Source: Candidatus Bathyarchaeia archaeon (lineage in GTDB: Archaea > Thermoproteota > Bathyarchaeia > Bathyarchaeales > Bathycorpusculaceae). Taken from it: a stretch of 64,000 bases of DNA. Below are positions 1-64,000 of the stretch, piece by piece. Every line of letters starts with the position of its first letter. Position 1 is the first letter of the stretch. Where the stretch lies: assembly GCA_049516875.1 (NCBI GenBank), contig JBEKSS010000001.1:128001-192000 (forward strand), given 5' to 3'. A program made the position numbers and the translations under genes. The notes under the pieces are model-generated. The model did not search any database, was not told the origin of the DNA, and saw only the letters and a program-made list of their open reading frames with translations.

Positions 1-135
1 ATCGATGAAGAGAGAGTTGAAACATGTTTTTGATAATTTTCCAAAAGTAGACAATCCTCGAAATGAAAACGGATAGGTTTATATTTAAACAAATGGTGAT
101 AATGAACACCAAATTTAGCATCAAGGGAGAGAACT

Positions 136-531
136 ATGTCCGTTTGGCACGGTGACACGCACAAAAAAAGGCTGACTGGAGCCAGAAAAAAAAGCTATAG
201 AAAGAAGAGGAAATACGAGCAAGGCACATTTCCAGCAGAAACCCTCATGGGTGAACAGAAACGGAAAGTTGCAAGAGGAAGAGGAGGAAACCTCAAGCTC
301 AAGATACTGAGCGAAAAACAGGTGTGTGTAACCAACCCCAAAACTGGAAAGACGGAGAAAACCGAGGTCGTGCGAGTCATAAAAAACCCAGCAAACATCG
401 ACTACGACCGTCGAGGCGTAATAACCAAGGGCGCAGTGGTAGAGACACCTTTGGGTCAAGCACGCATCACGTCACGCCCTGGACAGCACGGAATATTGAA
501 TGCAGTCCTGACTGGAGAAGAAAAAACCTAG
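136..531 (+). CDS. rps8e: 30S ribosomal protein S8e
   Basis: Basic N-terminus, RGRGGNLK, RRGVITKGAVVET, ITSRPGQHG motifs. Confidence 0.97.
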   Translation: MSVWHGDTHKKRLTGARKKSYRKKRKYEQGTFPAETLMGEQKRKVARGRGGNLKLKILSEKQVCVTNPKTGKTEKTEVVRVIKNPANIDYDRRGVITKGAVVETPLGQARITSRPGQHGILNAVLTGEEKT

Positions 532-534
532 TCC

Positions 535-852
535 TCACTTCAACCCAAGTGTGCTGCGCATTTTTAGAAGCTGTTTGGCGATAAGAAGGACTATCTGGCC
601 TTTTGAACCTTTTCCCTTTACCTGAATCATGCCGGTTTTCAGCCACGGCGTCTTAGAATAACCAACATCGGCAACAAGTTCATGAGGTAGACCAAGCTTC
701 TCCGCGGCCTCCTTCACCTCTACAATTCTTGGGGAGGGCACAGCCAGATTCTTCGGCACTCTTCTTCCGTCATTTCTTGTTTTGGTTGAATCGAAGTAAG
801 CTGGCCAAATGATTATCTTCTCTTGCTGCCGCATACCTTTCCTCTCGGTCAC
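535..852 (-). CDS. srp19: Signal recognition particle protein SRP19 (start may be 834)
   Basis: IIWPAYFDS..TRNDGRRVPKNLAV..P signature. Confidence 0.95.
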   Translation of the reverse strand: MTERKGMRQQEKIIIWPAYFDSTKTRNDGRRVPKNLAVPSPRIVEVKEAAEKLGLPHELVADVGYSKTPWLKTGMIQVKGKGSKGQIVLLIAKQLLKMRSTLGLK

Positions 853-2621
853 TTTTGTGCGAAGTAGGCCGTTAACTTATCGTTGACTTGGTCTATCCTC
901 ACGAAGCCAAACCGCTCGAACTGTATCACATCGTCCTTCTTTAACCTTTTACAAACACCCTCTGCAATGCCCTCGGCCAACGTTGCATCAGGCATCACAA
1001 CCTGGCAGGGCATGTCCTCGCCGACTGGAACCCAGTGAATCAACTGCGCCTTGATATCTCTTGCCTGCGCGTAGGACTCACTCTCAAAAGAGGCCTCAGC
1101 CGCGTAGACGCTTGCACATATGATCTTAACGTTGAACAATTCCATCAGCCGAAGCACCGTCCCAACCTTTGAAGAGTCCACATCTCTTCTCGAAACCCAA
1201 AAAGCCACACTGCCATCGTTTCCCATAGGCACTATCCTGTATTCCCTTAAACCCCTTTCAGGATTATCAGGATGTAAGTGAAGTCTTGCAACAAACTCTT
1301 TGGGTACATGCTTCACACTCAATTCTATCGGGTTCTGCACAAAGAAGTATCTGTCAGCGACCGGATCCAATATCTTGCGATTGTGAGCGTACAGGTTCTC
1401 CCAGCTCAGCACAACATCTGAAGTTTTGGGTCCAATGTCAATCATCAGCTTCCTAATCGCATCAGGGGTTATTCCACGCCTCCGCAATGCCAAAAGAGTT
1501 GCCAGACGTGGATCATCCCAGTCCTTGTAAAGCCCTTCCCTCATCCCTTGAACAATTTTTGATTTGCTCAAGGAAGCTCCGGTAATCTTTAGCCTGCCGT
1601 AATGTATGGTCTCAGGATACTTCCAGCCCAGGTGTAGGTACATGTATTCCTGACGAACTTGATTCGTGAGATGCTCTTTCCCCCGGATAATATGAGTGAT
1701 CCCCATGAGATGGTCGTCAACGCCCGCTGCAAGATTGTAAAGTGGCCAAACGCGATACTTGCTTCCAACTCTTGGATGAGGGTACTTCTCAGTGTCAAGA
1801 ACGCGGAGTGCAGGCCAATCACGCACCGCAGGGTTGGGATGGTTCAAGTCCGTCTTGACGCGGACAACGGCTTCACCTTGTCTGTATCCTCCTTCAAGCA
1901 TGCGCCGCCATCTTGCTAGATGTTCTTCCTTAGGACAATCGCGACATTCACAGGGCTTATGAGCCAAGATTCTCTTTCGAAACTCCTCAGGCACACATGT
2001 GCAGACATAAGCGTTACCGTCATTGAGTAGCTTTTCAGCATACTCGTAATATATTGGTATTCTGTCGCTTTGGATGTACTCTCCATCCGGCTTACATCCA
2101 AGCCAAGCCAAATCCCTTCTGATGCGATCGTAGAACTCCAAAACAGGCCTTTTCAGCTTAGGATCAGTGTCCTCGAACCGAAGTATAAATTTGCCATCGT
2201 ACATGCGAGCGTACTCGTGGCACAATACTATGGCTCTGGCAGAGCCCAAATGCAACACACAGTCAGGATTCGGCGAATAACGCGTGACAATTCGCTGATA
2301 GTTCGCCGCATTCGGCAAAGGCGGCAGATGCCTCTCTTCCTGCACCTTCTCTTTTACGAGAGCCTCGGGCCATTTTTCCTCAATGATGTGCAGTTGTTCA
2401 TGCAAAGAAAGACCGTTGACTTCTCGGATAACCTCGTTAACTAGGTCCGACACTTCCTTGACTCGGGTTCTGTATTCAGGCTTTTCGCCCAATGTTTTTC
2501 CGACAACTGGACCGGTTTGTGCCTTACCCTCGTGCTTAACTGCATTTAACAAAGCCATCTTGCGAATGAACTCTTTGAGCTCCGTGTTAGTTTTGGCCGT
2601 CAAAGTGTTACACTCAATCAT
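849..2621 (-). CDS. gltX: Glutamyl-tRNA synthetase, archaeal type
   Basis: TRYSPNPD..LHLGSAR (HIGH-like), LRFEDTDP, IIRGKEH, LSKS, QFERFGF. Confidence 0.97.
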   Translation of the reverse strand: MIECNTLTAKTNTELKEFIRKMALLNAVKHEGKAQTGPVVGKTLGEKPEYRTRVKEVSDLVNEVIREVNGLSLHEQLHIIEEKWPEALVKEKVQEERHLPPLPNAANYQRIVTRYSPNPDCVLHLGSARAIVLCHEYARMYDGKFILRFEDTDPKLKRPVLEFYDRIRRDLAWLGCKPDGEYIQSDRIPIYYEYAEKLLNDGNAYVCTCVPEEFRKRILAHKPCECRDCPKEEHLARWRRMLEGGYRQGEAVVRVKTDLNHPNPAVRDWPALRVLDTEKYPHPRVGSKYRVWPLYNLAAGVDDHLMGITHIIRGKEHLTNQVRQEYMYLHLGWKYPETIHYGRLKITGASLSKSKIVQGMREGLYKDWDDPRLATLLALRRRGITPDAIRKLMIDIGPKTSDVVLSWENLYAHNRKILDPVADRYFFVQNPIELSVKHVPKEFVARLHLHPDNPERGLREYRIVPMGNDGSVAFWVSRRDVDSSKVGTVLRLMELFNVKIICASVYAAEASFESESYAQARDIKAQLIHWVPVGEDMPCQVVMPDATLAEGIAEGVCKRLKKDDVIQFERFGFVRIDQVNDKLTAYFAQK

Positions 2622-3692
2622 CTAGATTTTTCTCTCAATCAAGAACTCTGCAAAAGCTTTTAATTTTTCCTTTGCCTCTGAAACGGGTAGAAGCTGCTCG
2701 GCCTCGTTCCAGCTTCTCTTGACAATTCTTCTGGCAAACCGTTTGGCATACTCCATAGAGTCATACCTCTGCATTATGGCAATAGCCTCGTCTCTGAGCT
2801 TCTGATCCGAAGTGTGCATGTTGAGGATTTCAACGAGTCTTTTCCTGTCCCTGATGTTTGAAACTTTGAGGGTGTGTATGACTGGTAGGCTCCGCTTTCC
2901 TTCGGTTATGTCTTGTCCACGTCCCCCTTTTTTCTCTGCGAACTGAGCGCTCGTCAGGTCTAGAACGTCGTCTTTCAATTGGAAGCCTATGCCCAAGCTT
3001 TCAGCGAAATACCCAAGCTTTTCGACCAGCTGCTCGTCTGCATCGCACAGGACAGCAGCAATCTTGACAGCCATTCTTGCCAAAGTTCCAGTTTTGTACG
3101 CGCACATCTGCAAATAGTCCTTTTCACTGATTTCATCTGCGTTTGCCATGCCCCGATGCCATGCAATGTCCATCGCCTGCCCAAGGCTCAGATTAATCAT
3201 CTCCTGAGCGTAGACTTCATAGACCTGGGCGAGTTTTCTCTGTGAAACCTCGTCCCTGTTTTCCAGTAGCGGCAGAAGCGGCAGGTAATACATCGCGTTT
3301 CCCGCGTTTATGGCAATGTCCAACCCGAATATCTTGTATGTACACGGTTTGCCCCGTCGATATTCAGAGGCGTCTTCTATGTCATCAACCATCAAGGTCC
3401 CATTGTGCACTATCTCCGGAATTATCGCAAAATCAACGAAATCGGTGAGCCTCTTGCCAAGTGCTTCACACACTAACAGGAACAGCGTTGGACGCCAACG
3501 CTTTCCGCCCCTGTCAAGGAACTCCCAGATCGGATCAACAATTGCCTTGTTCAAGGCTTTCAAGTTGTAAGCATACCGCGGCTGATTGATTCTGAAAAGA
3601 ATGGCGTTCTTTGACAAAGTTCTCGGGATGTACCTTTCAATCGCTTTGTTCACCACTGAGACAGTCTCTTCAAGAAACTCTTCGAAACCCAA
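2622..3692 (-). CDS. idsA: Polyprenyl/geranylgeranyl diphosphate synthase
   Basis: GGKRWRP, DDIED..RRG (FARM), FQLKDDVLD (SARM). Confidence 0.93.
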   Translation of the reverse strand: MGFEEFLEETVSVVNKAIERYIPRTLSKNAILFRINQPRYAYNLKALNKAIVDPIWEFLDRGGKRWRPTLFLLVCEALGKRLTDFVDFAIIPEIVHNGTLMVDDIEDASEYRRGKPCTYKIFGLDIAINAGNAMYYLPLLPLLENRDEVSQRKLAQVYEVYAQEMINLSLGQAMDIAWHRGMANADEISEKDYLQMCAYKTGTLARMAVKIAAVLCDADEQLVEKLGYFAESLGIGFQLKDDVLDLTSAQFAEKKGGRGQDITEGKRSLPVIHTLKVSNIRDRKRLVEILNMHTSDQKLRDEAIAIMQRYDSMEYAKRFARRIVKRSWNEAEQLLPVSEAKEKLKAFAEFLIERKI

Positions 3693-3695
3693 ACT

Positions 3696-4799
3696 TCAAT
3701 TCCCTCCTCTTCTCGCATAGGACTCAACATCGAACCCCCTTACCCTCAGCCACTCAGACGTCCTACCCACCATGACAACCGGAGCCTTACACAAAGCTTC
3801 AATCGACTCTGCACCGACGAGGAACATCACATTTCTCAATTCGTCCATCAAAAGCGAAAGCATACCCCTCGTCTCCTGAACCCCTTTGACCGCAGCCCGC
3901 AAGACAGGCTGAGAAAGGCTCGTCAAACTTGAACCTAAGGCCAACGCTTTGGCAACATCCACTCCATTACGCACTCCTCCAGAAGCGATAACTGGAATGC
4001 TCACTGTTTGGGAAACCTCAACAACGCTTGCGGCTGTTGGAATACCCCAATCCCAGAAAAGGTCTCCCAGTCTGCGTCGGAAAGCGTCTTGAAGCTCCTT
4101 TGCGCGGTAATATTCAACTGCCGCCCAACTTGTGCCACCCGCTCCGCTCACGTCTATGCCCTTGGCTCCTGCAGCTTGCAGCTTTTTTGCCTCTTCAGCA
4201 GCTATGCCAGCGCCTGTCTCCTTGATGATAATAGGCTTGTCCAATTCTTCAGCGATTTGGCCCACCTTTTCAAGGATTCCTGCAAAGTTTGTCTGGCCTT
4301 CTGGCTGAGCTGTCTCCTGCAACGCATTCAGATGTATCGCCAACGCATCTGCCTCAATCATGTTCATCGCCTTCTTGACTTCTTTCAAGCCGTATCCGTT
4401 AACGAGCTGCACTCCGCCGATGTTTGCAATCAGAAAGGCTGAGGGCGCCTTTTTTCTCGCCACTGCAAAAGATTCCTCAAGTTTCTTACCCTCTAACGCG
4501 GCGCGTTGACTACCCAAGCCCATTCCTAAACCGAGTTCCTCAATGGCCTCGGCTATTGTCGCGTTAATCTTCGTGGCTTCTTGCGTTCCGCCAGTTATGG
4601 CGCCGGCGATTAGCGGCGCGGCAAACTTGTGACCGAAAACTGTTGTTGACAAATCTATTTGTTGCCTGTTGATTTCTGGCAAGGCTTTGTGAATGAATAT
4701 TGCATCCTCGAAGCCTGTTGTCACTTTTCTGGCTTGGACGTTGTGTTTTAGTGATATGCTTATGTGCTCTGCTTTCCGTTTTCTCATCCTTTCAGTCAA
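3696..4799 (-). CDS. fni: Type 2 (FMN-dependent) isopentenyl-diphosphate isomerase
   Basis: RKAEHI, ITGG, GSQRAAL, HLNALQE..QPEG, KETGAG, GAGGTSW. Confidence 0.97.
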   Translation of the reverse strand: MTERMRKRKAEHISISLKHNVQARKVTTGFEDAIFIHKALPEINRQQIDLSTTVFGHKFAAPLIAGAITGGTQEATKINATIAEAIEELGLGMGLGSQRAALEGKKLEESFAVARKKAPSAFLIANIGGVQLVNGYGLKEVKKAMNMIEADALAIHLNALQETAQPEGQTNFAGILEKVGQIAEELDKPIIIKETGAGIAAEEAKKLQAAGAKGIDVSGAGGTSWAAVEYYRAKELQDAFRRRLGDLFWDWGIPTAASVVEVSQTVSIPVIASGGVRNGVDVAKALALGSSLTSLSQPVLRAAVKGVQETRGMLSLLMDELRNVMFLVGAESIEALCKAPVVMVGRTSEWLRVRGFDVESYARRGGN

Positions 4800-4802
4800 A
4801 AT

Positions 4803-5618
4803 CTATTCCTTCTTTATCACCGTACCTTCAACCGCTTTTCCTTCAAGAACCTTGCAGACGTAGCCAGGCTTCGAAGCATTCACCATTGTCACTGGAATCC
4901 CACGTTCGACGGCTGGCAAGAGCTCCGCCACTTTGCCGAACATACCGCCTGTAACGTCACAGGCTGTCGGCTTGCACAATCTGCTCTGAAGCTCTTTCAG
5001 CTCTTCTGGTCTTAAGTGCCTGAGCATTCTTGCGGTTTTCTCAACTTTGGGATCAGTATCATAAAGCCCGTCCACATCGACGCCGAATACTATGCGCTCT
5101 GCGTTGAATCTCATGGCAAGTGATGAGACAAGTTGATCGCCTGACAGGATGGTGAAGCCTAACCTTACGTCCATGACCGCATCGCCATAAAGGACAGGAA
5201 TAAAACCCAGCTTCAGCAATGCTTTAACCGATGCATCCTCAAAATATTTTATTCTGCCATTTTCGGTGATTATGCAAGATGACGGCGTAACACTTACTGC
5301 TGGAACATCGTGCCAAATAAGGGAATCCACGAACAGGCCGTTCAGAACCGTCATCACGTGGTGAGTCTCTGAGAACCCGATTTTCTGTGAATCCTCTTTT
5401 AAACCGTTTTTTATCGCATATCTTTTGGCCGAGGGGTGGCCGAAACTCCCGCCCCCATGGACGATTATCAAGCTTTTGACATCGGCCTTCTGGATTTCTC
5501 CCGCCAACCGATCTATTTCTTTTGTTCGAGCCGCAAGCTCCCCACCTTTGTCGGTAATGACGGATCCGCCGATCTTCAGGATTGTAAGCCTAGGTTCGCT
5601 CAATCTTGACTCCTTCAT
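4803..5618 (-). CDS. ipk: Isopentenyl phosphate kinase
   Basis: KIGGSVITDK, HGGGSFGH, DVTGGM; lies between mvk and fni. Confidence 0.95.
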   Translation of the reverse strand: MKESRLSEPRLTILKIGGSVITDKGGELAARTKEIDRLAGEIQKADVKSLIIVHGGGSFGHPSAKRYAIKNGLKEDSQKIGFSETHHVMTVLNGLFVDSLIWHDVPAVSVTPSSCIITENGRIKYFEDASVKALLKLGFIPVLYGDAVMDVRLGFTILSGDQLVSSLAMRFNAERIVFGVDVDGLYDTDPKVEKTARMLRHLRPEELKELQSRLCKPTACDVTGGMFGKVAELLPAVERGIPVTMVNASKPGYVCKVLEGKAVEGTVIKKE

Positions 5619-6573
5619 CTGTTTTTCTCGCTATGAACGGTCTTCCGCCCGCCCTCATTATTGCCTCTAAGACTTGTTCAAGCCTTTCGTTTCTTGCTAA
5701 CGCAATCATGCACCCGCCACCGCCGCCCCCTGTTAGTTTTGCGCCTAACGCTCCAGCCTTACGCGCAGCATTTATCAGCCACTCAAGTGACTCGCCAGAA
5801 ACTCCCATGCCATAAAGCAGGGCGTGATTGATGTTCATCAACTCTCCCAGAGTAGCCAAATCGTTCTCCTTGAATGCATCTATGGCTCTGAGAACGATTT
5901 CTCTGGCAACCTTTCGCAACGGTTCAAAGAGGCTTGGATATTTATCCATCACATTTCGCACTTTCTCAACTTGAACTCGTGTAGACCTCTCGACGCCTGT
6001 GTCCCCTACTACAAGCGGGATGTCCGCCTTCACTTCCAAAGGCTTGAACCCAGTATCCATTTGAAACAAGAGTGCACCGCCGAAAGTTGAAATCGCAGGA
6101 TCCACTCCTGAGGTAGTGCCGTGCACAACTTTCTCAGCGTCACAGGTGATGCGGAAAACGTCTTCCTTCGACATCTTCGCTTTGAGAAGAGAACCAGCTG
6201 CTGCCGTTACAGCGGCTATCACAGCTGCTGAAGAGCCCAAACCCACTGCGACAGGAACGGCTGAGTTGATTTCAATGTTCAGACCAACGTCTTCTCCACA
6301 CGTTCTCATGACTTTTTCCACGGCCAGCCTGATTGCCTCAAACTTCAATCTAGCCTCTTTGGCATCTCCCTTTTCAATCCTGAAATTCCCATTTTCGAAG
6401 AAGCCCGCGAAATCCAAGTTTGCCGACTGCAGATGGATGCGCTTGTCGTTGCGGCGATCGACTGTCGCATACGCTCGTCGATCTATGGCCAAAACGATGG
6501 CGGGCTCACCGTAGACTACGAAGTGCTCTCCGAAGAGTATAACCTTCGCGGGAGCTGAGGCAACGACTCCCAT
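5590..6573 (-). CDS. mvk: Mevalonate kinase
   Basis: APAKVILFGEHFVVYG, GLGSSAA, KLTGGGGGGC GHMP motifs. Confidence 0.96.
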   Translation of the reverse strand: MGVVASAPAKVILFGEHFVVYGEPAIVLAIDRRAYATVDRRNDKRIHLQSANLDFAGFFENGNFRIEKGDAKEARLKFEAIRLAVEKVMRTCGEDVGLNIEINSAVPVAVGLGSSAAVIAAVTAAAGSLLKAKMSKEDVFRITCDAEKVVHGTTSGVDPAISTFGGALLFQMDTGFKPLEVKADIPLVVGDTGVERSTRVQVEKVRNVMDKYPSLFEPLRKVAREIVLRAIDAFKENDLATLGELMNINHALLYGMGVSGESLEWLINAARKAGALGAKLTGGGGGGCMIALARNERLEQVLEAIMRAGGRPFIARKTDEGVKIERT

Positions 6574-6582
6574 TCTACACCA

Positions 6583-7434
6583 CTATTTCATGAAACACAC
6601 GGCGGCATACCCAACCACGCTTGAGTAGTCGCCAGTCACATCTCCACTGGTCTTATAGCATAATAATTTTGCCTCTCGTCCTCCCAAGATTTTCGCAGCA
6701 GTAATCAAAGCAGCTATTGGCCCATGGCCGCAAGCAGTAATGTTGTTGGTTTCGATGATTGATTGAAAGTGAGCCTCATCCATTGCTTCGATTGCTTCAA
6801 GAGCCTTCTTATCTTTCCTTTCTGCACTTTCCTGAGGCTCGTAATGAGTCATATCTGACGAAGCTATGATGACCGCTTTCTTGTCAAGCAAAACCTTAGC
6901 CACAGCCTGCCCGACCTCTCTCGCCGAAGACAAGTCCTGCATGAGGAAGCATATTGGCACAATCTTGAATCCTGAACCATAAAGATACTGGAGGAATGGA
7001 AGTTGAACCTCAATTGAATGTTCATAACTATGAGCAGAATCGTCAATGTCCACAGTACGTGATTCATACACGATTTGATTTGCCATTTCACCGTCTATTT
7101 CAACATCACCCAAAGGTGTACGCCAAACACCCTCATTCATGACGGCCAAACCGCTACCGTATCCGGTGTGATTTGGACCGAAAATAACTACAACATCAGG
7201 TTTGCCGTCAAGGGCAAGTCTATAGTAAGCATGCGCAGCAACAGGTCCTGAGAACATGTAGCCTGCATGCGGACAGATAAGCCCTATTACTTCTCGGGGG
7301 GCAGTTTTTGCAACTTCAGGAAGCTCCCCCGGTCCAAGTTTGTCCGTGAAGCATTTCTCTATTTGCCGTTTCAGTGCGTCAGAGGTTCCCTCATAAAAGG
7401 CTCCGGCTTGGCATGGACGCCGAACCTTCACCAT
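6583..7434 (-). CDS. MEMO1-family protein (AmmeMemoRadiSam protein B)
   Basis: RRP..AGAFY, PHAGYMFSG, GPNH, EHSIEVQLPFLQ, SSDMTHY, VVGYAA. Confidence 0.93.
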   Translation of the reverse strand: MVKVRRPCQAGAFYEGTSDALKRQIEKCFTDKLGPGELPEVAKTAPREVIGLICPHAGYMFSGPVAAHAYYRLALDGKPDVVVIFGPNHTGYGSGLAVMNEGVWRTPLGDVEIDGEMANQIVYESRTVDIDDSAHSYEHSIEVQLPFLQYLYGSGFKIVPICFLMQDLSSAREVGQAVAKVLLDKKAVIIASSDMTHYEPQESAERKDKKALEAIEAMDEAHFQSIIETNNITACGHGPIAALITAAKILGGREAKLLCYKTSGDVTGDYSSVVGYAAVCFMK

Positions 7435-7438
7435 CAGG

Positions 7439-8188
7439 TTAGGTTTCCTCCTCCTCCCTTGCAATCTTCGCTTCGAAATCGTCGACTGTCAGAGGCAGGT
7501 CTTTGTCCACGGGCAATTCGCCCCTCTCGCGCAGTGTTTGCCTTGCCAAGAGCCAGTAGATGACCGCCAAAGCCCGTCGTCCTTTGTTGTTCGTTGGGAT
7601 AACAAGGTCTACTCCATTAAACTCGTTGTCCGTGCTGCACAAAGCCACTACAGGTATCCCTACCGAAGCAGCCTCTTTCACAGCCTGAAGATCGGCTCTG
7701 GGGTCAGACACTATAACCACTTCTGGTTCGATGCGGTTAGGATACAATGGATTTGACAAAAGTCCCGGAATGAAACGTCCGACCACAGGAGTTGCTCCAC
7801 TTACTTGACAGAATTTGCTTATCGGTTCTTGCGCGTAAAGCCTAGCCGCGGCGGCAGCAATTTTCCCGGGTTCAAACCGTGCTAGGAATTTGCCGGCGAC
7901 CCTTATTCGATCATCCGTTTTCTTAACATCTAGGACAAACAGACCGTCAGCCCTTACACGGTATATGAACTGTTCCATGTCACCAGTTTTCATTCTGGTT
8001 CCAATGTGTATTCCAGCGGACAACAAAGTGTCTCGTGGTATCAGAAGCTCTTCTTCCGGAACGGTTTCAGCGGCTAGTTCTGTTGCCTCCGCTTTATTTT
8101 CCTCTGCCGGCTCTGCCTCGTCCTCTATCGTCTCTTCATCCCTGGTTTCTTCTTTGATATTCTCCTTGCTCTCTTCATCCTCAGACAA
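7439..8188 (-). CDS. rps2: 30S ribosomal protein S2 with acidic N-terminal extension
   Basis: LSAGIHIGT, GRFIPG..SNP, IPTNNKGRRAL. Confidence 0.97.
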   Translation of the reverse strand: MSEDEESKENIKEETRDEETIEDEAEPAEENKAEATELAAETVPEEELLIPRDTLLSAGIHIGTRMKTGDMEQFIYRVRADGLFVLDVKKTDDRIRVAGKFLARFEPGKIAAAAARLYAQEPISKFCQVSGATPVVGRFIPGLLSNPLYPNRIEPEVVIVSDPRADLQAVKEAASVGIPVVALCSTDNEFNGVDLVIPTNNKGRRALAVIYWLLARQTLRERGELPVDKDLPLTVDDFEAKIAREEEET

Positions 8189-8191
8189 ACG

Positions 8192-9454
8192 TTATCCCCC
8201 TTGAAGCATCTCAAGACTGGCCATTCCGGCCCTGTCTCCAAGAAACTCTTCGATCCTTATTAACTCGTTTATTTTTGCAATGCGAGAACCTTCAACAACT
8301 CCTGTCTTTATTATTGGGCATTTGAAAGCCAGCGCCAAGTGAGCTATGTGCCAGTCGCTCGTGTCACCTGAACGATGAGATATCACCGGCACGTATCCAC
8401 TCCTCTTTGCCATTTCGATGGTTTCCCATGCATCCGTCAGGGTGCCTACCTGGTTGACTTTTATTATGACGGCGTTGGCTGCGTGCATCTTTATTCCGCG
8501 GCTCAGTCTTTCATCGTTTGTAGTGAATAGGTCGTCGCCGCAAATCAAGCAGTTCTTGGTTTTCTTCGTCAACTCCGCGAAGCTTGCGAAATCTTCTTCG
8601 TGGAAAGCATCTTCAACATAGACCAAATGATATTTTCTGATGAGTTCGAGAATGAATTCTAGCTGTTCACCCGAGTCTCTCGTTTTCTTCTCTCTTTGAT
8701 AGTTGTAAGTTTTGTTCTTGCCGTTCCAGAGTGAAGATGATGCGGCATCAATGCCCACACCGCATTCGAAACCCATTTCTGCTCCGACTTCCTCACAGGC
8801 GCCTGTCAGAACCTCTAGAGCCTCCGTGTTTCCTACGTTGGCAACCCAAGCTCCCTCATCACTTTTTCCTTGTCCGAAGAGCTTGTCTTTCTTTACCAGA
8901 GCTTCACCGACTTTTCTATGAACTTGTATGTTGGCCGTCGCAGCCTCCAAAAAAGATTCAGCCCCATACGACAGAACCAGAAACTCCTGCAAGTCAGGAG
9001 ACTTTCCCTGAGTGTGTTGACCGCCGCTTATAGTGTTGCCAAGCGGATACGGAAGTTCATGCGCGACATGCCCGCCCAGATACTGAAACAGCAAGAGCCC
9101 GGAAGAGTTTGCGGCAGCTTCGGCACTCGCTAACGAGATGGCGAACGCGGTGTTGCCGCCAATCACTCGAAAATCTTTTGAGCCATCAATATCATGCAAC
9201 GTTTTATCAATTTCCTCTTGACAATCAGCCCCTAATCCCACCATTTCCGGCGTTATGAGTTCTTCGACCTTTTTTACCGCTTGTTCCACTCCGCCTTGCG
9301 GATAGTAGACAACCTCTGCTTTCCCCCGACTTTTCCCAGCAGGAGCTGCAACCCTACCAAAACCCGACGTTGTTATGATATCGACCTCTATCGTTTCTTC
9401 TCCTCGACTGTTGAAAACCTTCCTTGCAATTATGTCTTCAATAATTGTAGACAT
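8192..9454 (-). CDS. eno: Enolase
   Basis: NSRGEETIEVD, QEF, GDDLF, IKVNQVGT, SHRSGDT, IKTG. Confidence 0.96.
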   Translation of the reverse strand: MSTIIEDIIARKVFNSRGEETIEVDIITTSGFGRVAAPAGKSRGKAEVVYYPQGGVEQAVKKVEELITPEMVGLGADCQEEIDKTLHDIDGSKDFRVIGGNTAFAISLASAEAAANSSGLLLFQYLGGHVAHELPYPLGNTISGGQHTQGKSPDLQEFLVLSYGAESFLEAATANIQVHRKVGEALVKKDKLFGQGKSDEGAWVANVGNTEALEVLTGACEEVGAEMGFECGVGIDAASSSLWNGKNKTYNYQREKKTRDSGEQLEFILELIRKYHLVYVEDAFHEEDFASFAELTKKTKNCLICGDDLFTTNDERLSRGIKMHAANAVIIKVNQVGTLTDAWETIEMAKRSGYVPVISHRSGDTSDWHIAHLALAFKCPIIKTGVVEGSRIAKINELIRIEEFLGDRAGMASLEMLQGG

Positions 9455-9474
9455 GATTTTCCCTTTCAATTGTC

Positions 9475-9705
9475 CTAGTAATAGCTTCTTGCCTCTTTCC
9501 GTTTTTCAGCCTCTTCATAAAACCTCAACACTTCATCAAATATCTCCACGTGCGACAGAAGCATCCGCCTGCAACAGTAACGCTTGATTGCTAGACTGTC
9601 CAGAACCTCTCCAGCATTTTCCCCAGCCTTCACCCTTCTGGCGAATTCCTCCCATTTGTCTCCAATCAGTTTGCCACACGTAAAACATCTCACCGGTATT
9701 ATCAT
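9475..9705 (-). CDS. rpoN: RNA polymerase subunit N (Rpo10)
   Basis: [12 protein letters not shown]...[12 protein letters not shown]. Confidence 0.98.
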
Positions 9706-9720
9706 TAGATTCAAACCTCT

Positions 9721-10131
9721 TTACCTGTAGCTTTTCTGGTCCCTCGACCGTGCTCCAGGTCCTCCGAACTTCTTAGGTTCTTTCTTCCTAGTGTCTCCAG
9801 CAATCATCGTTCTGTCGTATTCAGCAAAAACCGTGCGCAGATGCGCACTCTTCGTCCACTTCAGTATGGCGTTCGCAATTGCCATCCTTGCCGCTTCAGC
9901 TTGTCCCATGTAACCTCCACCTGACATTTTCACGTCTATGTCCAACTGCCTGCGAACTTCATCTCCGGCCTGTATGAGCGGTTCCATAATCTTCTCACGT
10001 GCGATGTTCGGCTCGAAAATCTCCACCGGAGTTCTGTTTATGCGTACTCTCCCGATTCCAGGCCTAATGACAGCGCGTGAAGTGGCTGTTTTTCTTTTTC
10101 CACTGACAACTAAACTTTTCTTAGCAGGCAT
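9721..10131 (-). CDS. rps9: 30S ribosomal protein S9
   Basis: [30 protein letters not shown]. Confidence 0.97.
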
Positions 10132-10133
10132 AT

Positions 10134-10577
10134 CTATTCCCCTTGATTCCAACCTATTCCTTTCGCAAGTTCGCCAACTGTGAAATATGAGCAAGTCAAC
10201 TTCTTAGCTTGAGCATCTGCCAGAGTATCCATCTTCTGGTCTTTAACATTATCTGGGACTCCAATGAACACTTGGAGCCTTCTGTAAGCTTGGATGCCTT
10301 TCGGCTGCCTGATTGGAAGCATGCCTTTAACCGCCTTTCTGACTATCCGATCTGGTCTTCTGTAATGGAAGGGCCCTCTATTTACGCCTCCAACATCAAG
10401 AAATTCCTTTGCTTCGCTTACCTTGCTTCTCCTTCTTCCAGAAAGAACGGCTTTTTCAGCGTTCACGATCACTACTTGTTCGCCCTCCAGCAGTCTCTTG
10501 GCAATCCTGCTTGCCATTCTGCCCAGAATGAGCCCGTCGGCATTTACTACAGTGGCAGTTTTGCTCATTGTCTCCAT
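10134..10577 (-). CDS. rpl13: 50S ribosomal protein L13
   Basis: [27 protein letters not shown]. Confidence 0.97.
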
Positions 10578-10581
10578 TTTT

Positions 10582-10944
10582 TCACCCAATTATCTTGACG
10601 TTTGAACCTTTCGGGTTCTTCTTGGCAAGATCAGGGAAAGACACGCATTTTCCCCTTGCAGCTTTTATCTTTTCTCTTGCTTTTCCTGAGAAAGTGAATG
10701 CAGCCACGGTTATCGGATGGGTTATCTCACCCGTAGCCAGCACCTTGCCGGGAACCGCCACCGTTTCATTCTTGGAAGTGTATCTGTTCAGACGGCTGAG
10801 GTTCACGGCTACGCGTCTCCTCTTGGATTTGACCAAACGTTCAGCGATGTCTCGCCAGATTTCAGCTTTGCTTTCTCTGCTTTGTTTCTTGAGAGAATTG
10901 GCGAGTTCTAAAAGTTCTGGGTTTGTTGCTTTAACTTTTCTCAC
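10582..10944 (-). CDS. rpl18e: 50S ribosomal protein L18e
   Basis: TNP.L, VNLSRLNR, VPGKVLA.G, NPKGSNVKIIG. Confidence 0.97.
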   Translation of the reverse strand: MRKVKATNPELLELANSLKKQSRESKAEIWRDIAERLVKSKRRRVAVNLSRLNRYTSKNETVAVPGKVLATGEITHPITVAAFTFSGKAREKIKAARGKCVSFPDLAKKNPKGSNVKIIG

Positions 10945-11752
10945 TCTTTTTCACCTTGATTTCGCCCTCAAGTTCTTTCAGATGCTTATCCAGTATTCTG
11001 CTGGCCTCGACCATTATTCTTTCCGGAGGAAGTGCACTCGTAGATTCCAGATTGAATATGAATGCGTTTTCTGCTCCTGACACTTGTATCGCCGGCGGAC
11101 TTTCTGGACAAGCTTTAACGCAGTCTTGACAGAGGGTGCAGGCAATCAAATCATTAACTTCGATGCTGTCACCTTTCTTCACCAGAACTCTTCTTGGACA
11201 CACATCCACACATTTCCCGCAGATACTACAGCGTTTTGTGATCTCTATTTTTGGATAATACTTGTAGGTACACATTGAAACTGGTTCCCACTTCGCGTGG
11301 CTCTTACCCTTTCCAAGCCTTGCGTACGCCTCAAGCTTTATTTTCTGCTCCTTAGCCAGTTTCAATATTGGAATTCTGTCGCTCACAGGCACGACGTTCG
11401 GGTTTTCTGAAACTAAATCACCCGAGTAGACTGTTCTTGCTTCTCCCTTGGCTTCCACATCCAGTGCGAGGGTGACTCGGCAGAGGTTACACCCGAATTC
11501 ACTTTTGCACGGACATTCCTCAGGCAGGTTGTAACTGTCCAAGTCTGTCCTCAGCGGAATAAGTCCCAGTCTGTGGGCGATGGTCTCGTCCATCATTATG
11601 GAAGAGTTTTCCACGATTACAATCTCGTCTACCGCCATGCTTGGAACTTCAGAGGTCACGATTCTTCTCAGCGCATTCATGAATGGGACATCGGCCCCTC
11701 GAACGAGCAAACGCATGTTTGTTTCGTCTTTCTCAAGCACCTTTATTTCCAC
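10931..11752 (-). CDS. rpoD: RNA polymerase subunit D (Rpo3) with ferredoxin-like insert
   Basis: NALRR, ENSS..DE.IAHRLGLIPL, HAKW; two CxxCxxCxxxCP motifs. Confidence 0.97.
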   Translation of the reverse strand: MEIKVLEKDETNMRLLVRGADVPFMNALRRIVTSEVPSMAVDEIVIVENSSIMMDETIAHRLGLIPLRTDLDSYNLPEECPCKSEFGCNLCRVTLALDVEAKGEARTVYSGDLVSENPNVVPVSDRIPILKLAKEQKIKLEAYARLGKGKSHAKWEPVSMCTYKYYPKIEITKRCSICGKCVDVCPRRVLVKKGDSIEVNDLIACTLCQDCVKACPESPPAIQVSGAENAFIFNLESTSALPPERIMVEASRILDKHLKELEGEIKVKKSEKS

Positions 11753-11856
11753 TTGTTAGGACACCTCGTTACAGTGTTCCACGTTGCTGTGCCGCTCAAT
11801 AGAACATTGGTGCATTATTTCAATTTTTCTATCAGAAGAAGGATCGTACGTACCTC

Positions 11857-12258
11857 TTAGACTCTTCTTCCCCTTCTGCCGCCAGGCCTTCTTGTGCCAT
11901 CATGCGGCACAGGCGTTACTTCTTCGATGCGTTCAATTCTGAACCCCGCCCTTGCCAACGCTCTGATTGCTGCTTGCGCACCAGGACCGGGTGTTCTTGG
12001 CCCCGCTCCTCCAGGAGCCCTAACCTTGATGTGGATTGCGGTTATTCCCTTATCCCTGGCAACATCCGCGGCCAGCGAGGCTGCGCGCATCGCTGCATAA
12101 GGTGAGGACTCCATCCTACTAGCTTTTACAACCATTCCTCCCGACGTTCGGGCTATTGTTTCAGCGCCTGAAAGGTCGGTTATGTGGATTATGGTGTTGT
12201 TGTAGGAACTGAATATGTGCACGACCGCCCATCTTTCGGTCCTTTTGCTTGAACTCAT
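11857..12258 (-). CDS. rps11: 30S ribosomal protein S11
   Basis: [35 protein letters not shown]. Confidence 0.98.
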
Positions 12259-12827
12259 TATTCTCCTTCACTCCGCGATTTCGCTGATCTTGCTTCTGCA
12301 GTCGGCGCGACAGCTATTGTTTGACGCAGTGGATGTGCGGGGTTCGCGAGTGAGCTCTTGGGCGTATAGGTTATCTGATCTTCCTCAGGTTTCGGCACAA
12401 TGTAGCCGGGGGTCGTGACTCTTCGATTTCCTATGGTCATGTGCCCATGGCCTATCAGTTGACGAGCCTGCTGCATTGTTTTTGCTAGACCCTTGCGGAA
12501 AACAATCGTTTGAAATCTGCGTTCAAGGATATCTTCTATTGTCAAGTCCAAAACGTCGTCCAATACTGCTGTTTCGTCGAGTACATCGAGTTTTTTCAGG
12601 CGTGCGAGGAGCTCATCTTCCATCTTCTTGCGTTCTCCAAGTGTTTGGCCAATGAGCGAGCGAGCTATGCCTCTGAACTTTGACAGCATGGTCTCCTGTC
12701 GCCACAGTTCATGTTTATTTCGCAAACCGTACTCGCCGATAAGTTTGAGTTCTCCTTGCATGATGTCAGTTCGCCAAGGAAAACGTGGAGTGTCGTACTT
12801 CTTTCTTTGTTTCTTAGGGTCGCCCAT
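12258..12827 (-). CDS. rps4: 30S ribosomal protein S4
   Basis: [36 protein letters not shown]. Confidence 0.98.
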
Positions 12828-12829
12828 AG

Positions 12830-13309
12830 CTACTTGTTCTCCGTTGCGGCTGGTCTCTGCATAAGCGTCTTCTTCTTGACTCCCAGCGCTTTACCCGCTC
12901 TGCCAGTCGTTTTGGTTCTTTGTCCTCTCACCTTCAGTCCGTAGGCATGGCGATATCCGCGCCAAGATTTTATTTCTTTCATCTTTTCTATGTCCATCTT
13001 AGTCCTAAGAACCAGATCCGCGCTTATCAAGTGCGTGTCTATTCCAGTTTCCAGCTCTTTCCTCCTGTTCAGCAACCAACTTGGTATGCCACTCTTCGCC
13101 GGATCCTTGACTATCTCCTCTAACCGGTCAATCTCAGCTTCTGTCAGAAAACCTGCCCTCTTGTCAGGACTTATTCCTGCCTTTCTGAGCATAGCATCGG
13201 CGAGGGTTGGGCCGACTCCCTTGATTTTTGCCAGCGCGTAGGACGCTTTCAAAGTGCCGTCTACATCAGTGTCTATTATTCGAAGTCTATGGCGGAACTC
13301 GTCTAACAT
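12830..13309 (-). CDS. rps13: 30S ribosomal protein S13
   Basis: IKGVG, PSWLLNRRK, SWRGYRH..GLKVRGQRTKTTGR. Confidence 0.98.
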   Translation of the reverse strand: MLDEFRHRLRIIDTDVDGTLKASYALAKIKGVGPTLADAMLRKAGISPDKRAGFLTEAEIDRLEEIVKDPAKSGIPSWLLNRRKELETGIDTHLISADLVLRTKMDIEKMKEIKSWRGYRHAYGLKVRGQRTKTTGRAGKALGVKKKTLMQRPAATENK

Positions 13310-13357
13310 CTATCGCCATCCATTTTATTGTTCAAAGCTAACTACGAAATAAGGCGT

Positions 13358-13376
13358 ATTTTATTTAAACCTTACT
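13358..13376 (-). promoter_or_regulatory. BRE/TATA promoter of the rps13 superoperon
   Basis: Minus strand GTAAGGTTTAAATAAA about 50 nt upstream of the rps13 start. Confidence 0.6.
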
Positions 13377-13698
13377 AGAACATGAAACGAAAAAAGAGGC
13401 AGAACACGCGATTACGTTCAATGTCTTCTCTTGAGACAATAGTCCACGAGCGATGTATGCATGAACGTGGCAAAGAGAGTCGAGACACTTCGATCTGCGG
13501 AGATAGACTCGCGGCTAGAATGGGTGTGTTAAGATTCTGGCCCTTGCTTTTGCGTACCAAAGTCAGAATTCTTCTGAGTGTTCAAGGTTCTCTTTCTGGA
13601 TGGTGTAGGGTTTGGGTGTTCTCTTCGATGGAAAGCTCGCTCTATTAGGGTGGAATGCTTTAAAGTCAGATGTTGGAAATTGTCTTGTGGTGTGATGA

Positions 13699-14406
13699 TT
13701 GGTACTGCCTGCTAAGGTGTTTGAGATCAAGGAGAAAGTTGATCCCGGGTTGATGCTGTGGAAGCTTAAGGACTTCCGGGAAGAGGAATTCTGCAAGACC
13801 GAGGCTGGTGAAAACGTGAGTTTGGTGACAGAGATTTTGGACTTGAAGTCAAAAGAAGGATTGGTGGAAGGAGTCTTCAGCAGGGATTTTATGCGCAGGC
13901 GTTTCTACAGACGGAATCTGGTTGAAACGCCTGCTACGGAGGAGGCTCCTTTTTGGATTGTGTCTTCTGAGAAAAAGACGTTTCTAGTGGTGTCGGCGCC
14001 GTCCGTGGCTCGCGGGGTTAAGAAGCTGTTGACAAACTACGTGGCGAACAAGCTGAGCAAAGTTCTTTTCATCAACTCTCAGGCTATTCTGGAGGTTAGG
14101 ATGTCCCATGAAACCCTTAAGGAGCTTCACGAGTCAAACCCGCAGGCGACGAAGCTGATATGGTTCGATGAAGTTGACATCCCGGGAGTAGAGAAGCTTT
14201 GCTTGGCAGGATCAGATCTTGTTGACACGAAGGTGTACCATGATTATCTTGAGCATGGAAAAATCTGGTACGTTGTCTTCGAAACCCAAAAACGCGGAAT
14301 CATGGTTGGGATTACAAGGAACTGTGTTGTGACACTCTTCAGCAAGAGCACCACGCAAGAGTTCATAAATTACATTTTGGAAGATTTCCTGAAACTGGTT
14401 GAGTAG
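13699..14406 (+). CDS. Hypothetical protein, 235 aa
   Basis: Long clean ORF with upstream CTTTAAA TATA-like box; no family recognised. Confidence 0.8.
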   Translation: MVLPAKVFEIKEKVDPGLMLWKLKDFREEEFCKTEAGENVSLVTEILDLKSKEGLVEGVFSRDFMRRRFYRRNLVETPATEEAPFWIVSSEKKTFLVVSAPSVARGVKKLLTNYVANKLSKVLFINSQAILEVRMSHETLKELHESNPQATKLIWFDEVDIPGVEKLCLAGSDLVDTKVYHDYLEHGKIWYVVFETQKRGIMVGITRNCVVTLFSKSTTQEFINYILEDFLKLVE

Positions 14407-14555
14407 CAGTGATGTATGCCTTCGTCGGCCAAGCCTCGGTATGAAGGTGAGAATAACGTAATTCTTCCGTCAAAGAGTGCACAACAATGGAGTTGCTTTG
14501 TTTCCTAACGTGTGAAAAACAGATTTGAATATAGAAAAAACTGGGGGGAAGTTGT

Positions 14556-16202
14556 TTAGTCTTCGCTTTCGGGCATTCCGCCTGGCGGTTTTCCCGGTCC
14601 CTCTCTCGGTTTTGTGGACGCTATCACGTCATCTATGCGTATTATCATCGTCGCGGATTCCGTGGCTGATTTTATCGCTTGCTCTTTCACAATCACGGGT
14701 TCGACCACGCCCTTGTCCTGCATGTTCTCGACTTTTCCAGTGAAGAGGTTTACTCCTTTATATTGTCCATCTGGCTTTCCGTGGGCGGCTCTCAGTGCTA
14801 CGAGTATGTCTATGGCTTCCAATCCGGCGTTTTCAGCCAAGGTTTTGGGTATTATCTCGATTGCTTCAGCAAAACTTTCTATCGCAAGCTGTTCTCTTCC
14901 GCCAACTTCAGTAGCATAGTTTCGCAACTCTTTGGCCACCTCGACTTCTACGGCTCCGCCTCCTGCGACTATCTTGTTGGTTTCTATGACGTCTGAGACC
15001 ACTGACAAGGCATCGGTCATTGCTCTTTCGGCTTCGTCAACCATTCTTTCGAGGCCTGCTCGTATGATGATTGCAACGGAACGGGGGTCTTTGCATTTTT
15101 CGACGAATATCATTTTGTCCTCGCCGAGCTTGCGCTCTTCCACGAGGCCTGCTACACCTAGGTCTTGACCTCTCAAATCGGCAAGATTTGAGACTATTCT
15201 TCCACCTGTTGCTCTTGCCAGCTTCTCCATGTCTGATTGCTTCACTCTTCTAGCTGCCAGTATCCCTTCTTTCGCCAAAAAGTGCTGAGCCATGTCGTCG
15301 ATGCCTTTCTGACAGAAAACAACGTTGGCGCCTGAAACCTTGATTTTTTCAACCATTTCTTGCAGCATCTTGTTTTCTTGGTCCAGAAAGGCTTTCATCT
15401 GGTTTGGATCGCGTATCCTTATCTCCGCGCTGATCTCCGTCTTTTCGATCTCCAACGCGCTATCAAGTAAGGCTATCTTCGCTCTCTCGACTTTCTTTGG
15501 CATCCCTGTATGGACGACTTCTTTATCTATCACTAAGCCTTGAACCAGTTGCGATTCGAAAAGACTTTTCCCAGTTTTCTTGGTCACTTGGATGTTGTCT
15601 ATGTCTGCGACCCATTTGTCTCCGCGTTGTTCAGCCACTCGTCGCACGGCGTCAATGGCGATTTCCGCCAGGTGTTCCTTTGCTGGACCGACTGCCTTGC
15701 TTGCCATGGACGTCACAGCAACCTTTTTCAGTGTTGCCCGGTCGTCAATGTCCACTTGTATCGCAATCTTGTTTATGGTTTCCATTGCTTTTTGCGCTGC
15801 TTTGCGGTAGCCGCTCACGATTATGGTTGGATGAATGTTCTGATCCAAGAGTTCCTCAGCCTTTTTCAACAGTTCGCCCGCCAACACTACGGCAGTGGTT
15901 GTACCGTCCCCTACCATGTCGTCCTGTGTCTTCGCGATTTCCACCATCATCTTTGCCGCTGGATGCTCGACTTCTATTTCGTTCAGTATTGCCGCTCCAT
16001 CGTTTGTTATCGTTATGTCCCCGAGACTGTCGATGAGCATCTTGTCCATACCGCGAGGCCCCAAAGTCGTTCTCAGCACTTCACCGATGACGCGTGCTGC
16101 CATTATGTTGTTCCTTTGAGCTTCCCTTCCTCTGTTTCGTGTCGTACCTTCTTTCAGAACTAGGACTGGTTGTCCCGACGCTGTTGTCGTCAAGTAAGCC
16201 AT
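14556..16202 (-). CDS. ths: Thermosome (group II chaperonin) subunit
   Basis: [38 protein letters not shown]. Confidence 0.98.
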
Positions 16203-16317
16203 ACAAATCCTCCATTCAAACCTAAAATCTTACCTATTGAACACAAGAAAAAATGCCCACAAATATAAATCTTTACCTCAGTCGGTACTGTTAACTTGTT
16301 GGAAATTGTGTGAAAAA

Positions 16318-16668
16318 TCAATGCCTATGTGGTAAAATTGGTTTTATTCCTTTCAGCAATTCTGCAACTGTGACTATCTGGATTTTCGGATACTTGTGCC
16401 CCATGTTTTCGACTCGTAGTATTCGGTTTCTATAGCTGCATGTTTCATCTGTTCTGTAGGTTCATACAATGTTATCAGTATCTCCATCGCTGATTTTGTA
16501 CCTTGCAGTTCCAATCAAATCTCTTACATGCTGTGCGCCGACATGGAGCCAGCCTTTGATCTGAGCCACAATTCTCTGAACATTGAGATTATCACTCTCA
16601 CGAGGAGTTAACCATCCATCTGTCCCTTTATCTGCTCCTTTTTTTCCTTGTTAGGTTTCCCTTGATTT
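16318..16668 (-). pseudogene. Frameshifted C-terminal remnant of an Mrr-like endonuclease domain of the type fused to DNA methyltransferases
   Basis: Manual translation across frameshifts: ...KKGADKGTDGWL...IVAQIKG..HVGAQHVRDLIGT / KSAMEILITLYEPTEQMKHAA...YYES / KYPKIQIVTVAELLKGIKPILP; no 5' part present. Confidence 0.75.
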
Positions 16669-16685
16669 GCGCGCGTGATGACCTC

Positions 16686-16735
16686 CCCCCGGGGTCAATA
16701 TATGATCCAAATATGATTTGACAAAAAGCGCGCGC
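16686..16735. repeat. ~50-bp dispersed element, copy 1 (ends in GCGCGCGC)
   Basis: CCCCCGGGGTCAATATATGATCCAAATATGATTTGACAAAAAGCGCGCGC aligns to 53873-53922. Confidence 0.85.
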
Positions 16736-16746
16736 TTGTCACCTAA

Positions 16747-17043
16747 TTAATCCCGATGTTCGTGGGATTCCTCTTCAGATTCTTCTTCGTTCTCTTCTTC
16801 TTCCTCGGAGGCTTCTTCTCCTGCGGCTCTTGCTTCTTCTTCAGCTTCTCCTTCTGGGGGATAAGCCTCATTTAACCAGACTTTAAACTGTTCTTTGTCT
16901 TCAGGGTCGGAAAAGGCCCATTCACACAGTTCGCTGACGACGGTGTTGATATCAATTTCGTGATCGTCTGCCAAATGCTTCAGAAACTGTTCCCATTTCG
17001 CAGGAAGAGACACCATAAGCCCAACCACCTTGCCTTCCACCAT
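16747..17043 (-). CDS. Small protein, possible ribbon-helix-helix N-terminus with a very acidic tail
   Basis: LMVSLP..WEQFLKHLA...I.INTVVSELC pattern; E-rich C-terminus; TATA-like CTTAAATA upstream. Confidence 0.7.
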   Translation of the reverse strand: MVEGKVVGLMVSLPAKWEQFLKHLADDHEIDINTVVSELCEWAFSDPEDKEQFKVWLNEAYPPEGEAEEEARAAGEEASEEEEENEEESEEESHEHRD

Positions 17044-17172
17044 TGTGTTGTATGGTTCAAGCCATATTTAAGCTTCAAACATTCGTACGCGGCAGATCTT
17101 TTCTTTTGAAGCTGATTTCAGACAAATCTTTTATATTTGGTTGCACTCACCTGAAGGGGCAAAGGTGAAAGC

Positions 17173-17538
17173 ATGGGAAGTCTGTGGCTGGGAGCTTTCG
17201 TTGGCTTTCTCGTGACACTGGTTCTTAGCTGGATGTTTCCAGGAATTGGACACCTGATAGGCGGGTTCATTGGTGGGTTCGTGGCAGGGCTCATAGCTGG
17301 AGGGATGGGTAAAGGAGCGTTAGCCGGTTTCCTCGCGGGAATATTCGGCGGGATCATCATTGCAATACTCGCAATCATAGGCTTTGTGGCGGTAGGCGGG
17401 GCTACGGGCGGAATCCTAGGCGGACTTTTTGGCGGTTTAGCTGGTCTGTTTGTCGGAATCATAGCGATCATACTTGCCGTCTTCGGAGCAATTGCGTCAA
17501 CAATCGGCGGATTCATAGGCGGATTGCTCACAAGATAG
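17173..17538 (+). CDS. Gly-rich small membrane protein (DUF5518-like)
   Basis: Hydrophobic GxxxG repeats; TTTATAT box and GGTGA SD upstream. Confidence 0.8.
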   Translation: MGSLWLGAFVGFLVTLVLSWMFPGIGHLIGGFIGGFVAGLIAGGMGKGALAGFLAGIFGGIIIAILAIIGFVAVGGATGGILGGLFGGLAGLFVGIIAIILAVFGAIASTIGGFIGGLLTR

Positions 17539-17813
17539 AGGTCCCCCATTTTATCTGTTCAGAAGAGGGCGCTGAGGAAAGATTGTTCACATCCAAGAGT
17601 ACTGACATTAGCACGCCCCTCTGCCAACCATCTTCCGATGTGCTCGTCCGTCGTGAACGTTTGAGACGAACTGATCAGTGGATAATTCTGTTCATAATCC
17701 CTGCTCCAAGTTTACTATGCAAATTATTACATACAGTCTGATCAAAAACCTTGCTTTCGCTGTGAAACAGTTTAAATTTTAGGTTGAGAACTTCAATGTT
17801 GGTGAATGACGGC

Positions 17814-18107
17814 GTGCGTGTCTCGGTGCGGTTCTTCACAACTCTGAGAGAAGTGACTGGCAAAAAAGAGGAGACTCTAGAATTCTCTAGAAGAGAAACC
17901 GTAACAGTTGACAGTGCACTTGAACGCTTAGTTGAGCTACACGGAAAAAGCTTTGCTGAATACGTTTACGACCACAAAACCGGCGAGGTCCGAGGTTTTC
18001 TGCAGTTCCTTGTTAACGGCAGAAGCATATCATCTTTTGAAGGATTGAACACGAAGCTTTCAGATGGCGATGTTCTAGCAATAATACCGCCAGTCGGAGG
18101 CGGCTGA
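17814..18107 (+). CDS. MoaD/ThiS/SAMP ubiquitin-like sulfur carrier
   Basis: VRFF..LRE, LVNGR, DGDVLAIIPPVGGG C-terminal di-Gly. Confidence 0.92.
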   Translation: MRVSVRFFTTLREVTGKKEETLEFSRRETVTVDSALERLVELHGKSFAEYVYDHKTGEVRGFLQFLVNGRSISSFEGLNTKLSDGDVLAIIPPVGGG

Positions 18108-18166
18108 CCAGTCGCATTTTCTCCAAGTTTTTCTGTTTAACCTACGATTTTGGTTGTGTGTTAATT

Positions 18167-19147
18167 ATGGAGTCCAAGGGTGAATTCCTGTACCTTTCTC
18201 GGGCTGACATTGAGAAACTGAACATTCCAATGAAAGAGATAATTAGAATCGTAGAAGAGGCCTTTCGTGAAAAAGCCGCGGGAAGAACTGAAATGCCTCC
18301 AAAGCCAGGAGTCCATCTCCAAAAGGACGCTTTCATCCACGCGTTGCCCGCATATCTGCAAACAATGAAGGCGGCAGGCGTTAAGTGGGTGGCAGGCTTT
18401 CCGGACAATCCAAGAAGGGGCCTGCCTTACATTTCTGGTTTACTCGTTTTGAACGATTCTGAGACTGGCTTTCCAATCTCGGTCATGGACTGCACGTGGA
18501 TCACGGCCAAACGCACTGGTGCATCGACTGCAGTTGCAGCTAAACACTTGGCCAGAGACGACTCGAGAGTCCTAGGCGTTCTCGGCTGTGGTGTTCAGGG
18601 CAGAAGCAACCTTGAAGCCTTGATGGTAGTGTGCAAGAATCTGGAACATGTTAAGGCCTATGACACTAATGGGAAGAACCTGCTTGAATACGTGAAAGAA
18701 ATGACTGCCTTGCACGGAATAAGCACAACTCCCGTCGAATCGCCCAAGAAAGCTGTTGAAAGCTGTGACATAGTAGTCACTAGCGGCCCTATCCTGAAAA
18801 AACCGCAACCCATCATCGAAGAGTCGTGGTTCAGAGACGGGGGTCTTGCCTGTCCATTGGATTTTGATTCCTACTGGAAACCAGAAGCCATGCATTCTGT
18901 GCAAAAGTTCTGCACTGACGACCGAAATCAACTGGCGTACTATAAAACTCAAGGCTACTTTGCCGATCTGCCAGACGTGTACGCAGACCTGAGCGAAATC
19001 ACAACAGGCGCCAAACCAGGTCGCGAAAGCCCAGTGGAGCGAATAATGGCAATGAATCTTGGCTTGGCAATAGAAGACATTGCAACGGCCATTTACGTCT
19101 ACCGAAAAGCGAAGAAAGCAAATGTTGGAAGAACGTTGCCCCTGTGA
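18167..19147 (+). CDS. Ornithine cyclodeaminase/mu-crystallin/archaeal alanine dehydrogenase family
   Basis: GVKWV..FPDNP..GLP, ITAKRTGA, LGCGVQG, GLAIED. Confidence 0.9.
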   Translation: MESKGEFLYLSRADIEKLNIPMKEIIRIVEEAFREKAAGRTEMPPKPGVHLQKDAFIHALPAYLQTMKAAGVKWVAGFPDNPRRGLPYISGLLVLNDSETGFPISVMDCTWITAKRTGASTAVAAKHLARDDSRVLGVLGCGVQGRSNLEALMVVCKNLEHVKAYDTNGKNLLEYVKEMTALHGISTTPVESPKKAVESCDIVVTSGPILKKPQPIIEESWFRDGGLACPLDFDSYWKPEAMHSVQKFCTDDRNQLAYYKTQGYFADLPDVYADLSEITTGAKPGRESPVERIMAMNLGLAIEDIATAIYVYRKAKKANVGRTLPL

Positions 19148-19164
19148 CCTGAGAGGTCTCGTTT

Positions 19165-20943
19165 CTATGCTCCCCAGAACGGCACTTTCTTTCTCATGAC
19201 ATTCACATACTCGCTCAATGCTTGTTGCTCTTCTGCTATCAATCTCTCAGCGAACGTCGTCATTAGAACTTTCACTTGTCGTTCTGGCACTTTCACATAT
19301 AACAGGTCTTTTTCAAATATGTGTCTTCCAAACACCGGTTTGTCCATTGAAATTGCGACCTGCATTCCTTGTTGAGCGTTTGGCAAGGCCTCCCCCTTAT
19401 CTTGAATCTGCTGAATCTCGCCTATTTCCTCACCGTCTTGTCGGACAAGGGCAATTTTGGGTTTGATGCTTCCAGCCAAGATTTCAACACCGAAAATTGC
19501 CGGTTTTGCCCTTCGGAAAACGTACCCTTCCATTACTCGGAGTTTGGCAGGTTTGACAAGGATGTCAAAATCCTGCTCAAGCCCAGCTTCTCGTTTTCCT
19601 TTAAACCAAGACAGGTAGTTTTCTATCACGTGATAGATTATCTTTTCATTAAAAATTTGAACGCCCCTACTTCCAGCTTCTTCTTCAGCATCTGGCAAGA
19701 TTCTAACGTTGAAAGCCAACACTGCACCGTACAAGGGTTCATGTTCCTTAACCACGGACGCTTCTACGATGTCCCGTTTTGAAATGTCTCCTACATCAGC
19801 TAGTCTGATAGGGATGTTGTTTTGTTTCAGAATGTCTGCGATGGCTTCAAGTGAACCCAGTGTGTCGGCTTTCAAAACGATGCCGTCAACGTCGGTCGCG
19901 ATTCTTATTTTCTCGATTTCCTCGGCAATGAGCCTCGCGTACCTTTCAGGTTTTTCGCCCTGAGGGACAGCGTATATAGGTGCTCCTGCCAAGACTCCTT
20001 CTATGTCTGGCGCAACGATTTTGATGCCTGCAGCAGCGGACGCAGAATTGACGGAGGAGAACTTGTCTCTCGGATCTCTGATTTCATCCAGCGGTTTGGG
20101 AACTAGAATCGCCCGTATGCGTGTTACAATTGGTTTCTCCTTGCCGCCGACAACTATCAAGTCATCTTTCTGCAGTACTCCATCATATATTATGGTATTA
20201 AGTGTCAAGCCAAGTCCGGGTTCCTCTTTAACCTCCAGAATTGTGCCCTTAGCCGGGCCTTCCGTTGTCTGCAAACGCTTCTTCAGATGCTGCTGCGTCA
20301 AGCCTATGAGAACCGTTATGAGTTCGGGTATGCCTTCTCCTGTCTTTGCACTTGTGGGCACGATGGCCACGGTTGAGGTGAAGTCCTTTATTCGGTCGAA
20401 ACGGTCCGTTTTAAAGCCTAAACGAGAGAAAACACCTATGATATCGTATATTTTGTTGTCCAAATCCTCTCGAACGTAAGGATCTTGCTGTGGATACGTC
20501 TTCGAAAACGGTGCATCCGTGAAGGAATTCCAGCCCGGTACGCGATCTATCATGTTTGCAGCGACTAGGAAGGGAGTTTTCCGAGCCTTCAGAATCTCTA
20601 GGCACTCGTATGTCTGAGCCTCGAAACCTCGTAGGACATTGATCACGAGAATTGCGATGTCAGCGACGCTGCCCCCTCTCTTGCGGAGGTTGGTGAAAGC
20701 CTCATGTCCTGGCGTGTCAATGATGAGTAAACCCGGAATCTCTATTTCACCCTTAACTCTAGAAAGCATCGAGCCGACCAGTTGGCCGAGCGTTTCAACC
20801 GGGAAAAAGCTTGCACCGATATGCTGAGTGATCCCTCCAACCTCCCTCGCTTGGACGCTGGTCTTACGAATTCTGTCCAAGAGAGAAGTCTTGCCGCTAT
20901 CAACATGACCAAGAACGCACACGATTGGTTGACGGGTTGGCAT
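19165..20943 (-). CDS. infB: Translation initiation factor aIF5B (IF2)
   Basis: RQPIVCVLGHVDSGKT, GGITQHIGA, DTPGHEAF, KADTLGSLEA; no intein. Confidence 0.98.
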   Translation of the reverse strand: MPTRQPIVCVLGHVDSGKTSLLDRIRKTSVQAREVGGITQHIGASFFPVETLGQLVGSMLSRVKGEIEIPGLLIIDTPGHEAFTNLRKRGGSVADIAILVINVLRGFEAQTYECLEILKARKTPFLVAANMIDRVPGWNSFTDAPFSKTYPQQDPYVREDLDNKIYDIIGVFSRLGFKTDRFDRIKDFTSTVAIVPTSAKTGEGIPELITVLIGLTQQHLKKRLQTTEGPAKGTILEVKEEPGLGLTLNTIIYDGVLQKDDLIVVGGKEKPIVTRIRAILVPKPLDEIRDPRDKFSSVNSASAAAGIKIVAPDIEGVLAGAPIYAVPQGEKPERYARLIAEEIEKIRIATDVDGIVLKADTLGSLEAIADILKQNNIPIRLADVGDISKRDIVEASVVKEHEPLYGAVLAFNVRILPDAEEEAGSRGVQIFNEKIIYHVIENYLSWFKGKREAGLEQDFDILVKPAKLRVMEGYVFRRAKPAIFGVEILAGSIKPKIALVRQDGEEIGEIQQIQDKGEALPNAQQGMQVAISMDKPVFGRHIFEKDLLYVKVPERQVKVLMTTFAERLIAEEQQALSEYVNVMRKKVPFWGA

Positions 20944-21055
20944 CCAGTCTATCCCTCAGTCTTCCGAGCGTCGAGCAAGTTGCCTAATTCATTGAAACAT
21001 TTGAAAATTAATAAGCTCTTGCTCTAATAAATACTCATTCGGATAGTGAGTTGGT

Positions 21056-21373
21056 TTGCCCTACTGTTGGAAATGTGGAGCAAAGCTGAACGACCAAGAC
21101 AGATTCTGTTCTGTTTGCGGTGCAGCAACTGCTAAGGTGACTAGAGAGGAATTCACAGTTTCCTCTGATGACCTTATTGAGAAGGTTAAGCAGCTGCTTC
21201 ATGAAGGCAACGTGACAAGAATTATCATCAAGGATGAAAAAGGGAAAACATTGCTTGAGATTCCTGCCACTATAGGGGTTATTGGAGTGTTTCTTGCTCC
21301 TTGGCTTGCTGCATTGGGCGCAATAGTTGCTTTAGCCACTAACTGCAGGATAGTTGTCGAAAGAAGAGAATAA
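21056..21373 (+). CDS. Zinc-ribbon plus DUF4342 domain protein
   Basis: CWKCG..FCSVCG, then LIEKVKQLLHEGNVTRIIIK..LEIP. Confidence 0.85.
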   Translation: MPYCWKCGAKLNDQDRFCSVCGAATAKVTREEFTVSSDDLIEKVKQLLHEGNVTRIIIKDEKGKTLLEIPATIGVIGVFLAPWLAALGAIVALATNCRIVVERRE

Positions 21374-21375
21374 AT

Positions 21376-21573
21376 CTATTCAGTTTTGGCAATCAACAAA
21401 ACAAAACCTAGGACTATTAGGATGATGCTTAGAAAACCGAAAAAACCCGTGTATGCCACAAGGGCTTGAGAACTCGTAACAGTGTAATAGAGGGCAAATA
21501 TACCCGTCAATAGAATAATAAGGCCGAAGAACTTCTCAGCCAAATTCAGTCCAAAACCGCTTTCTTCGCTCAT
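21376..21573 (-). CDS. Small two-TM membrane protein
   Basis: 65-aa ORF with two hydrophobic segments; TTTAAAAT box upstream. Confidence 0.7.
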   Translation of the reverse strand: MSEESGFGLNLAEKFFGLIILLTGIFALYYTVTSSQALVAYTGFFGFLSIILIVLGFVLLIAKTE

Positions 21574-21642
21574 TTCGGTCGAATCCTTCCATTATGCTTC
21601 CTACATAGAACGACAAAGGGTTATTTTAAATTTCGCCTCTTT

Positions 21643-22734
21643 TTACTTAGTCTCTTCAAGTTTTTGAGGCAGATACTCGTCGACGATATACGTTAAACCG
21701 TACCTGCTGAAAGCCTCCTGCTCAGCCTTTCTCTTGATTTTCATGAAGGTCTTTATTTCCCGCCGCCATAGCGGATCCTTGTAACGCGGGTCCTTCTGCA
21801 GTTCATAAAGTCGCTTCATGTCCATTTCGTCAAGCGGGTCGGTTGGCAACTTGTAGTTGACAATGTCCGTGGCCCACACTCCACTCCATTTCGCGTCAGG
21901 AGTGTTAAGCTCTCTCAAATGCGCAGCATTTACAGAGCCTGAGATTATGACCATGGCTATATGCATTCCCCAAGGGTCCCCGTCGGTGAAAACATAAACA
22001 GGAAGGTTGAGCTCTTCGCTTAACCTTCTGATGAAGTGCCTAGTTGCCCTCGGTGCTTGCCCAGCCGTCAACACAAGAATGGAATTGTATTTTTTGTGCA
22101 CGTTTTCCTCTATGAACCGCGTGAACAAGCCACCTTTTTCTATGGCTATGACCTTGTCCGCCGACGTTCTCACAAATTCCGAAGAGGTCAATGCCGGACC
22201 GATTAGCACGCCGTCTGGGTGCGAGGTTAGATCCAGCGTTTTTCCTTCGTAGCCTGGCACCGTGTACTCTATTGTCAGGTCACCGAAAACCGCCGATCGC
22301 TCCTCCGGAAAGATGTTAAAGTCCTCTCGTGAAAAGCCCAAAATGGTTTCCAAGTCAGTTATAATATTGTTTGATTCCTGCTGGTCCTTGAAAGTCATTT
22401 CATAAGCTTGCGCAGAATAATAAACATCCCTTAGAGTTGATGTTTTACGTTGCGAAGAAAGCTCATTAGCAAACAGTGCAGCCCAAACCAGCTGCGTGAA
22501 CGGCTTCACGTGGCTGATGTTGCGTGCGCTTCTTCTGACCCTTCTGTCGCCTAAGATGAATTGTCTGAGCTTTTCATCATATGTTATGTTGTCCGTCGAG
22601 CGGCTCGGCATGTCAATTGCCGGAAAAGTTCCTTTGTCTAGCTGATCATAAATCGTGGTTCCAAGATTTCCAAGACCTGCTAAAACTTCCTTCTTTCTCT
22701 CACTGACACTGATCTTATACTTCTTCCGATCCAT
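21643..22734 (-). CDS. top6A: DNA topoisomerase VI subunit A
   Basis: STLRDVYY catalytic Tyr, IEK, FTDGDPWG TOPRIM, KAEQEA. Confidence 0.97.
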   Translation of the reverse strand: MDRKKYKISVSERKKEVLAGLGNLGTTIYDQLDKGTFPAIDMPSRSTDNITYDEKLRQFILGDRRVRRSARNISHVKPFTQLVWAALFANELSSQRKTSTLRDVYYSAQAYEMTFKDQQESNNIITDLETILGFSREDFNIFPEERSAVFGDLTIEYTVPGYEGKTLDLTSHPDGVLIGPALTSSEFVRTSADKVIAIEKGGLFTRFIEENVHKKYNSILVLTAGQAPRATRHFIRRLSEELNLPVYVFTDGDPWGMHIAMVIISGSVNAAHLRELNTPDAKWSGVWATDIVNYKLPTDPLDEMDMKRLYELQKDPRYKDPLWRREIKTFMKIKRKAEQEAFSRYGLTYIVDEYLPQKLEETK

Positions 22735-24350
22735 ACTTCCTCACACTCGTCAAAAGCTTCTCAATATCTGGCATCTTTTTCTTGCCCGCCAGCTGAGTGG
22801 AAAACTGGGCAATCCTCGGTAGATACTTGCTGAAAACACCCAACCTCTTCCTCTCCTTGTCCACGTGCTCTCTTCTTGACATGAAGAGCTGAAGTTGCCG
22901 TGCAACTTCTCTCAACCCGTTGGCAATCTCCCTTCTAACCTCAGGTCTATCAGCAATGAACTCCTTGCCAACTGTTTTGTACGGAACTTTTGTACTGCAG
23001 ATGTGCACTGCGATGGCAACAGGCATTTCAGGCGTCACGTGATATCTTCGCCAGTTCATCGCTTCAATCACTCTAAGCGAAACATCGTTCGCCTCATCGT
23101 ACAACAGCGGGATTCTGTTGGCAAAACGATAGACAATGAAGCTTCCTCTTGCTGGAATCTCTCCCCCGTAAGCGACGCCGATTTCAATTACAAACGGATG
23201 TCCAGCATAGGTCGCAGGCTTACGCTGGTGAACAGCTACAAACTCGGGTTTGAGCTCCTTCAAAATGCCGGTTCTCAGCAACTCCTCACCTAAGGGCGAC
23301 AAGCAGCTTGCGTCAGGCGGCAGAAACTCCTTGAACTTCTTCAGCATTTGCATGAGCCTGACAATTTCCTCATGATCAAGCCTCTTCGGATTCTTAGACG
23401 AGCTTATGTTGCTGAACCCCAGAAACTTCTGGGCGGTAATGTGTCCGACTCGATGGAAGTGGTTCTTCAAAAACTCCAACATGTTCTTGTAAGGAGTTAT
23501 CTGCATCAGACGTTGAAGCAGCTCCACATCAACGCCGTACGGGTGCGGCTTCGTCTCCTTCGGCGGTATCGGCATGTCCTTAGTAACTCTGGCAAACCTG
23601 TAAAGCCTACCTTTCGGATCAACAAAAGTAAGGTTTGCATATGGATTTACCATGGCTGTCTGCTTGAAGTAATCCAGTATCTTGGGCATCGCCCTGAAAT
23701 AATCCCCTTCAAGCGTAAACTCGACAACAGTGCCCCGCCACATTTCCTTATTTATAAGAACTCTTCTGTCCATTATTAGCGGACGGTTTCTCTGGATATC
23801 AATCATAAGCTTGTACATGTAAATCTTCGAAGTGCCCGTGCTTGAGAATATAGTAGCCGGTTGATGTGTGGTGATCTGTCCGTACAGGATTGCCATTTTG
23901 CCGCCAAGACCGAACGTTCCCCTCTGCTGTTTCAACTTGTACTTTGAACCGAATAAGATCTGCCCAAAAGCGGATGGAACATGGCGAGGTGGGACGCCTG
24001 TGCCGTTGTCTTCAACTCTTAACTTGTAAACCTGACTCTCTTGAGTAACTTCTCTTTCACCCAGTTTCTGGAGGTCGCTGCCCTCTCCTTCAAGAGCATG
24101 TTCACTTTCTCTCTCAGATTCATTGGCAACTGGGTTGAACCCTTTGCCTGTCTGACTAGCTTCTCCTTCATAAGACAGGCGAACATAGACGTCTGGCGGT
24201 ATCCTTTGACTCTCCGCCGCGTCCAACGAGTTTTCCACTAACTCTCTTATCGCCACGAAAATGGCTCTGGACGGATTAGTAAACCCAGCGATGTCCCGAT
24301 TGCGGTAGAAAAAAGTCGGCGGCGCTTATCTCTTCAAATGTCTGGGCCAC
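22715..24350 (-). CDS. top6B: DNA topoisomerase VI subunit B; +1 frameshift in a T6 run at 24309-24314
   Basis: GTG at 24350 gives MAQTFEEISAADF; removing one T continues FYRNRDIAGFTNPSRAIFVAIRELVENSLDA; VEDNGTG, RFANRIPL. Confidence 0.95.
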
Positions 24351-24573
24351 CGCTCATCCCCCCTTCGTTTCATCATTCCCGTATAGGAACAGTCACTAAA
24401 GGCTCCAAGCTCATAAATCGAATAGCCCTTGTCATAAACTTCGACATATTTCTGAACGTTTATCTCTTCGAGCCTCCGAGCCACTTAAGCCTTCCCAGCC
24501 CTCTCTGCACCAAATTATTTCTATGATATACTCTGCTCATTCTTTAACTTAACTACGTTCAACAGAAGATTTG

Positions 24574-25002
24574 TCATTTTTTGTAGGCGAACGGAAATAA
24601 CTCTTCAAGAATCTTAATGTTAACAGTTCCAAACATTATCTTGTCTTTATCTGCCTTTGCCATGACAACTTTGACTTTTGAGTTTACAGCAAAATCAGAA
24701 ACATACTGCAAACATGCGCCGCACGGTCTGGGTTCGGCCCCTGAATCAGCATCCATGACTACTGCTATCTCCTTAATCTTTCGATTTCCATGCAACACAG
24801 CATGGTTGATTGCACATCTTTCAGCGCATGTACCCAATCCTGAAACCCAACTTTCCACGTTGCAACCCTCGTAAATCTGCCCATCCTCCGCAAACACAGC
24901 GGCGCCAACCTTGAACCCCCAAAGCGCATACGCATTCTTCATTGCCCTCAAAGAGGCATCCAACAGTTCCTTTTCCGTCTCCCCGATCTTGGTCATAATC
25001 AT
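24574..25002 (-). CDS. cdd: Cytidine deaminase (homotetrameric type)
   Basis: FKVGAA, GCNVE, CAERCAI, PCGAC. Confidence 0.92.
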   Translation of the reverse strand: MIMTKIGETEKELLDASLRAMKNAYALWGFKVGAAVFAEDGQIYEGCNVESWVSGLGTCAERCAINHAVLHGNRKIKEIAVVMDADSGAEPRPCGACLQYVSDFAVNSKVKVVMAKADKDKIMFGTVNIKILEELFPFAYKK

Positions 25003-25011
25003 CTCGTCGCC

Positions 25012-26799
25012 CTATTTCCGAAGTCTGCGCACGTAATAGTATTCACCGATTTGCTTTTGAAACTTGTCAAGTTTTGAACCCTCTTTGTTGACTCTGGGCC
25101 TTTTGGTGGCAGGGTCTCTTCTGAACGTAACCTCCATATCTTTCAGGAACGTATTCATTCCTTTTCGTAAGCTCGTCGGCGGATTGGCCACGCCGTTCGT
25201 CCCGGGCTTTCCCGTGAAAACCATCAGGTGATCAGCTATGAAGTCTTGTGTGACGACATCATGTTCTACCACGAAGGCTGTCACGTTGCGATTTTCAACG
25301 ACTCTTCGGACAGTCCTCGCCATGTTCAATCTTTCTTCAACGTCCAAGTACGCACTTGGCTCGTCCAGCAGGTAAAGATCGGCCTTGCGTGAGAGACAAG
25401 CCGCAATGGCCACTTTCTGCAGCTCTCCCCCACTGAGTTCATCCAGATTTCTGGCCAACAGTAGATTTACCTTCAGAGGTTGAAGAATTTCGGTCCTGTA
25501 CAAGCCTGAAGAAAACTGTTCTTTAGCAACGCTCATCAAAAGCTCTTGAACCGTACCCTCATACTCCGCTGAAATGTACTGAGGTTTGTAACTTACTTTC
25601 AGCTCGCCGAATTTTCTTCTATCATCAGCCTCTTCAATTCCAGCCAGAATCTTTATGAAAGTCGTCTTGCCTATCCCATTGGCGCCCAGAATCCCGACTA
25701 TCTCTCCCCTCTTGATTTCTCCGGACTTGGCTACAAGCTTGAACCCTTCGTACGTTTTTTCTATTTGCTCCCACGCTAGCATCGTTTCGCCAACGCCAGC
25801 ACTGACCGTCGGCGGCTTTTCATGAAATATTATTGCCTCCTTTCTGAAACGAACGTTCTCGTCTGGAATGTAGCCTTGCAGGTAAATGTTTATGCCTGTT
25901 CTGACGCCGTGAACGCTTGAGACTACTCCATAAACGCCTGGTTCACCGTAGAAGAGGCATATTTGGTCTGACAAATAATCGATTATTGCTAAGTCATGTT
26001 CAGCAATGATTATTGTTTTTTGATCATTTTTCAAGCTTCTTATCGTCTTTGCCACTTCGAGTCTCTGCTTCACGTCCAAGTAGCTTGAGGGCTCATCGAA
26101 CAAATACACCTCTGCTTCACGACACATTGTAGCTGCCACAGCCACACGTTGCAGCTCTCCACCGCTCAAAACTTCAAGCGGTCGATCCCAGAACTGCTTG
26201 AGCTCAAGCTGCTCAGCAATCTTGTCAAGGTTTTTCCTTTCATCCACTTTTTCAAGCAGTTCCCCCACTTTTCCAGAGATGACTTTCGGAAGCTTATCCA
26301 CATATTGGGGTTTATGCGAAACTCTGAGCTTCCCTTCTCCCATTTTTTGGAAATATTCCTGAAGGGTCGAACCCCTGAAATGCTGAACTATTTCATTCCA
26401 ATCAGGCGGGTTCTCGTAGTTTCCAAGATTTAGCTTCACTTCCCCAGACAGCAATTTGAGGGCAGTTGTTTTGCCGATTCCGTTTTGTCCCAGCAAACCT
26501 AGTACCAAGCCCGGTGAAGGCGTTGGCAACCTGTAAAGTTTGAATGTGTTTTCTCCAAAACGATGGCTACAGTCTTTTTCAAGCTCGTCTGGAAGATTAA
26601 CTATTGATACTGCTCTGAAAGGACATTTCTTCACACAGATTCCGCAGCCTGTGCACAGGGACTCGACAATAACTGCTTTTTCATTTTCAAAGCGCACTGC
26701 TTCTATTTTGCTCCGCACGATTGGACAAAAACGAAAGCACATCCTACTGCAACGTTTTGGCTTGCATTTATCGGCATCTAACACGGCAACTCTTGTCAT
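25012..26799 (-). CDS. rli: Ribosome recycling ATPase ABCE1/RLI
   Basis: N-terminal Fe-S CxxxxC..C.FCP / CTGCGICVKKCPF, two ABC domains LSGGELQ, TFRRD...RPRVNK. Confidence 0.98.
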   Translation of the reverse strand: MTRVAVLDADKCKPKRCSRMCFRFCPIVRSKIEAVRFENEKAVIVESLCTGCGICVKKCPFRAVSIVNLPDELEKDCSHRFGENTFKLYRLPTPSPGLVLGLLGQNGIGKTTALKLLSGEVKLNLGNYENPPDWNEIVQHFRGSTLQEYFQKMGEGKLRVSHKPQYVDKLPKVISGKVGELLEKVDERKNLDKIAEQLELKQFWDRPLEVLSGGELQRVAVAATMCREAEVYLFDEPSSYLDVKQRLEVAKTIRSLKNDQKTIIIAEHDLAIIDYLSDQICLFYGEPGVYGVVSSVHGVRTGINIYLQGYIPDENVRFRKEAIIFHEKPPTVSAGVGETMLAWEQIEKTYEGFKLVAKSGEIKRGEIVGILGANGIGKTTFIKILAGIEEADDRRKFGELKVSYKPQYISAEYEGTVQELLMSVAKEQFSSGLYRTEILQPLKVNLLLARNLDELSGGELQKVAIAACLSRKADLYLLDEPSAYLDVEERLNMARTVRRVVENRNVTAFVVEHDVVTQDFIADHLMVFTGKPGTNGVANPPTSLRKGMNTFLKDMEVTFRRDPATKRPRVNKEGSKLDKFQKQIGEYYYVRRLRK

Positions 26800-26929
26800 C
26801 GCGACCCGACAGTGAATGGTCTTTACTTGTAGGTTATAAACATGAACCTCAAGAAAGTCCTTATAAACGTCCAAAAAACGGTTCGGCCAAAGAAAAAGCA
26901 CAAAAGTGCTGATTGTTCAGCTGACCTTC

Positions 26930-27004
26930 TTACCATTCTTCCTCCTCAAAGTCTTCTTCCTCATCCCAATCTTCTTCTTCAGTATCCTCTTCCTCATCTA
27001 TCAC
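26930..27004 (-). CDS. Putative 24-aa acidic microprotein MIDEEEDTEEEDWDEEEDFEEEEW
   Basis: GGAGGTGA SD at 27018-27011, 6 nt before GTG; TAA at 26932-26930; CCTTAAAG box upstream. Confidence 0.65.
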   Translation of the reverse strand: MIDEEEDTEEEDWDEEEDFEEEEW

Positions 27005-27120
27005 GCTTTTTCACCTCCAAACATTTCGAATGGATAGTCAAAGCATTCTCGCAATCTTTAAGGATTATTATACGTCAGTTGTCGAGAATAGAAATGAAGG
27101 ACACGTATATCGATGCCATT

Positions 27121-28092
27121 TTACAAGTGTTCTTTCACAATCTTCGCAGTGAGTGACACCTTTGGTTCTTTCATTCCTGGAGTAATGTAAGCCCAGCACA
27201 TGTTTGGCGAATTGTGAGCTGCGCCGATTCTTCCATGTGAATCAATAGCGATCAAACCCATCGCATTGTACCCGGATGGCATTCGGGTATTGACAAGTTT
27301 TATTGTCACTTCAGCAGCCTCCTGTGGTGCTTTTCCATTCTCCATATAATTGCAGACAGTCTTTGCAAGGACAAGCCTTATTGCAATCTCCCCAACACCA
27401 GTAGTTGAACAAGCGCCAGTCAGGTTGTCCGCATACGTTCCGCAGCCAATTAATGGTGAGTCTCCAATTCTTCCAGGAAGTTTCAATGGAAAACCTCCGG
27501 TTGATGTCGCAGCTGCCACATTTCCTTCTTTATCTATGGCCACCGCTCCTACGGTTTCAAGGGTGAAGAGTTCTGGATGATCTTTAACCAGGATAGTTAG
27601 CTTTGGCAGCTCAGATTTGCCTTCAAGCAGGGCCTTCTTCTGCTGCTCATAATACTTCAGCCTGAGTTCCGTTATTGGGTTACGCCTTTCAAGGTGTTCA
27701 AGATTGGCCAACTTCTCTGCGCCTTCACCCACGACAAAAACGTGGTCTGTTCTTTCCATGACAATCTTTGCGAGACGAACGGGATTCTTTACGTCTCGCA
27801 ACAACCCTACCGCTCCAGCCTGAAGTGTTTTTCCGTTCATTATCGAAGCTTCCATTTCCACCTTTTTCTCCATGTTTAAGCTGGAACCATACCCCGCGTT
27901 AAATGCCCCATTATCCTCCATAACTGCAACGGCTTCCATGACACTGTCAATGACACTTCCTCCATTCTTCAAGATGCCCCAACCCGTCTCAGCAGCTCTC
28001 TTGACACCTTCCATACCGGGCTCGCTGCGTTCAGGCTGCCAGGTTCCCGCCCCACCGTGAACAACTATCGTCGGTTTCTGGGCTCCCGTCAT
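27121..28092 (-). CDS. iaaA: Isoaspartyl peptidase/L-asparaginase (Ntn hydrolase)
   Basis: HGGAG, FNAGYGS, ETVGAVA nucleophile, ATSTGG..K.PGRIGDSP, TGVGE. Confidence 0.93.
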   Translation of the reverse strand: MTGAQKPTIVVHGGAGTWQPERSEPGMEGVKRAAETGWGILKNGGSVIDSVMEAVAVMEDNGAFNAGYGSSLNMEKKVEMEASIMNGKTLQAGAVGLLRDVKNPVRLAKIVMERTDHVFVVGEGAEKLANLEHLERRNPITELRLKYYEQQKKALLEGKSELPKLTILVKDHPELFTLETVGAVAIDKEGNVAAATSTGGFPLKLPGRIGDSPLIGCGTYADNLTGACSTTGVGEIAIRLVLAKTVCNYMENGKAPQEAAEVTIKLVNTRMPSGYNAMGLIAIDSHGRIGAAHNSPNMCWAYITPGMKEPKVSLTAKIVKEHL

Positions 28093-28201
28093 CTTTCCAT
28101 CACTCTCAAACTGGATACGTTGAACTTGCATGATTCGAATTTAAGTCTAGCGCCATCGAACAGTCAAAATGGATAAATCCATGCGACCGAATATCACTTG
28201 T

Positions 28202-28266
28202 GGGATGATGTGAGGCGACGGCTGAGAGCCACTGGCAATGAAGGAGCCATTTACGCACACTGACCC
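28202..28266 (+). ncRNA. Candidate box C/D sRNA
   Basis: GGG-ATGATGT(C)-GAGGCGACGG-CTGA(D')-GAGCCACTGGCA-ATGAAGG(C')-AGCCATTTACGCACA-CTGA(D)-CCC, with terminal GGG/CCC stem and internal GCCACTGGC hairpin; intergenic. Confidence 0.7.
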
Positions 28267-28331
28267 TGAAACTCAGGGTGGACTATCCTGTCTCTTGGAA
28301 GCGTTAAATCACTACAGGAACGATACTGAGG

Positions 28332-28868
28332 ATGGTACAGCTTATGCGTAGAGAATTCAATCTTCTGGCTACCACTTCCCGTGGATACGAAACGTACGCC
28401 CGTTCCGAACTGCGTTTTCTCTTTGAAAAGGTAGGGGATACTGCACCTGCTATTGAAAAAACAGGAATTTCTGGTCTGATTGCGGTAAAGACAAACATGG
28501 ACTCTATCGAGGTCATCAGGCAGCTTCGGGCTATTTTGCGTCAGCGTCCCTACGAATTTCGCTTTGTACTGAGGTTAGTTCCCGTCGAGAAAGTCGTCTG
28601 CACAGACTTGGACCAAATCCAACAAGCGGTTGTAGAACTCAGTTCGAAAATCGGCGAGAACGAAACTTTCCGCGTGACTGTCGAGAAACGCTTCACTACA
28701 ACGCACACGAAGGACATAGTTGAAAAGGTCGCGGGGAACATTAAAAGAAAGGTAAACTTGACCGCACCGGACAAGGTCGTCCTAATTGAGGTTATTGGCG
28801 GATTGACCGGTGTGTCAGTGATAAAACCGGAGGATATCTTGTCAGTTCTGAAGGAGAAGCTTCTTTAG
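28332..28868 (+). CDS. THUMP-domain RNA-binding protein (start may be 28344)
   Basis: FNLLATT.RG.E, TGISGLI, TFRVTVEKR, VNL..PDKVVLIEVIG. Confidence 0.9.
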   Translation: MVQLMRREFNLLATTSRGYETYARSELRFLFEKVGDTAPAIEKTGISGLIAVKTNMDSIEVIRQLRAILRQRPYEFRFVLRLVPVEKVVCTDLDQIQQAVVELSSKIGENETFRVTVEKRFTTTHTKDIVEKVAGNIKRKVNLTAPDKVVLIEVIGGLTGVSVIKPEDILSVLKEKLL

Positions 28869-28870
28869 GG

Positions 28871-29437
28871 TTAGCGCAGAGTCGCCAACAGCGCTACCTG
28901 TTCTATCACAAGGTCAATGATGGCCTTTTCCACGCCGTCTTTGTCCATTACAGTTTCAAGTTGCGCCTCCGATATCGTGAAGGCTCTCTTAATTCTCTCT
29001 ATCTTCTCTGCTGAAAGCCCGAGAACTGAGTCGTCAGGCTGCCCGTCAATGCACGTCGAAATCTTCGATAGGGCCGATTTCACAGCGTCGGGTTTTCCTT
29101 CAACTATTAGAAGTGCTATGTTCGGCGATGTGGGTTTGATTCCGACAAGTTGCATGGCCTTTCGAATTTGCCTTCGTGCAGAGGTATAGAGCAGGGTCTC
29201 TATCGAGAGACTCTTGGAAATGTTTTCCCGGTTCCTGAAAGCCGTCATCGCGTTCAAGACAGCAAAGTAGAGATGTTGCCATGTGGCGACAATATCCGCG
29301 TCGAAAAATTGGACTTCCACATCTACTGGCTTTTTCCTATTGATTTCCTCCAGAAACCCCTCAGTGTTGTCGATTTCCAAGTTCTTGAAGCCCGCTATTT
29401 CGCAGTACTTTCTAAATTCTTGAATGTATGTCAGCAC
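28871..29437 (-). CDS. cgi121: KEOPS complex subunit Cgi121
   Basis: QFFDAD.VA..QHL.FA..NA, IS.SL.IE.LLY.SA.RQIRKA...G. Confidence 0.92.
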   Translation of the reverse strand: MLTYIQEFRKYCEIAGFKNLEIDNTEGFLEEINRKKPVDVEVQFFDADIVATWQHLYFAVLNAMTAFRNRENISKSLSIETLLYTSARRQIRKAMQLVGIKPTSPNIALLIVEGKPDAVKSALSKISTCIDGQPDDSVLGLSAEKIERIKRAFTISEAQLETVMDKDGVEKAIIDLVIEQVALLATLR

Positions 29438-29752
29438 ATTTCTTCCCCAATGACTCCATCCACGACTCTCTGACCTGTTCAATCGTATTTGGACTTCGGC
29501 AGCTTTGCATCTTTTTCATCCTCTTCCTCGGATTTCCAAGTTCTAACGCTTCTCAGGACAGTCTATCTCCCATGGGAAAATCGAGATACATAAGTCTTGT
29601 TGATTATCGAGTCCCAAGCAAACATGGAGAACACTCTTAAGATGCTAAGACGTGATCTGACGATTTACTTAATTTTCCTAGTTGCATGTTTTTTCTATTC
29701 CCGAAACACACTTATTTGTTTATATCGCTCATAGAAGCAGAGTGAACGCAAC

Positions 29753-29863
29753 ATGGCGGAGATAGTAGAGTGCGTAAATGTTAAGGTTGACAATCTAGCT
29801 GAAGAGCGTATCCTGGAAATAGCCATAGACAATGCTATCGAAAAAGGCGGTGCGTTTGAGTAA
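29753..29863 (+). pseudogene. 36-aa internal-deletion remnant of glutamate formiminotransferase
   Basis: MAEIVECV resembles the FTCD start (M..IVECVPNFSEGR), fused to KVDNLAEERILE.. resembling the FT-domain end; first ORF of the hut operon, stop overlaps the hutI TTG. Confidence 0.6.
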
Positions 29864-31181
29864 GGCTGTCAAAGCAAGAGCACGAGAGAAACTAGACTTG
29901 CTCATTGTAAATGCTAATGAGCTTGTTACGCTTTCGGGTGAGAATCAGAAACCGCGCACAGGAAGGCAGATGCGGGAGATTGGAATAATACGCGATGGCG
30001 GCCTAGCAATCAAGGATGGGAGAATCGTTGCCATCGGAAAAACCACAGACGTTACGAAGGCTTTCAAAGCTGAAAACGTGATAAGCGCAAATGGGAAAAT
30101 TGTTCTCCCGGGCTTTGTTGACCCTCACACGCACCTTGTTTTTGCCGGCTCACGAGAAGATGAGTTTCAGATGCGCATCGAAGGTGCTTCCTACATGGAG
30201 ATCCTCAAGGCTGGAGGAGGCATTTTGAGGACGGTTAGGGAAACGAGAAAGGCGAGCTTTGAGAAACTCGTCGATTACGGCACTGAAACCTTGGATGCAA
30301 TGTTAGAGCACGGAACTACGACTATTGAAGCCAAGAGCGGCTATGGGTTGACGACAAAAGACGAGCTGAAGATGTTAGACGTTATTCAACGTCTGAATCA
30401 ACTACACAGCGTGGACGTCGTACCAACTTTTCTCGGGGCTCACGCCGTTCCGCCTGAATTCTTCAACAACCCGCAAGCTTATGTTAACTTGGTCACCGAG
30501 GAGATGATCCCCAAAGTGAGCGAGAAAGGACTCGCGGAGTTCTGTGATGTCTCTTGTGAGAAAGGTGTGTTCAGTCTAGAACAGGCTAGCCGCATCTTGA
30601 CTGCCGGCAAGAACTCAAGTCTAAAACCCAAGGTTCATGCAGACGAGACGAGCCTGCTGGGCGGAGCAGAGCTTGCAGCAGGTATTGGTGCGGTTTCTGC
30701 AGATAACATGCTTTTCTCCTCTGACGAAGGCATCAAGGCCATGGCTGACAAGGGTGTTGTAGCCGTTCTGCTGCCAGCGACTGCTTTCAGTCTAATGAGC
30801 AACCGATACGTAGATGCTCGCGTAATGATTAACTTCGGAGTCCCGATAGCCTTGGGCACCGACTTCAACCCAAGCTGTTGGGTTGAAAATCAACAGTTGG
30901 TCATAGCGCTCGCTTGTCACTTCATGAAGCTGACACCTGCTGAAGCAATAACGGCGGCCACGATTAACGCTGCGCACGCCATAAACCGAGCAAATGAGGT
31001 TGGCAGTTTGGAAGTGGGAAAGAAGGCTGATGTCACCGTCTTAGATGTGCCGAACCACAAGTTTCTCGGCTATAGGTTTGGCGTGAACCTGGTTGACAAG
31101 GTAATTAAGAACGGAAGGATTGTTGTTGACAAAGAAGCAAGTCGCAGCGATTTTCGACTTTTGGAAGAACAGAAAGTGTGA
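29856..31181 (+). CDS. hutI: Imidazolonepropionase
   Basis: [19 protein letters not shown]...[31 protein letters not shown]. Confidence 0.95.
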
Positions 31182-31258
31182 ATGGGCTTCCATACACTGT
31201 CTGCAGGTCTGGGCAAAGAATTAAAGTGTGGCCTCGCATTCTTGGTTCATGGCGAACT

Positions 31259-32920
31259 GTGTTGGTCAAGCTTGAGAGGCCTGTTCATTGTCTGACCGGG
31301 CAGGAGCTGCGTTGCAAGAATTGGCAGATTGAAGGAATTTTGCGTATGCTCTGTAACGTTGTTGACCCAGAAGTGGCCAAGGATCCTGAAAGACTTATTG
31401 TTTATGGGGGAACTGGCCGAGCTTGTCGGAATTGGGAGTGCTTTGACCGTGTTGTTGACACGCTGACAGAACTCGAGGCCGACGAAACCATGCTTGTCCA
31501 AAGCGGAAAGCCTGTTGCCGTTTTTAAGACACACGTGTGGGCCCCCAGAGCCCTGATCGTCAATTCAATGCTCGTGCCAAAATGGGCCACTTGGGATTAC
31601 TTCTACGAGTTGGAGCAGAAAGGATTGATTATGTATGGACAAATGACCGCTGGGTCGTGGGCGTACATCGGCACTCAGGGCATTTTGCAGGGTACCTACG
31701 AAACGTTAGCCGCGGTTGCAAAGGAACATTTTGGCGGAAGCTTACGCGGAAAACTCGTTTTGACCGCAGGCCTAGGCGAAATGGGAGGTGCACAGCCTTT
31801 GGCCGTCACGATGAACGAAGGCGTCGCATTAATTGTAGAGGTTGATAAGCAAGCGATTGATCGTAGGCTTAAGCATAGGTACTTAGAAATGTGGACCGCC
31901 AGCTTGGAAGAAGCTGTTAAGCTAGCTTCAGAGGCAAAGCAGCAACGCATTCCAAGAAGTATCGGTCTGCTTGGAAACGCGGCAGAAATCTATCCTGAAC
32001 TTCTAAAACGAGGCGTGATCCCGGACGTTCTCACCGACCAGACCAGTGCGCATGATTCTTTGAACGGTTATTATCCAGCTGGCCTGAGCAAAGAAGAGGC
32101 GGATGAACTGAGAAAAAGCGACCCCAAGGAATACTGCCGCCAGGCCAGCAGAAGCATGCGTTTGGAAGTTGAGACCATGGTCAAGATGATGCAGAAAGGT
32201 GCTGTGACTTTTGATTATGGCAACAATCTGCGAGAACAGGCTCACAACGCTGGATTTAAGGAGGCTTACGCTTATCCAGGTTTTGTGCAGCGATATATCA
32301 GACCGATGTTCTGTGAAGGAAAGGGACCGTTTCGCTGGACTTCGCTTGTGGGCAACGAAAATGACATTTACAAGCTGGACGACGTGATTTTGAGAGATTT
32401 TGCATATAACAAAGAACTTTGCCGCTGGATAATGAAAGCCAAGGAAAAGGTGAAGTTCCAAGGTCTACCTGCAAGAGTCTGTTGGCTTGGCTTCGGGGAA
32501 CGAGCAAGATTTGGAAAAACAATCAACCACATGGTTGCCAACGGCAGCCTTTCTGGACCAATTTGGATCGGCAGAGACCATTTGGACGGTGGAAGTGTTG
32601 CTTCACCCAACCGCGAGACCGAGGGCATGAAAGATGGTAGCGACGCGATTGCCGATTGGCCTATACTCAATGCTCTAATAAACGCTGTTGGAGGGGCCAC
32701 ATGGGTCAGCGTGCACCACGGCGGAGGCGTCGGCATAGGCTACAGTATTCACGCCGGAATGTGCTTGGTAGCTGATGGAACCAAAGAAATGGAAAGTCGA
32801 ATAGTAACAGTGTTGACAACAGATCCTGGAATGGCAATAGTCAGACATGCAGATGCTGGCTACGAGAAGGCCATGCGAATCGCAAAAGAGAAGAATGTGA
32901 AAATGCCTATGTTGAAATAG
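31259..32920 (+). CDS. hutU: Urocanate hydratase
   Basis: [30 protein letters not shown]-like, [28 protein letters not shown]. Confidence 0.98.
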
Positions 32921-32988
32921 GAGCATTCAATACGGAATACGTTGCTGCTTGCGCCACCTGTTGCGACATCTGCGAAGTGAACAAAAAA

Positions 32989-34059
32989 CTAGGTTGTGCT
33001 TGCCTTGACGATTTTGTATCCAGAAGCTTTGCGTAACCTGTTCATAACCGCCAGCCCAAGTCCTTCAAGAGGTACACCCTCAGCAACTATAACATCGACT
33101 CGTTCCGAATCAAACTCCCTCAGATGAGCAAACAAGTTTCTGGCAACACTTGCCAAGTTGCTTCTGCTTCCAAGAGACTTCACGACATCGGCATAATAAC
33201 AGCTTACGGTTTCGTCCGTACATAAAACCCCCACTTTTCTTCCTCTTCTCGTATAATACACTGCCAACTCGTTTACCTTGACGACCACGGCGGACAATTC
33301 GCCTTCAACAACGATCACATTAGCATTGGGCGCATAGTGCTTATGCTTGAGCCCCGGTGAACGAACCTTCTCAACCGGCATAGGTTTCTCAGCCGTCACC
33401 GCGGGATTGAGCTCCACCTTACCAAGAGCCCCTTTCAATGCCTCAAATGGCGTTCCACCTGGACGTAAAACCTGCGGGGGATCAACTGTTACGTCTAGAA
33501 CAGTAGACTCAACGCCGATAACCGTTGGACCGGCATCCAACACTGCATCAATCCTTCCATCCAAATCGTCCAAAACGTGTTTCGCCGTTGTCGGGCTCGG
33601 TTTGCCAGCAAGGTTCGCGCTCGGCGCAGAAATTGGACACTTGCTCTCGCCAATTAGTGCCAAAGCGACATTGTGTCTAGGCATCCTCACCGCTATTGTG
33701 TCCAAGCCCGCCACAGTCACAGCGGGTACAATCCTTGAACGTTTGAAAATCAAAGTCAAGGGCCCTGGCCAAAATACCGCCATCAGCCTCTCAGCTCTTG
33801 TAGGAATCTCTTCGGCCAGTCTGTAGACATCCTTTATGTCGCAAACATGCACAATCGGCGGGTTGTCTAACGGACGTTTCTTCGCCTCAAAAAGTGCCAA
33901 GACCGCCTTTGCATTCAAAGCATCGGCCCCCAAGCCATACACAGTTTCTGTGGGAAAAGCTACCAAACCGCCTGTCCTGATGAACTTCGCTGCAACGCGG
34001 ACTTTCTCGATTTCGGGGGCCTGCGGATCGACCTTTAACAACACCGTTTTCTTCATCAA
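32989..34059 (-). CDS. sua5: Threonylcarbamoyl-AMP synthase Sua5
   Basis: AFPTETVYGLG, KKRP.DNP, APSAN.G.PSPT, PG.K..HYAP. Confidence 0.97.
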   Translation of the reverse strand: MMKKTVLLKVDPQAPEIEKVRVAAKFIRTGGLVAFPTETVYGLGADALNAKAVLALFEAKKRPLDNPPIVHVCDIKDVYRLAEEIPTRAERLMAVFWPGPLTLIFKRSRIVPAVTVAGLDTIAVRMPRHNVALALIGESKCPISAPSANLAGKPSPTTAKHVLDDLDGRIDAVLDAGPTVIGVESTVLDVTVDPPQVLRPGGTPFEALKGALGKVELNPAVTAEKPMPVEKVRSPGLKHKHYAPNANVIVVEGELSAVVVKVNELAVYYTRRGRKVGVLCTDETVSCYYADVVKSLGSRSNLASVARNLFAHLREFDSERVDVIVAEGVPLEGLGLAVMNRLRKASGYKIVKASTT

Positions 34060-34129
34060 ACAAGGGTAGAATAATATCTTAGCATTTAAACCTCGTCAAG
34101 ATGGAACACGAAGAGACGTAGAAATATGC

Positions 34130-34636
34130 TCAGACAACGTAACGGTCAATGATTTTCTTCATGCTCTTCGGTGCAGCTTGTTTAGCGGCAAGCTGTTTCA
34201 ATATTGATATCACTTGAGGTTGAAAACGAGCAATATCCGTCAGACTCACGAGCCCCACCAGCCGCTTTCCTTCAACCACAGGCAACTTCTTGATTTTCAT
34301 CTGAAACATCAACTTCACTGCTTCACCCAAATCCATGTTTGGCTCAGCAACAACCAAGGGACTGGTCATTGCATCTTTCACCTTTGTCTTGACCGCATCC
34401 TTCCCGCCTGCAACAATCCGCTTCAGAATGTCTCTTTCAGTCAATATCCCCATGGCCTTCCCCTTTCTGACGGCAATCAAGCAGCCTATTTCAAACTTGT
34501 TCATAACATCGGCAGCTTCTTTAACCGTCACGTTATCATCTATTGTCACTACTTCCTTTACCATCACGTCCTCAACTCTTAACGTTACCTCGCCCTCTTT
34601 CTCCTTAACTTCATCTTTCGACAACTGAACCACCAA
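34130..34636 (-). CDS. CBS-domain pair protein
   Basis: V.DVM, GILTERDIL, LPVV...LVGLVS..DI. Confidence 0.9.
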   Translation of the reverse strand: MVVQLSKDEVKEKEGEVTLRVEDVMVKEVVTIDDNVTVKEAADVMNKFEIGCLIAVRKGKAMGILTERDILKRIVAGGKDAVKTKVKDAMTSPLVVAEPNMDLGEAVKLMFQMKIKKLPVVEGKRLVGLVSLTDIARFQPQVISILKQLAAKQAAPKSMKKIIDRYVV

Positions 34637-34689
34637 ATCTCGTATCAGTTATTCACACAAATATATAAACTCTGCACAACTTTCTAACC

Positions 34690-36030
34690 TTAGAGACCAT
34701 GCAGCCTGCCTGTGAGCGCTTCTGTCCGCTTCCCAACCGAGATTTTTGCCCTCTCGAATTTTTCCTTAGGCTTGGCAAACGGTCTCGTTGCGTCAACGCC
34801 AACTTTTGTTGTCAGACCTGTTTCCTGATCTGCGGATGAATCCAAGGTTGATCCGCGCACGTTATTGACAACAACTAGGTCTTTACTAGCCTGGAAACGG
34901 GTCGCAATAGCCCACTCAACACTGGAAATGTCAAACACATCGATGTCGGGATCCACAACAACTGCGTGCTTCAGGCTGGGATGAGCGGCAAAAGCTGCCA
35001 TCAAAACATTCTTTCCATCGCCATCAAGTTGCTTTTCAACAGAAATCACTGCGTGCAGCCATCCACTTCCACCAACAGAAAGATTAACCGCATGGACTTT
35101 GGGGACGACCTTTGAAACCGCTTCCCAGATGAACACCTCATGCGGCACTCCCATCAGAAGCCTGTGCTCCGCCCCGGACGGCAAAAGCCCATGATAAATG
35201 TAATCTATCCGCTGCATAACACCAACAACGGCCACGATTGGCTGTTTCCTCTGCGCATCATACGTTCCCGTGATATCCACGAAAGGCCCCTCAACCGCCT
35301 CTTTCGTCGCCGAAATCCTTCCTTCCAGCACAAGTTCCGCACCAGCAGGAGAGCAGGCATCCACATTTTCACACTCAACCAGGCTAAGACCACCATCCAT
35401 CAAAGCATTTGCAACGTCAAACTCGCACACGTCGAATGGGACAGGAGAGGCAGCAGCCAGCAAAACCGCAGGATGCACGCCGATAGAAATCGCCACATCA
35501 AGATCCTTCCCCGCTTCTTTCGCTTTCCGCCACAACTGAAAAAGATGTCTTGGAACTAAACGAATCGCCAGATGATTCTTATCCAAGACTTGAAGGCGAT
35601 GCACCGAAACATTCTCGATTTTTCCATCAACACTTTTCGCGTGAACAACGGCTGAAGTGATGTACGGGGCTGCATCTTTTTCGAAGTGTGTCAAAATCGG
35701 GATAGTTGACAAGTCAACAATTCTCATCTTTTTCGCGGCGCCGTCTTCGACTACCTTCGCTTTCTTCGGCCAGTGCCATGCTTTGATCAATTTTTCGTAG
35801 AGCTCATCTTGGCCAACGTCAAGTGCCCTGCACATCCTCCTTCGCGTTCCACAAACGTTAGTGGCGACCTTTCTTTCACTGCCTTTTATTCGTTCGAAGA
35901 GTAGAATTGGACCCTCGTTGTCAAAGCTTTTCGAAACATAGGAGATTTCAAAACGGGGGGAGACCTCCGCCTTCACGTGCAGAACATCTTTCTCCTTTTC
36001 TGATATTTCAAGGAAGTCTCTGAGGCTCAC
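34690..36030 (-). CDS. UbiD-family prFMN decarboxylase (candidate anhydromevalonate-phosphate decarboxylase)
   Basis: N.SVHRLQV, EGPFVDITGTYD, VVDPDID, WA.ATR, K.G.DAT. Confidence 0.88.
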   Translation of the reverse strand: MSLRDFLEISEKEKDVLHVKAEVSPRFEISYVSKSFDNEGPILLFERIKGSERKVATNVCGTRRRMCRALDVGQDELYEKLIKAWHWPKKAKVVEDGAAKKMRIVDLSTIPILTHFEKDAAPYITSAVVHAKSVDGKIENVSVHRLQVLDKNHLAIRLVPRHLFQLWRKAKEAGKDLDVAISIGVHPAVLLAAASPVPFDVCEFDVANALMDGGLSLVECENVDACSPAGAELVLEGRISATKEAVEGPFVDITGTYDAQRKQPIVAVVGVMQRIDYIYHGLLPSGAEHRLLMGVPHEVFIWEAVSKVVPKVHAVNLSVGGSGWLHAVISVEKQLDGDGKNVLMAAFAAHPSLKHAVVVDPDIDVFDISSVEWAIATRFQASKDLVVVNNVRGSTLDSSADQETGLTTKVGVDATRPFAKPKEKFERAKISVGKRTEALTGRLHGL

Positions 36031-36398
36031 GCCGTCACTCCCTCCTTCTGCGGCTCGTCATGAGAAACCCTTTCTACTAGTCTTTTTAAGACTGACTGTG
36101 CTTGTCTTTCATCCATCGATTCCAAGTAAACAGAAACGAGTGCTATCTTCCCTTTTCTCGCGGCCAAATACTCGGCAAACATTCGGGCTGAAGTTGCGTT
36201 TTTATCGCCGACAAGAATCGATGAAGATGGAGGCCCAAGCAAGTCTTTAGGTCTTGGAACGGCAATTGCTAGTGTTCCAAGTTTGTCTTCTCTTTCGCTC
36301 AGCAGAGCCAAACATGAATTCTTGGCCTCCATGTAAACTACAAGGAAATGCCTGTCCTGTTCAGTTATTTCATCTTTCACGACCCGTGCGCGTTCCAT
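36027..36398 (-). CDS. Proteasome assembly chaperone 4 (PAC4/PSMG4)-like protein
   Basis: LGTLAIAVP...SSSILVGD...ARMFAEYLAARKGKIALVSVYL resembles the PAC4 core as I recall it. Confidence 0.6.
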   Translation of the reverse strand: MERARVVKDEITEQDRHFLVVYMEAKNSCLALLSEREDKLGTLAIAVPRPKDLLGPPSSSILVGDKNATSARMFAEYLAARKGKIALVSVYLESMDERQAQSVLKRLVERVSHDEPQKEGVTA

Positions 36399-36470
36399 GG
36401 TTAATCTCCATTGCTTATTAGTAGCTTCATGCATTCACTATTTATCACTTTCAAAGGCTGAAGCAGCCAG

Positions 36471-37133
36471 ATGACGGACAACCGCCTGAAGAAGATTTTG
36501 GAGGTGCTTCGAAAAATCTTCATCATGCCAAAGTGGATAGCGTCGAGTGAAGACCCTTTTGAAACATTGATCGTTACGATAATCTCGCAGAATACAGCCG
36601 ACAGAAACACTGCAAGGGCTTTCGAAAACCTTTCGAAAAAGTTCAAGATAACCCCCGAAGCACTTACGAAGGCTAAGGAAAAGGACATTGAAGAATGCTT
36701 GAAAGTTGCAGGTTTGTACAGGAACAAGGCCAAAACAATAAAGCGCGTTTCAAAAACGATTCTCGAAAGATACCAAGGAGACTTGAAATCCATTCTGTCA
36801 CCGCCAATTGAAGAAGCTAGAGAGACGCTCATGCAGTTTCCAGGCGTCGGACCCAAAACAGCAGACGTTGTGCTTCTCTTCTGCGCAAAACAGAACACCA
36901 TCCCCGTTGACACTCACGTTAACCGCGTTTCAAAACGGTTAGGCCTTGCCCCGGCAAAAGGAAACTACGAGGCAGTTCGCAGAGCACTACAGTCAATTTA
37001 TGATCCAAAAGATTATCTGGCAGTCCACGTTCTGCTGATTTTGCACGGCAGAAAATACTGCAAGGCAAGAGCCCCCATGTGCAAAGAATGCCCGATAAAC
37101 ATGTGCTGCCCCTCGAGGCAACCTCTGGAATAG
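36471..37133 (+). CDS. nth: Endonuclease III
   Basis: IISQNT.D, HhH PGVGPKTA, PVDTHV.RV, CxxxxxxCxxCxxxxxC Fe-S motif. Confidence 0.96.
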   Translation: MTDNRLKKILEVLRKIFIMPKWIASSEDPFETLIVTIISQNTADRNTARAFENLSKKFKITPEALTKAKEKDIEECLKVAGLYRNKAKTIKRVSKTILERYQGDLKSILSPPIEEARETLMQFPGVGPKTADVVLLFCAKQNTIPVDTHVNRVSKRLGLAPAKGNYEAVRRALQSIYDPKDYLAVHVLLILHGRKYCKARAPMCKECPINMCCPSRQPLE

Positions 37134-37135
37134 GA

Positions 37136-39066
37136 ATGACTGAGTTAGCCAGAAATATTGCAGACTTCTTTCCATATGCAGAAGTGAGACCGTTTCAAGA
37201 CCAGTTCATCAAGACTGTCTTCAGTGCAGTTGAAGAAGGTTGTTCGGTCGCGGTTGAAGGAAGCAACGGCCTTGGAAAACCATCGCAGCACTGTCGGCAT
37301 GCCTTCCAAAAGCCTTAGAGAAGAACTTGAAGATATTGTATGTTGCACGCGCACACCGCCAACACGACCGAGTTATCGAAGAACTGAAAAACATTTCAAG
37401 GAAAAAAAGCATCTCGCGTCTTTCAGTTCGTGGAAGACATGAAATGTGCCTAACCGGTTTGTGAGGGACAACGCACAAGACGCTAGAGCAGTCAGGGATA
37501 TCTGTGAACTTCTAAAGGCAAAAAACCGATGCCTATACTATCGAAACATTGAAGAGAAAAAAAAGCCAGTGTTCTCAAGTCCAACAGCACATCGTCTCTC
37601 AACCCCGCAGTGCATCAGAAATCCTAACAGTCTGTAGAAACAAAGGCTTCTGTCCATATGAACTAACAAAGACCTGCCTAGCAGACGTTAACGTGCTCGC
37701 ACTGAGCTACCTTTATGTCTTGGAGCCAGCAATACGCACTGCTTTCTTAAAGAACCTAGATGTTCCTCTGGACAAAACAATCCTAATCGTTGATGAGGCC
37801 CACAACCTTCCCTAAACAGCCCATGGAATTGCAAACAGTTCCCTGACCATGTTCGCCGTTAAACAGGCACAAGCCGAAGCAGAAGAGTTCAAACATAAAG
37901 ACATAGAGACATTCGCGAGAACAATCCAAAACGAAATTGCAGACATTGCGGAAAGAATCCAGAAAGAAGCGCGTGTTGCACCAGAGTCACTAGTCGAGCT
38001 TGTCCGAGAAAAGGGTGGTATAGACAACCCCCAGAGTTTTTTTGAATATTTGTGCGCAACTGGAAACACGATCAGGCGAAACCTGCTCGTCGATGGGAAA
38101 TTTCCACGATCCTCCATCCTTTCGGTAGGCAACTTTCTCATGAAATGGATGGAGACAGCTGAAGATGACTCTTTCATCAACGTCATCGCAAAGTACAAGT
38201 CCAAAAGAGGTGCAGACGCCGCAAGACTTGAGATAGTGGCCCTAGATCCCTCAAAGATAACGGAACCCATTTTCTCCGAAGCCTATTCAAACATTGCTTT
38301 GTCAGGAACACTTCAACCTCTAGAAGCATATATACAAATAACGAAGCTCCCAGAAAACACTGCGAAAAAAGTTGTATCCTCACCATTCCCAAAGGAACAT
38401 GTTCTGCCGCTTGTATGCTGCGACGTCACAACGGCAATGGAAAAACGAACAGCACAGATGTACCGTACAATAATAAACCACATAAAGGAGGTTGTTCAGA
38501 ACACTACTGGAAACACAGGAGTCTTCGCTGCCTCCTTTCAGGTTCTAGAAGCCCTGCGGGCAAGCAGAATGGATGAGAAGCTACAAAAACCGATCTTCTG
38601 CGAGCACAGGGCATGAGCTCCAAAGAAAACGAGAAAATGGTCGATGAATTCAAGGCATGTGCTCAGCGGGATGGCGCCGTACTTCTGGGAGTGCAAGGCG
38701 GCCGCTCGTCAGAGGGTGTGGATTTTCCAGGAGACGAAATGAATTCCGTGGTAATCGTGGGCATGCCCTATGCCGAACCAACTCCGAAAGTCAAGGCTCA
38801 GATTAGCTACTTTGAATAGCATTACCCTGGGCTTGGCCGCGAATATGGGTATGTTATTCCCGCGATGAAAAAGGCTTCTCAAGCTGCTGGCCGGCCTATT
38901 AGAACATTGGAAGATAAAGTGGCAATGGTTTTTCTTGACGATCGTTTCTCCGCGCCTTACTGTCGGCGATTCTTTCCTTTGTGGATACGCGAGAACTTAA
39001 ATTCTGCCAAAAGAAGAAGGAATAATATCACGGGAGCTTCGGCGTCTTTTCAGAAGAGTTTCTTGA
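37136..39066 (+). pseudogene. xpd: XPD/Rad3/DinG helicase, disrupted
   Basis: FPY..RPFQ, GLGK(T), CPY, IVDEAHNLP, LSGTLQP, EGVDFPG, QAAGRPIR spread over several frames; in-frame TAA at 37813 and TAG at 38817. Confidence 0.9.
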
Positions 39067-40366
39067 ACGACGCAAAATCTATTTGGTTTTCTTCCTCAAT
39101 TGTAGGGATTTCTTTCATGTTCTTGTCGAGCTTGACCTTTCCCAAGGCAAGCACGCAGATGTCTCTTGAAACAGGTGTTGATACCTTCACGCTTTTCCTC
39201 AGATAATCAATCTCCTGCAGGACGCCTACACCGAGAAACTTCCGTTTTGAATCGTACATGCCTGCAAGCAATCCTTCTTCTTCACCTTTCCGGGCTACGA
39301 CAACCTTCTTCTTCGTGTATTCCTCAACCTTCTTAACGTTGTCAGTATTGATCCAACGTCTTCTGCCAATGATTATGCAGACCCTGTCGCTTCGTTCGGA
39401 GAGTTGTAGAGGCTTCATCCCTAAGAGCCCGTAAATCTTGCTTGCCTGCCCAGCGTTCATGCGCGTTTTGCATATGTCGAACAGTTCATTTCCCTCAAAT
39501 TTCAACCAGCTTAACGAAAGCGACTGCACCTTTGCATTTCCTAGGTACTTTATGTAGCCGAGCTCGCGCAGGCTTCTGCGCTTTTCGATATCTCTTTGCC
39601 GTATAGCAGAAGGTGACTCAGCAACGACTTTCTTGAACTTTCCAAGTCCACTAATGAGAGGGGCAAGTTCATCTTTCTGTTGGATACAGAAAATAATATC
39701 CGGGTTAAGCTCCTCTATTAGCTGAATCTTGTAGTTTACAGCGCATTCTCCTTCGACCCAACCGTCCGTGTTTATCACCACAAATTCAGCGTTGCTGCCC
39801 AGAATCTCCTTTTTCAAGAAGGCCATAGCCGCGATTACTTTGTCCGTAACTTTGCTTGGCGACGTCTCCCCGACGAAGAAAGCGTTTTTCGCACGCAAGC
39901 TGAACAAATCAGTTATTGGCCGAGTGACGAAAGCGTAGGCGACTGTGGATGGCGGTCCTATGTCTGATTGACCCAAGTCTCCGTCCAAAACTGCCACTTT
40001 CCGCTTTTCACCCAACACTCTGTTTACCAAGTATGTGCAGAAGCTTGTTTTTCCAGAATCAACAGTGCCAAGCACAACTGCTGTAATAGGCTTTGCCTGT
40101 AAATTCAGGAACTCTTCGCATGATTGATTCCATGAAGGAGGAACTGTGTTTCCTTCAACCTCTTCTGCCGAAGCGGTGTCTCCCAACGCGATTTCGAAGG
40201 CAGCTGTTTCTTCCACTGCGAAAGGTAGTCTCTTGCCTTCTCTTATCACGACCTTGGTTGTCCCGCTAATCACTGAACCAAATGCTTCCACCTTTCCTGA
40301 GGTCACAGTGACGGACGCTGGTCCGTCAACCAGCAGAGTCGTTCCTTTTTTAACTGTCCGATTCAT
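39050..40366 (-). CDS. Clp1/Grc3/Nol9-family polynucleotide 5'-kinase
   Basis: G..DSGKT, DGDLGQSDIGPP, INTDGW, R...RR..RE. Confidence 0.93.
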   Translation of the reverse strand: MNRTVKKGTTLLVDGPASVTVTSGKVEAFGSVISGTTKVVIREGKRLPFAVEETAAFEIALGDTASAEEVEGNTVPPSWNQSCEEFLNLQAKPITAVVLGTVDSGKTSFCTYLVNRVLGEKRKVAVLDGDLGQSDIGPPSTVAYAFVTRPITDLFSLRAKNAFFVGETSPSKVTDKVIAAMAFLKKEILGSNAEFVVINTDGWVEGECAVNYKIQLIEELNPDIIFCIQQKDELAPLISGLGKFKKVVAESPSAIRQRDIEKRRSLRELGYIKYLGNAKVQSLSLSWLKFEGNELFDICKTRMNAGQASKIYGLLGMKPLQLSERSDRVCIIIGRRRWINTDNVKKVEEYTKKKVVVARKGEEEGLLAGMYDSKRKFLGVGVLQEIDYLRKSVKVSTPVSRDICVLALGKVKLDKNMKEIPTIEEENQIDFASFKKLF

Positions 40367-41000
40367 CTGTTTTTCTCCTTTGAAATCTGTATCCGCTCCT
40401 TCCAGCTATCTGTATGGCTGAAACAATATCTCTTAAACCTCTTCTATGTTTCGCTTCGCTTAGGCTACGATTTGTTCCAGTTTCACTGACGCTTTCCAGC
40501 GAAACGCTTAGGGGCAAAGCTTCGTCTAAGATGCGTAGCAACTTTTCTTTGCACTGCGGAACTCCGTCGCCTATTTTCACGGAAATAGATGCCACCTGGG
40601 TGCTTTCAAGGTTTCTTACAACATCCGCTATTTTGCCCAATGTTTCTTCGACACTGAAACAGTTTCCTGTTTCTACAACTTTTCCATCTGCCAGGACTGC
40701 CAATCCGAATACTTCACCAGGATCCACGCCTATTGTGATTTTCTCGAAGTTCTTTCCCTGGATGATTTTTAACGCCTCATTTATCAGCGCTTCCGGCCGC
40801 ATTCCCTCTTGGAAGATAAGTATTCTCTGATGCTTTATCAGAGGTTTCTCCTTCTCCGTGGTGATGACAACTTCAATTTCTATGGGAACTGGTTCATATG
40901 GAGTTAAACTCAGAAAAGGCGTGTTCTTCCTCTTCAATTCGTTCACAACCAAATAGTAGTCTTTCCCACAGACGGTCACGACAGCTATTTTCGCTTTCAT
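40350..41000 (-). CDS. Conserved protein with RNase H-like (YqgF/RuvC-type) C-terminal domain
   Basis: IGVDPG...GLAVL, KIGDG, V.E..T, D..SA..IA. Confidence 0.7.
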   Translation of the reverse strand: MKAKIAVVTVCGKDYYLVVNELKRKNTPFLSLTPYEPVPIEIEVVITTEKEKPLIKHQRILIFQEGMRPEALINEALKIIQGKNFEKITIGVDPGEVFGLAVLADGKVVETGNCFSVEETLGKIADVVRNLESTQVASISVKIGDGVPQCKEKLLRILDEALPLSVSLESVSETGTNRSLSEAKHRRGLRDIVSAIQIAGRSGYRFQRRKTDESDS

Positions 41001-41082
41001 ACAGGCAATCCTGTTTGTCAAGATGTTTGAACGCAAAGCAAATTATTGGTTTCGATGTTTATATCTGTTGACGTGTCCAAAC

Positions 41083-41781
41083 GTGCAGCGAAACATTCCG
41101 ACAGGTAGCAAAACAATCGACGAATCTTTAGGAGGAGGTATCCCACCTGAGAGCATCAGTCTCATCTATGGTGAGGCTGAGACTGGAAAAACCACTCTTG
41201 CAATGCAGTGCGCCGTGAACTGTGGAAAGCAGGGCCACAAAACCTTATTTGTCGATTGCGACGACACATTCTCAGTTCAGCGACTCATCCAGATCGCGTC
41301 TAAAAAGTTCGCAGAAATGGCAGAACTGATTGTCTTAGCGAAGCCTCACGACTTTCGCGAACAAGCAGCAATCATAGATCGGTTGGCAGAATACGCTACA
41401 AGCAACCTTGGACTCATTGTCATCGACACGTTCACGTCGCTATACCGCCTAAGAGTCTCAGAGTCCCCATCAAAAACGTTTGAATTAAATCGGGAACTGA
41501 ACAGACAATCAGCAGTCTTGGCTCAAACCGCCAAGATTAAGAAAATCGCAGTTCTGATAACAAGTCAAGTTCACAGCGTTCTGGACAATGTTCCAGTGAG
41601 CGTGGAGCCTGTTGCTACAAGGGTTTTGAAATTTTGGGTTGACACAATAATCGCATTAAGACCCACTGAAAATCCGCAGATAGTTGAAATGACTTTAGAA
41701 AAGAGTCCTCAAAAACTTCAACCGAAGACTCGCAACTTGAGGATTGAAGAGTCTGGAATGCACGATTATTCAGGTCACTAA
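41083..41781 (+). CDS. radB: RadB-like RecA-family ATPase
   Basis: IPTG...D..LGGG, YGEAETGKTT, IVIDT, ITSQV; lacks the RadA N-domain. Confidence 0.85.
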   Translation: MQRNIPTGSKTIDESLGGGIPPESISLIYGEAETGKTTLAMQCAVNCGKQGHKTLFVDCDDTFSVQRLIQIASKKFAEMAELIVLAKPHDFREQAAIIDRLAEYATSNLGLIVIDTFTSLYRLRVSESPSKTFELNRELNRQSAVLAQTAKIKKIAVLITSQVHSVLDNVPVSVEPVATRVLKFWVDTIIALRPTENPQIVEMTLEKSPQKLQPKTRNLRIEESGMHDYSGH

Positions 41782-41794
41782 TGGAGTTGCAGAA

Positions 41795-42295
41795 ATGGAT
41801 ATAACAAATCTTATTGTCAAAGCAATTATTTTCATACTTCCAGCGTACTGTGCGAATGCTGCGCCGGTCATCGCTGGAGGAGGGTTGCCGATGGATTTAG
41901 GCAGAAGATTTGTTGACGGAAAGCCAATCTTTGGGAAAAACAAGACTTTCCGAGGTTTCTTTGTCGGTTTGGCCGTCGGCACCGGCGTCGGTCTTTCTGA
42001 AAGCGCGATTCTTAATTACCCCATCATGTTCGGCTTGTTGTTGTCGTTGGGTGCTCTGTTCGGTGACTTGGCAGGGGCTTTTCTGAAAAGGAGACTCGGA
42101 ATTTCTCCGGGAAATCTCTTGCCAGTCGTAGATCAAGTTGACTTCATAGTCGGCGCACTTGTTCTTTCGCTTCTGCTTTCTCCGCCCATGCTTTCTTGGG
42201 AACTTGCTTTCACGGTTCTGCTCATAACCCCGCCTATCCATCTGTTAACAAACTTTGCAGCTTATAAGTTGGGGTTGAAAAGTAATCCGTGGTGA
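41795..42295 (+). CDS. carS: CDP-archaeol synthase
   Basis: PAY.ANA.P, D.G....DG..IFG.NKT.RG, GDL.GAF.KRR, DQ.DF, K..PW. Confidence 0.95.
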   Translation: MDITNLIVKAIIFILPAYCANAAPVIAGGGLPMDLGRRFVDGKPIFGKNKTFRGFFVGLAVGTGVGLSESAILNYPIMFGLLLSLGALFGDLAGAFLKRRLGISPGNLLPVVDQVDFIVGALVLSLLLSPPMLSWELAFTVLLITPPIHLLTNFAAYKLGLKSNPW

Positions 42296-42302
42296 ACGAT
42301 TG

Positions 42303-42728
42303 TCAGCTTAGGCCTCTGAGCTTTATCTGTATCGTGGCTTCCAGAAATATGTAAGCCATCAACATCAGGGCCAATCCGACTATGAGCATCATGTAGGCTT
42401 GTCTTGGTTTGTAGACGTACCTCGTGCTCTGGTATATCACTATCAGTCCGATTACTCCTAAGGAGTAAATGATCGCGGCAATGATGCTGTCGCTCACGAA
42501 CTGTTGGGATAGGTATGGATTGAGGAAGTAGAACTTGTTATTATAGTAGATTGCTGGCACCGGCCTCTGTATCAAATCGTACACACCGCCTGCGAAGAGA
42601 AAAACTGCAAAAGCAATCGCCAATGTCGGAATGAGGAGATTCGACGGCTTGGCGGTCGTAATCGTCCGATAAAGCCTGTTCACTGAAAAGGAGAGTGACG
42701 AGACACGCCTCCTAACTGTTTTTGACAT
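42303..42728 (-). CDS. OSTC/DC2 (OST3/OST6 TM-domain)-like oligosaccharyltransferase accessory subunit
   Basis: FLFAGGVYDLI..P, Q.FV.D..., three TMs, C-terminal IKLRG. Confidence 0.7.
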   Translation of the reverse strand: MSKTVRRRVSSLSFSVNRLYRTITTAKPSNLLIPTLAIAFAVFLFAGGVYDLIQRPVPAIYYNNKFYFLNPYLSQQFVSDSIIAAIIYSLGVIGLIVIYQSTRYVYKPRQAYMMLIVGLALMLMAYIFLEATIQIKLRGLS

Positions 42729-42945
42729 TCTTTCTATCTTCCACTTCTGTCAAATACTGGGCCACTATTCTTGCCCATTCGCCTGTTAATGGATTCTTAG
42801 CAATCTCTCTTAAATACTCTTTCCAAGAGATCTCCGTCGCCTTCTTCCATCGATCATACTTCTTGATGACGACTTCATAGACTTCTGCATGTAGCTTGCA
42901 ATAGCCCTGCTCACCGACTTCTCTGTTGCATATTGGACATTTCAA
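42712..42945 (-). CDS. Small Zn-finger protein (CPIC...YCKLH)
   Basis: CxxC..CxxH; overlaps topA and the OSTC-like gene. Confidence 0.75.
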   Translation of the reverse strand: MKCPICNREVGEQGYCKLHAEVYEVVIKKYDRWKKATEISWKEYLREIAKNPLTGEWARIVAQYLTEVEDRKNVKNS

Positions 42946-45022
42946 TTCTTCTCTGCCTCTTTTCTTCTTTCAACGGACAATCTGGATTGAAGCATAGCAC
43001 CCATGATCTTCTTCCTCTAGTTCGAACCTGAACGGTAGGCCAACCGCATACACTGCAGCTTCTGCCATGCAATTTGATTGTGCCTCTTTGCGGGAGAGCA
43101 AATGAGACCTTACACAATCCTTTAAAATAGTTTGTGCAGCCGACGAAGCGTTTCCCAGTTTTCTTCGAATGTATCATCACAAGCTTTCCTGTTTTGCAGA
43201 TTGGGCACGCGCCGATTAGGCTTTCTTCGAGTCTTGCCCTTTCTACGGCATTGCCCAAGCGTTCGCCAATTTCTTCCTCTTTTTGCCTGAACTCCTTCAG
43301 CACCGGCCCAAGAATTTCGATTGCATCGGCCAAAACGTCTTCCCTCTTTTCGCTGCTCTGCCATATCCCATTAATTCTGTCCTCGAGCTCCTTCGTCATT
43401 TCAACAGAGACAACTTTTGGGCAGTGATTCTCTAGGATTCCAAGAACTTCAAAACCCAACTCTGTCACCGTCATGTTCTCGTTTCGCACATATTTCCTTT
43501 CGTAGAGCGTCTGTATTGTATCTGCCCTTGTCGCCTTTGTTCCAATCCCCGCCTCATCCATTTTCTGGAGTAAGCTGCTGGAGTTGTATCGCGGCGGCGG
43601 CCTACTGAACTTGCATTCTACAACGACGTTCTTGAAGTCGACCCGTTCTCCCTCCTTTACTGAAGGCAAGAGAGTTTCATCTGACTTAACGTTAGGCTCG
43701 TAGAACCGTTGCCATCCTTGCTCTAACGTTCGCTCTCCCTTGACATAGAAAGCGTGTCCGTTGACGCTGATGCTTAGTTTCACACTCTGTCTTATCGCGG
43801 GCTCGCCGAAAACAACCATGAATCTTCGAACAACGAGATCCCATATGTTTCTTTCAGGCTTGTCTAGAAGGTGCTCAGGCGGATTTCCGGTCGGGTAGAT
43901 GGCTGGGTGAGCAGGGTCTTCTCTGCCTCCCTCGTGGGGCTTCAGCACTGGTTTAGCAAGAAGCTCTGCTGTGAGTTTCCTGTATTCTTGGACCTTGTTC
44001 AAGTTCTTAAGAATTGATCGATAGTTTATTGTTGGTGGAAGTTTTTGGCTACTGGTTCGCGGGTAAGAGATTAACGCGTCCAGATACAAACGTTGAGCCG
44101 TATCCAAGGTTTTTTTGGGGCTGTATCCAAACAAATTGTAAGCCTCAACCTGTAAGCTCCCTAAATCAAAAGGTACGGGTGCAGACTGCTGAAATCGTCT
44201 GATTTCTACCTTTTCAATTTTTCCGCTTCCTTTGCAAGCGTTTGAAACGATGCTTGCTTCTTTCTTGGTCTCTATTATTCTCTTTGCGCATTTGGCTACG
44301 CAGGTCTGTCCGCTTATTTCGATGTGTGCTCTGATTTGCCAGTATGGCGTGGGCACGAAGCTTCTGATGGACTTTTCTCTTGAAACTAAGAATTTCAGGA
44401 GGGGACCTTGAACTCGACCCGTGCTCAATGTCCTGTACTTTCCACTCCAGTTTTTTGCCGCCAATGTCAGAGCTCTTGAGAGATTGATTCCGTAAAGCCA
44501 GTCAACTTCATGCCTCGCCCTGCCGGCCTCTATGAGTGCAAAGTCCAAATGCGGCAGCGACTCAACGTAGGATTTTTCCAGCTCTTCCTTGGTCAAGGTG
44601 GAGTATTTCATGCGCCTTGACATTTTTTCTTTGTCGCCACAAGCATACTTCAGTATGCAGTATCCGATGATGCTTCCTTCCATGTCGTAGTCACACGCGT
44701 CAACAAACGCGTCAGCTTCTTTGGACAGCTTCGTGATTACTTGAAGCCACACGCGGACACGCTCTGTTCCTTTCTCTGCGAGGAATCGAGGCACCCATTT
44801 GAAATTGAAAACAGGGTAAGAACTTCTTCCCTTCGTTTCTGCAGAAACGGTGTAAAGGTGTCCAAGTGCAGGTACAATCGCGATCTCTTTATCGCGTGTA
44901 ACCAGGTAATAGGGCACGCCGTTGTCTTCCATTCTCCTCGCTTTTTGGCTCATCTCCAAGGCTGAGGCTATTCTTTGGGCAGCATCCGGCTTTTCAGTGA
45001 TGATGAGGGTGTATTTTCCCAT
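42911..45022 (-). CDS. topA: DNA topoisomerase I (type IA) with C-terminal Zn ribbons
   Basis: ITEKP, ACDYD.EG, GRVQ, ISYPRT catalytic Tyr, GT.ATR. Confidence 0.96.
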   Translation of the reverse strand: MGKYTLIITEKPDAAQRIASALEMSQKARRMEDNGVPYYLVTRDKEIAIVPALGHLYTVSAETKGRSSYPVFNFKWVPRFLAEKGTERVRVWLQVITKLSKEADAFVDACDYDMEGSIIGYCILKYACGDKEKMSRRMKYSTLTKEELEKSYVESLPHLDFALIEAGRARHEVDWLYGINLSRALTLAAKNWSGKYRTLSTGRVQGPLLKFLVSREKSIRSFVPTPYWQIRAHIEISGQTCVAKCAKRIIETKKEASIVSNACKGSGKIEKVEIRRFQQSAPVPFDLGSLQVEAYNLFGYSPKKTLDTAQRLYLDALISYPRTSSQKLPPTINYRSILKNLNKVQEYRKLTAELLAKPVLKPHEGGREDPAHPAIYPTGNPPEHLLDKPERNIWDLVVRRFMVVFGEPAIRQSVKLSISVNGHAFYVKGERTLEQGWQRFYEPNVKSDETLLPSVKEGERVDFKNVVVECKFSRPPPRYNSSSLLQKMDEAGIGTKATRADTIQTLYERKYVRNENMTVTELGFEVLGILENHCPKVVSVEMTKELEDRINGIWQSSEKREDVLADAIEILGPVLKEFRQKEEEIGERLGNAVERARLEESLIGACPICKTGKLVMIHSKKTGKRFVGCTNYFKGLCKVSFALPQRGTIKLHGRSCSVCGWPTVQVRTRGRRSWVLCFNPDCPLKEEKRQRRIEMSNMQQRSR

Positions 45023-45533
45023 GGCTGATACAGACCGCGCGAACTTGCTTAATATCCGTCTGTCTCTTTGAAGCATCTGTCCTGATCAGGATATTGAACT
45101 TTTCCTCTTTTGAACCTTCTTCAGCGTTAAGTTTCTAAGCCGCACTTTCGATTCTGGGAATTCTCAGTACAATCTAATGTTGGCAGAATCCTTCTTTGTC
45201 TTTACACGCTGTTCTAATATCAAGATTGGAGAGTTTCTTAGCCTCATTGTTTGTAATATAGAAGTTCCCAAGACCCGTCTTATTCTGCATGTGATATAGA
45301 GCGCGGTGATTATCTCCCAACTCATCACAAAGTACGTGTGCTCCACTGGAATAGGGACAGTCGTCACCATTGCTGAAGTTCTTCAACCAATAACGCGCCC
45401 GAGAGCATGGAGGAAGGGAATGCGCAAAGGTGACTTGCCTTCCTTAGTGTGAATTGTTAACTCGCCGTTCTAGCAATCGATAAATACGGCATAAACATTT
45501 AGTTCATTCACTGACAAGCGGAGTACAATGTTT

Positions 45534-45698
45534 ATGCCCCAACGCGTTACCTGTCAAGGCTGTGGCCAGGTGCTGTATGAAGGACCCGAACTCAAACCCC
45601 CCGACGAAATTTTGCACGAACACGAAGGCAAATGTCCCGGTTGTGGCAAGAAACTCTCATTCGTACCCATAGATGTAAACGTGAAACCTATGAAATAA
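45534..45698 (+). CDS. 54-aa Zn-ribbon protein (below ORF-track cutoff)
   Basis: MPQRVTCQGCG...GKCPGCGKKL; CATAAAC box upstream; immediately precedes gcvT. Confidence 0.8.
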   Translation: MPQRVTCQGCGQVLYEGPELKPPDEILHEHEGKCPGCGKKLSFVPIDVNVKPMK

Positions 45699-45719
45699 TC
45701 GGTTCCTGGGGAAGCAGAC

Positions 45720-46868
45720 TTGAACGGAGAGAATCGTCGAACCCAACTTTACGAGATGCATCGAAAAACTGGGAAGCTAACGGTTTTCGCCGGCTTTGAG
45801 ATGCCAATGTACTACAAAGATATAACGCCTGAGCATCTGGCTGTACGAAACAGCGTCGGCGTCTTCGACATCAGTCACATGGGAAGAGTAATGGTTACAG
45901 GCATTGACTCTGAACGCTTGCTAAATTATGTGATAACAAACGACGTTTCAATGTTGCAGCCCAACGCCGCACAGTACTCGGTTATGTGCAACGATAAGGG
46001 AGGCATAATTGACGACTTTGTTCTTTACCGGTTGGAAAACGAGAAGTTCCTGGTAGTTTTCAATGCGAGCAACCGCGAAAAAGACCATGGCTGGCTAGTT
46101 GAGTATGCTAGAGGTTTCGACGTAAAAATTGAAGAAATCTCTGAAAGCGTCGCGATGTTTGCAGTTCAAGGTCCGAGCGCCGAAAAAACGTTGCAGAAAA
46201 TCTCCACTGAAGATCTGAGCAAGATTGGAAGATTCAAGTGTGGACATTCCAAGTTAGCCGACGTTGAAGTCTTTCTGTCTAGAACGGGTTACACCGGTGA
46301 AGACGGGTTCGAAGTCTTCGTCTGGAACGCTTCACTTGCAAAACCAGACAACGCCGTGAGATTGTGGAAAGCCATTCTTGAAGCTGGCAAGACTTTAGGG
46401 ATAGAACCTTGTGGTTTAGGAGCAAGGGATACTTTAAGACTTGAAGCTGGACTGTGCCTGTACGGAAACGACATAGATGAAAGCACAACACCGCTTGAAG
46501 CCACATTGGGCTTTGTCGTAAAACTGCAGAAGAACCGGTTTATAGGAAAACAAGTTTTGCTGAAGCAGAAGGCTGAAGGAGTGAAACGCAAGCGCGTTGG
46601 AATAAGAATGACAGATCAGGGAATACCTCGACAAGGTTTTGAAATCTACTCAGAAATTGGAGAGAAAATAGGTCAGGTTACAAGCGGAACGTTTTCTCCT
46701 TTGCTGAGGTTTGGAATCGGCATGGGCTACGTTGAGACCCCTTATGCTCAGGAGGGAAGGGCGGTAGGCGTGAGAATACGCGACAAAACCGCAAAGAGCA
46801 AGATAGTGGGGTTACCATTTTACGACACTGAAAAATACGGGTTCAAACGTAAAGCGATCAATGCTTGA
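45720..46868 (+). CDS. gcvT: Glycine cleavage system T protein (aminomethyltransferase)
   Basis: FAGFEMP.Y, EH.AVR, FDISHMG, SRTGYTGEDGFE, GLGARDTLRLEAG..LYG. Confidence 0.96.
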   Translation: MNGENRRTQLYEMHRKTGKLTVFAGFEMPMYYKDITPEHLAVRNSVGVFDISHMGRVMVTGIDSERLLNYVITNDVSMLQPNAAQYSVMCNDKGGIIDDFVLYRLENEKFLVVFNASNREKDHGWLVEYARGFDVKIEEISESVAMFAVQGPSAEKTLQKISTEDLSKIGRFKCGHSKLADVEVFLSRTGYTGEDGFEVFVWNASLAKPDNAVRLWKAILEAGKTLGIEPCGLGARDTLRLEAGLCLYGNDIDESTTPLEATLGFVVKLQKNRFIGKQVLLKQKAEGVKRKRVGIRMTDQGIPRQGFEIYSEIGEKIGQVTSGTFSPLLRFGIGMGYVETPYAQEGRAVGVRIRDKTAKSKIVGLPFYDTEKYGFKRKAINA

Positions 46869-47011
46869 AACTGAGGATTCGCTTCGATGATCGTTTTCTC
46901 TGGAAAGGTATATACCAATGGCTTATGCCATCTAAACCATCCTTCAAGAGCCATCTAACCGCAAGGGAAATAAAACACTTCAGTAGAGTCTGTAAGAGGA
47001 ATGAATCTGAG

Positions 47012-49273
47012 ATGAAGCTTCCCAACGTCCTGTCCAAAGAAGGCGCGATTAACGGTTTGAAGAATCTGGGAAAACTGCGAGTCAAAATCAGCCGCACTTC
47101 GCTACTGACTTTCGCGGCGTTGATGCTCATACTGTTCGTCGCTTTCACCATACGGATTCTTCCTATCCGTTGGGAAATAGGATCAGACGTGATACACCTG
47201 TCCGAATTTGACGCGTTTTTTGAATTTCGCATAGGGAGCTATATGGTAAACAATGGACTGTTTTCGCCCTTTTGGCCAAAGCTGTGGGTTGATACTCAAC
47301 TTTGGGCCCCACAGGGAATCAACATGGGCTCAAATTCACTTCCTTCGATACCTATGACAGGAGCTTTTCTTTATGATTTAATCACTCTCTTGGGTGTCAA
47401 TATAAATTTTATGAGCTTCTGTGCACTTATGCCTCCGATATTCGGCACATTGTGTGTTTTGATCATGTATTTCATCGGAAAGGAATTCGGAGGAAAATCC
47501 GTCGGAATGCTTGCCGCACTTATCCTAGCTCTAGACGCATCTTTCATCTCAAGAACCAACTTGGGCTGGTTTGAAACTGAAACAGCTACATTTTCCTTTC
47601 TTCTGTGCTTTCTGGTGTTTCCAAAGGCAATAGAGGAAGAGAGATCCATCGGTTCGTCGGTGAAATACTCGCTCGTCTCTGCAGCATGCCTGGCCTACTT
47701 CATATTGGGGTGGGGCGCAGCATATTATCTGGTAGATTTGGTAGCGCTTTACGTTTTTGTTTTGATTCTGATGAGGAGGTATACGAAGCGCATTTTCTTG
47801 GCGTACAGTGTAACGTTTGGGTTGGGACTCTTGATAGCGATGAGTGCTCCCTTCCTGGGAATAGATTACCCAATAAGCTATGCAATATTACCCGTTGCGG
47901 GCGTCTTTATCTTGCTTTGCCTAAGCGAAGTTTTGCACAATCTGACGTCGGCAAGAGAGAGGTTCATACTTACTGTAACAGTCATAGCGGCCCTGATCGG
48001 CACCTTCGTCGCTATTTCCGCCTTAGGATACACAGGCAGCATAGCGGGCAAGTTTCTAACAGTTATAAACCCCTTACTGCGAAGTGCGAGCCCACTCGTA
48101 GAATCTGTCGCCGAGCACGGAATATCCGCTTGGGGCTCAATGTATTATGACCTAGGCATATTGATAATATTCTTCATCGTTGGACTGTATTTCATTTCGA
48201 GGAATCTTGGTAACAAGAACCTGTTCTTGTTACTCTTCGGTTTGACATCTCTGTATTTCTCTGCATCCATGGTGCGCTTGCTTTTCCTCCTGGCACCAGC
48301 CTTCGGCCTCATCTCTGCTGTTGGAATAATAGGCGTGCTAAGACCATTCATCGCGATGTTGAAGGAACCTCCAAAGATAACAGCAAAGAAGTTTCGTTTA
48401 GAACATGTTGGAAAAGAATTCAGCGGAACTGCCGTTTTCCTGATATTCCTAATTTTAATGACACAATTTGCTTTCTCGCCCCAATCTGGTGGTATACCCA
48501 AAGTGTACAGCCAAGCTTATGCTCCTTTGACAGTTTCAGCAGCCAGTCTTCCGATAGTTCCCAACGGGCCAGTGACGGAATGGCTGGACATGCTCGCGTG
48601 GACGAAGAGTAACCTCAATCCGACTGATGTTGTTGACGCTTGGTGGGACTATGGATTCTGGTTAACAATTCTGGGAAATGTAACGACGCTTAACGACAAC
48701 GCAACAATAAACGACACGCAGATAGAAAACGTAGGCTTCACGATGATAGCCAACGAGACTGAATCGCTAAATATGTTGAAGCTGTACCACGCGAAATACA
48801 TTCTCGTTTTCACCACTCTGTCTCTGACAACACAAAGCGGTTATACATATGCCGTTGAAGCCGGTTACGGCGACGAAGGCAAATGGACATGGATGGCAAG
48901 AATCTCCGGGCAGAGCGCGCACGAGTCGGGACTGGGTAATGTTAGCAAATGGCCGGGATGGAATTGGACTGATGAAAGCGCTTTCGGGAGCTACGTCAAC
49001 ACTACGACCTATTGGCCGAATAATTGGGCTTGGAATCAGCAGGGATACAACACGACAATTTACAAATTGATGACTTGGGCAAGAAGCCTGTATTGCAACG
49101 CGCAGGGAGTGATTGACCCGGACGCGGGCAATGTCACTACAGTTAACGACCTAGGATACTTTGAACCGGCATACATTGCCGGGTTGACTCTTACCCCAAC
49201 AGACGCCAGTAGTAAATATGGCAACTTGGTTCCACTCGTCGCCCTGTACAAGATAAAGTATCCCGACGGATGA
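47012..49273 (+). CDS. aglB: Oligosaccharyltransferase AglB/STT3
   Basis: EFD, SVAEH, WWDYG, DNAT.N, D..K motifs; multiple TMs. Confidence 0.96.
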   Translation: MKLPNVLSKEGAINGLKNLGKLRVKISRTSLLTFAALMLILFVAFTIRILPIRWEIGSDVIHLSEFDAFFEFRIGSYMVNNGLFSPFWPKLWVDTQLWAPQGINMGSNSLPSIPMTGAFLYDLITLLGVNINFMSFCALMPPIFGTLCVLIMYFIGKEFGGKSVGMLAALILALDASFISRTNLGWFETETATFSFLLCFLVFPKAIEEERSIGSSVKYSLVSAACLAYFILGWGAAYYLVDLVALYVFVLILMRRYTKRIFLAYSVTFGLGLLIAMSAPFLGIDYPISYAILPVAGVFILLCLSEVLHNLTSARERFILTVTVIAALIGTFVAISALGYTGSIAGKFLTVINPLLRSASPLVESVAEHGISAWGSMYYDLGILIIFFIVGLYFISRNLGNKNLFLLLFGLTSLYFSASMVRLLFLLAPAFGLISAVGIIGVLRPFIAMLKEPPKITAKKFRLEHVGKEFSGTAVFLIFLILMTQFAFSPQSGGIPKVYSQAYAPLTVSAASLPIVPNGPVTEWLDMLAWTKSNLNPTDVVDAWWDYGFWLTILGNVTTLNDNATINDTQIENVGFTMIANETESLNMLKLYHAKYILVFTTLSLTTQSGYTYAVEAGYGDEGKWTWMARISGQSAHESGLGNVSKWPGWNWTDESAFGSYVNTTTYWPNNWAWNQQGYNTTIYKLMTWARSLYCNAQGVIDPDAGNVTTVNDLGYFEPAYIAGLTLTPTDASSKYGNLVPLVALYKIKYPDG

Positions 49274-50163
49274 AGGATGACGATTTGTTTCCGAGAGCCC
49301 CTGACCAACATAAACCAAACAGACCGCTGGTTCCGAACGGTTTAGGCGTCATCTACGTCATCATCAGCACCGTGTACATTTTTCTCCTGTATTTCTTTGA
49401 CGTAAGGTTCAGCGTCGCTGACGGTGTCTCTGCGTCTCTGACATTGGCGGTGTGCATCTTGTTCGGCGGCTTCATGGGTCTTCTAGATGACTGGATGGAT
49501 CTTAAGTGGCGATACAAGGCTTTCCTTCCACTGATAGCGGCCATACCGCTTGCTACTTTTGCAAGTTCCAACCCTGCAGTGCGTACTGCTATAGCTCTCC
49601 CCCTTCTAGGGACCATACACTTCGGGAGCTACTATTATTTCATAATCATTCCAATCCTCGTGACGATAATTACGAACACTGTGAATCAGCTTGGCGGTTT
49701 GAACGGTTTAGAAACAATATGTCCCGCGATAGTTATGATCGGGCTAATGTCCATCTCAGGGTCTTATGCAATCCTCTTGCTCTGTCCATTAATCGTTTGG
49801 CTGATACTTGCGTTCCTCAATTTTCGGGGGAGGATCTTCGTTGGCAACACTGGATCCTTTGCCATAGGGATAACAATCGCTGCTTTTGCAATCATCTCGG
49901 ATCTAAAGTTCGATTTGGTAATCTCGGTTTTGCCATACATATTCAATTCAGCTTTAATCCTCTTGACATTCTTCTTCTACAGGACTAAGGCCAACGTTTC
50001 CTTTGACGGCAAACGACTCGTGTCAAACCACAGAAGAAGCCTGATAACGCTCCTCACCTTTAACCATCCGCTGACCGAAAAACAGATAGTCGCAATAATC
50101 TCTCTTTTAATGGTGGCTACAACTTTCGCAGCTGTACTTGCCCGACGACTGTTAATGCTCTGA
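49270..50163 (+). CDS. GT4/GPT-family UDP-GlcNAc:dolichyl-phosphate GlcNAc-1-P transferase (AglH-like)
   Basis: D.HKP.RP.VP..LG, GLLDD, N.VN..GG.NGLE, IFVGNTGS; ATGA overlap with aglB. Confidence 0.85.
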   Translation: MKDDDLFPRAPDQHKPNRPLVPNGLGVIYVIISTVYIFLLYFFDVRFSVADGVSASLTLAVCILFGGFMGLLDDWMDLKWRYKAFLPLIAAIPLATFASSNPAVRTAIALPLLGTIHFGSYYYFIIIPILVTIITNTVNQLGGLNGLETICPAIVMIGLMSISGSYAILLLCPLIVWLILAFLNFRGRIFVGNTGSFAIGITIAAFAIISDLKFDLVISVLPYIFNSALILLTFFFYRTKANVSFDGKRLVSNHRRSLITLLTFNHPLTEKQIVAIISLLMVATTFAAVLARRLLML

Positions 50164-50299
50164 CGCCTTGCACACGCTCCACAGTATTTGTGGCACAATG
50201 CATTCAGGGCATAGGATTATAGGGACCAGTAGCGCCCGCCCAAGCTTCTTGCGAGCTTTCTAGGCAAGATTTAATAACTCATATGTAAGAAGTGAGCAT

Positions 50300-50372
50300 A
50301 GAAGTATCCGGCGGGTGAGTGGGCCTCCACCCGTTCCGCCACAATAAACCCCGGAGTAGGAGGTGCATGTAG
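50300..50372 (+). promoter_or_regulatory. Structured GC-rich 5' leader of the QueT gene (candidate riboswitch)
   Basis: TTTAATA box at 50270; stems TCCGG/CCGGA, CGGGTG/CACCCG, alternative GGCGG/CCGCC; CCTCC complementary to SD GGAGG. Confidence 0.5.
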
Positions 50373-50927
50373 TTGAAATTTGATACTAGGGACATCACTC
50401 TAACTGTTGTTTTCACGGGGTTATATGCCATGATTAATTTTATGCAATTGTATTCTCCTTTCGGGAATCCTTCGATCTACGGACCCGTGCAGTTACGTCT
50501 CTCAGACTTCTTAATCGCGTTGGCTGCTTTGCTGGGAATGCCTGTCGTCATCGGAGTTACATTAGGATGTGTTGTGGTTAATGCATTTGGATCAATAGGG
50601 CCGATTGACATAGTCTTTGGTTCCCTTGCCAATCTCATAGCAGCAACTCTTGTGATGCTGCTTAGAAAACGCAGGTTACCAGCATGTATTGTAGGTGCAA
50701 TGCCTATAGGAGTAATTGTTGGAGGCGGATATCTATGGATGTTCTACCCTTACCAGACTGCAGAACTCGCGTTCTTGCCTGCTTGGATTGCGACACTAGT
50801 CAGTATTACGATCAGCAGCTTGATAGCTGTCGCGTTCATAGGCTACGCAGTTCTACGAATATTGAGCAGACCGGCAATCATCGAACCGCTGAAATCACGT
50901 GGACTTAAGACACTGGAAAAGAACTAA
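50373..50927 (+). CDS. QueT-family transporter (ECF S component)
   Basis: YGPVQLRLSD.L, G.T.G....N.F...G.ID..FG. Confidence 0.85.
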   Translation: MKFDTRDITLTVVFTGLYAMINFMQLYSPFGNPSIYGPVQLRLSDFLIALAALLGMPVVIGVTLGCVVVNAFGSIGPIDIVFGSLANLIAATLVMLLRKRRLPACIVGAMPIGVIVGGGYLWMFYPYQTAELAFLPAWIATLVSITISSLIAVAFIGYAVLRILSRPAIIEPLKSRGLKTLEKN

Positions 50928-50943
50928 GGGGATTGAAACCTCT

Positions 50944-53631
50944 TTACATGAAACGTTCCAGTTTTGTTAGCCCTATTATTTCGTCAAAATCTAGACCTAA
51001 GGCGTCTAAGACCTGATCAAACGTTGAGTGTAAATAGGCTATGTACTTGTCGACATCCACCTCACTCTTTGCTGCCAGTTCAACAGGCTTCACATGTGGT
51101 TCTTTGCTTATTTTGACAAAGCTTATCAGATCGCCTGCCTTCAATTCTGCTCCGTTTTCTCTCAAGATTTTGGCAGCCTTGACATGCTGCGGTGTTGTTT
51201 TTGTGTAGTGTTCGATGTCTTCGCCTAGGACCACATTGAAAGCCAAGTCGCTCATGCTCTCCCACTCTCGCCTCTTGAGTTGCATGTAACAGTCGCGTAT
51301 AATTTCTGCTATGTCTTTTTTCGCCTTCTCGAAATCTGCAGGGGTCTTGACGGTTGCCAAGCGTGTTTTCATTTTTTCAAATGCCCTTTTTATGAATATG
51401 GGTATGTGACGTTTCTTACCTGTCAACCCTTTGACGTCGACAGTTCCGTCCTCTAAGACGCCTAAATAGTTCTTTTTTCTCGAACTGAAGACCGCGTACC
51501 TGTAAACCTTATCGACATCAAGACTCATTTTCAGCTCTTGTTCAGTCCAATGCGCCAGTTCTTCGACCTGTTGTTTTGAGGGATTTTTCAAGAAGAGGCT
51601 GTCCGTATCACCGTAAAGAACTTGAATGCCAAGTTGCTCAGCTTTGTTAAGTATTTGTGTTATGGAGTGTCTTCCTATTGCAGCTGTGGCTTCGGCTACA
51701 GGCGGGCAGTAAAGGTCAAAGCTCTCAGCTCCGAAGACCCCGTAGCTTGCGTTTAGAATTACTTTGAGTGCTCCTTGGGTGACGTTGTACCAGCTTCTTA
51801 GGTCTGAGGTTAGGGCTTTGTCTTTGGATTTTGGCTTGTACCATTGCACTCGAAGGTCCCTTAGGGAACCGATTAGGAGACTCTCTAGTGCTCGCTTTTT
51901 GGTGCAGACCCAGTGTGGTGTGCCTGGGATGAGATTGCTGCGACATTCTGGATGCGGGCACAGGATGGATTGGTAGCCTAAATTCCAAACCTTTATTATT
52001 GAAGGGTACAGGCTTGGAAAGTCCATGACGGCAACGTTGAAGTGGACCCCGGGGACGGGTTCGACAACTATAGCGCCTTTGTATTTCTTGCCTTTGATTA
52101 TTGCTTTCGTTGCAGTTTTGCCCTTTGTTGCGAGTATGTCTTGAGGGGTTGGAATGAGCATATTTCTATGGCGATGTTCGCGTTGAAGGAAGTTTCTTAT
52201 CCAGCGCGATACGCCCTGACGACTGACATCTTCCATAGGCATGCTGCTGATTCTCGTGAGGACCAGAATCAGTTTCATGACTAGTTCATCTTCGAAACTC
52301 GTAAGTTTGAAGGTTATCTCAGAGTCTCTGAGACAGTATTTGGCCAGTTCGGTGTAGGTTAATTCTCCCAAGCTTCTGTCCAGTTTTATTTTTTCCAGCT
52401 GGATCAGCGCTCTTCCTACGTCGTTAAGGGTTATGTCTCGGTAGCGGTTGTTGAAGGCGTATATCTGGATTGAGCGATTGAAGAAGAACTTGTAGAGGTC
52501 AATGTGCACACCATAGCTTAGCAGGCAGGAGCGTTTGCCGATTTCTATTGGAATGTCACTGCGCCTTATGCCTAGGTTCATGGCGCGGTGGGCGAGATAA
52601 CGGAGGTCGAAATCGTCCCCGTTGAAGGTCAACACGAAGGGGTAGTCCCAAAGGACATCTAAAACGGCTTTTATGAGTTTTTCTTCTGTGTCAAAGTATT
52701 CGATTGCTATGTCTGCTGGTAAATGTTCTGCTCCTTCCCGGATTCCTTCGCGTCTAAGGATCAATGTTTTCTCTAGCCCGTCGGAGGCGAATATCGAGAC
52801 GCAGATAACCTGGTAGGCCGCTTCTCTTGGGTCGGGAACTCGTGTTGGGATGGGAGCCAGTACCTCGATGTCGATGGCTACACGACGGAATTTTGGGGCT
52901 GGATATTCGAGTAATCTGGCCCATTCTACGATGAAGCCACACTCTTCTTCAGTGGCATCTTTGAAAGTTTCGCGGATTTTTCCCACTGTTTTCTCAGTGT
53001 CCTGCAAGCTTTTTGCGGCCAAATTGCCATCTTTGACTTCGTATATCATTCCGGGCGAAAGGTTTCGGTCGAAAATGTAGGATTGATAATATTTTATCGT
53101 TGATTCCCATACTTTGATTTGTTCAGGGGCGATTGGTGTGTCCGAGACTTTTGGGAAGTCCTCTGGGATTATGTCTCTGATGCACCCTGTAGGGCGTCCT
53201 CCGATTGCCAGAGGGTCTTTGGTCAGGATTTTTGTTATTTTCACGTCCTTGTCTAGAAGGGGGTCAAATTTGTCGACGGTTTCAAATCGGTCTAAACCTT
53301 GATGATGGACTAGGCGACTGATTCTTTCAAGCTCGTATCGTGACAAATTGGTTAGGCAGTATGGCTGGTGTCCGGTATTGTCGTACCAGAAGTAGATTTG
53401 ACCTGAGGCCGGTTCATAGAGTTTCATTATGGCCTTTCCCACTTTTCCATCGTAGGTGGCGGATACAAGATAGGAAGCGGACAGATTTGGAGGCGCCACT
53501 GGTGGAAAAGCGCGTTTTCCTTTTTCGTTGGCCACGCTTTCTGTGATGATAGTGGCTCTTGGCTCCGTTTTCACTTCTTTTGCATACACAGCTTTTTTGT
53601 GTGAAAAGTCTTCTAAGTGTTTTTGTGCCAT
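50944..53631 (-). CDS. polB1: Family B DNA polymerase B1
   Basis: DIEV, TFNGD.FD, DF.SLYPS, K..NASYG, YGDTDS, KKNY; crenarchaeal-type N-terminus W.DNTGH.PY. Confidence 0.96.
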   Translation of the reverse strand: MAQKHLEDFSHKKAVYAKEVKTEPRATIITESVANEKGKRAFPPVAPPNLSASYLVSATYDGKVGKAIMKLYEPASGQIYFWYDNTGHQPYCLTNLSRYELERISRLVHHQGLDRFETVDKFDPLLDKDVKITKILTKDPLAIGGRPTGCIRDIIPEDFPKVSDTPIAPEQIKVWESTIKYYQSYIFDRNLSPGMIYEVKDGNLAAKSLQDTEKTVGKIRETFKDATEEECGFIVEWARLLEYPAPKFRRVAIDIEVLAPIPTRVPDPREAAYQVICVSIFASDGLEKTLILRREGIREGAEHLPADIAIEYFDTEEKLIKAVLDVLWDYPFVLTFNGDDFDLRYLAHRAMNLGIRRSDIPIEIGKRSCLLSYGVHIDLYKFFFNRSIQIYAFNNRYRDITLNDVGRALIQLEKIKLDRSLGELTYTELAKYCLRDSEITFKLTSFEDELVMKLILVLTRISSMPMEDVSRQGVSRWIRNFLQREHRHRNMLIPTPQDILATKGKTATKAIIKGKKYKGAIVVEPVPGVHFNVAVMDFPSLYPSIIKVWNLGYQSILCPHPECRSNLIPGTPHWVCTKKRALESLLIGSLRDLRVQWYKPKSKDKALTSDLRSWYNVTQGALKVILNASYGVFGAESFDLYCPPVAEATAAIGRHSITQILNKAEQLGIQVLYGDTDSLFLKNPSKQQVEELAHWTEQELKMSLDVDKVYRYAVFSSRKKNYLGVLEDGTVDVKGLTGKKRHIPIFIKRAFEKMKTRLATVKTPADFEKAKKDIAEIIRDCYMQLKRREWESMSDLAFNVVLGEDIEHYTKTTPQHVKAAKILRENGAELKAGDLISFVKISKEPHVKPVELAAKSEVDVDKYIAYLHSTFDQVLDALGLDFDEIIGLTKLERFM

Positions 53632-53872
53632 CTCAGCTTTGACCCTGTTAGCGTTATGCGTTTGAAACCTAAAAGCTCTTGTCCTTTAACCAGGAAAACA
53701 TTGTTTCGAGCTTCTAACTCTAAAGTGCGCGCTAAACTGCACGATCGGCAAACAGACCATCCAGATTATAATGCCACGGTCTTCTGAGTAAGGTTGATAC
53801 ATATTGATACAATACATAGCGCGCCATTCAAGGTTCTCTGGCTTTCGGTTATGTGTGTGCCTAGATGCCTTA

Positions 53873-53922
53873 CCCCCGGTCCACTATATGATACAAATAT
53901 GACCTTGACAAAAAGTGCACGC
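53873..53922. repeat. ~50-bp dispersed element, copy 2 (ends in degenerate GTGCACGC)
   Basis: CCCCCGGTCCACTATATGATACAAATATGACCTTGACAAAAAGTGCACGC aligns to 16686-16735. Confidence 0.85.
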
Positions 53923-53936
53923 GAAATATTCTGGTG

Positions 53937-55175
53937 TTAGGAGCTTTCGTTTTTGATTTTGTTGACCGTCTCTTGAATTGTTAGGAGGCCTAGGTCTCCG
54001 ACCTTGTGTTTTCTGACTGATATTTTGTTGAGTTTGGTTTCTTGCTTGCCGAGGATTAGCATGTATGGAATTTTGAGGATTTCAGCTTGTCTAATCTTGT
54101 AACTGATCGTTGAAGTGCTGTCGTCAACTTCACATCTTATTTGAAAAGCTAGCAGGCTTTCGCGAATTGTTTCGGCATAGTGCAAGTAGTTGGTGCTGAC
54201 AGGCAAAATGGTAACTTGTACTGGAGCGAGCCAAACTGGAAGGTTTCCGTTGCAGTGCTCTATTAGAATAGCGAAGAAGCGTTCGACTGCGCCGAGTAGA
54301 ACTCTGTGTATCATCACTACTTCATGTTCATTCCCGTCAGGTCCGATGTAGACGATTTTGAAGCGTCGGGGCAGGTTAAAGTCGAATTGTATAGTGGTAC
54401 ATTGCCATTCCCTTTGCGAAGCGTCAACTATGTTGACGTCGATTTTTGGACCGTAAAACGCTGCTTCTCCGGGCATTTCTTGGTGGGCGATATTCCTTTC
54501 ATTGAGGGCTTCTGCCAGAATGTTTTGAGCGTTGATCCATTGTTCCTCTGTGCCCATGTACTTTTCTGGATGCTGTGGGTCCTTGGTTGAGAGGTATGTG
54601 CGGTATTCTTTGAAACCGAATTTCTCCAGCATGTGCTGGTTGAAGTCTAGAAGTCTGACCAGTTCTGGCAGGACATATTGTGGTGCACAGAATATGTGGG
54701 CATCGTCCTGTGTGAACCCTCTAACTCGCAGCAGTCCTTGCAGCGTCCCTGATCGTTCATATCTGTAAACGGTTCCCCATTCTGCGTATCTTATTGGCAA
54801 GTCTCTATAACTTCTGGGCCGAGCCTTGTAGATTTGGATGTGGAATGGACAGTTCATCGGTTTAACAACGTACTTTTCGCCTTCTTTTTCGAAAAGGTAC
54901 ATGTTCTGCTCGTAGTAGTCCAAGTGTCCTGACGTTCGCCACAGTTCTTCGCGGGCTATGTGGGGGGTGCAGACTAGCTGATACCCGTTTTTCAAGTGTT
55001 CTTCTTCCCAGAAGTCTCTGATTACTTTGCGGACGATGGTTCCTTTGGGATGCCAGAGGACTAAGCCGCTGCCCACTTCCTCGTTGATTGAGTACAAATC
55101 CAGTTGCCAACCTATAGCTCGGTGATCAGCAGTTGCAACCTCTCTTTCCTTGTCTTTGTTTCTTAAAAGACTCAT
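53937..55175 (-). CDS. thrS: Threonyl-tRNA synthetase, catalytic plus anticodon domains only
   Basis: DHR.IG..LDL, KPMNCP.H, YRYERSG..GLLRVRGFTQDDAHIF, AFYGPKID, IHR..G..ERF. Confidence 0.95.
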   Translation of the reverse strand: MSLLRNKDKEREVATADHRAIGWQLDLYSINEEVGSGLVLWHPKGTIVRKVIRDFWEEEHLKNGYQLVCTPHIAREELWRTSGHLDYYEQNMYLFEKEGEKYVVKPMNCPFHIQIYKARPRSYRDLPIRYAEWGTVYRYERSGTLQGLLRVRGFTQDDAHIFCAPQYVLPELVRLLDFNQHMLEKFGFKEYRTYLSTKDPQHPEKYMGTEEQWINAQNILAEALNERNIAHQEMPGEAAFYGPKIDVNIVDASQREWQCTTIQFDFNLPRRFKIVYIGPDGNEHEVVMIHRVLLGAVERFFAILIEHCNGNLPVWLAPVQVTILPVSTNYLHYAETIRESLLAFQIRCEVDDSTSTISYKIRQAEILKIPYMLILGKQETKLNKISVRKHKVGDLGLLTIQETVNKIKNESS

Positions 55176-55390
55176 TCTCACGGATTCTTCAGGGGGCTGT
55201 TTTCGTCTGAAAACACGTTTAGAGTTGTGTTTCTGAATACCCCATTTGGAACACCGAGCTTGTTGATACTGCACCAGAGTATATATCCCTTCTTCTGAAC
55301 AAGCGTCGGAAGGATGCACACTGGAAATACGGAATGCCTTTAATTCTCACCCGCTTCATTCTTGATGTTCAAAGGGCGTGTGCAAAAGCC

Positions 55391-56740
55391 TTGCTTAAGG
55401 AAGCTTGGACGCTTTCGATTGAAACCCTAAGCTGGATGGAAATGCGAAGGTTAAGCGAGCCATTGGCTTTGGCAAGAACGGTTAAACAGCTAGGTATGAC
55501 TGATCATAATGCTGTGAGGATGGCTCATCTACTTGTCTCTGAAACCGTGAGACGACAGAACTTCATAGACAAGTTCATAAACAACATCATAAAGCCAAAC
55601 TCTTTGAGCGAATTCAACTTTGGAATTCAAGCATTTCTGAGACTTTATGTATACCAGACGAGAATTGTCAAGAACTGGTCCAGAATAAATTTTGATGAAG
55701 CGGAGAACATAGTAAAACTTGCCCGCTCCATTTTGGGGTGGAAAACGCTGCAGCGAGTCGAACTAATTCTAGGCGTGTTACTGACTCAAAGAGCGGCATC
55801 AGTGTTCGAAGGCGGAAGCGACGAGGAGCAAATCGGGTTGCGAACTTTTCACCCATCGTGGTTTGTGAAATATTGCATAGGACTCTTCGGCAGAAGTGAG
55901 ACTGTCGACATGTTACAAGCGGACATGAAACCGCCTCCGACTTACGTGAGGATAAACACCCTTAAGGGTGATGAGAATAAGATCCTCGAGAGACTTGCTC
56001 AAGATTGCATTAACGTTGAGAAAGTTAATGAGCTGAAGTACACATACGAGGTCTCAGCCACACGGCAACCCGTAACTAGAACCGCGACTTTCCAAGAAGG
56101 TTTGGTCTATCTTCAGGATAAGGCCAGCTGTTTCGCAGTAGAGGCAGGAAACCCGACACGTGATATGACTGTTCTAGATGTTTGTGCAGCGCCCGGAGCG
56201 AAGACCACCTACCTCGCTCAGCTAATGCAAAACAAAGGTGAAATCATAAGCCTGGATTATTCGAAACGCAGAATGGCTACCTGGAAAAATGAAATTGCCC
56301 GCACGGGCGTTGAAATCGCCAAACCGATAATTGCTGACGCACGCGCACATTTGGCATTAGTTGCGAAGGCTGACTTGCTAATTCTGGATCCCCCATGCAC
56401 GGGCACAGGCACTTTTGGGAAGATGCCTTCAGCCAAATGGAGGCTTACGCCGGGTTCTGCAGAGAAAATGGCTGAAATTCAATGGCAAATGTTGAGCAAT
56501 TGTTCAGAATATGTGAAGCCCGGAGGAACACTGATCTATTCTACATGCAGCGTTACGGTAGAAGAGAATGAGATGCCAGTTGAGCGGTTTATGAAATGGC
56601 ATCCAGAGTTCTTGCTGACTGAAATAGCGCCAAGAATAGGTTTGCCGGGATTGAGAGGGCAGGAAAAGTGTCAAAGGCTTTATCCGCACATACATCGGTG
56701 CAATGGCTTCTTCATCGCGAAAATGTTGAAGAGCGAATGA
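55391..56740 (+). CDS. RsmB/NOP2/Sun-family m5C RNA methyltransferase
   Basis: RINTLK, QDKAS, DVCAAPGAKT, DPPCTG, YSTCS...EENE. Confidence 0.95.
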   Translation: MLKEAWTLSIETLSWMEMRRLSEPLALARTVKQLGMTDHNAVRMAHLLVSETVRRQNFIDKFINNIIKPNSLSEFNFGIQAFLRLYVYQTRIVKNWSRINFDEAENIVKLARSILGWKTLQRVELILGVLLTQRAASVFEGGSDEEQIGLRTFHPSWFVKYCIGLFGRSETVDMLQADMKPPPTYVRINTLKGDENKILERLAQDCINVEKVNELKYTYEVSATRQPVTRTATFQEGLVYLQDKASCFAVEAGNPTRDMTVLDVCAAPGAKTTYLAQLMQNKGEIISLDYSKRRMATWKNEIARTGVEIAKPIIADARAHLALVAKADLLILDPPCTGTGTFGKMPSAKWRLTPGSAEKMAEIQWQMLSNCSEYVKPGGTLIYSTCSVTVEENEMPVERFMKWHPEFLLTEIAPRIGLPGLRGQEKCQRLYPHIHRCNGFFIAKMLKSE

Positions 56741-56804
56741 ATCAAGGATATTTGAAGCCACAGTTCCTTCATCATGATGCTCTTGTTGCGTGTTTCTTTC
56801 TAGG

Positions 56805-57704
56805 CTACGCTTTCTTTGATTTCTCCAGTAGGCATAGCAATTCGAAAATCACCTTTGCGGCCTGAATGGCTGAAATGCCTTGGTCATAGTTCGGGGCAAT
56901 TTCCAGAACATCGAAACCAACTATCCGACTATCGCACACATCGTCCAGAATGTCGAGCAAAACAGTCATTTCGAGCCCGTCTGCCTCAGGATTTTGCACT
57001 GCAGGAACGTATGCAGGATCAAGGATGTCCATGTCAACTGACAAGTAGATGTTCCTGTATCCTTCCAGCTCTTCCCTCAGCCTGTTCGCGCTTCTCTTGC
57101 TGCCCATCTTTCGTATTTGGTGAGTTGTAAGAAAATCAATTCTTGTCTTTCTTGCGTACGCCAGTTCTTCCTTGCAAACTGCCCTTGTGCCGACTTCTAT
57201 AATTTTCGCTGGTTTTACTTCTTCGCTTATTCTACGCATGAAAGTTGTGTGAGAGAGTTTCAGCCCTAGGAACTCGTTTCGCAAGTCAAGATGTGCATCG
57301 AAACTGACTATTGCTGTTTCTGATGCCTTGTCTCTTAAGCTCCTCGCGATGCCAAGCGTTATTGTGTGTTCGCCACCGATTGTTACAGGCGTCTTTCCAT
57401 TTTCAATGATGCTTCTGATGACGTGTTCCAGGGTTTCTAAGGTCTTTTCAGTGTTTGCAGCGACATGCAAATCGCCCAAATCATGCAACATCAGGTCTTC
57501 AACGTCTATTCCCGTGCGCAGACTGTAAGTTTCAATGTTTAGTGATGCTTGTCTAATTGCGTTTGGACCAAACCGTGCTCCAGTGCGATAGGTACTGGTG
57601 ACATCGAATGGAACGCCCAGGATTACGTAATTAGCTTTCTCGAAAGACTTCTGAAAACCGCCAAAGACGTTTGATTGAGAAACAAAGAGTTCATGATTGC
57701 TCAT
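56805..57704 (-). CDS. speB: Agmatinase
   Basis: GVPFD.T.TYR.GARFGP, GGEHTIT, FDAHLD, SVDMDILDP. Confidence 0.95.
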   Translation of the reverse strand: MSNHELFVSQSNVFGGFQKSFEKANYVILGVPFDVTSTYRTGARFGPNAIRQASLNIETYSLRTGIDVEDLMLHDLGDLHVAANTEKTLETLEHVIRSIIENGKTPVTIGGEHTITLGIARSLRDKASETAIVSFDAHLDLRNEFLGLKLSHTTFMRRISEEVKPAKIIEVGTRAVCKEELAYARKTRIDFLTTHQIRKMGSKRSANRLREELEGYRNIYLSVDMDILDPAYVPAVQNPEADGLEMTVLLDILDDVCDSRIVGFDVLEIAPNYDQGISAIQAAKVIFELLCLLEKSKKA

Positions 57705-57765
57705 GTGATCTTCCACACTTCCTGCTTCTGTTTATCTTAACGGTGTATTCTAAACTTTTCCGTCA

Positions 57766-58297
57766 GCGCGCGCATAGGAGAACCTCTGAGCTTAGAATGG
57801 ATTGATGTGGACTTTGAAAAGAGAGTGATTGTTCTTAACAACCCAGAAAAACACGGGAACCCTAGAGCGTTTATGGTGTCTGAAAAGCTCGTGGCGATGC
57901 TCAACAGGCTGCCTAAAGATAACAGTAAGATGTTTGGGCTCCAGTTATGGCGCATAACATTCAACAACTTTAACAAGCAGAGGAAAAATGCTGCAAGGAA
58001 GCTGAGTAACCCAAGATTGTTGAGAATCCACTTCCACACTCTTAGACATTGGAAGGCAACGATGGAATACAATAGAACCAAGGATATCCTATACGTGATG
58101 AAGTTATCGGGACACAAGAACATTGCTAACACCCTGATCTACACACAATGATCTACACACAACTGGTAAAGTTTGAGGGAGACGAATACAACTCGGCAGT
58201 TGCCATCACATTGGAAGAAGCTAAGAAACTCATCGAAGCTGGATTTGAATATGTCTGCAATCATGAAAATGTCATGCTCTTCAGAAAACGAAAATAG
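57766..58297 (+). pseudogene. Tyrosine recombinase/integrase remnant (catalytic domain plus C-tail)
   Basis: ARIGE...EK...HFHTLRH...GHKNI.NTLIY (R-K-H-R-H-Y); a 14-bp duplication at 58135-58162 splits off the tail LVKFEGDEY...LIEAGFEYVC...LFRKRK; N-terminal half absent. Confidence 0.92.
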
Positions 58298-58324
58298 GAT
58301 AAAACTTTACCCCCAAACCCAAAC
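58297..58324. repeat. Left att-like site: GGATAAAACTTTACC plus arm CCCAAACCCAAAC
   Basis: 15-bp core identical to 60370-60384; arm is an inverted repeat of 60359-60371; overlaps the integrase stop codon. Confidence 0.75.
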
Positions 58325-58382
58325 TGCTCTCCGCAAGTGATAAGAATTTAGTTGAAGACATAATGGTGAAGGTGCACATTTC

Positions 58383-58826
58383 GTGACTGGAGAGCGCAAT
58401 GACTATTCACATTATACTGGGATTTTGTCAAATCTGATTGGTGGTTTGTATTTTGCTGCTGGTTTCACTTTCACCGCCATAACCCTGCTACTTACTTTTC
58501 AGACCCAGACAAGCCTCTTCTTTCAGATCACTCTTTTTATAATGAATATTATAGTCGATCTGTCCTTCTTCTTGGCACAATGGTACACAACGCATTCAAC
58601 CCTTTATGCAGCCATCCCGCCACTCACAGGATTTTCCCAGATTGCAAATTACTTGACGTTTTTGGTTGCAAGTCTGACGACGATAGTGCCAACGTTACTT
58701 TTCTTTGTTTATGGGTTTGTCTATTTGGGAATAGCATCGGCGATTCAATGGATAGCGATGCTCATCGCTGCGTATCTCTTCATTTATAGGCAAATCAGTA
58801 AGAAAACCATATTCCAGAAATCCTGA
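58383..58826 (+). CDS. Hypothetical 4-TM membrane protein
   Basis: 147-aa hydrophobic ORF, GAAGGTG SD-like sequence upstream. Confidence 0.75.
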   Translation: MTGERNDYSHYTGILSNLIGGLYFAAGFTFTAITLLLTFQTQTSLFFQITLFIMNIIVDLSFFLAQWYTTHSTLYAAIPPLTGFSQIANYLTFLVASLTTIVPTLLFFVYGFVYLGIASAIQWIAMLIAAYLFIYRQISKKTIFQKS

Positions 58827-58858
58827 AAGCAGAAACAAGAAACTAGTTTTCGTTAATA

Positions 58859-58866
58859 GCGCGCGC
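58859..58866. repeat. GCGCGCGC palindrome (TAGCGCGCGCTA)
   Basis: 32 bp after the stop at 58826. Confidence 0.9.
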
Positions 58867-58955
58867 TACCCTGGGAAATCGGTTGATGCTAGTACAACTA
58901 TGGTGAAAGAATTAATAGGAAAGAACACGCTTTCCTGTATTCGGAGACCGTATTT

Positions 58956-59303
58956 ATGATCAAGAAACCAGAATGGAAGCTTAATACTACTGTCACAAAG
59001 AAAATTCGGGTCCTAGACAAGGTTGAGGAGGAACGAGAGATCAATGCGTTTGACTCAGAAATGAATATGCCCTTTATTCTGGATGTTCCAGAAGGAATTT
59101 CAATGGAGGAAATAGAAACCAATAGATGGTATCGTGCGACATTTAAGGTTTACACGTCCAAATTGATCCCCGAAATAGAAGAAGAATGGTCTAAGGTGGC
59201 AAAGACAACTGGAGGTATTCGTGAAGGGATAGAACGAATGAAGCAATCTGGAGGGTACGGGACTTTATATAAGTTCGAATTGGTTTCACTAAAATCAACA
59301 TAA
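58956..59303 (+). CDS. Hypothetical protein, 115 aa
   Basis: Clean ORF; GAAAGAATTAATA promoter-like box upstream. Confidence 0.75.
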   Translation: MIKKPEWKLNTTVTKKIRVLDKVEEEREINAFDSEMNMPFILDVPEGISMEEIETNRWYRATFKVYTSKLIPEIEEEWSKVAKTTGGIREGIERMKQSGGYGTLYKFELVSLKST

Positions 59304-59319
59304 TCATAAACAGATGCTT

Positions 59320-59462
59320 TCAATAGACTTCATGCTCTTTTTTTGAACTGCTTGCATCTTGAATTAGGGTAATCCACTTGTTGTTTTCTTCTACTTTGAT
59401 TCCGCAGGCTTCAGCAGGAGTCTTACCAGCTATCCTTCATGTGGTCTTATGAAGCTGTGAAA
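59320..59462 (-). pseudogene. C-terminal remnant of an archaeal DDE transposase/integrase-core protein (IS6-like)
   Basis: HSFIRPHEG / AGKTPAEACGIKVEENNKWITLIQDAS across one frameshift. Confidence 0.7.
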
Positions 59463-59521
59463 CGAGTCCATATGCAATTTTTATTTTGCGAGCCCACACG
59501 ACTTACTCACATAATTGGTTA

Positions 59522-59529
59522 GCGCGCGC
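59522..59529. repeat. GCGCGCGC palindrome
   Basis: Directly upstream of the TTTAAATA box of the 59571 gene. Confidence 0.9.
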
Positions 59530-59570
59530 AAAAATCAATTTAAATAGCGGTTTTTAGCATAACGATAGTT

Positions 59571-59840
59571 ATGAGTCAAGCTCCATTTAGTCAAGAAGAC
59601 ATCAGTGAAGGCGAAGATATTGACTGGACAAACGAACAAGAACAATGGAACACATACAAACTCGCAGACGGAACAATCATGAAAGTAAAACTCGTCCTAA
59701 AAGGTGTCAAACGACTAAAAAAACACCTTCCAGACGGAACACCAATATATATGATAATGTCTGACAATGTTGTTCGTGTCATTAACGTTCCAGAGAATCT
59801 AAAGTTGAAGCCAAAACAGTCAGGTATGAAACCAGTCTAA
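59571..59840 (+). CDS. Small hypothetical protein, 89 aa
   Basis: EQWNTYKLADGT.MKVKLV...DGTPIY; own TATA box; flanked both sides by GCGCGCGC. Confidence 0.85.
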   Translation: MSQAPFSQEDISEGEDIDWTNEQEQWNTYKLADGTIMKVKLVLKGVKRLKKHLPDGTPIYMIMSDNVVRVINVPENLKLKPKQSGMKPV

Positions 59841-59853
59841 CCTGTTAGCCATA

Positions 59854-59861
59854 GCGCGCGC
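59854..59861. repeat. GCGCGCGC palindrome
   Basis: 13 bp after the stop at 59840. Confidence 0.9.
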
Positions 59862-59973
59862 TCAACATTGACTTTGCCGTTCAGACCTCAAAATTCGGAA
59901 AAACCTGATTGTTACATTACTGTTACCATAGCACTGTTGCGTTTTGATGGGAAAAGCTGTACATTGTGGTATT

Positions 59974-59981
59974 GCGCGCGC
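59974..59981. repeat. GCGCGCGC palindrome
   Basis: Just upstream of the CTATAAG box of the 60038 gene. Confidence 0.9.
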
Positions 59982-60037
59982 TGTTCTCAAACATAGAACT
60001 ATAAGTGTCCTACCTCGATTAATACCAAGAGGGGGAA

Positions 60038-60337
60038 GTGAAGTTGAAAGTTCTGTTGAAGCTAGGTTTTGTGAATGCTGCCTTGCTGATGCTGTGTATT
60101 GGTTCAGACTATCTAGAGTGGAGAAACCTCTTGGGTCTCCCAGGGATAGCTGATGTACTGTGGACTCCTATACGCATCACGATCTGGATAAGTAGCACCA
60201 GCGCATTTGGACCAGCCATCATTGATGGCGTTTCGTGGATGGACAACTGGAGTTTTATGATACTGTTAACGATTATTGCCGTCAATTTGGTAATTGTTTG
60301 GAGAATAGAACAGAGAAAGATTTCACTGATTCATTAA
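60038..60337 (+). CDS. Hypothetical small membrane protein, 99 aa
   Basis: GAGGGGG SD; N- and C-terminal hydrophobic segments. Confidence 0.7.
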   Translation: MKLKVLLKLGFVNAALLMLCIGSDYLEWRNLLGLPGIADVLWTPIRITIWISSTSAFGPAIIDGVSWMDNWSFMILLTIIAVNLVIVWRIEQRKISLIH

Positions 60338-60355
60338 ACTTCATGGACTTCTTCT

Positions 60356-60384
60356 GGGGTTTGGATTTGGGATAAAACTTTACC
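60356..60384. repeat. Right att-like site: arm GGGGTTTGGATTTG plus GGATAAAACTTTACC
   Basis: Core is a direct repeat of 58297-58311; arm inverted relative to 58312-58324. Confidence 0.75.
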
Positions 60385-60495
60385 TCCCTCTTCCTACACT
60401 CAGCTGAATCATGCTCCTGATAATCACCCTAACCCTGAGCTCGCGCGAGAATCTATGAAGCATTTAACTAGCGCTTTCTTTGTAATAATTCTATC

Positions 60496-61380
60496 ATGGG
60501 AGAATACGCGCGTGTATTGTTGTATCTTTTTTGGCTTGAACTAAAGAGGATTATATTTAAAGTGAAGTATTTTGCAGAAGTTGATGTGACGGACAACTGT
60601 AATCTTAGATGTAAACATTGCTATCATTTTCACGGTAAAGAGGATTTTAGAACACAAGAGCTATCCATAGATGTTTGGGAAAAAAGGTTCAAAGAACTCT
60701 ACAAGTCAGGAATAAGGAACATTCTTTTGGTTGGTGGTGAGCCTGCGCTCAGGATTGATGTTCTTATGCTCGCCCACGGGATATTTCCATTTGTTTACGT
60801 TATAACAAACGGAACAATAAAGATACCAGAAGAATTCACTCATAGACTATATGCTTCAATAGATGGGTCTCAAAAAACAAACGATTCACTCAGAGGGAAC
60901 GGTGTTTTTTCAAGTGTAATGAAAAACTTTTCAGGGGATAAGCGTGTTATTATAAATATGACAATCACGAAGGATAATTACAAAGAGCTTGAGGACATTA
61001 TGAAAATTGCAAAAGAGAATGGTTTCAAGGGTGTTGTTTGTAATATATGCGCAGGTGGAACCGATGTCAGCGTTACTATGGTTGTAAGAGAAAAAGAGAG
61101 AAAAACTATAGTAAAAGAACTGAAACGAGTGAAGACAAAATACCCAAAGGATTTTCTTTTGAGCAAAGCGATGTTAAAATGGTATGAATACCCAGACCAT
61201 AGTGGTCCATGCTACTGGGGCGACGAAGTGTTGCATTTTGACGTTTCATGGAACAGAAGAAGGTGTTTTGGAAACAATGCGGACTGTTCCAATTGCGGGT
61301 GTCTGGCAGGGGCCTTTCAAAGTCCTCTAGAAATGCTAAGGCATCCAAGAGAGATGATGAAAATAGTTGTATGTTCATAA
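60496..61380 (+). CDS. Radical SAM protein with C-terminal Cys cluster (Twitch/SPASM-like)
   Basis: CNLRCKHCY, GGEP, TNG, SIDG, C...C..CSNCGC. Confidence 0.9.
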   Translation: MGEYARVLLYLFWLELKRIIFKVKYFAEVDVTDNCNLRCKHCYHFHGKEDFRTQELSIDVWEKRFKELYKSGIRNILLVGGEPALRIDVLMLAHGIFPFVYVITNGTIKIPEEFTHRLYASIDGSQKTNDSLRGNGVFSSVMKNFSGDKRVIINMTITKDNYKELEDIMKIAKENGFKGVVCNICAGGTDVSVTMVVREKERKTIVKELKRVKTKYPKDFLLSKAMLKWYEYPDHSGPCYWGDEVLHFDVSWNRRRCFGNNADCSNCGCLAGAFQSPLEMLRHPREMMKIVVCS

Positions 61381-61571
61381 GCGAAGCACATCTCTTCCCA
61401 AGCGGCAGTTCATTGCTTTTCCCTTCATGACCTTACACTAGCTATTTCATATCGCACGTGTTCTTTCGTCTTTCTATTTGCGGTTTGAGAGTGTGAGGTT
61501 AAATGGGATAGTGAAACATTAAACTTATTAACGATACTGTAAATGCATTATGCTTAAAGGGGAATGAAAAA

Positions 61572-61931
61572 ATGTCGCTCGGATCAAGGCTGAAGATCGA
61601 AAGCAAAGGTATGTTTGTAACGTTTGTTTTCTACGCAATTGTTGGAATAATCTTTCTTGTCTTGGCACTGCCAATCGTCAGCTTTGCCCCACACTTAGCG
61701 ATAATCGGCATGTTCAGCCTCATAACTGCTTATGGGGTGCTTGGGAAAAGAGTCTGGACGATTTGGTTTGTGATGATTTTGTTTTTTGTTGGAACAACAT
61801 TTTCAGCCTTCATGATTTACAACATTCCGCAAATAGACTATCTTCTCGGTGTAGGCGCCATACTCTACCTTATTCTGACATGGGCCTTCACTGGTTATGC
61901 TGTGGCGAAAAGAAAAGTATTTGAAAGCTAG
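61572..61931 (+). CDS. Hypothetical 4-TM membrane protein
   Basis: 119-aa hydrophobic ORF with TATA-like CTTATTAA and SD upstream. Confidence 0.75.
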   Translation: MSLGSRLKIESKGMFVTFVFYAIVGIIFLVLALPIVSFAPHLAIIGMFSLITAYGVLGKRVWTIWFVMILFFVGTTFSAFMIYNIPQIDYLLGVGAILYLILTWAFTGYAVAKRKVFES

Positions 61932-61990
61932 ATGAGCTCATCACTGAAAACGTTCTCGCTTGGGGAATAGCTTCCCCTCTTAGTACTCGA

Positions 61991-63247
61991 CTAGTTGCCT
62001 TGCAGAAGGCTTTCAGTTTTGAAAAGCTGCACTGTGACTGGTTCGCCAGCATCGATGAACTGCACATCTTCAGCAATCTCCACAAACCCGTCGGCCTTTG
62101 CGAGTGTCGTTATAGCCCCGGAAAGCGCTGTCGGAATGGGCTCAGCAATCAGTCCTTTTGGCTTTTCCTGCCTTAACTTCACCATGATGAAAGTTCTTCG
62201 CCCTTTTGCTGGGAACATTCTCATCGATGCAAAAGCCTTCACTTCTATAGGCTTCTCAGCTTTTCTTCCGCTCATGACCTGAATTAATGGACGCACAAAC
62301 AATTGAAAGGTCAGCAAGGCTGATGTTGGATGGCCAGGAAGTGAAAACACTAGCTTTCCAGCAACAGATGCCACTGTCGTGGGCTTTCCTGGTTTGATTG
62401 CAATCCCACTGAGAATTATGCCCGGTTCTCCAAGCATGCTTAAGGTTTTCGGCACGATGTCTTTTGGACCTACTGAGACTCCCCCCGAAGTCACAACCAT
62501 GTCCGAGGAGACAAGCGCACGCCTCAGGGCTTCACGCAATTCGTCCAAGTTGTCGGGAAAGACTCCTAAATAGACTGGTCTTCCCCCGCTTTCGAGCACG
62601 GCCGTGCTTAGGCTGTAAGCGTTTATGTCGTAAATCTTCCCAGGAGGTAATTTCATGCCAGGTTCGGTTATTTCAGGTCCTGTCGAAAGAACGGCGATTC
62701 GTGGAACCGCGTAGACTCTTGCCTTCGCCTTGCCCAAGGCCGCCAAGACACCGATTTCCCTTGAACCTAACAATTGCCCCTTCCTAAGGATGGTTTTGCC
62801 TTTCTTGATGTCCGCCCCAGCTTTCATGATATTCTCATCTCTGCCTGCGGCACCAAAAACTGTGACCTCATCACCGTTTCGACTGGTATGTTCTATCATG
62901 ACAACTGCGTCTGCACCTTCCGGTATAGGCGCACCCGTTACAATTTCAGCAGCTTGGCCCTTCATAACAGTCGTTTCGGGAAGTTCTCCAATGTTCACAG
63001 TCCCAGAAACCTTCAGCAAGACTGGCCTGTTCTCCTCTGCACCAAACGTGTCTTCTGCTCTGACGGCATACCCGTCAACCGCAGACCGATTGAAAGGCGG
63101 AATGTCCAAGCTGGCAGTTATGTTTTCAGCCAGGACACGATTGCTAGACTCCAGAAGAGGAATCTCTTCGACGCCTAAAGGTTTGGCTTTAAGCTGGCCC
63201 TCAATAACCTTTTTCGCCTCATCAAAAGTCAACAGTTTCCTGAACAC
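61991..63247 (-). CDS. moeA: Molybdopterin molybdenumtransferase MoeA
   Basis: PPFNRSAVDGYAV, TGAPIP.GADAVV..E, SGGVSVG..D, IKPGKP, LPGHP. Confidence 0.96.
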   Translation of the reverse strand: MFRKLLTFDEAKKVIEGQLKAKPLGVEEIPLLESSNRVLAENITASLDIPPFNRSAVDGYAVRAEDTFGAEENRPVLLKVSGTVNIGELPETTVMKGQAAEIVTGAPIPEGADAVVMIEHTSRNGDEVTVFGAAGRDENIMKAGADIKKGKTILRKGQLLGSREIGVLAALGKAKARVYAVPRIAVLSTGPEITEPGMKLPPGKIYDINAYSLSTAVLESGGRPVYLGVFPDNLDELREALRRALVSSDMVVTSGGVSVGPKDIVPKTLSMLGEPGIILSGIAIKPGKPTTVASVAGKLVFSLPGHPTSALLTFQLFVRPLIQVMSGRKAEKPIEVKAFASMRMFPAKGRRTFIMVKLRQEKPKGLIAEPIPTALSGAITTLAKADGFVEIAEDVQFIDAGEPVTVQLFKTESLLQGN

Positions 63248-63253
63248 TTCTCC

Positions 63254-64000
63254 TCAACCTTCCACAACGTCAAACAATTGGACATAAACAGGCTCCTTTT
63301 CCGCCAAGCCTTCTCGGTTTTCAGGAACAATGACATAGCCGTTGGCTTTCGTCATCGTTGACATCATGCTTGAACCCCGAGCGCTGATAGGTTCCGCAAC
63401 TAACTCGCCATCATGCCGGAAAACGCGCACCCGAACAAAATTCCTTCTTCCAAGAGTCGTAGCAATTCCTCTAGTCATTTTGGCTTGCACGCTAATTCTA
63501 GGCTCCACCTGTTTCATCCCAAGCATTCTACATACTAATGGTCTTGCGAACACTTCAAACCCGACTATCGCCGCAACCGGGTTGCCCGGAAGAATCAATA
63601 TTGGTTTCCCGCTTACAGCAGCCAGGGCCGTAGGCATAGCTGGACGCATAGCCACACCGTGAACAATCACGCCTGGCTTTCCAATCATGTTAACAGCGTC
63701 GGGAACGAAATCGGAACCTCCAACGCTTGTCCCTCCGGAAGTCATTATTACATCGGACTCTACAAGTCCAACTCTCAGTCTTTCCGAAATCTCATCAACA
63801 TCATCTCTTGCAATGCCTAGATCCAGCGGTTCAGCACCTAATTCGCGGCACAAGGCAGAGAGAACAAGCTTGTTAATGTCAAAAATCTGGTTTTCTTCCA
63901 GTTTGTTGCCTAGCTCTACAAGCTCATTTCCCGTAGTCAAAACAGCGATTATGGGCTTCTCAAACACCTCGACTTTGCTTATGCCCAAAGCAGCTATTAG
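63254..64000 (-). CDS. moeA: Second MoeA paralog (5' end outside window)
   Basis: TGNEL, TSGGTSVG..D, HGVAMRP, LPGNPVA. Confidence 0.93.
   Translation of the reverse strand, partial: LIAALGISKVEVFEKPIIAVLTTGNELVELGNKLEENQIFDINKLVLSALCRELGAEPLDLGIARDDVDEISERLRVGLVESDVIMTSGGTSVGGSDFVPDAVNMIGKPGVIVHGVAMRPAMPTALAAVSGKPILILPGNPVAAIVGFEVFARPLVCRMLGMKQVEPRISVQAKMTRGIATTLGRRNFVRVRVFRHDGELVAEPISARGSSMMSTMTKANGYVIVPENREGLAEKEPVYVQLFDVVEG

Follow-up and report, generated by a model that had tools for sequence, protein, structure and literature searches.

A short GC palindrome as the probable mark of a lineage-specific cut-and-rejoin process in a Bathyarchaeia archaeon

Results and Discussion

The octamer GCGCGCGC, which punctuates a variable island in a window of 64 kb (the whole stretch of DNA that was analysed) from the genome of a Candidatus Bathyarchaeia archaeon, probably marks a lineage-specific way to cut and rejoin DNA. 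The motif is abundant and specific in phase, lies mainly in intergenic and accessory DNA, is restricted to certain relatives and coincides with breakpoints and truncated genes. A more specific reading, that it is the signal of a lineage-specific, sequence-specific break-and-join activity acting at the motif edge, is advanced tentatively and held at somewhat less than even confidence.

Structure of the island

The window was found to possess GCGCGCGC at 16728, 57766, 58859, 59522, 59854 and 59974 and nowhere else, six copies compared with 0.63 expected, a number which none of 100 dinucleotide shuffles reached. The G+C content is 0.39–0.41 over 58–62 kb compared with 0.44–0.51 in the rest of the window. 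The features are as follows.

16728..16735: GCGCGCGC, the sole window copy outside the island, 12 bp away from the right-hand edge of 464 bp unalignable to genome G002
57766..57773: GCGCGCGC, left border of the variable island
57774..58297, plus strand: tyrosine-integrase remnant, catalytic domain only, 5' end cut by the motif
58297..58324, plus strand: dispersed 28-nt repeat (GGATAAAACTTTACCCCCAAACCC...), one of about 25 copies in the genome
58383..58826, plus strand: hydrophobic 147-aa ORF without a Pfam family
58859..58866: GCGCGCGC, here within the full 12-mer TAGCGCGCGCTA, left edge of the mobile module
58868..59513, plus strand: mobile module, with 91–97% identical, non-syntenic copies in all four genus relatives
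59522..59529: GCGCGCGC, right edge of the module and truncation point of a transposase remnant
59571..59840, plus strand: 89-aa ORF with a TATA-like box upstream, inside a 332-bp motif-to-motif unit
59854..59861: GCGCGCGC, beginning 13 bp past the stop of the 89-aa ORF
59862..59973: 112-bp inter-motif stretch with no convincing ORF and no second copy in the genome
59974..59981: GCGCGCGC, upstream of the 99-aa ORF
60038..60337, plus strand: hydrophobic 99-aa ORF without a Pfam family
60440..60449: CTCGCGCGAG, a palindrome distinct from the motif
60496..61380, plus strand: Radical-SAM protein of 294 aa, final cargo gene of the island
61487..61556: right island border, a multi-copy repeat about 60–70 bp long, motif absent

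The motif positions, their spacings to stop codons, the 332-bp unit (59522 to 59854) and the co-oriented, AT-rich ORFs of the original prediction were all borne out. The ORFs at 58383, 58956, 59571, 60038, 60496 and 61572 are all encoded on the plus strand, the motif at 58859 begins 32 bp past the stop of the 147-aa ORF, and the motif at 59522 precedes TTTAAATA by 17 bp. Homology of the left core flank (RsmB-like and agmatinase genes) to the four genus relatives stops at 57761–57763, and core homology picks up again at about 61488. The right-border repeat, at which the contigs of four runs break, also has copies inside the relatives' islands. Positions 58340–58761 are 93.6% identical to G000:C9:108905–109326, and a second, diverged copy of the 28-nt repeat lies at 60357–60384.

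The mobile module contains a 115-aa gene (58956–59303) with its upstream region and, on the minus strand, the transposase remnant described below. The core flanks of the relatives carrying it at 91–97% identity are just 74–83% identical. In G002 and G004, a (GC)5 run is located eight bases further into the module than the window motif at 59522. The 89-aa ORF matched no Pfam family above cut-off. Two genes had been described as truncated exactly at the motif, and this was confirmed for the integrase, at 57766, and for a minus-strand, frameshifted C-terminal remnant of an IS6-like (DDE) transposase (about 59315–59515), which stops at the motif at 59522. As the public contigs of four other runs repeat the same window junctions, these are not the result of misassembly.

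Abundance and placement of the motif

A genome-wide count, proposed with the original prediction, identified 388 runs of (GC)≥4 (447 overlapping matches) in the 2.43-Mb genome, with 332 of n = 4, 53 of n = 5 and 3 of n = 6. With 894 counts over both strands, compared with 542 for the runner-up word, GCGCGCGC leads all 8-mers and occurs at 19 times the zero-order expectation, with other GC-only palindromes at 3–37 copies. In the (GC)n length series for n = 2–6 (5841, 577, 332, 53, and 3, respectively), n = 4 is in excess. Standalone (GC)4 occurs 212 times and standalone (CG)4 only 28 times. Because of this phase specificity a generic Z-DNA explanation, such as the Z-DNA-prone core originally envisaged, fits poorly.

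The majority of the runs (319 of 388, 82%) are intergenic, compared with 20.7% of bases as estimated from crude gene calls (binomial p = 4e-148), and 65 lie in coding DNA. Site density falls with rising local GC (r = -0.40). The sites are clustered, with 163 of 371 adjacent spacings at or below 1500 bp (null mean 102, maximum 127 in 200 trials) and 11 runs of five sites within 2.3 kb compared with 1.5 under the null, and exactly one predicted gene is contained in 89 of 205 motif-to-motif intervals. No type of spacer is preferred (0.77 motifs per kb in convergent, 0.58 in divergent and 0.64 in tandem spacers), the motif-bearing spacers being tandem in 130 cases, divergent in 68 and convergent in 60. 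The ~40 bp immediately upstream of starts are avoided, and 45 of the 162 tandem-spacer sites lie within 50 bp past a stop. Conservation of the flanks is confined to positions -2 to +2, as a weak TA...TA which yields the wider consensus TAGCGCGCGCTA. A shared element end was not found (just seven flank pairs among 774 half-sites), nor was a stable fold of the 22-nt motif context (-1.3 kcal/mol, z = 0.3, no better than shuffles).

Distribution among relatives

All five genomes of the genus are rich in the motif, as are a few related genera, with next to none in most relatives; motif-rich genomes include G001, G003, G033, G040, G047, and G055. In C1:17.6–363 kb, only four of 48 sites lie in DNA alignable to G002, though 58% of that DNA aligns, and two of 38 intergenic sites align compared with 37% of intergenic bases. 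In a close genome pair, unaligned DNA holds 3.84 sites per 10 kb and aligned DNA 1.11. The original observation that core genes lack the motif stands for the window only in that the core is motif-poor everywhere; the motif itself is a genome-wide feature, which was not visible from the window alone. Ten of 58 G004 sites are kept in G002 and eight sites differ by point substitutions only, which indicates that many sites are simply inherited. G002 and G000 share a motif-carrying 1.7-kb island segment at 99% identity.

Breakpoints and truncated genes

It had been suggested that breakpoints would fall on the motif, and in aligned genomes they do so far above chance. In the closest pair (G004 and G002, ~95% identical, 266 kb compared), the motif occurs within 12 bp in either genome at 32 of 102 internal homology ends, and in each genome 15 ends lie within 3 bp of it (control 0.65%); about 70 of the 102 are without a nearby motif. 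Between G002 and G000, a motif is found no more than 3 bp from 8 and 15 of 272 HSP ends, with shifted controls of 0.25 and 0.37% (p = 5e-7 and 2e-13, respectively). At motif-bearing breakpoints the motif is usually present in only one of the two genomes, and at some module ends it is common to both, with divergence beyond it; most events are unpolarised, having been compared without outgroups. The motif lies at an edge of just one of the ~12 clean indels that separate G002 from G000. Within-genome repeat ends showed no enrichment at the motif, and no joint at a motif was found in the contigs of four runs, which mask rare variants.

The motif was further found, as predicted, to mark joints of unrelated modules, to be concentrated in accessory DNA and to cap truncated genes. 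Integrase fragments are capped by it at different positions (57766 in the window, C1:230907, C12:2099, and C3:16082), and in the window, G001, and G004 the 115-aa gene module is capped on its 5' side by (GC)n at three different positions. Replacements anchored at the motif were also identified: a single motif in G002 takes the place of 27.7 kb of G004, and elsewhere 2436 bp correspond to 62 bp beginning with the motif. Four motifs stand in otherwise conserved spacers where relatives have 4–7 unrelated bases or 43 bp. At G2C4:107706, GAACCCT in G004 corresponds to AGCGCGCGCAC in G002 between conserved flanks; similar cases with conserved flanks are G2C4:110017 (compared with G000) and C1:121879 (compared with G002), and at G4C1:34483 43 bp correspond to AGCGC, which completes a motif. 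For these four gains, creation at the joint fits better than a pre-existing signal.

One module gain or loss has the motif on both sides when the site is occupied and a single near-motif when it is empty (an 8-bp duplication), and such clean pairs of motif-module-motif and single motif number one among 1769 flank pairs. Large insertions flanked by direct repeats of 12–22 bp hold numerous motifs in their interior, with eight in the 20-kb insertion at G4C13:41021–61149. Two-sided site-specific exchange was not upheld as the usual event, as most breakpoints have the motif in one genome and no recombinase arms are conserved.

The integrase and other candidate enzymes

Positions 57774–58151 match positions 38–167 of 172 of the Pfam Phage_integrase family, and the window integrase corresponds to residues ~114–286 of an intact 286-aa paralog, about 113 N-terminal residues being gone. 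Searches of the window with three intact paralogs (tblastn) recovered the C-terminal part only, at 57.7–58.3 kb, and not the N-terminal half (other matches E 0.2–0.56); an SSV-type split-integrase element was rejected on this basis. A 14-bp tandem duplication at 58135–58148, which produces a frameshift in the remnant, is absent from the contigs of all four other runs. This integrase family has the densest motif surroundings (a mean of 3.3 sites within 2.5 kb compared with a genome mean of 0.96). The expected enrichment near related integrases of other genomes did not materialise, since 80 such loci have just seven motifs in 526,875 bp; the motif occurs at just one of seven viral loci with a related integrase. 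The proposal that the integrase captures and stacks DNA at the motif thus fails, its window copy being truncated by the motif and its relatives motif-poor elsewhere. The remnant at 57774 is a truncated passenger and neither the cause of the motif nor its enzyme.

Six candidate enzymes were checked across genomes, and none tracks the motif. The distributions of IS6 transposases, IS630-type transposases and the 115-aa protein do not follow it. An N4/N6 methylase is patchy, occurring in G000, G003, weakly in G004, and also in motif-poor G006 and G023. C5 methylases (PF00145) were not found in eight of nine motif-rich genomes (G000, G001, G003, G004, G033, G040, G047, and G055), with a sub-threshold match in the ninth, G002. 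Ku was found in G000, G002, and G004, and not in motif-rich G001, G003, G033, G040, G047, and G055.

Comparison with known systems

The window resembles an integron in its small, unrelated, mostly single-gene modules separated by palindromes beside a tyrosine-integrase gene, and in the one module gain or loss with a repeat on both sides. It was rightly predicted not to be a classical integron: no intact integrase of IntI type was found (only a catalytic fragment) and there are no attC-type arms or hairpins. In addition, the repeat is only 8–12 bp with unique flanks, the modules bring promoter-like boxes of their own, orientation is unconstrained genome-wide although the window array is co-oriented, and the motif is spread over 388 sites, mostly at one-sided joints.

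The highly iterated palindrome HIP1 (GCGATCGC) of cyanobacteria is likewise a GC-rich octameric palindrome, the most abundant 8-mer and lineage-specific. It is tied to a CGATCG methylase and spread over coding and non-coding DNA, with sites positionally conserved between relatives; it is not known to have a settled function. In contrast, the present motif is 82% intergenic (65 of 388 sites coding), occurs in non-conserved DNA and at breakpoints (4 of 48 sites alignable to G002; 10 of 58 G004 sites kept in G002), and no C5 methylase was found with it.

Short repeats at the edges of small modules also recall the PeSL cassettes of T4-type phages and lambdoid boundary sequences, which border short new genes in hyperplastic regions, where they are considered to favour the shuffling of modules. 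These, however, are longer promoter-plus-stem-loop units acting via homology between copies, whereas here a bare 8-mer, usually in one partner, is found in a cellular archaeal genome. The GC clusters of yeast mitochondria are, similarly, strain-variable, rearrangement-associated palindromes scattered in AT-richer intergenic DNA, but they are folded elements of 30–50 bp in sequence families, and the motif is 8–12 bp without a stable fold. REP/BIME sequences with RAYT (20–40 nt hairpin families) differ in the same respects, the core here having no flank families. Transposon ends produce one-ended adjacent deletions, and IS6/IS26-type elements 8-bp target duplications; comparable are the joints at a fixed-sequence edge, the arbitrarily cut neighbours and the one 8-bp duplication. 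Unlike at transposon ends, no repeated element lies behind the motif, and IS6 and IS630-type transposases are not co-distributed with it.

Alternative explanations

The motif could be filler at repair joints, whereby ends tailed or patched with self-complementary (GC)n would pair and be ligated, leaving a motif derived from neither parent. This has an outside but appreciable chance of being correct, and it is consistent with the motif being in one genome only at most motif-bearing breakpoints, with the four de novo motifs between conserved flanks, with the unique flanks and range of n from 3 to 6, and with the Ku homolog in G000, G002, and G004. However, the dominance of n = 4 (332 of 388) and the palindrome-extending TA...TA flanks are not what untemplated tailing would give, six motif-rich genomes yielded no Ku, no polymerase candidate was identified, and at some module ends two genomes have the motif in common before they diverge. 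It is also unlikely that the motif is a regulatory or packaging/transfer site of mobile elements from an imported gene pool, with a secondary link to breakpoints. The motif-rich, direct-repeat-flanked insertions, the higher density in unaligned DNA, the patchy spread over genera, the 99% identical 1.7-kb segment and the placement of sites relative to starts and stops all agree with such a pool, which leaves unexplained the 0–3 bp joints (15 of 102 ends per genome), the motif-cut genes and the conserved-spacer gains. Furthermore, promoter-side and terminator-side spacers are not preferred, and viral contigs with the related integrase mostly lack the motif. A structure-driven fragile site, at which Z-DNA or slipped GC would stall replication and cause breaks and template switches without a dedicated protein, is improbable. 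Alternating purine-pyrimidine tracts that are self-complementary, and can pair with any copy in either orientation, would suit it, as would the motif-anchored deletions and, anecdotally, CA/GT-type tracts near some motifs. Structure alone would not be expected to give the phase specificity or a peak at exactly 8 bp, nor does it explain the 19-fold excess and the restriction to some lineages of similar GC, and the motif context folds no better than shuffles.

It is very improbable that the region is an integron-like platform whose neighbouring tyrosine integrase recombines cassettes at a (GC)4 core. The five co-oriented small genes parted by the motif beside an integrase gene point towards it, together with the motif density around that integrase family, the one clean occupied and empty pair with a duplicated motif, and the share of single-gene intervals. 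Against this, the integrase is a 5'-truncated passenger whose relatives' loci are motif-poor, binding arms and hairpins are not conserved, orientation is free, the 1769 flank pairs gave a single clean case, and the joints are mostly one-sided. There is scarcely any likelihood of a HIP1-like iterated palindrome that a methyltransferase maintains together with biased mismatch repair of near-cognate sequences. The rank of the octamer as top 8-mer, the eight G002/G004 sites differing by point substitutions alone and an excess of transition-type one-off variants (1.4–1.8 times reversed-word controls) would be in keeping with one, but the methylases were not found or are patchy as described, the sites are mostly intergenic and seldom positionally conserved, and the coincidence with breakpoints is unexplained.

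Proposed break-and-join activity

In the break-and-join reading, a putative sequence-specific protein would recognise the 8-mer and cut or stall at its edge, and the motif-bearing end would then be joined to DNA with or without a motif, in events that appear to be mostly one-sided. The outcome would be deletions, replacements and insertions with the joint 0–3 bp from an intact motif. Genes would be truncated at arbitrary positions and, over time, runs of small modules split by the motif would arise. Such an activity may shuffle modules in an integron-like manner without being an integron, a view held with some reserve, and the window would be one of many sites where unrelated pieces were stitched together.

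Abundance and Placement of the Octamer

Counted genome-wide, as had been proposed with the original prediction, the (GC)4 octamer GCGCGCGC was found to be a feature of the whole genome (G000; 2.43 Mb in 20 contigs), with 447 copies when overlaps are included. The window corresponds to C1:128001-192000 of G000. It is the most frequent 8-mer, with 894 occurrences on both strands compared with 542 for the runner-up, at 19 times the zero-order expectation; the remaining GC-only palindromes have 3–37 copies each. Runs of at least four GC units number 388 (332 of four units, 53 of five and three of six) and shorter runs 577 (three units) and 5841 (two units), a series with an excess at exactly 8 bp. 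Standalone (GC)4 tracts number 212 vs. 28 for standalone (CG)4. The flanks extend the palindrome only weakly, with T at 43% and A at 58% in the two positions ahead of the motif, and T at 52% and A at 40% in the two that follow.

By the calls of a crude custom gene finder, which scored 79% of the genome as coding, the 388 runs comprise 319 intergenic, 65 coding and four straddling ones (p 4e-148). Motif density per kb of spacer is about equal in convergent (0.77), divergent (0.58) and tandem (0.64) spacers, and the motif is therefore tied to neither promoters nor terminators. The sites are clustered: 163 of 371 adjacent spacings are at most 1500 bp (null mean 102, null maximum 127 in 200 trials), and groups of five sites packed into 2.3 kb number 11 vs. 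1.5 expected. Among motif-to-motif intervals of 80–3000 bp (n = 205), 89 hold one predicted gene, 67 none and 49 two or more. A site lies within 2.5 kb of 18 of the 40 contig ends (26% for random windows). Site counts drop as local GC rises (r = -0.40).

The Island and Its Gene Fragments

The window contains six octamer matches vs. 0.63 from dinucleotide shuffles (none of 100 shuffles reached six). They stand where the original prediction had placed them (57766, 58859, 59522, 59854 and 59974, and also 16728), as does CTCGCGCGAG at 60440. The distances from stop codons to motifs, the TATA-like box downstream of 59522 and the 332-bp palindrome-bounded unit were likewise borne out on the sequence, as was the co-orientation of the ORFs, every one from 58383 to 61931 being on the + strand. 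The G+C content of the island stretch drops to 0.39–0.41. Two genes had been described as truncated at the motif, and both are:

57774-58151, + strand: tyrosine integrase catalytic domain (Pfam positions 38-167 of 172), starting directly after the motif at 57766
~59315-59515, minus strand: frameshifted C-terminal remnant of a transposase, terminating at the motif at 59522

The integrase fragment lacks ~113 N-terminal residues compared with intact paralogs of 281–295 aa elsewhere in the genome, such as that at C14:33898-34758, and the N-terminal half is found nowhere else in the window. Its frame break is a 14-bp tandem duplication (58135-58148), which is missing in contigs from all four other public runs. 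The transposase remnant has a full-length relative of 367 aa in G004, another genome of the genus, which looks, judged by eye, like an IS6-type transposase with an N-terminal zinc finger. Rfam gave no match over 57000-62500, and the window has no tRNA genes.

Public runs holding this stretch come from peat and wetland; these habitats and the relatives of the integrase fragment indicate that the organism probably belongs to Bathyarchaeia. Misassembly was ruled out since the island recurs in contigs from four other runs, with one contig of 11,219 nt covering 55500-61544 with 51 differences. The sole alternative joint in these contigs (58317 to 60359, 20-nt side) lies within a 28-nt repeat, and none has its joint at a motif; as contigs cannot reveal rare forms, this lack is uninformative on activity.

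That repeat, GGATAAAACTTTACCCCCAAACCC, occurs at 58297-58324 and 60357-60384 and is dispersed in ~25 copies through the genome (e.g., C14:5748 and C9:112877) and in many copies in every genus relative, in island spacers and with some copies adjoining a (GC)4. It often has GGGTTTGG or GGTTGG in front, giving a weak inverted repeat, and even the best copy folds only marginally (-7 kcal/mol, z -1.7). Visual inspection showed simple tracts (CACACAC, GTCGTCGTC, TACCTACC and the like) close to a number of motifs and 28-nt repeats (e.g., C1:47785, C9:112827 and C14:12940).

A Hypervariable Hotspot

The locus is a hypervariable hotspot. On the left core flank, homology to all four genus relatives (G001–G004) stops at 57761-57763, 2–5 bases short of the motif, and on the right it restarts at ~61488. 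The DNA enclosed by the same flanks amounts to 12.5 kb in G002 (six motif sites) and 9.5 kb in G003 (four), and its content is unlike that of the window, a few brief matches excepted (to an integrase-like piece and to copies of the border repeat); the flanks are split over two contigs in G004 and rearranged in G001.

Within the island, the module at 58868-59513, bounded by the motifs at 58859 and 59522, has counterparts of 91–97% identity at non-syntenic positions in each of the four relatives, compared with only 74–83% for the core flanks. On its 5' side homology ends at three distinct points (window, G001 and G004), each capped by a GC-alternating tract (GCGCGCGC, GCGCGCG and GCGCGG), and G002 and G003 continue past this side without a cap. 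At the 3' side a (GC)5 tract is present in G002 and G004, eight bases before the position of the window's motif. Neighboring G002 modules are also motif-bounded, and their homologs are spread over three contigs of G000.

This module carries a gene for a 115-aa protein (58956-59303), which is single-copy in all five genus genomes at 93–98% amino-acid identity, in a new neighborhood in each, and was not found in the 31 other genomes searched. Its conservation greatly exceeds that of the core flanks (74–83% DNA identity), suggestive of a recent spread between species. It has no Pfam family and no Atlas neighbor; its single-sequence structure model was poor (pLDDT 74.8 in one of five models and ~35 in the others), and a fold search on it returned nothing at E ≤ 0.001.

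A segment of 1.7 kb (G000:C3:12560-14226) is 99% identical to G002:C2:23089-24755, which sits in the island syntenic with the window's island. As core genes are only ~83% identical, the comparison points to a recent transfer between species. The right island border is marked by a multi-copy sequence of ~60–70 bp (61487-61556) just upstream of a gene for a 119-aa membrane protein, with more copies at G000:C4:162534, C14:23664 and within the G001–G004 islands. In run X8 it has a depth of 2.3x, and it is a point where contigs from four runs break. Possible roles are those of an attachment site or of a shared leader.

Breakpoints between Related Genomes

Joints were compared on stretches of G002 (394 kb) and G004 (266 kb) rebuilt from pieces. 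The coincidence of breakpoints with the motif, which the original prediction had put forward for checking, was found far above shifted controls. Between G002 and G000 (80–87% identity; 272 ends of alignments of at least 300 bp), a motif lies within 3 bp of eight ends on the G000 side and 15 on the G002 side (controls 0.25 and 0.37%; p 5e-7 and 2e-13). In the syntenic range (346 kb), the part that aligns comprises 58% of the DNA and only four of 48 sites; for intergenic bases and intergenic sites the values are 37% and two of 38.

Between the sister genomes G004 and G002 (~95% identity), 32 of 102 internal alignment ends are no more than 12 bp from a motif in one genome or the other, and 15 ends per side are no more than 3 bp away (control 0.65%). 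By our reading of the joints, the motif is present in both genomes at ~4 of the 32 and in one genome at the rest. Site density is 3.84 per 10 kb in unaligned DNA vs. 1.11 in aligned DNA. The 58 G004 sites divide into 10 conserved in G002, six in aligned DNA with one to three substitutions, 10 at alignment ends and 32 within unaligned DNA.

Several kinds of event were recognized. Motif-anchored replacements include a single G002 motif in place of 27.7 kb in G004; 2436 bp in G002 in place of 62 bp in G004 beginning with a (GC)3-type tract (its initial CGCGCGC was counted as a motif, since with the preceding base it overlaps GCGCGCGC); and 43 bp in G002 in place of AGCGC in G004, completing a motif. 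Gains within conserved spacers are exemplified by G2C4:107706 (contig 4 of G002), where G002 has AGCGCGCGCAC, G004 GAACCCT and G000 AACCAT-like bases, with two like cases against G000 or G002. Clean gain or loss of a module with a motif was seen once in 1769 flank pairs, as a 425-bp G002 insert between GCGCGCGC and GCGCGCTC for which G004 has the empty site GCGCACGC. Large insertions with direct repeats of 12–22 bp have motifs internally and none at their edges, and among ~12 clean indels that distinguish G002 from G000, just one is bordered by a motif. Integrase fragments are cut at four different residues, each at a motif (window 57766, C1:230907, C12:2099 and C3:16082).

Distribution and Candidate Agents

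The 12-mer form TAGCGCGCGCTA has 23 copies in G000, 3, 9, 10 and 16 in the four genus relatives, and is present in two of 26 further family or order genomes (the reversed-word control was 0 throughout). The 10-mer form AGCGCGCGCT, counted over 61 genomes (control counts 0–8), has 29–115 copies within the genus, 63, 53 and 45 in G033, G040 and G047 (three further genera of the same family), 23 in a genome from another family of the order (G055), 7–16 in a few more and 0–1 in most of the remainder. Motif-rich genomes are mostly larger (2.0–2.7 Mb), yet G032 and G038 (2.4–2.5 Mb) are without the motif.

A repeated element or common transposon end behind the motif was ruled out, as only seven pairs among 774 half-sites share a flank. 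Within-genome repeat ends are not enriched at the motif, whatever the identity cut, and the GGTTCTTTCACAAACG-like sequence beside three motifs has only chance matches elsewhere. Among the genomes searched, the phyletic patterns of the N4/N6 methylase, C5 methylases, IS6 transposases, IS630-type transposases (DDE_3), Ku and the 115-aa protein do not match that of the motif. Paralog families enriched near motifs appear, judged from their sequences, to be ordinary cargo. The N4/N6 DNA methyltransferase (SPPY motif; G000:C8:46664-47578) lies in a motif-rich island of 41% GC and is patchy in relatives. The Ku homolog (G000:C9:92481-93017; Pfam Ku, E 1.7e-40) is also present in G002, G004 and four motif-poor relatives; Ku is uncommon in archaea.

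Interpretation and Significance

The sequence- and phase-specific excess, joints 0–3 bp off an intact motif, arbitrary truncations and unique flanks together argue, tentatively, for some process that may recognize the 8-mer and break or join DNA at its edge, with the motif mostly in one partner. That this is the work of a dedicated (GC)4-directed enzyme, which would cut at the edge of the 8-mer, join arbitrary DNA and build the accessory genome as arrays of palindrome-separated modules, is a more doubtful proposition. End-joining by such an enzyme would lead to capture, truncation, deletion and re-stacking of gene-sized pieces.

The motif might instead be filler made at the joint, an account that the gains within conserved spacers keep alive and that we regard as rather unlikely, or a signature of the gene pool from which imported elements come, which the motif richness of inserted elements sustains and which is slightly less plausible again. 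A fragile site of purely structural origin is improbable and hard to square with the phase specificity. The originally predicted integron-like model, with the window's integrase as recombinase, fails the tests run here and is very improbable: relatives of the integrase fragment were confirmed at 421 places, and the 80 loci listed, nearly all from Bathyarchaeia, hold only seven sites in 526,875 bp of other genomes; the motif is at only one of seven viral loci, and no attC-like hairpin was found at the motif. A methylation model like that of HIP1 also fails the tests made and is the least credible of all.

If the reading of an 8-mer-recognizing process is true, one 8-bp word would lie behind about one third of recent structural differences between the sister genomes, and searching for the motif would be an easy way to locate the accessory DNA of such genomes and the joints within it. 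A dedicated (GC)4 enzyme, if true, would constitute a gene-shuffling system unlike integrons, transposons and CRISPR adaptation. The motif-rich genomes (G000–G004, G033, G040, G047 and G055) and motif-poor ones of the same family, among them G032, G038 and G005–G012, offer a contrast for phyletic profiling to find the responsible gene. The records retrieved in literature searches on the octamer in archaea or intergenic DNA, on archaeal highly iterated palindromes and on integrases or genomic islands of Bathyarchaeia held nothing on such a motif, and 'palindrom' and 'GCGC' are absent from the main text of PMC11697101. Even with a mundane mechanism, the motif would pose in archaea a puzzle comparable to that of HIP1 in cyanobacteria, one undescribed in the literature searched. 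The hosts are widespread, uncultured archaea of peat and wetland, and the reading, if true, would make it testable how gene islands are built up and renewed in archaea poor in insertion sequences.
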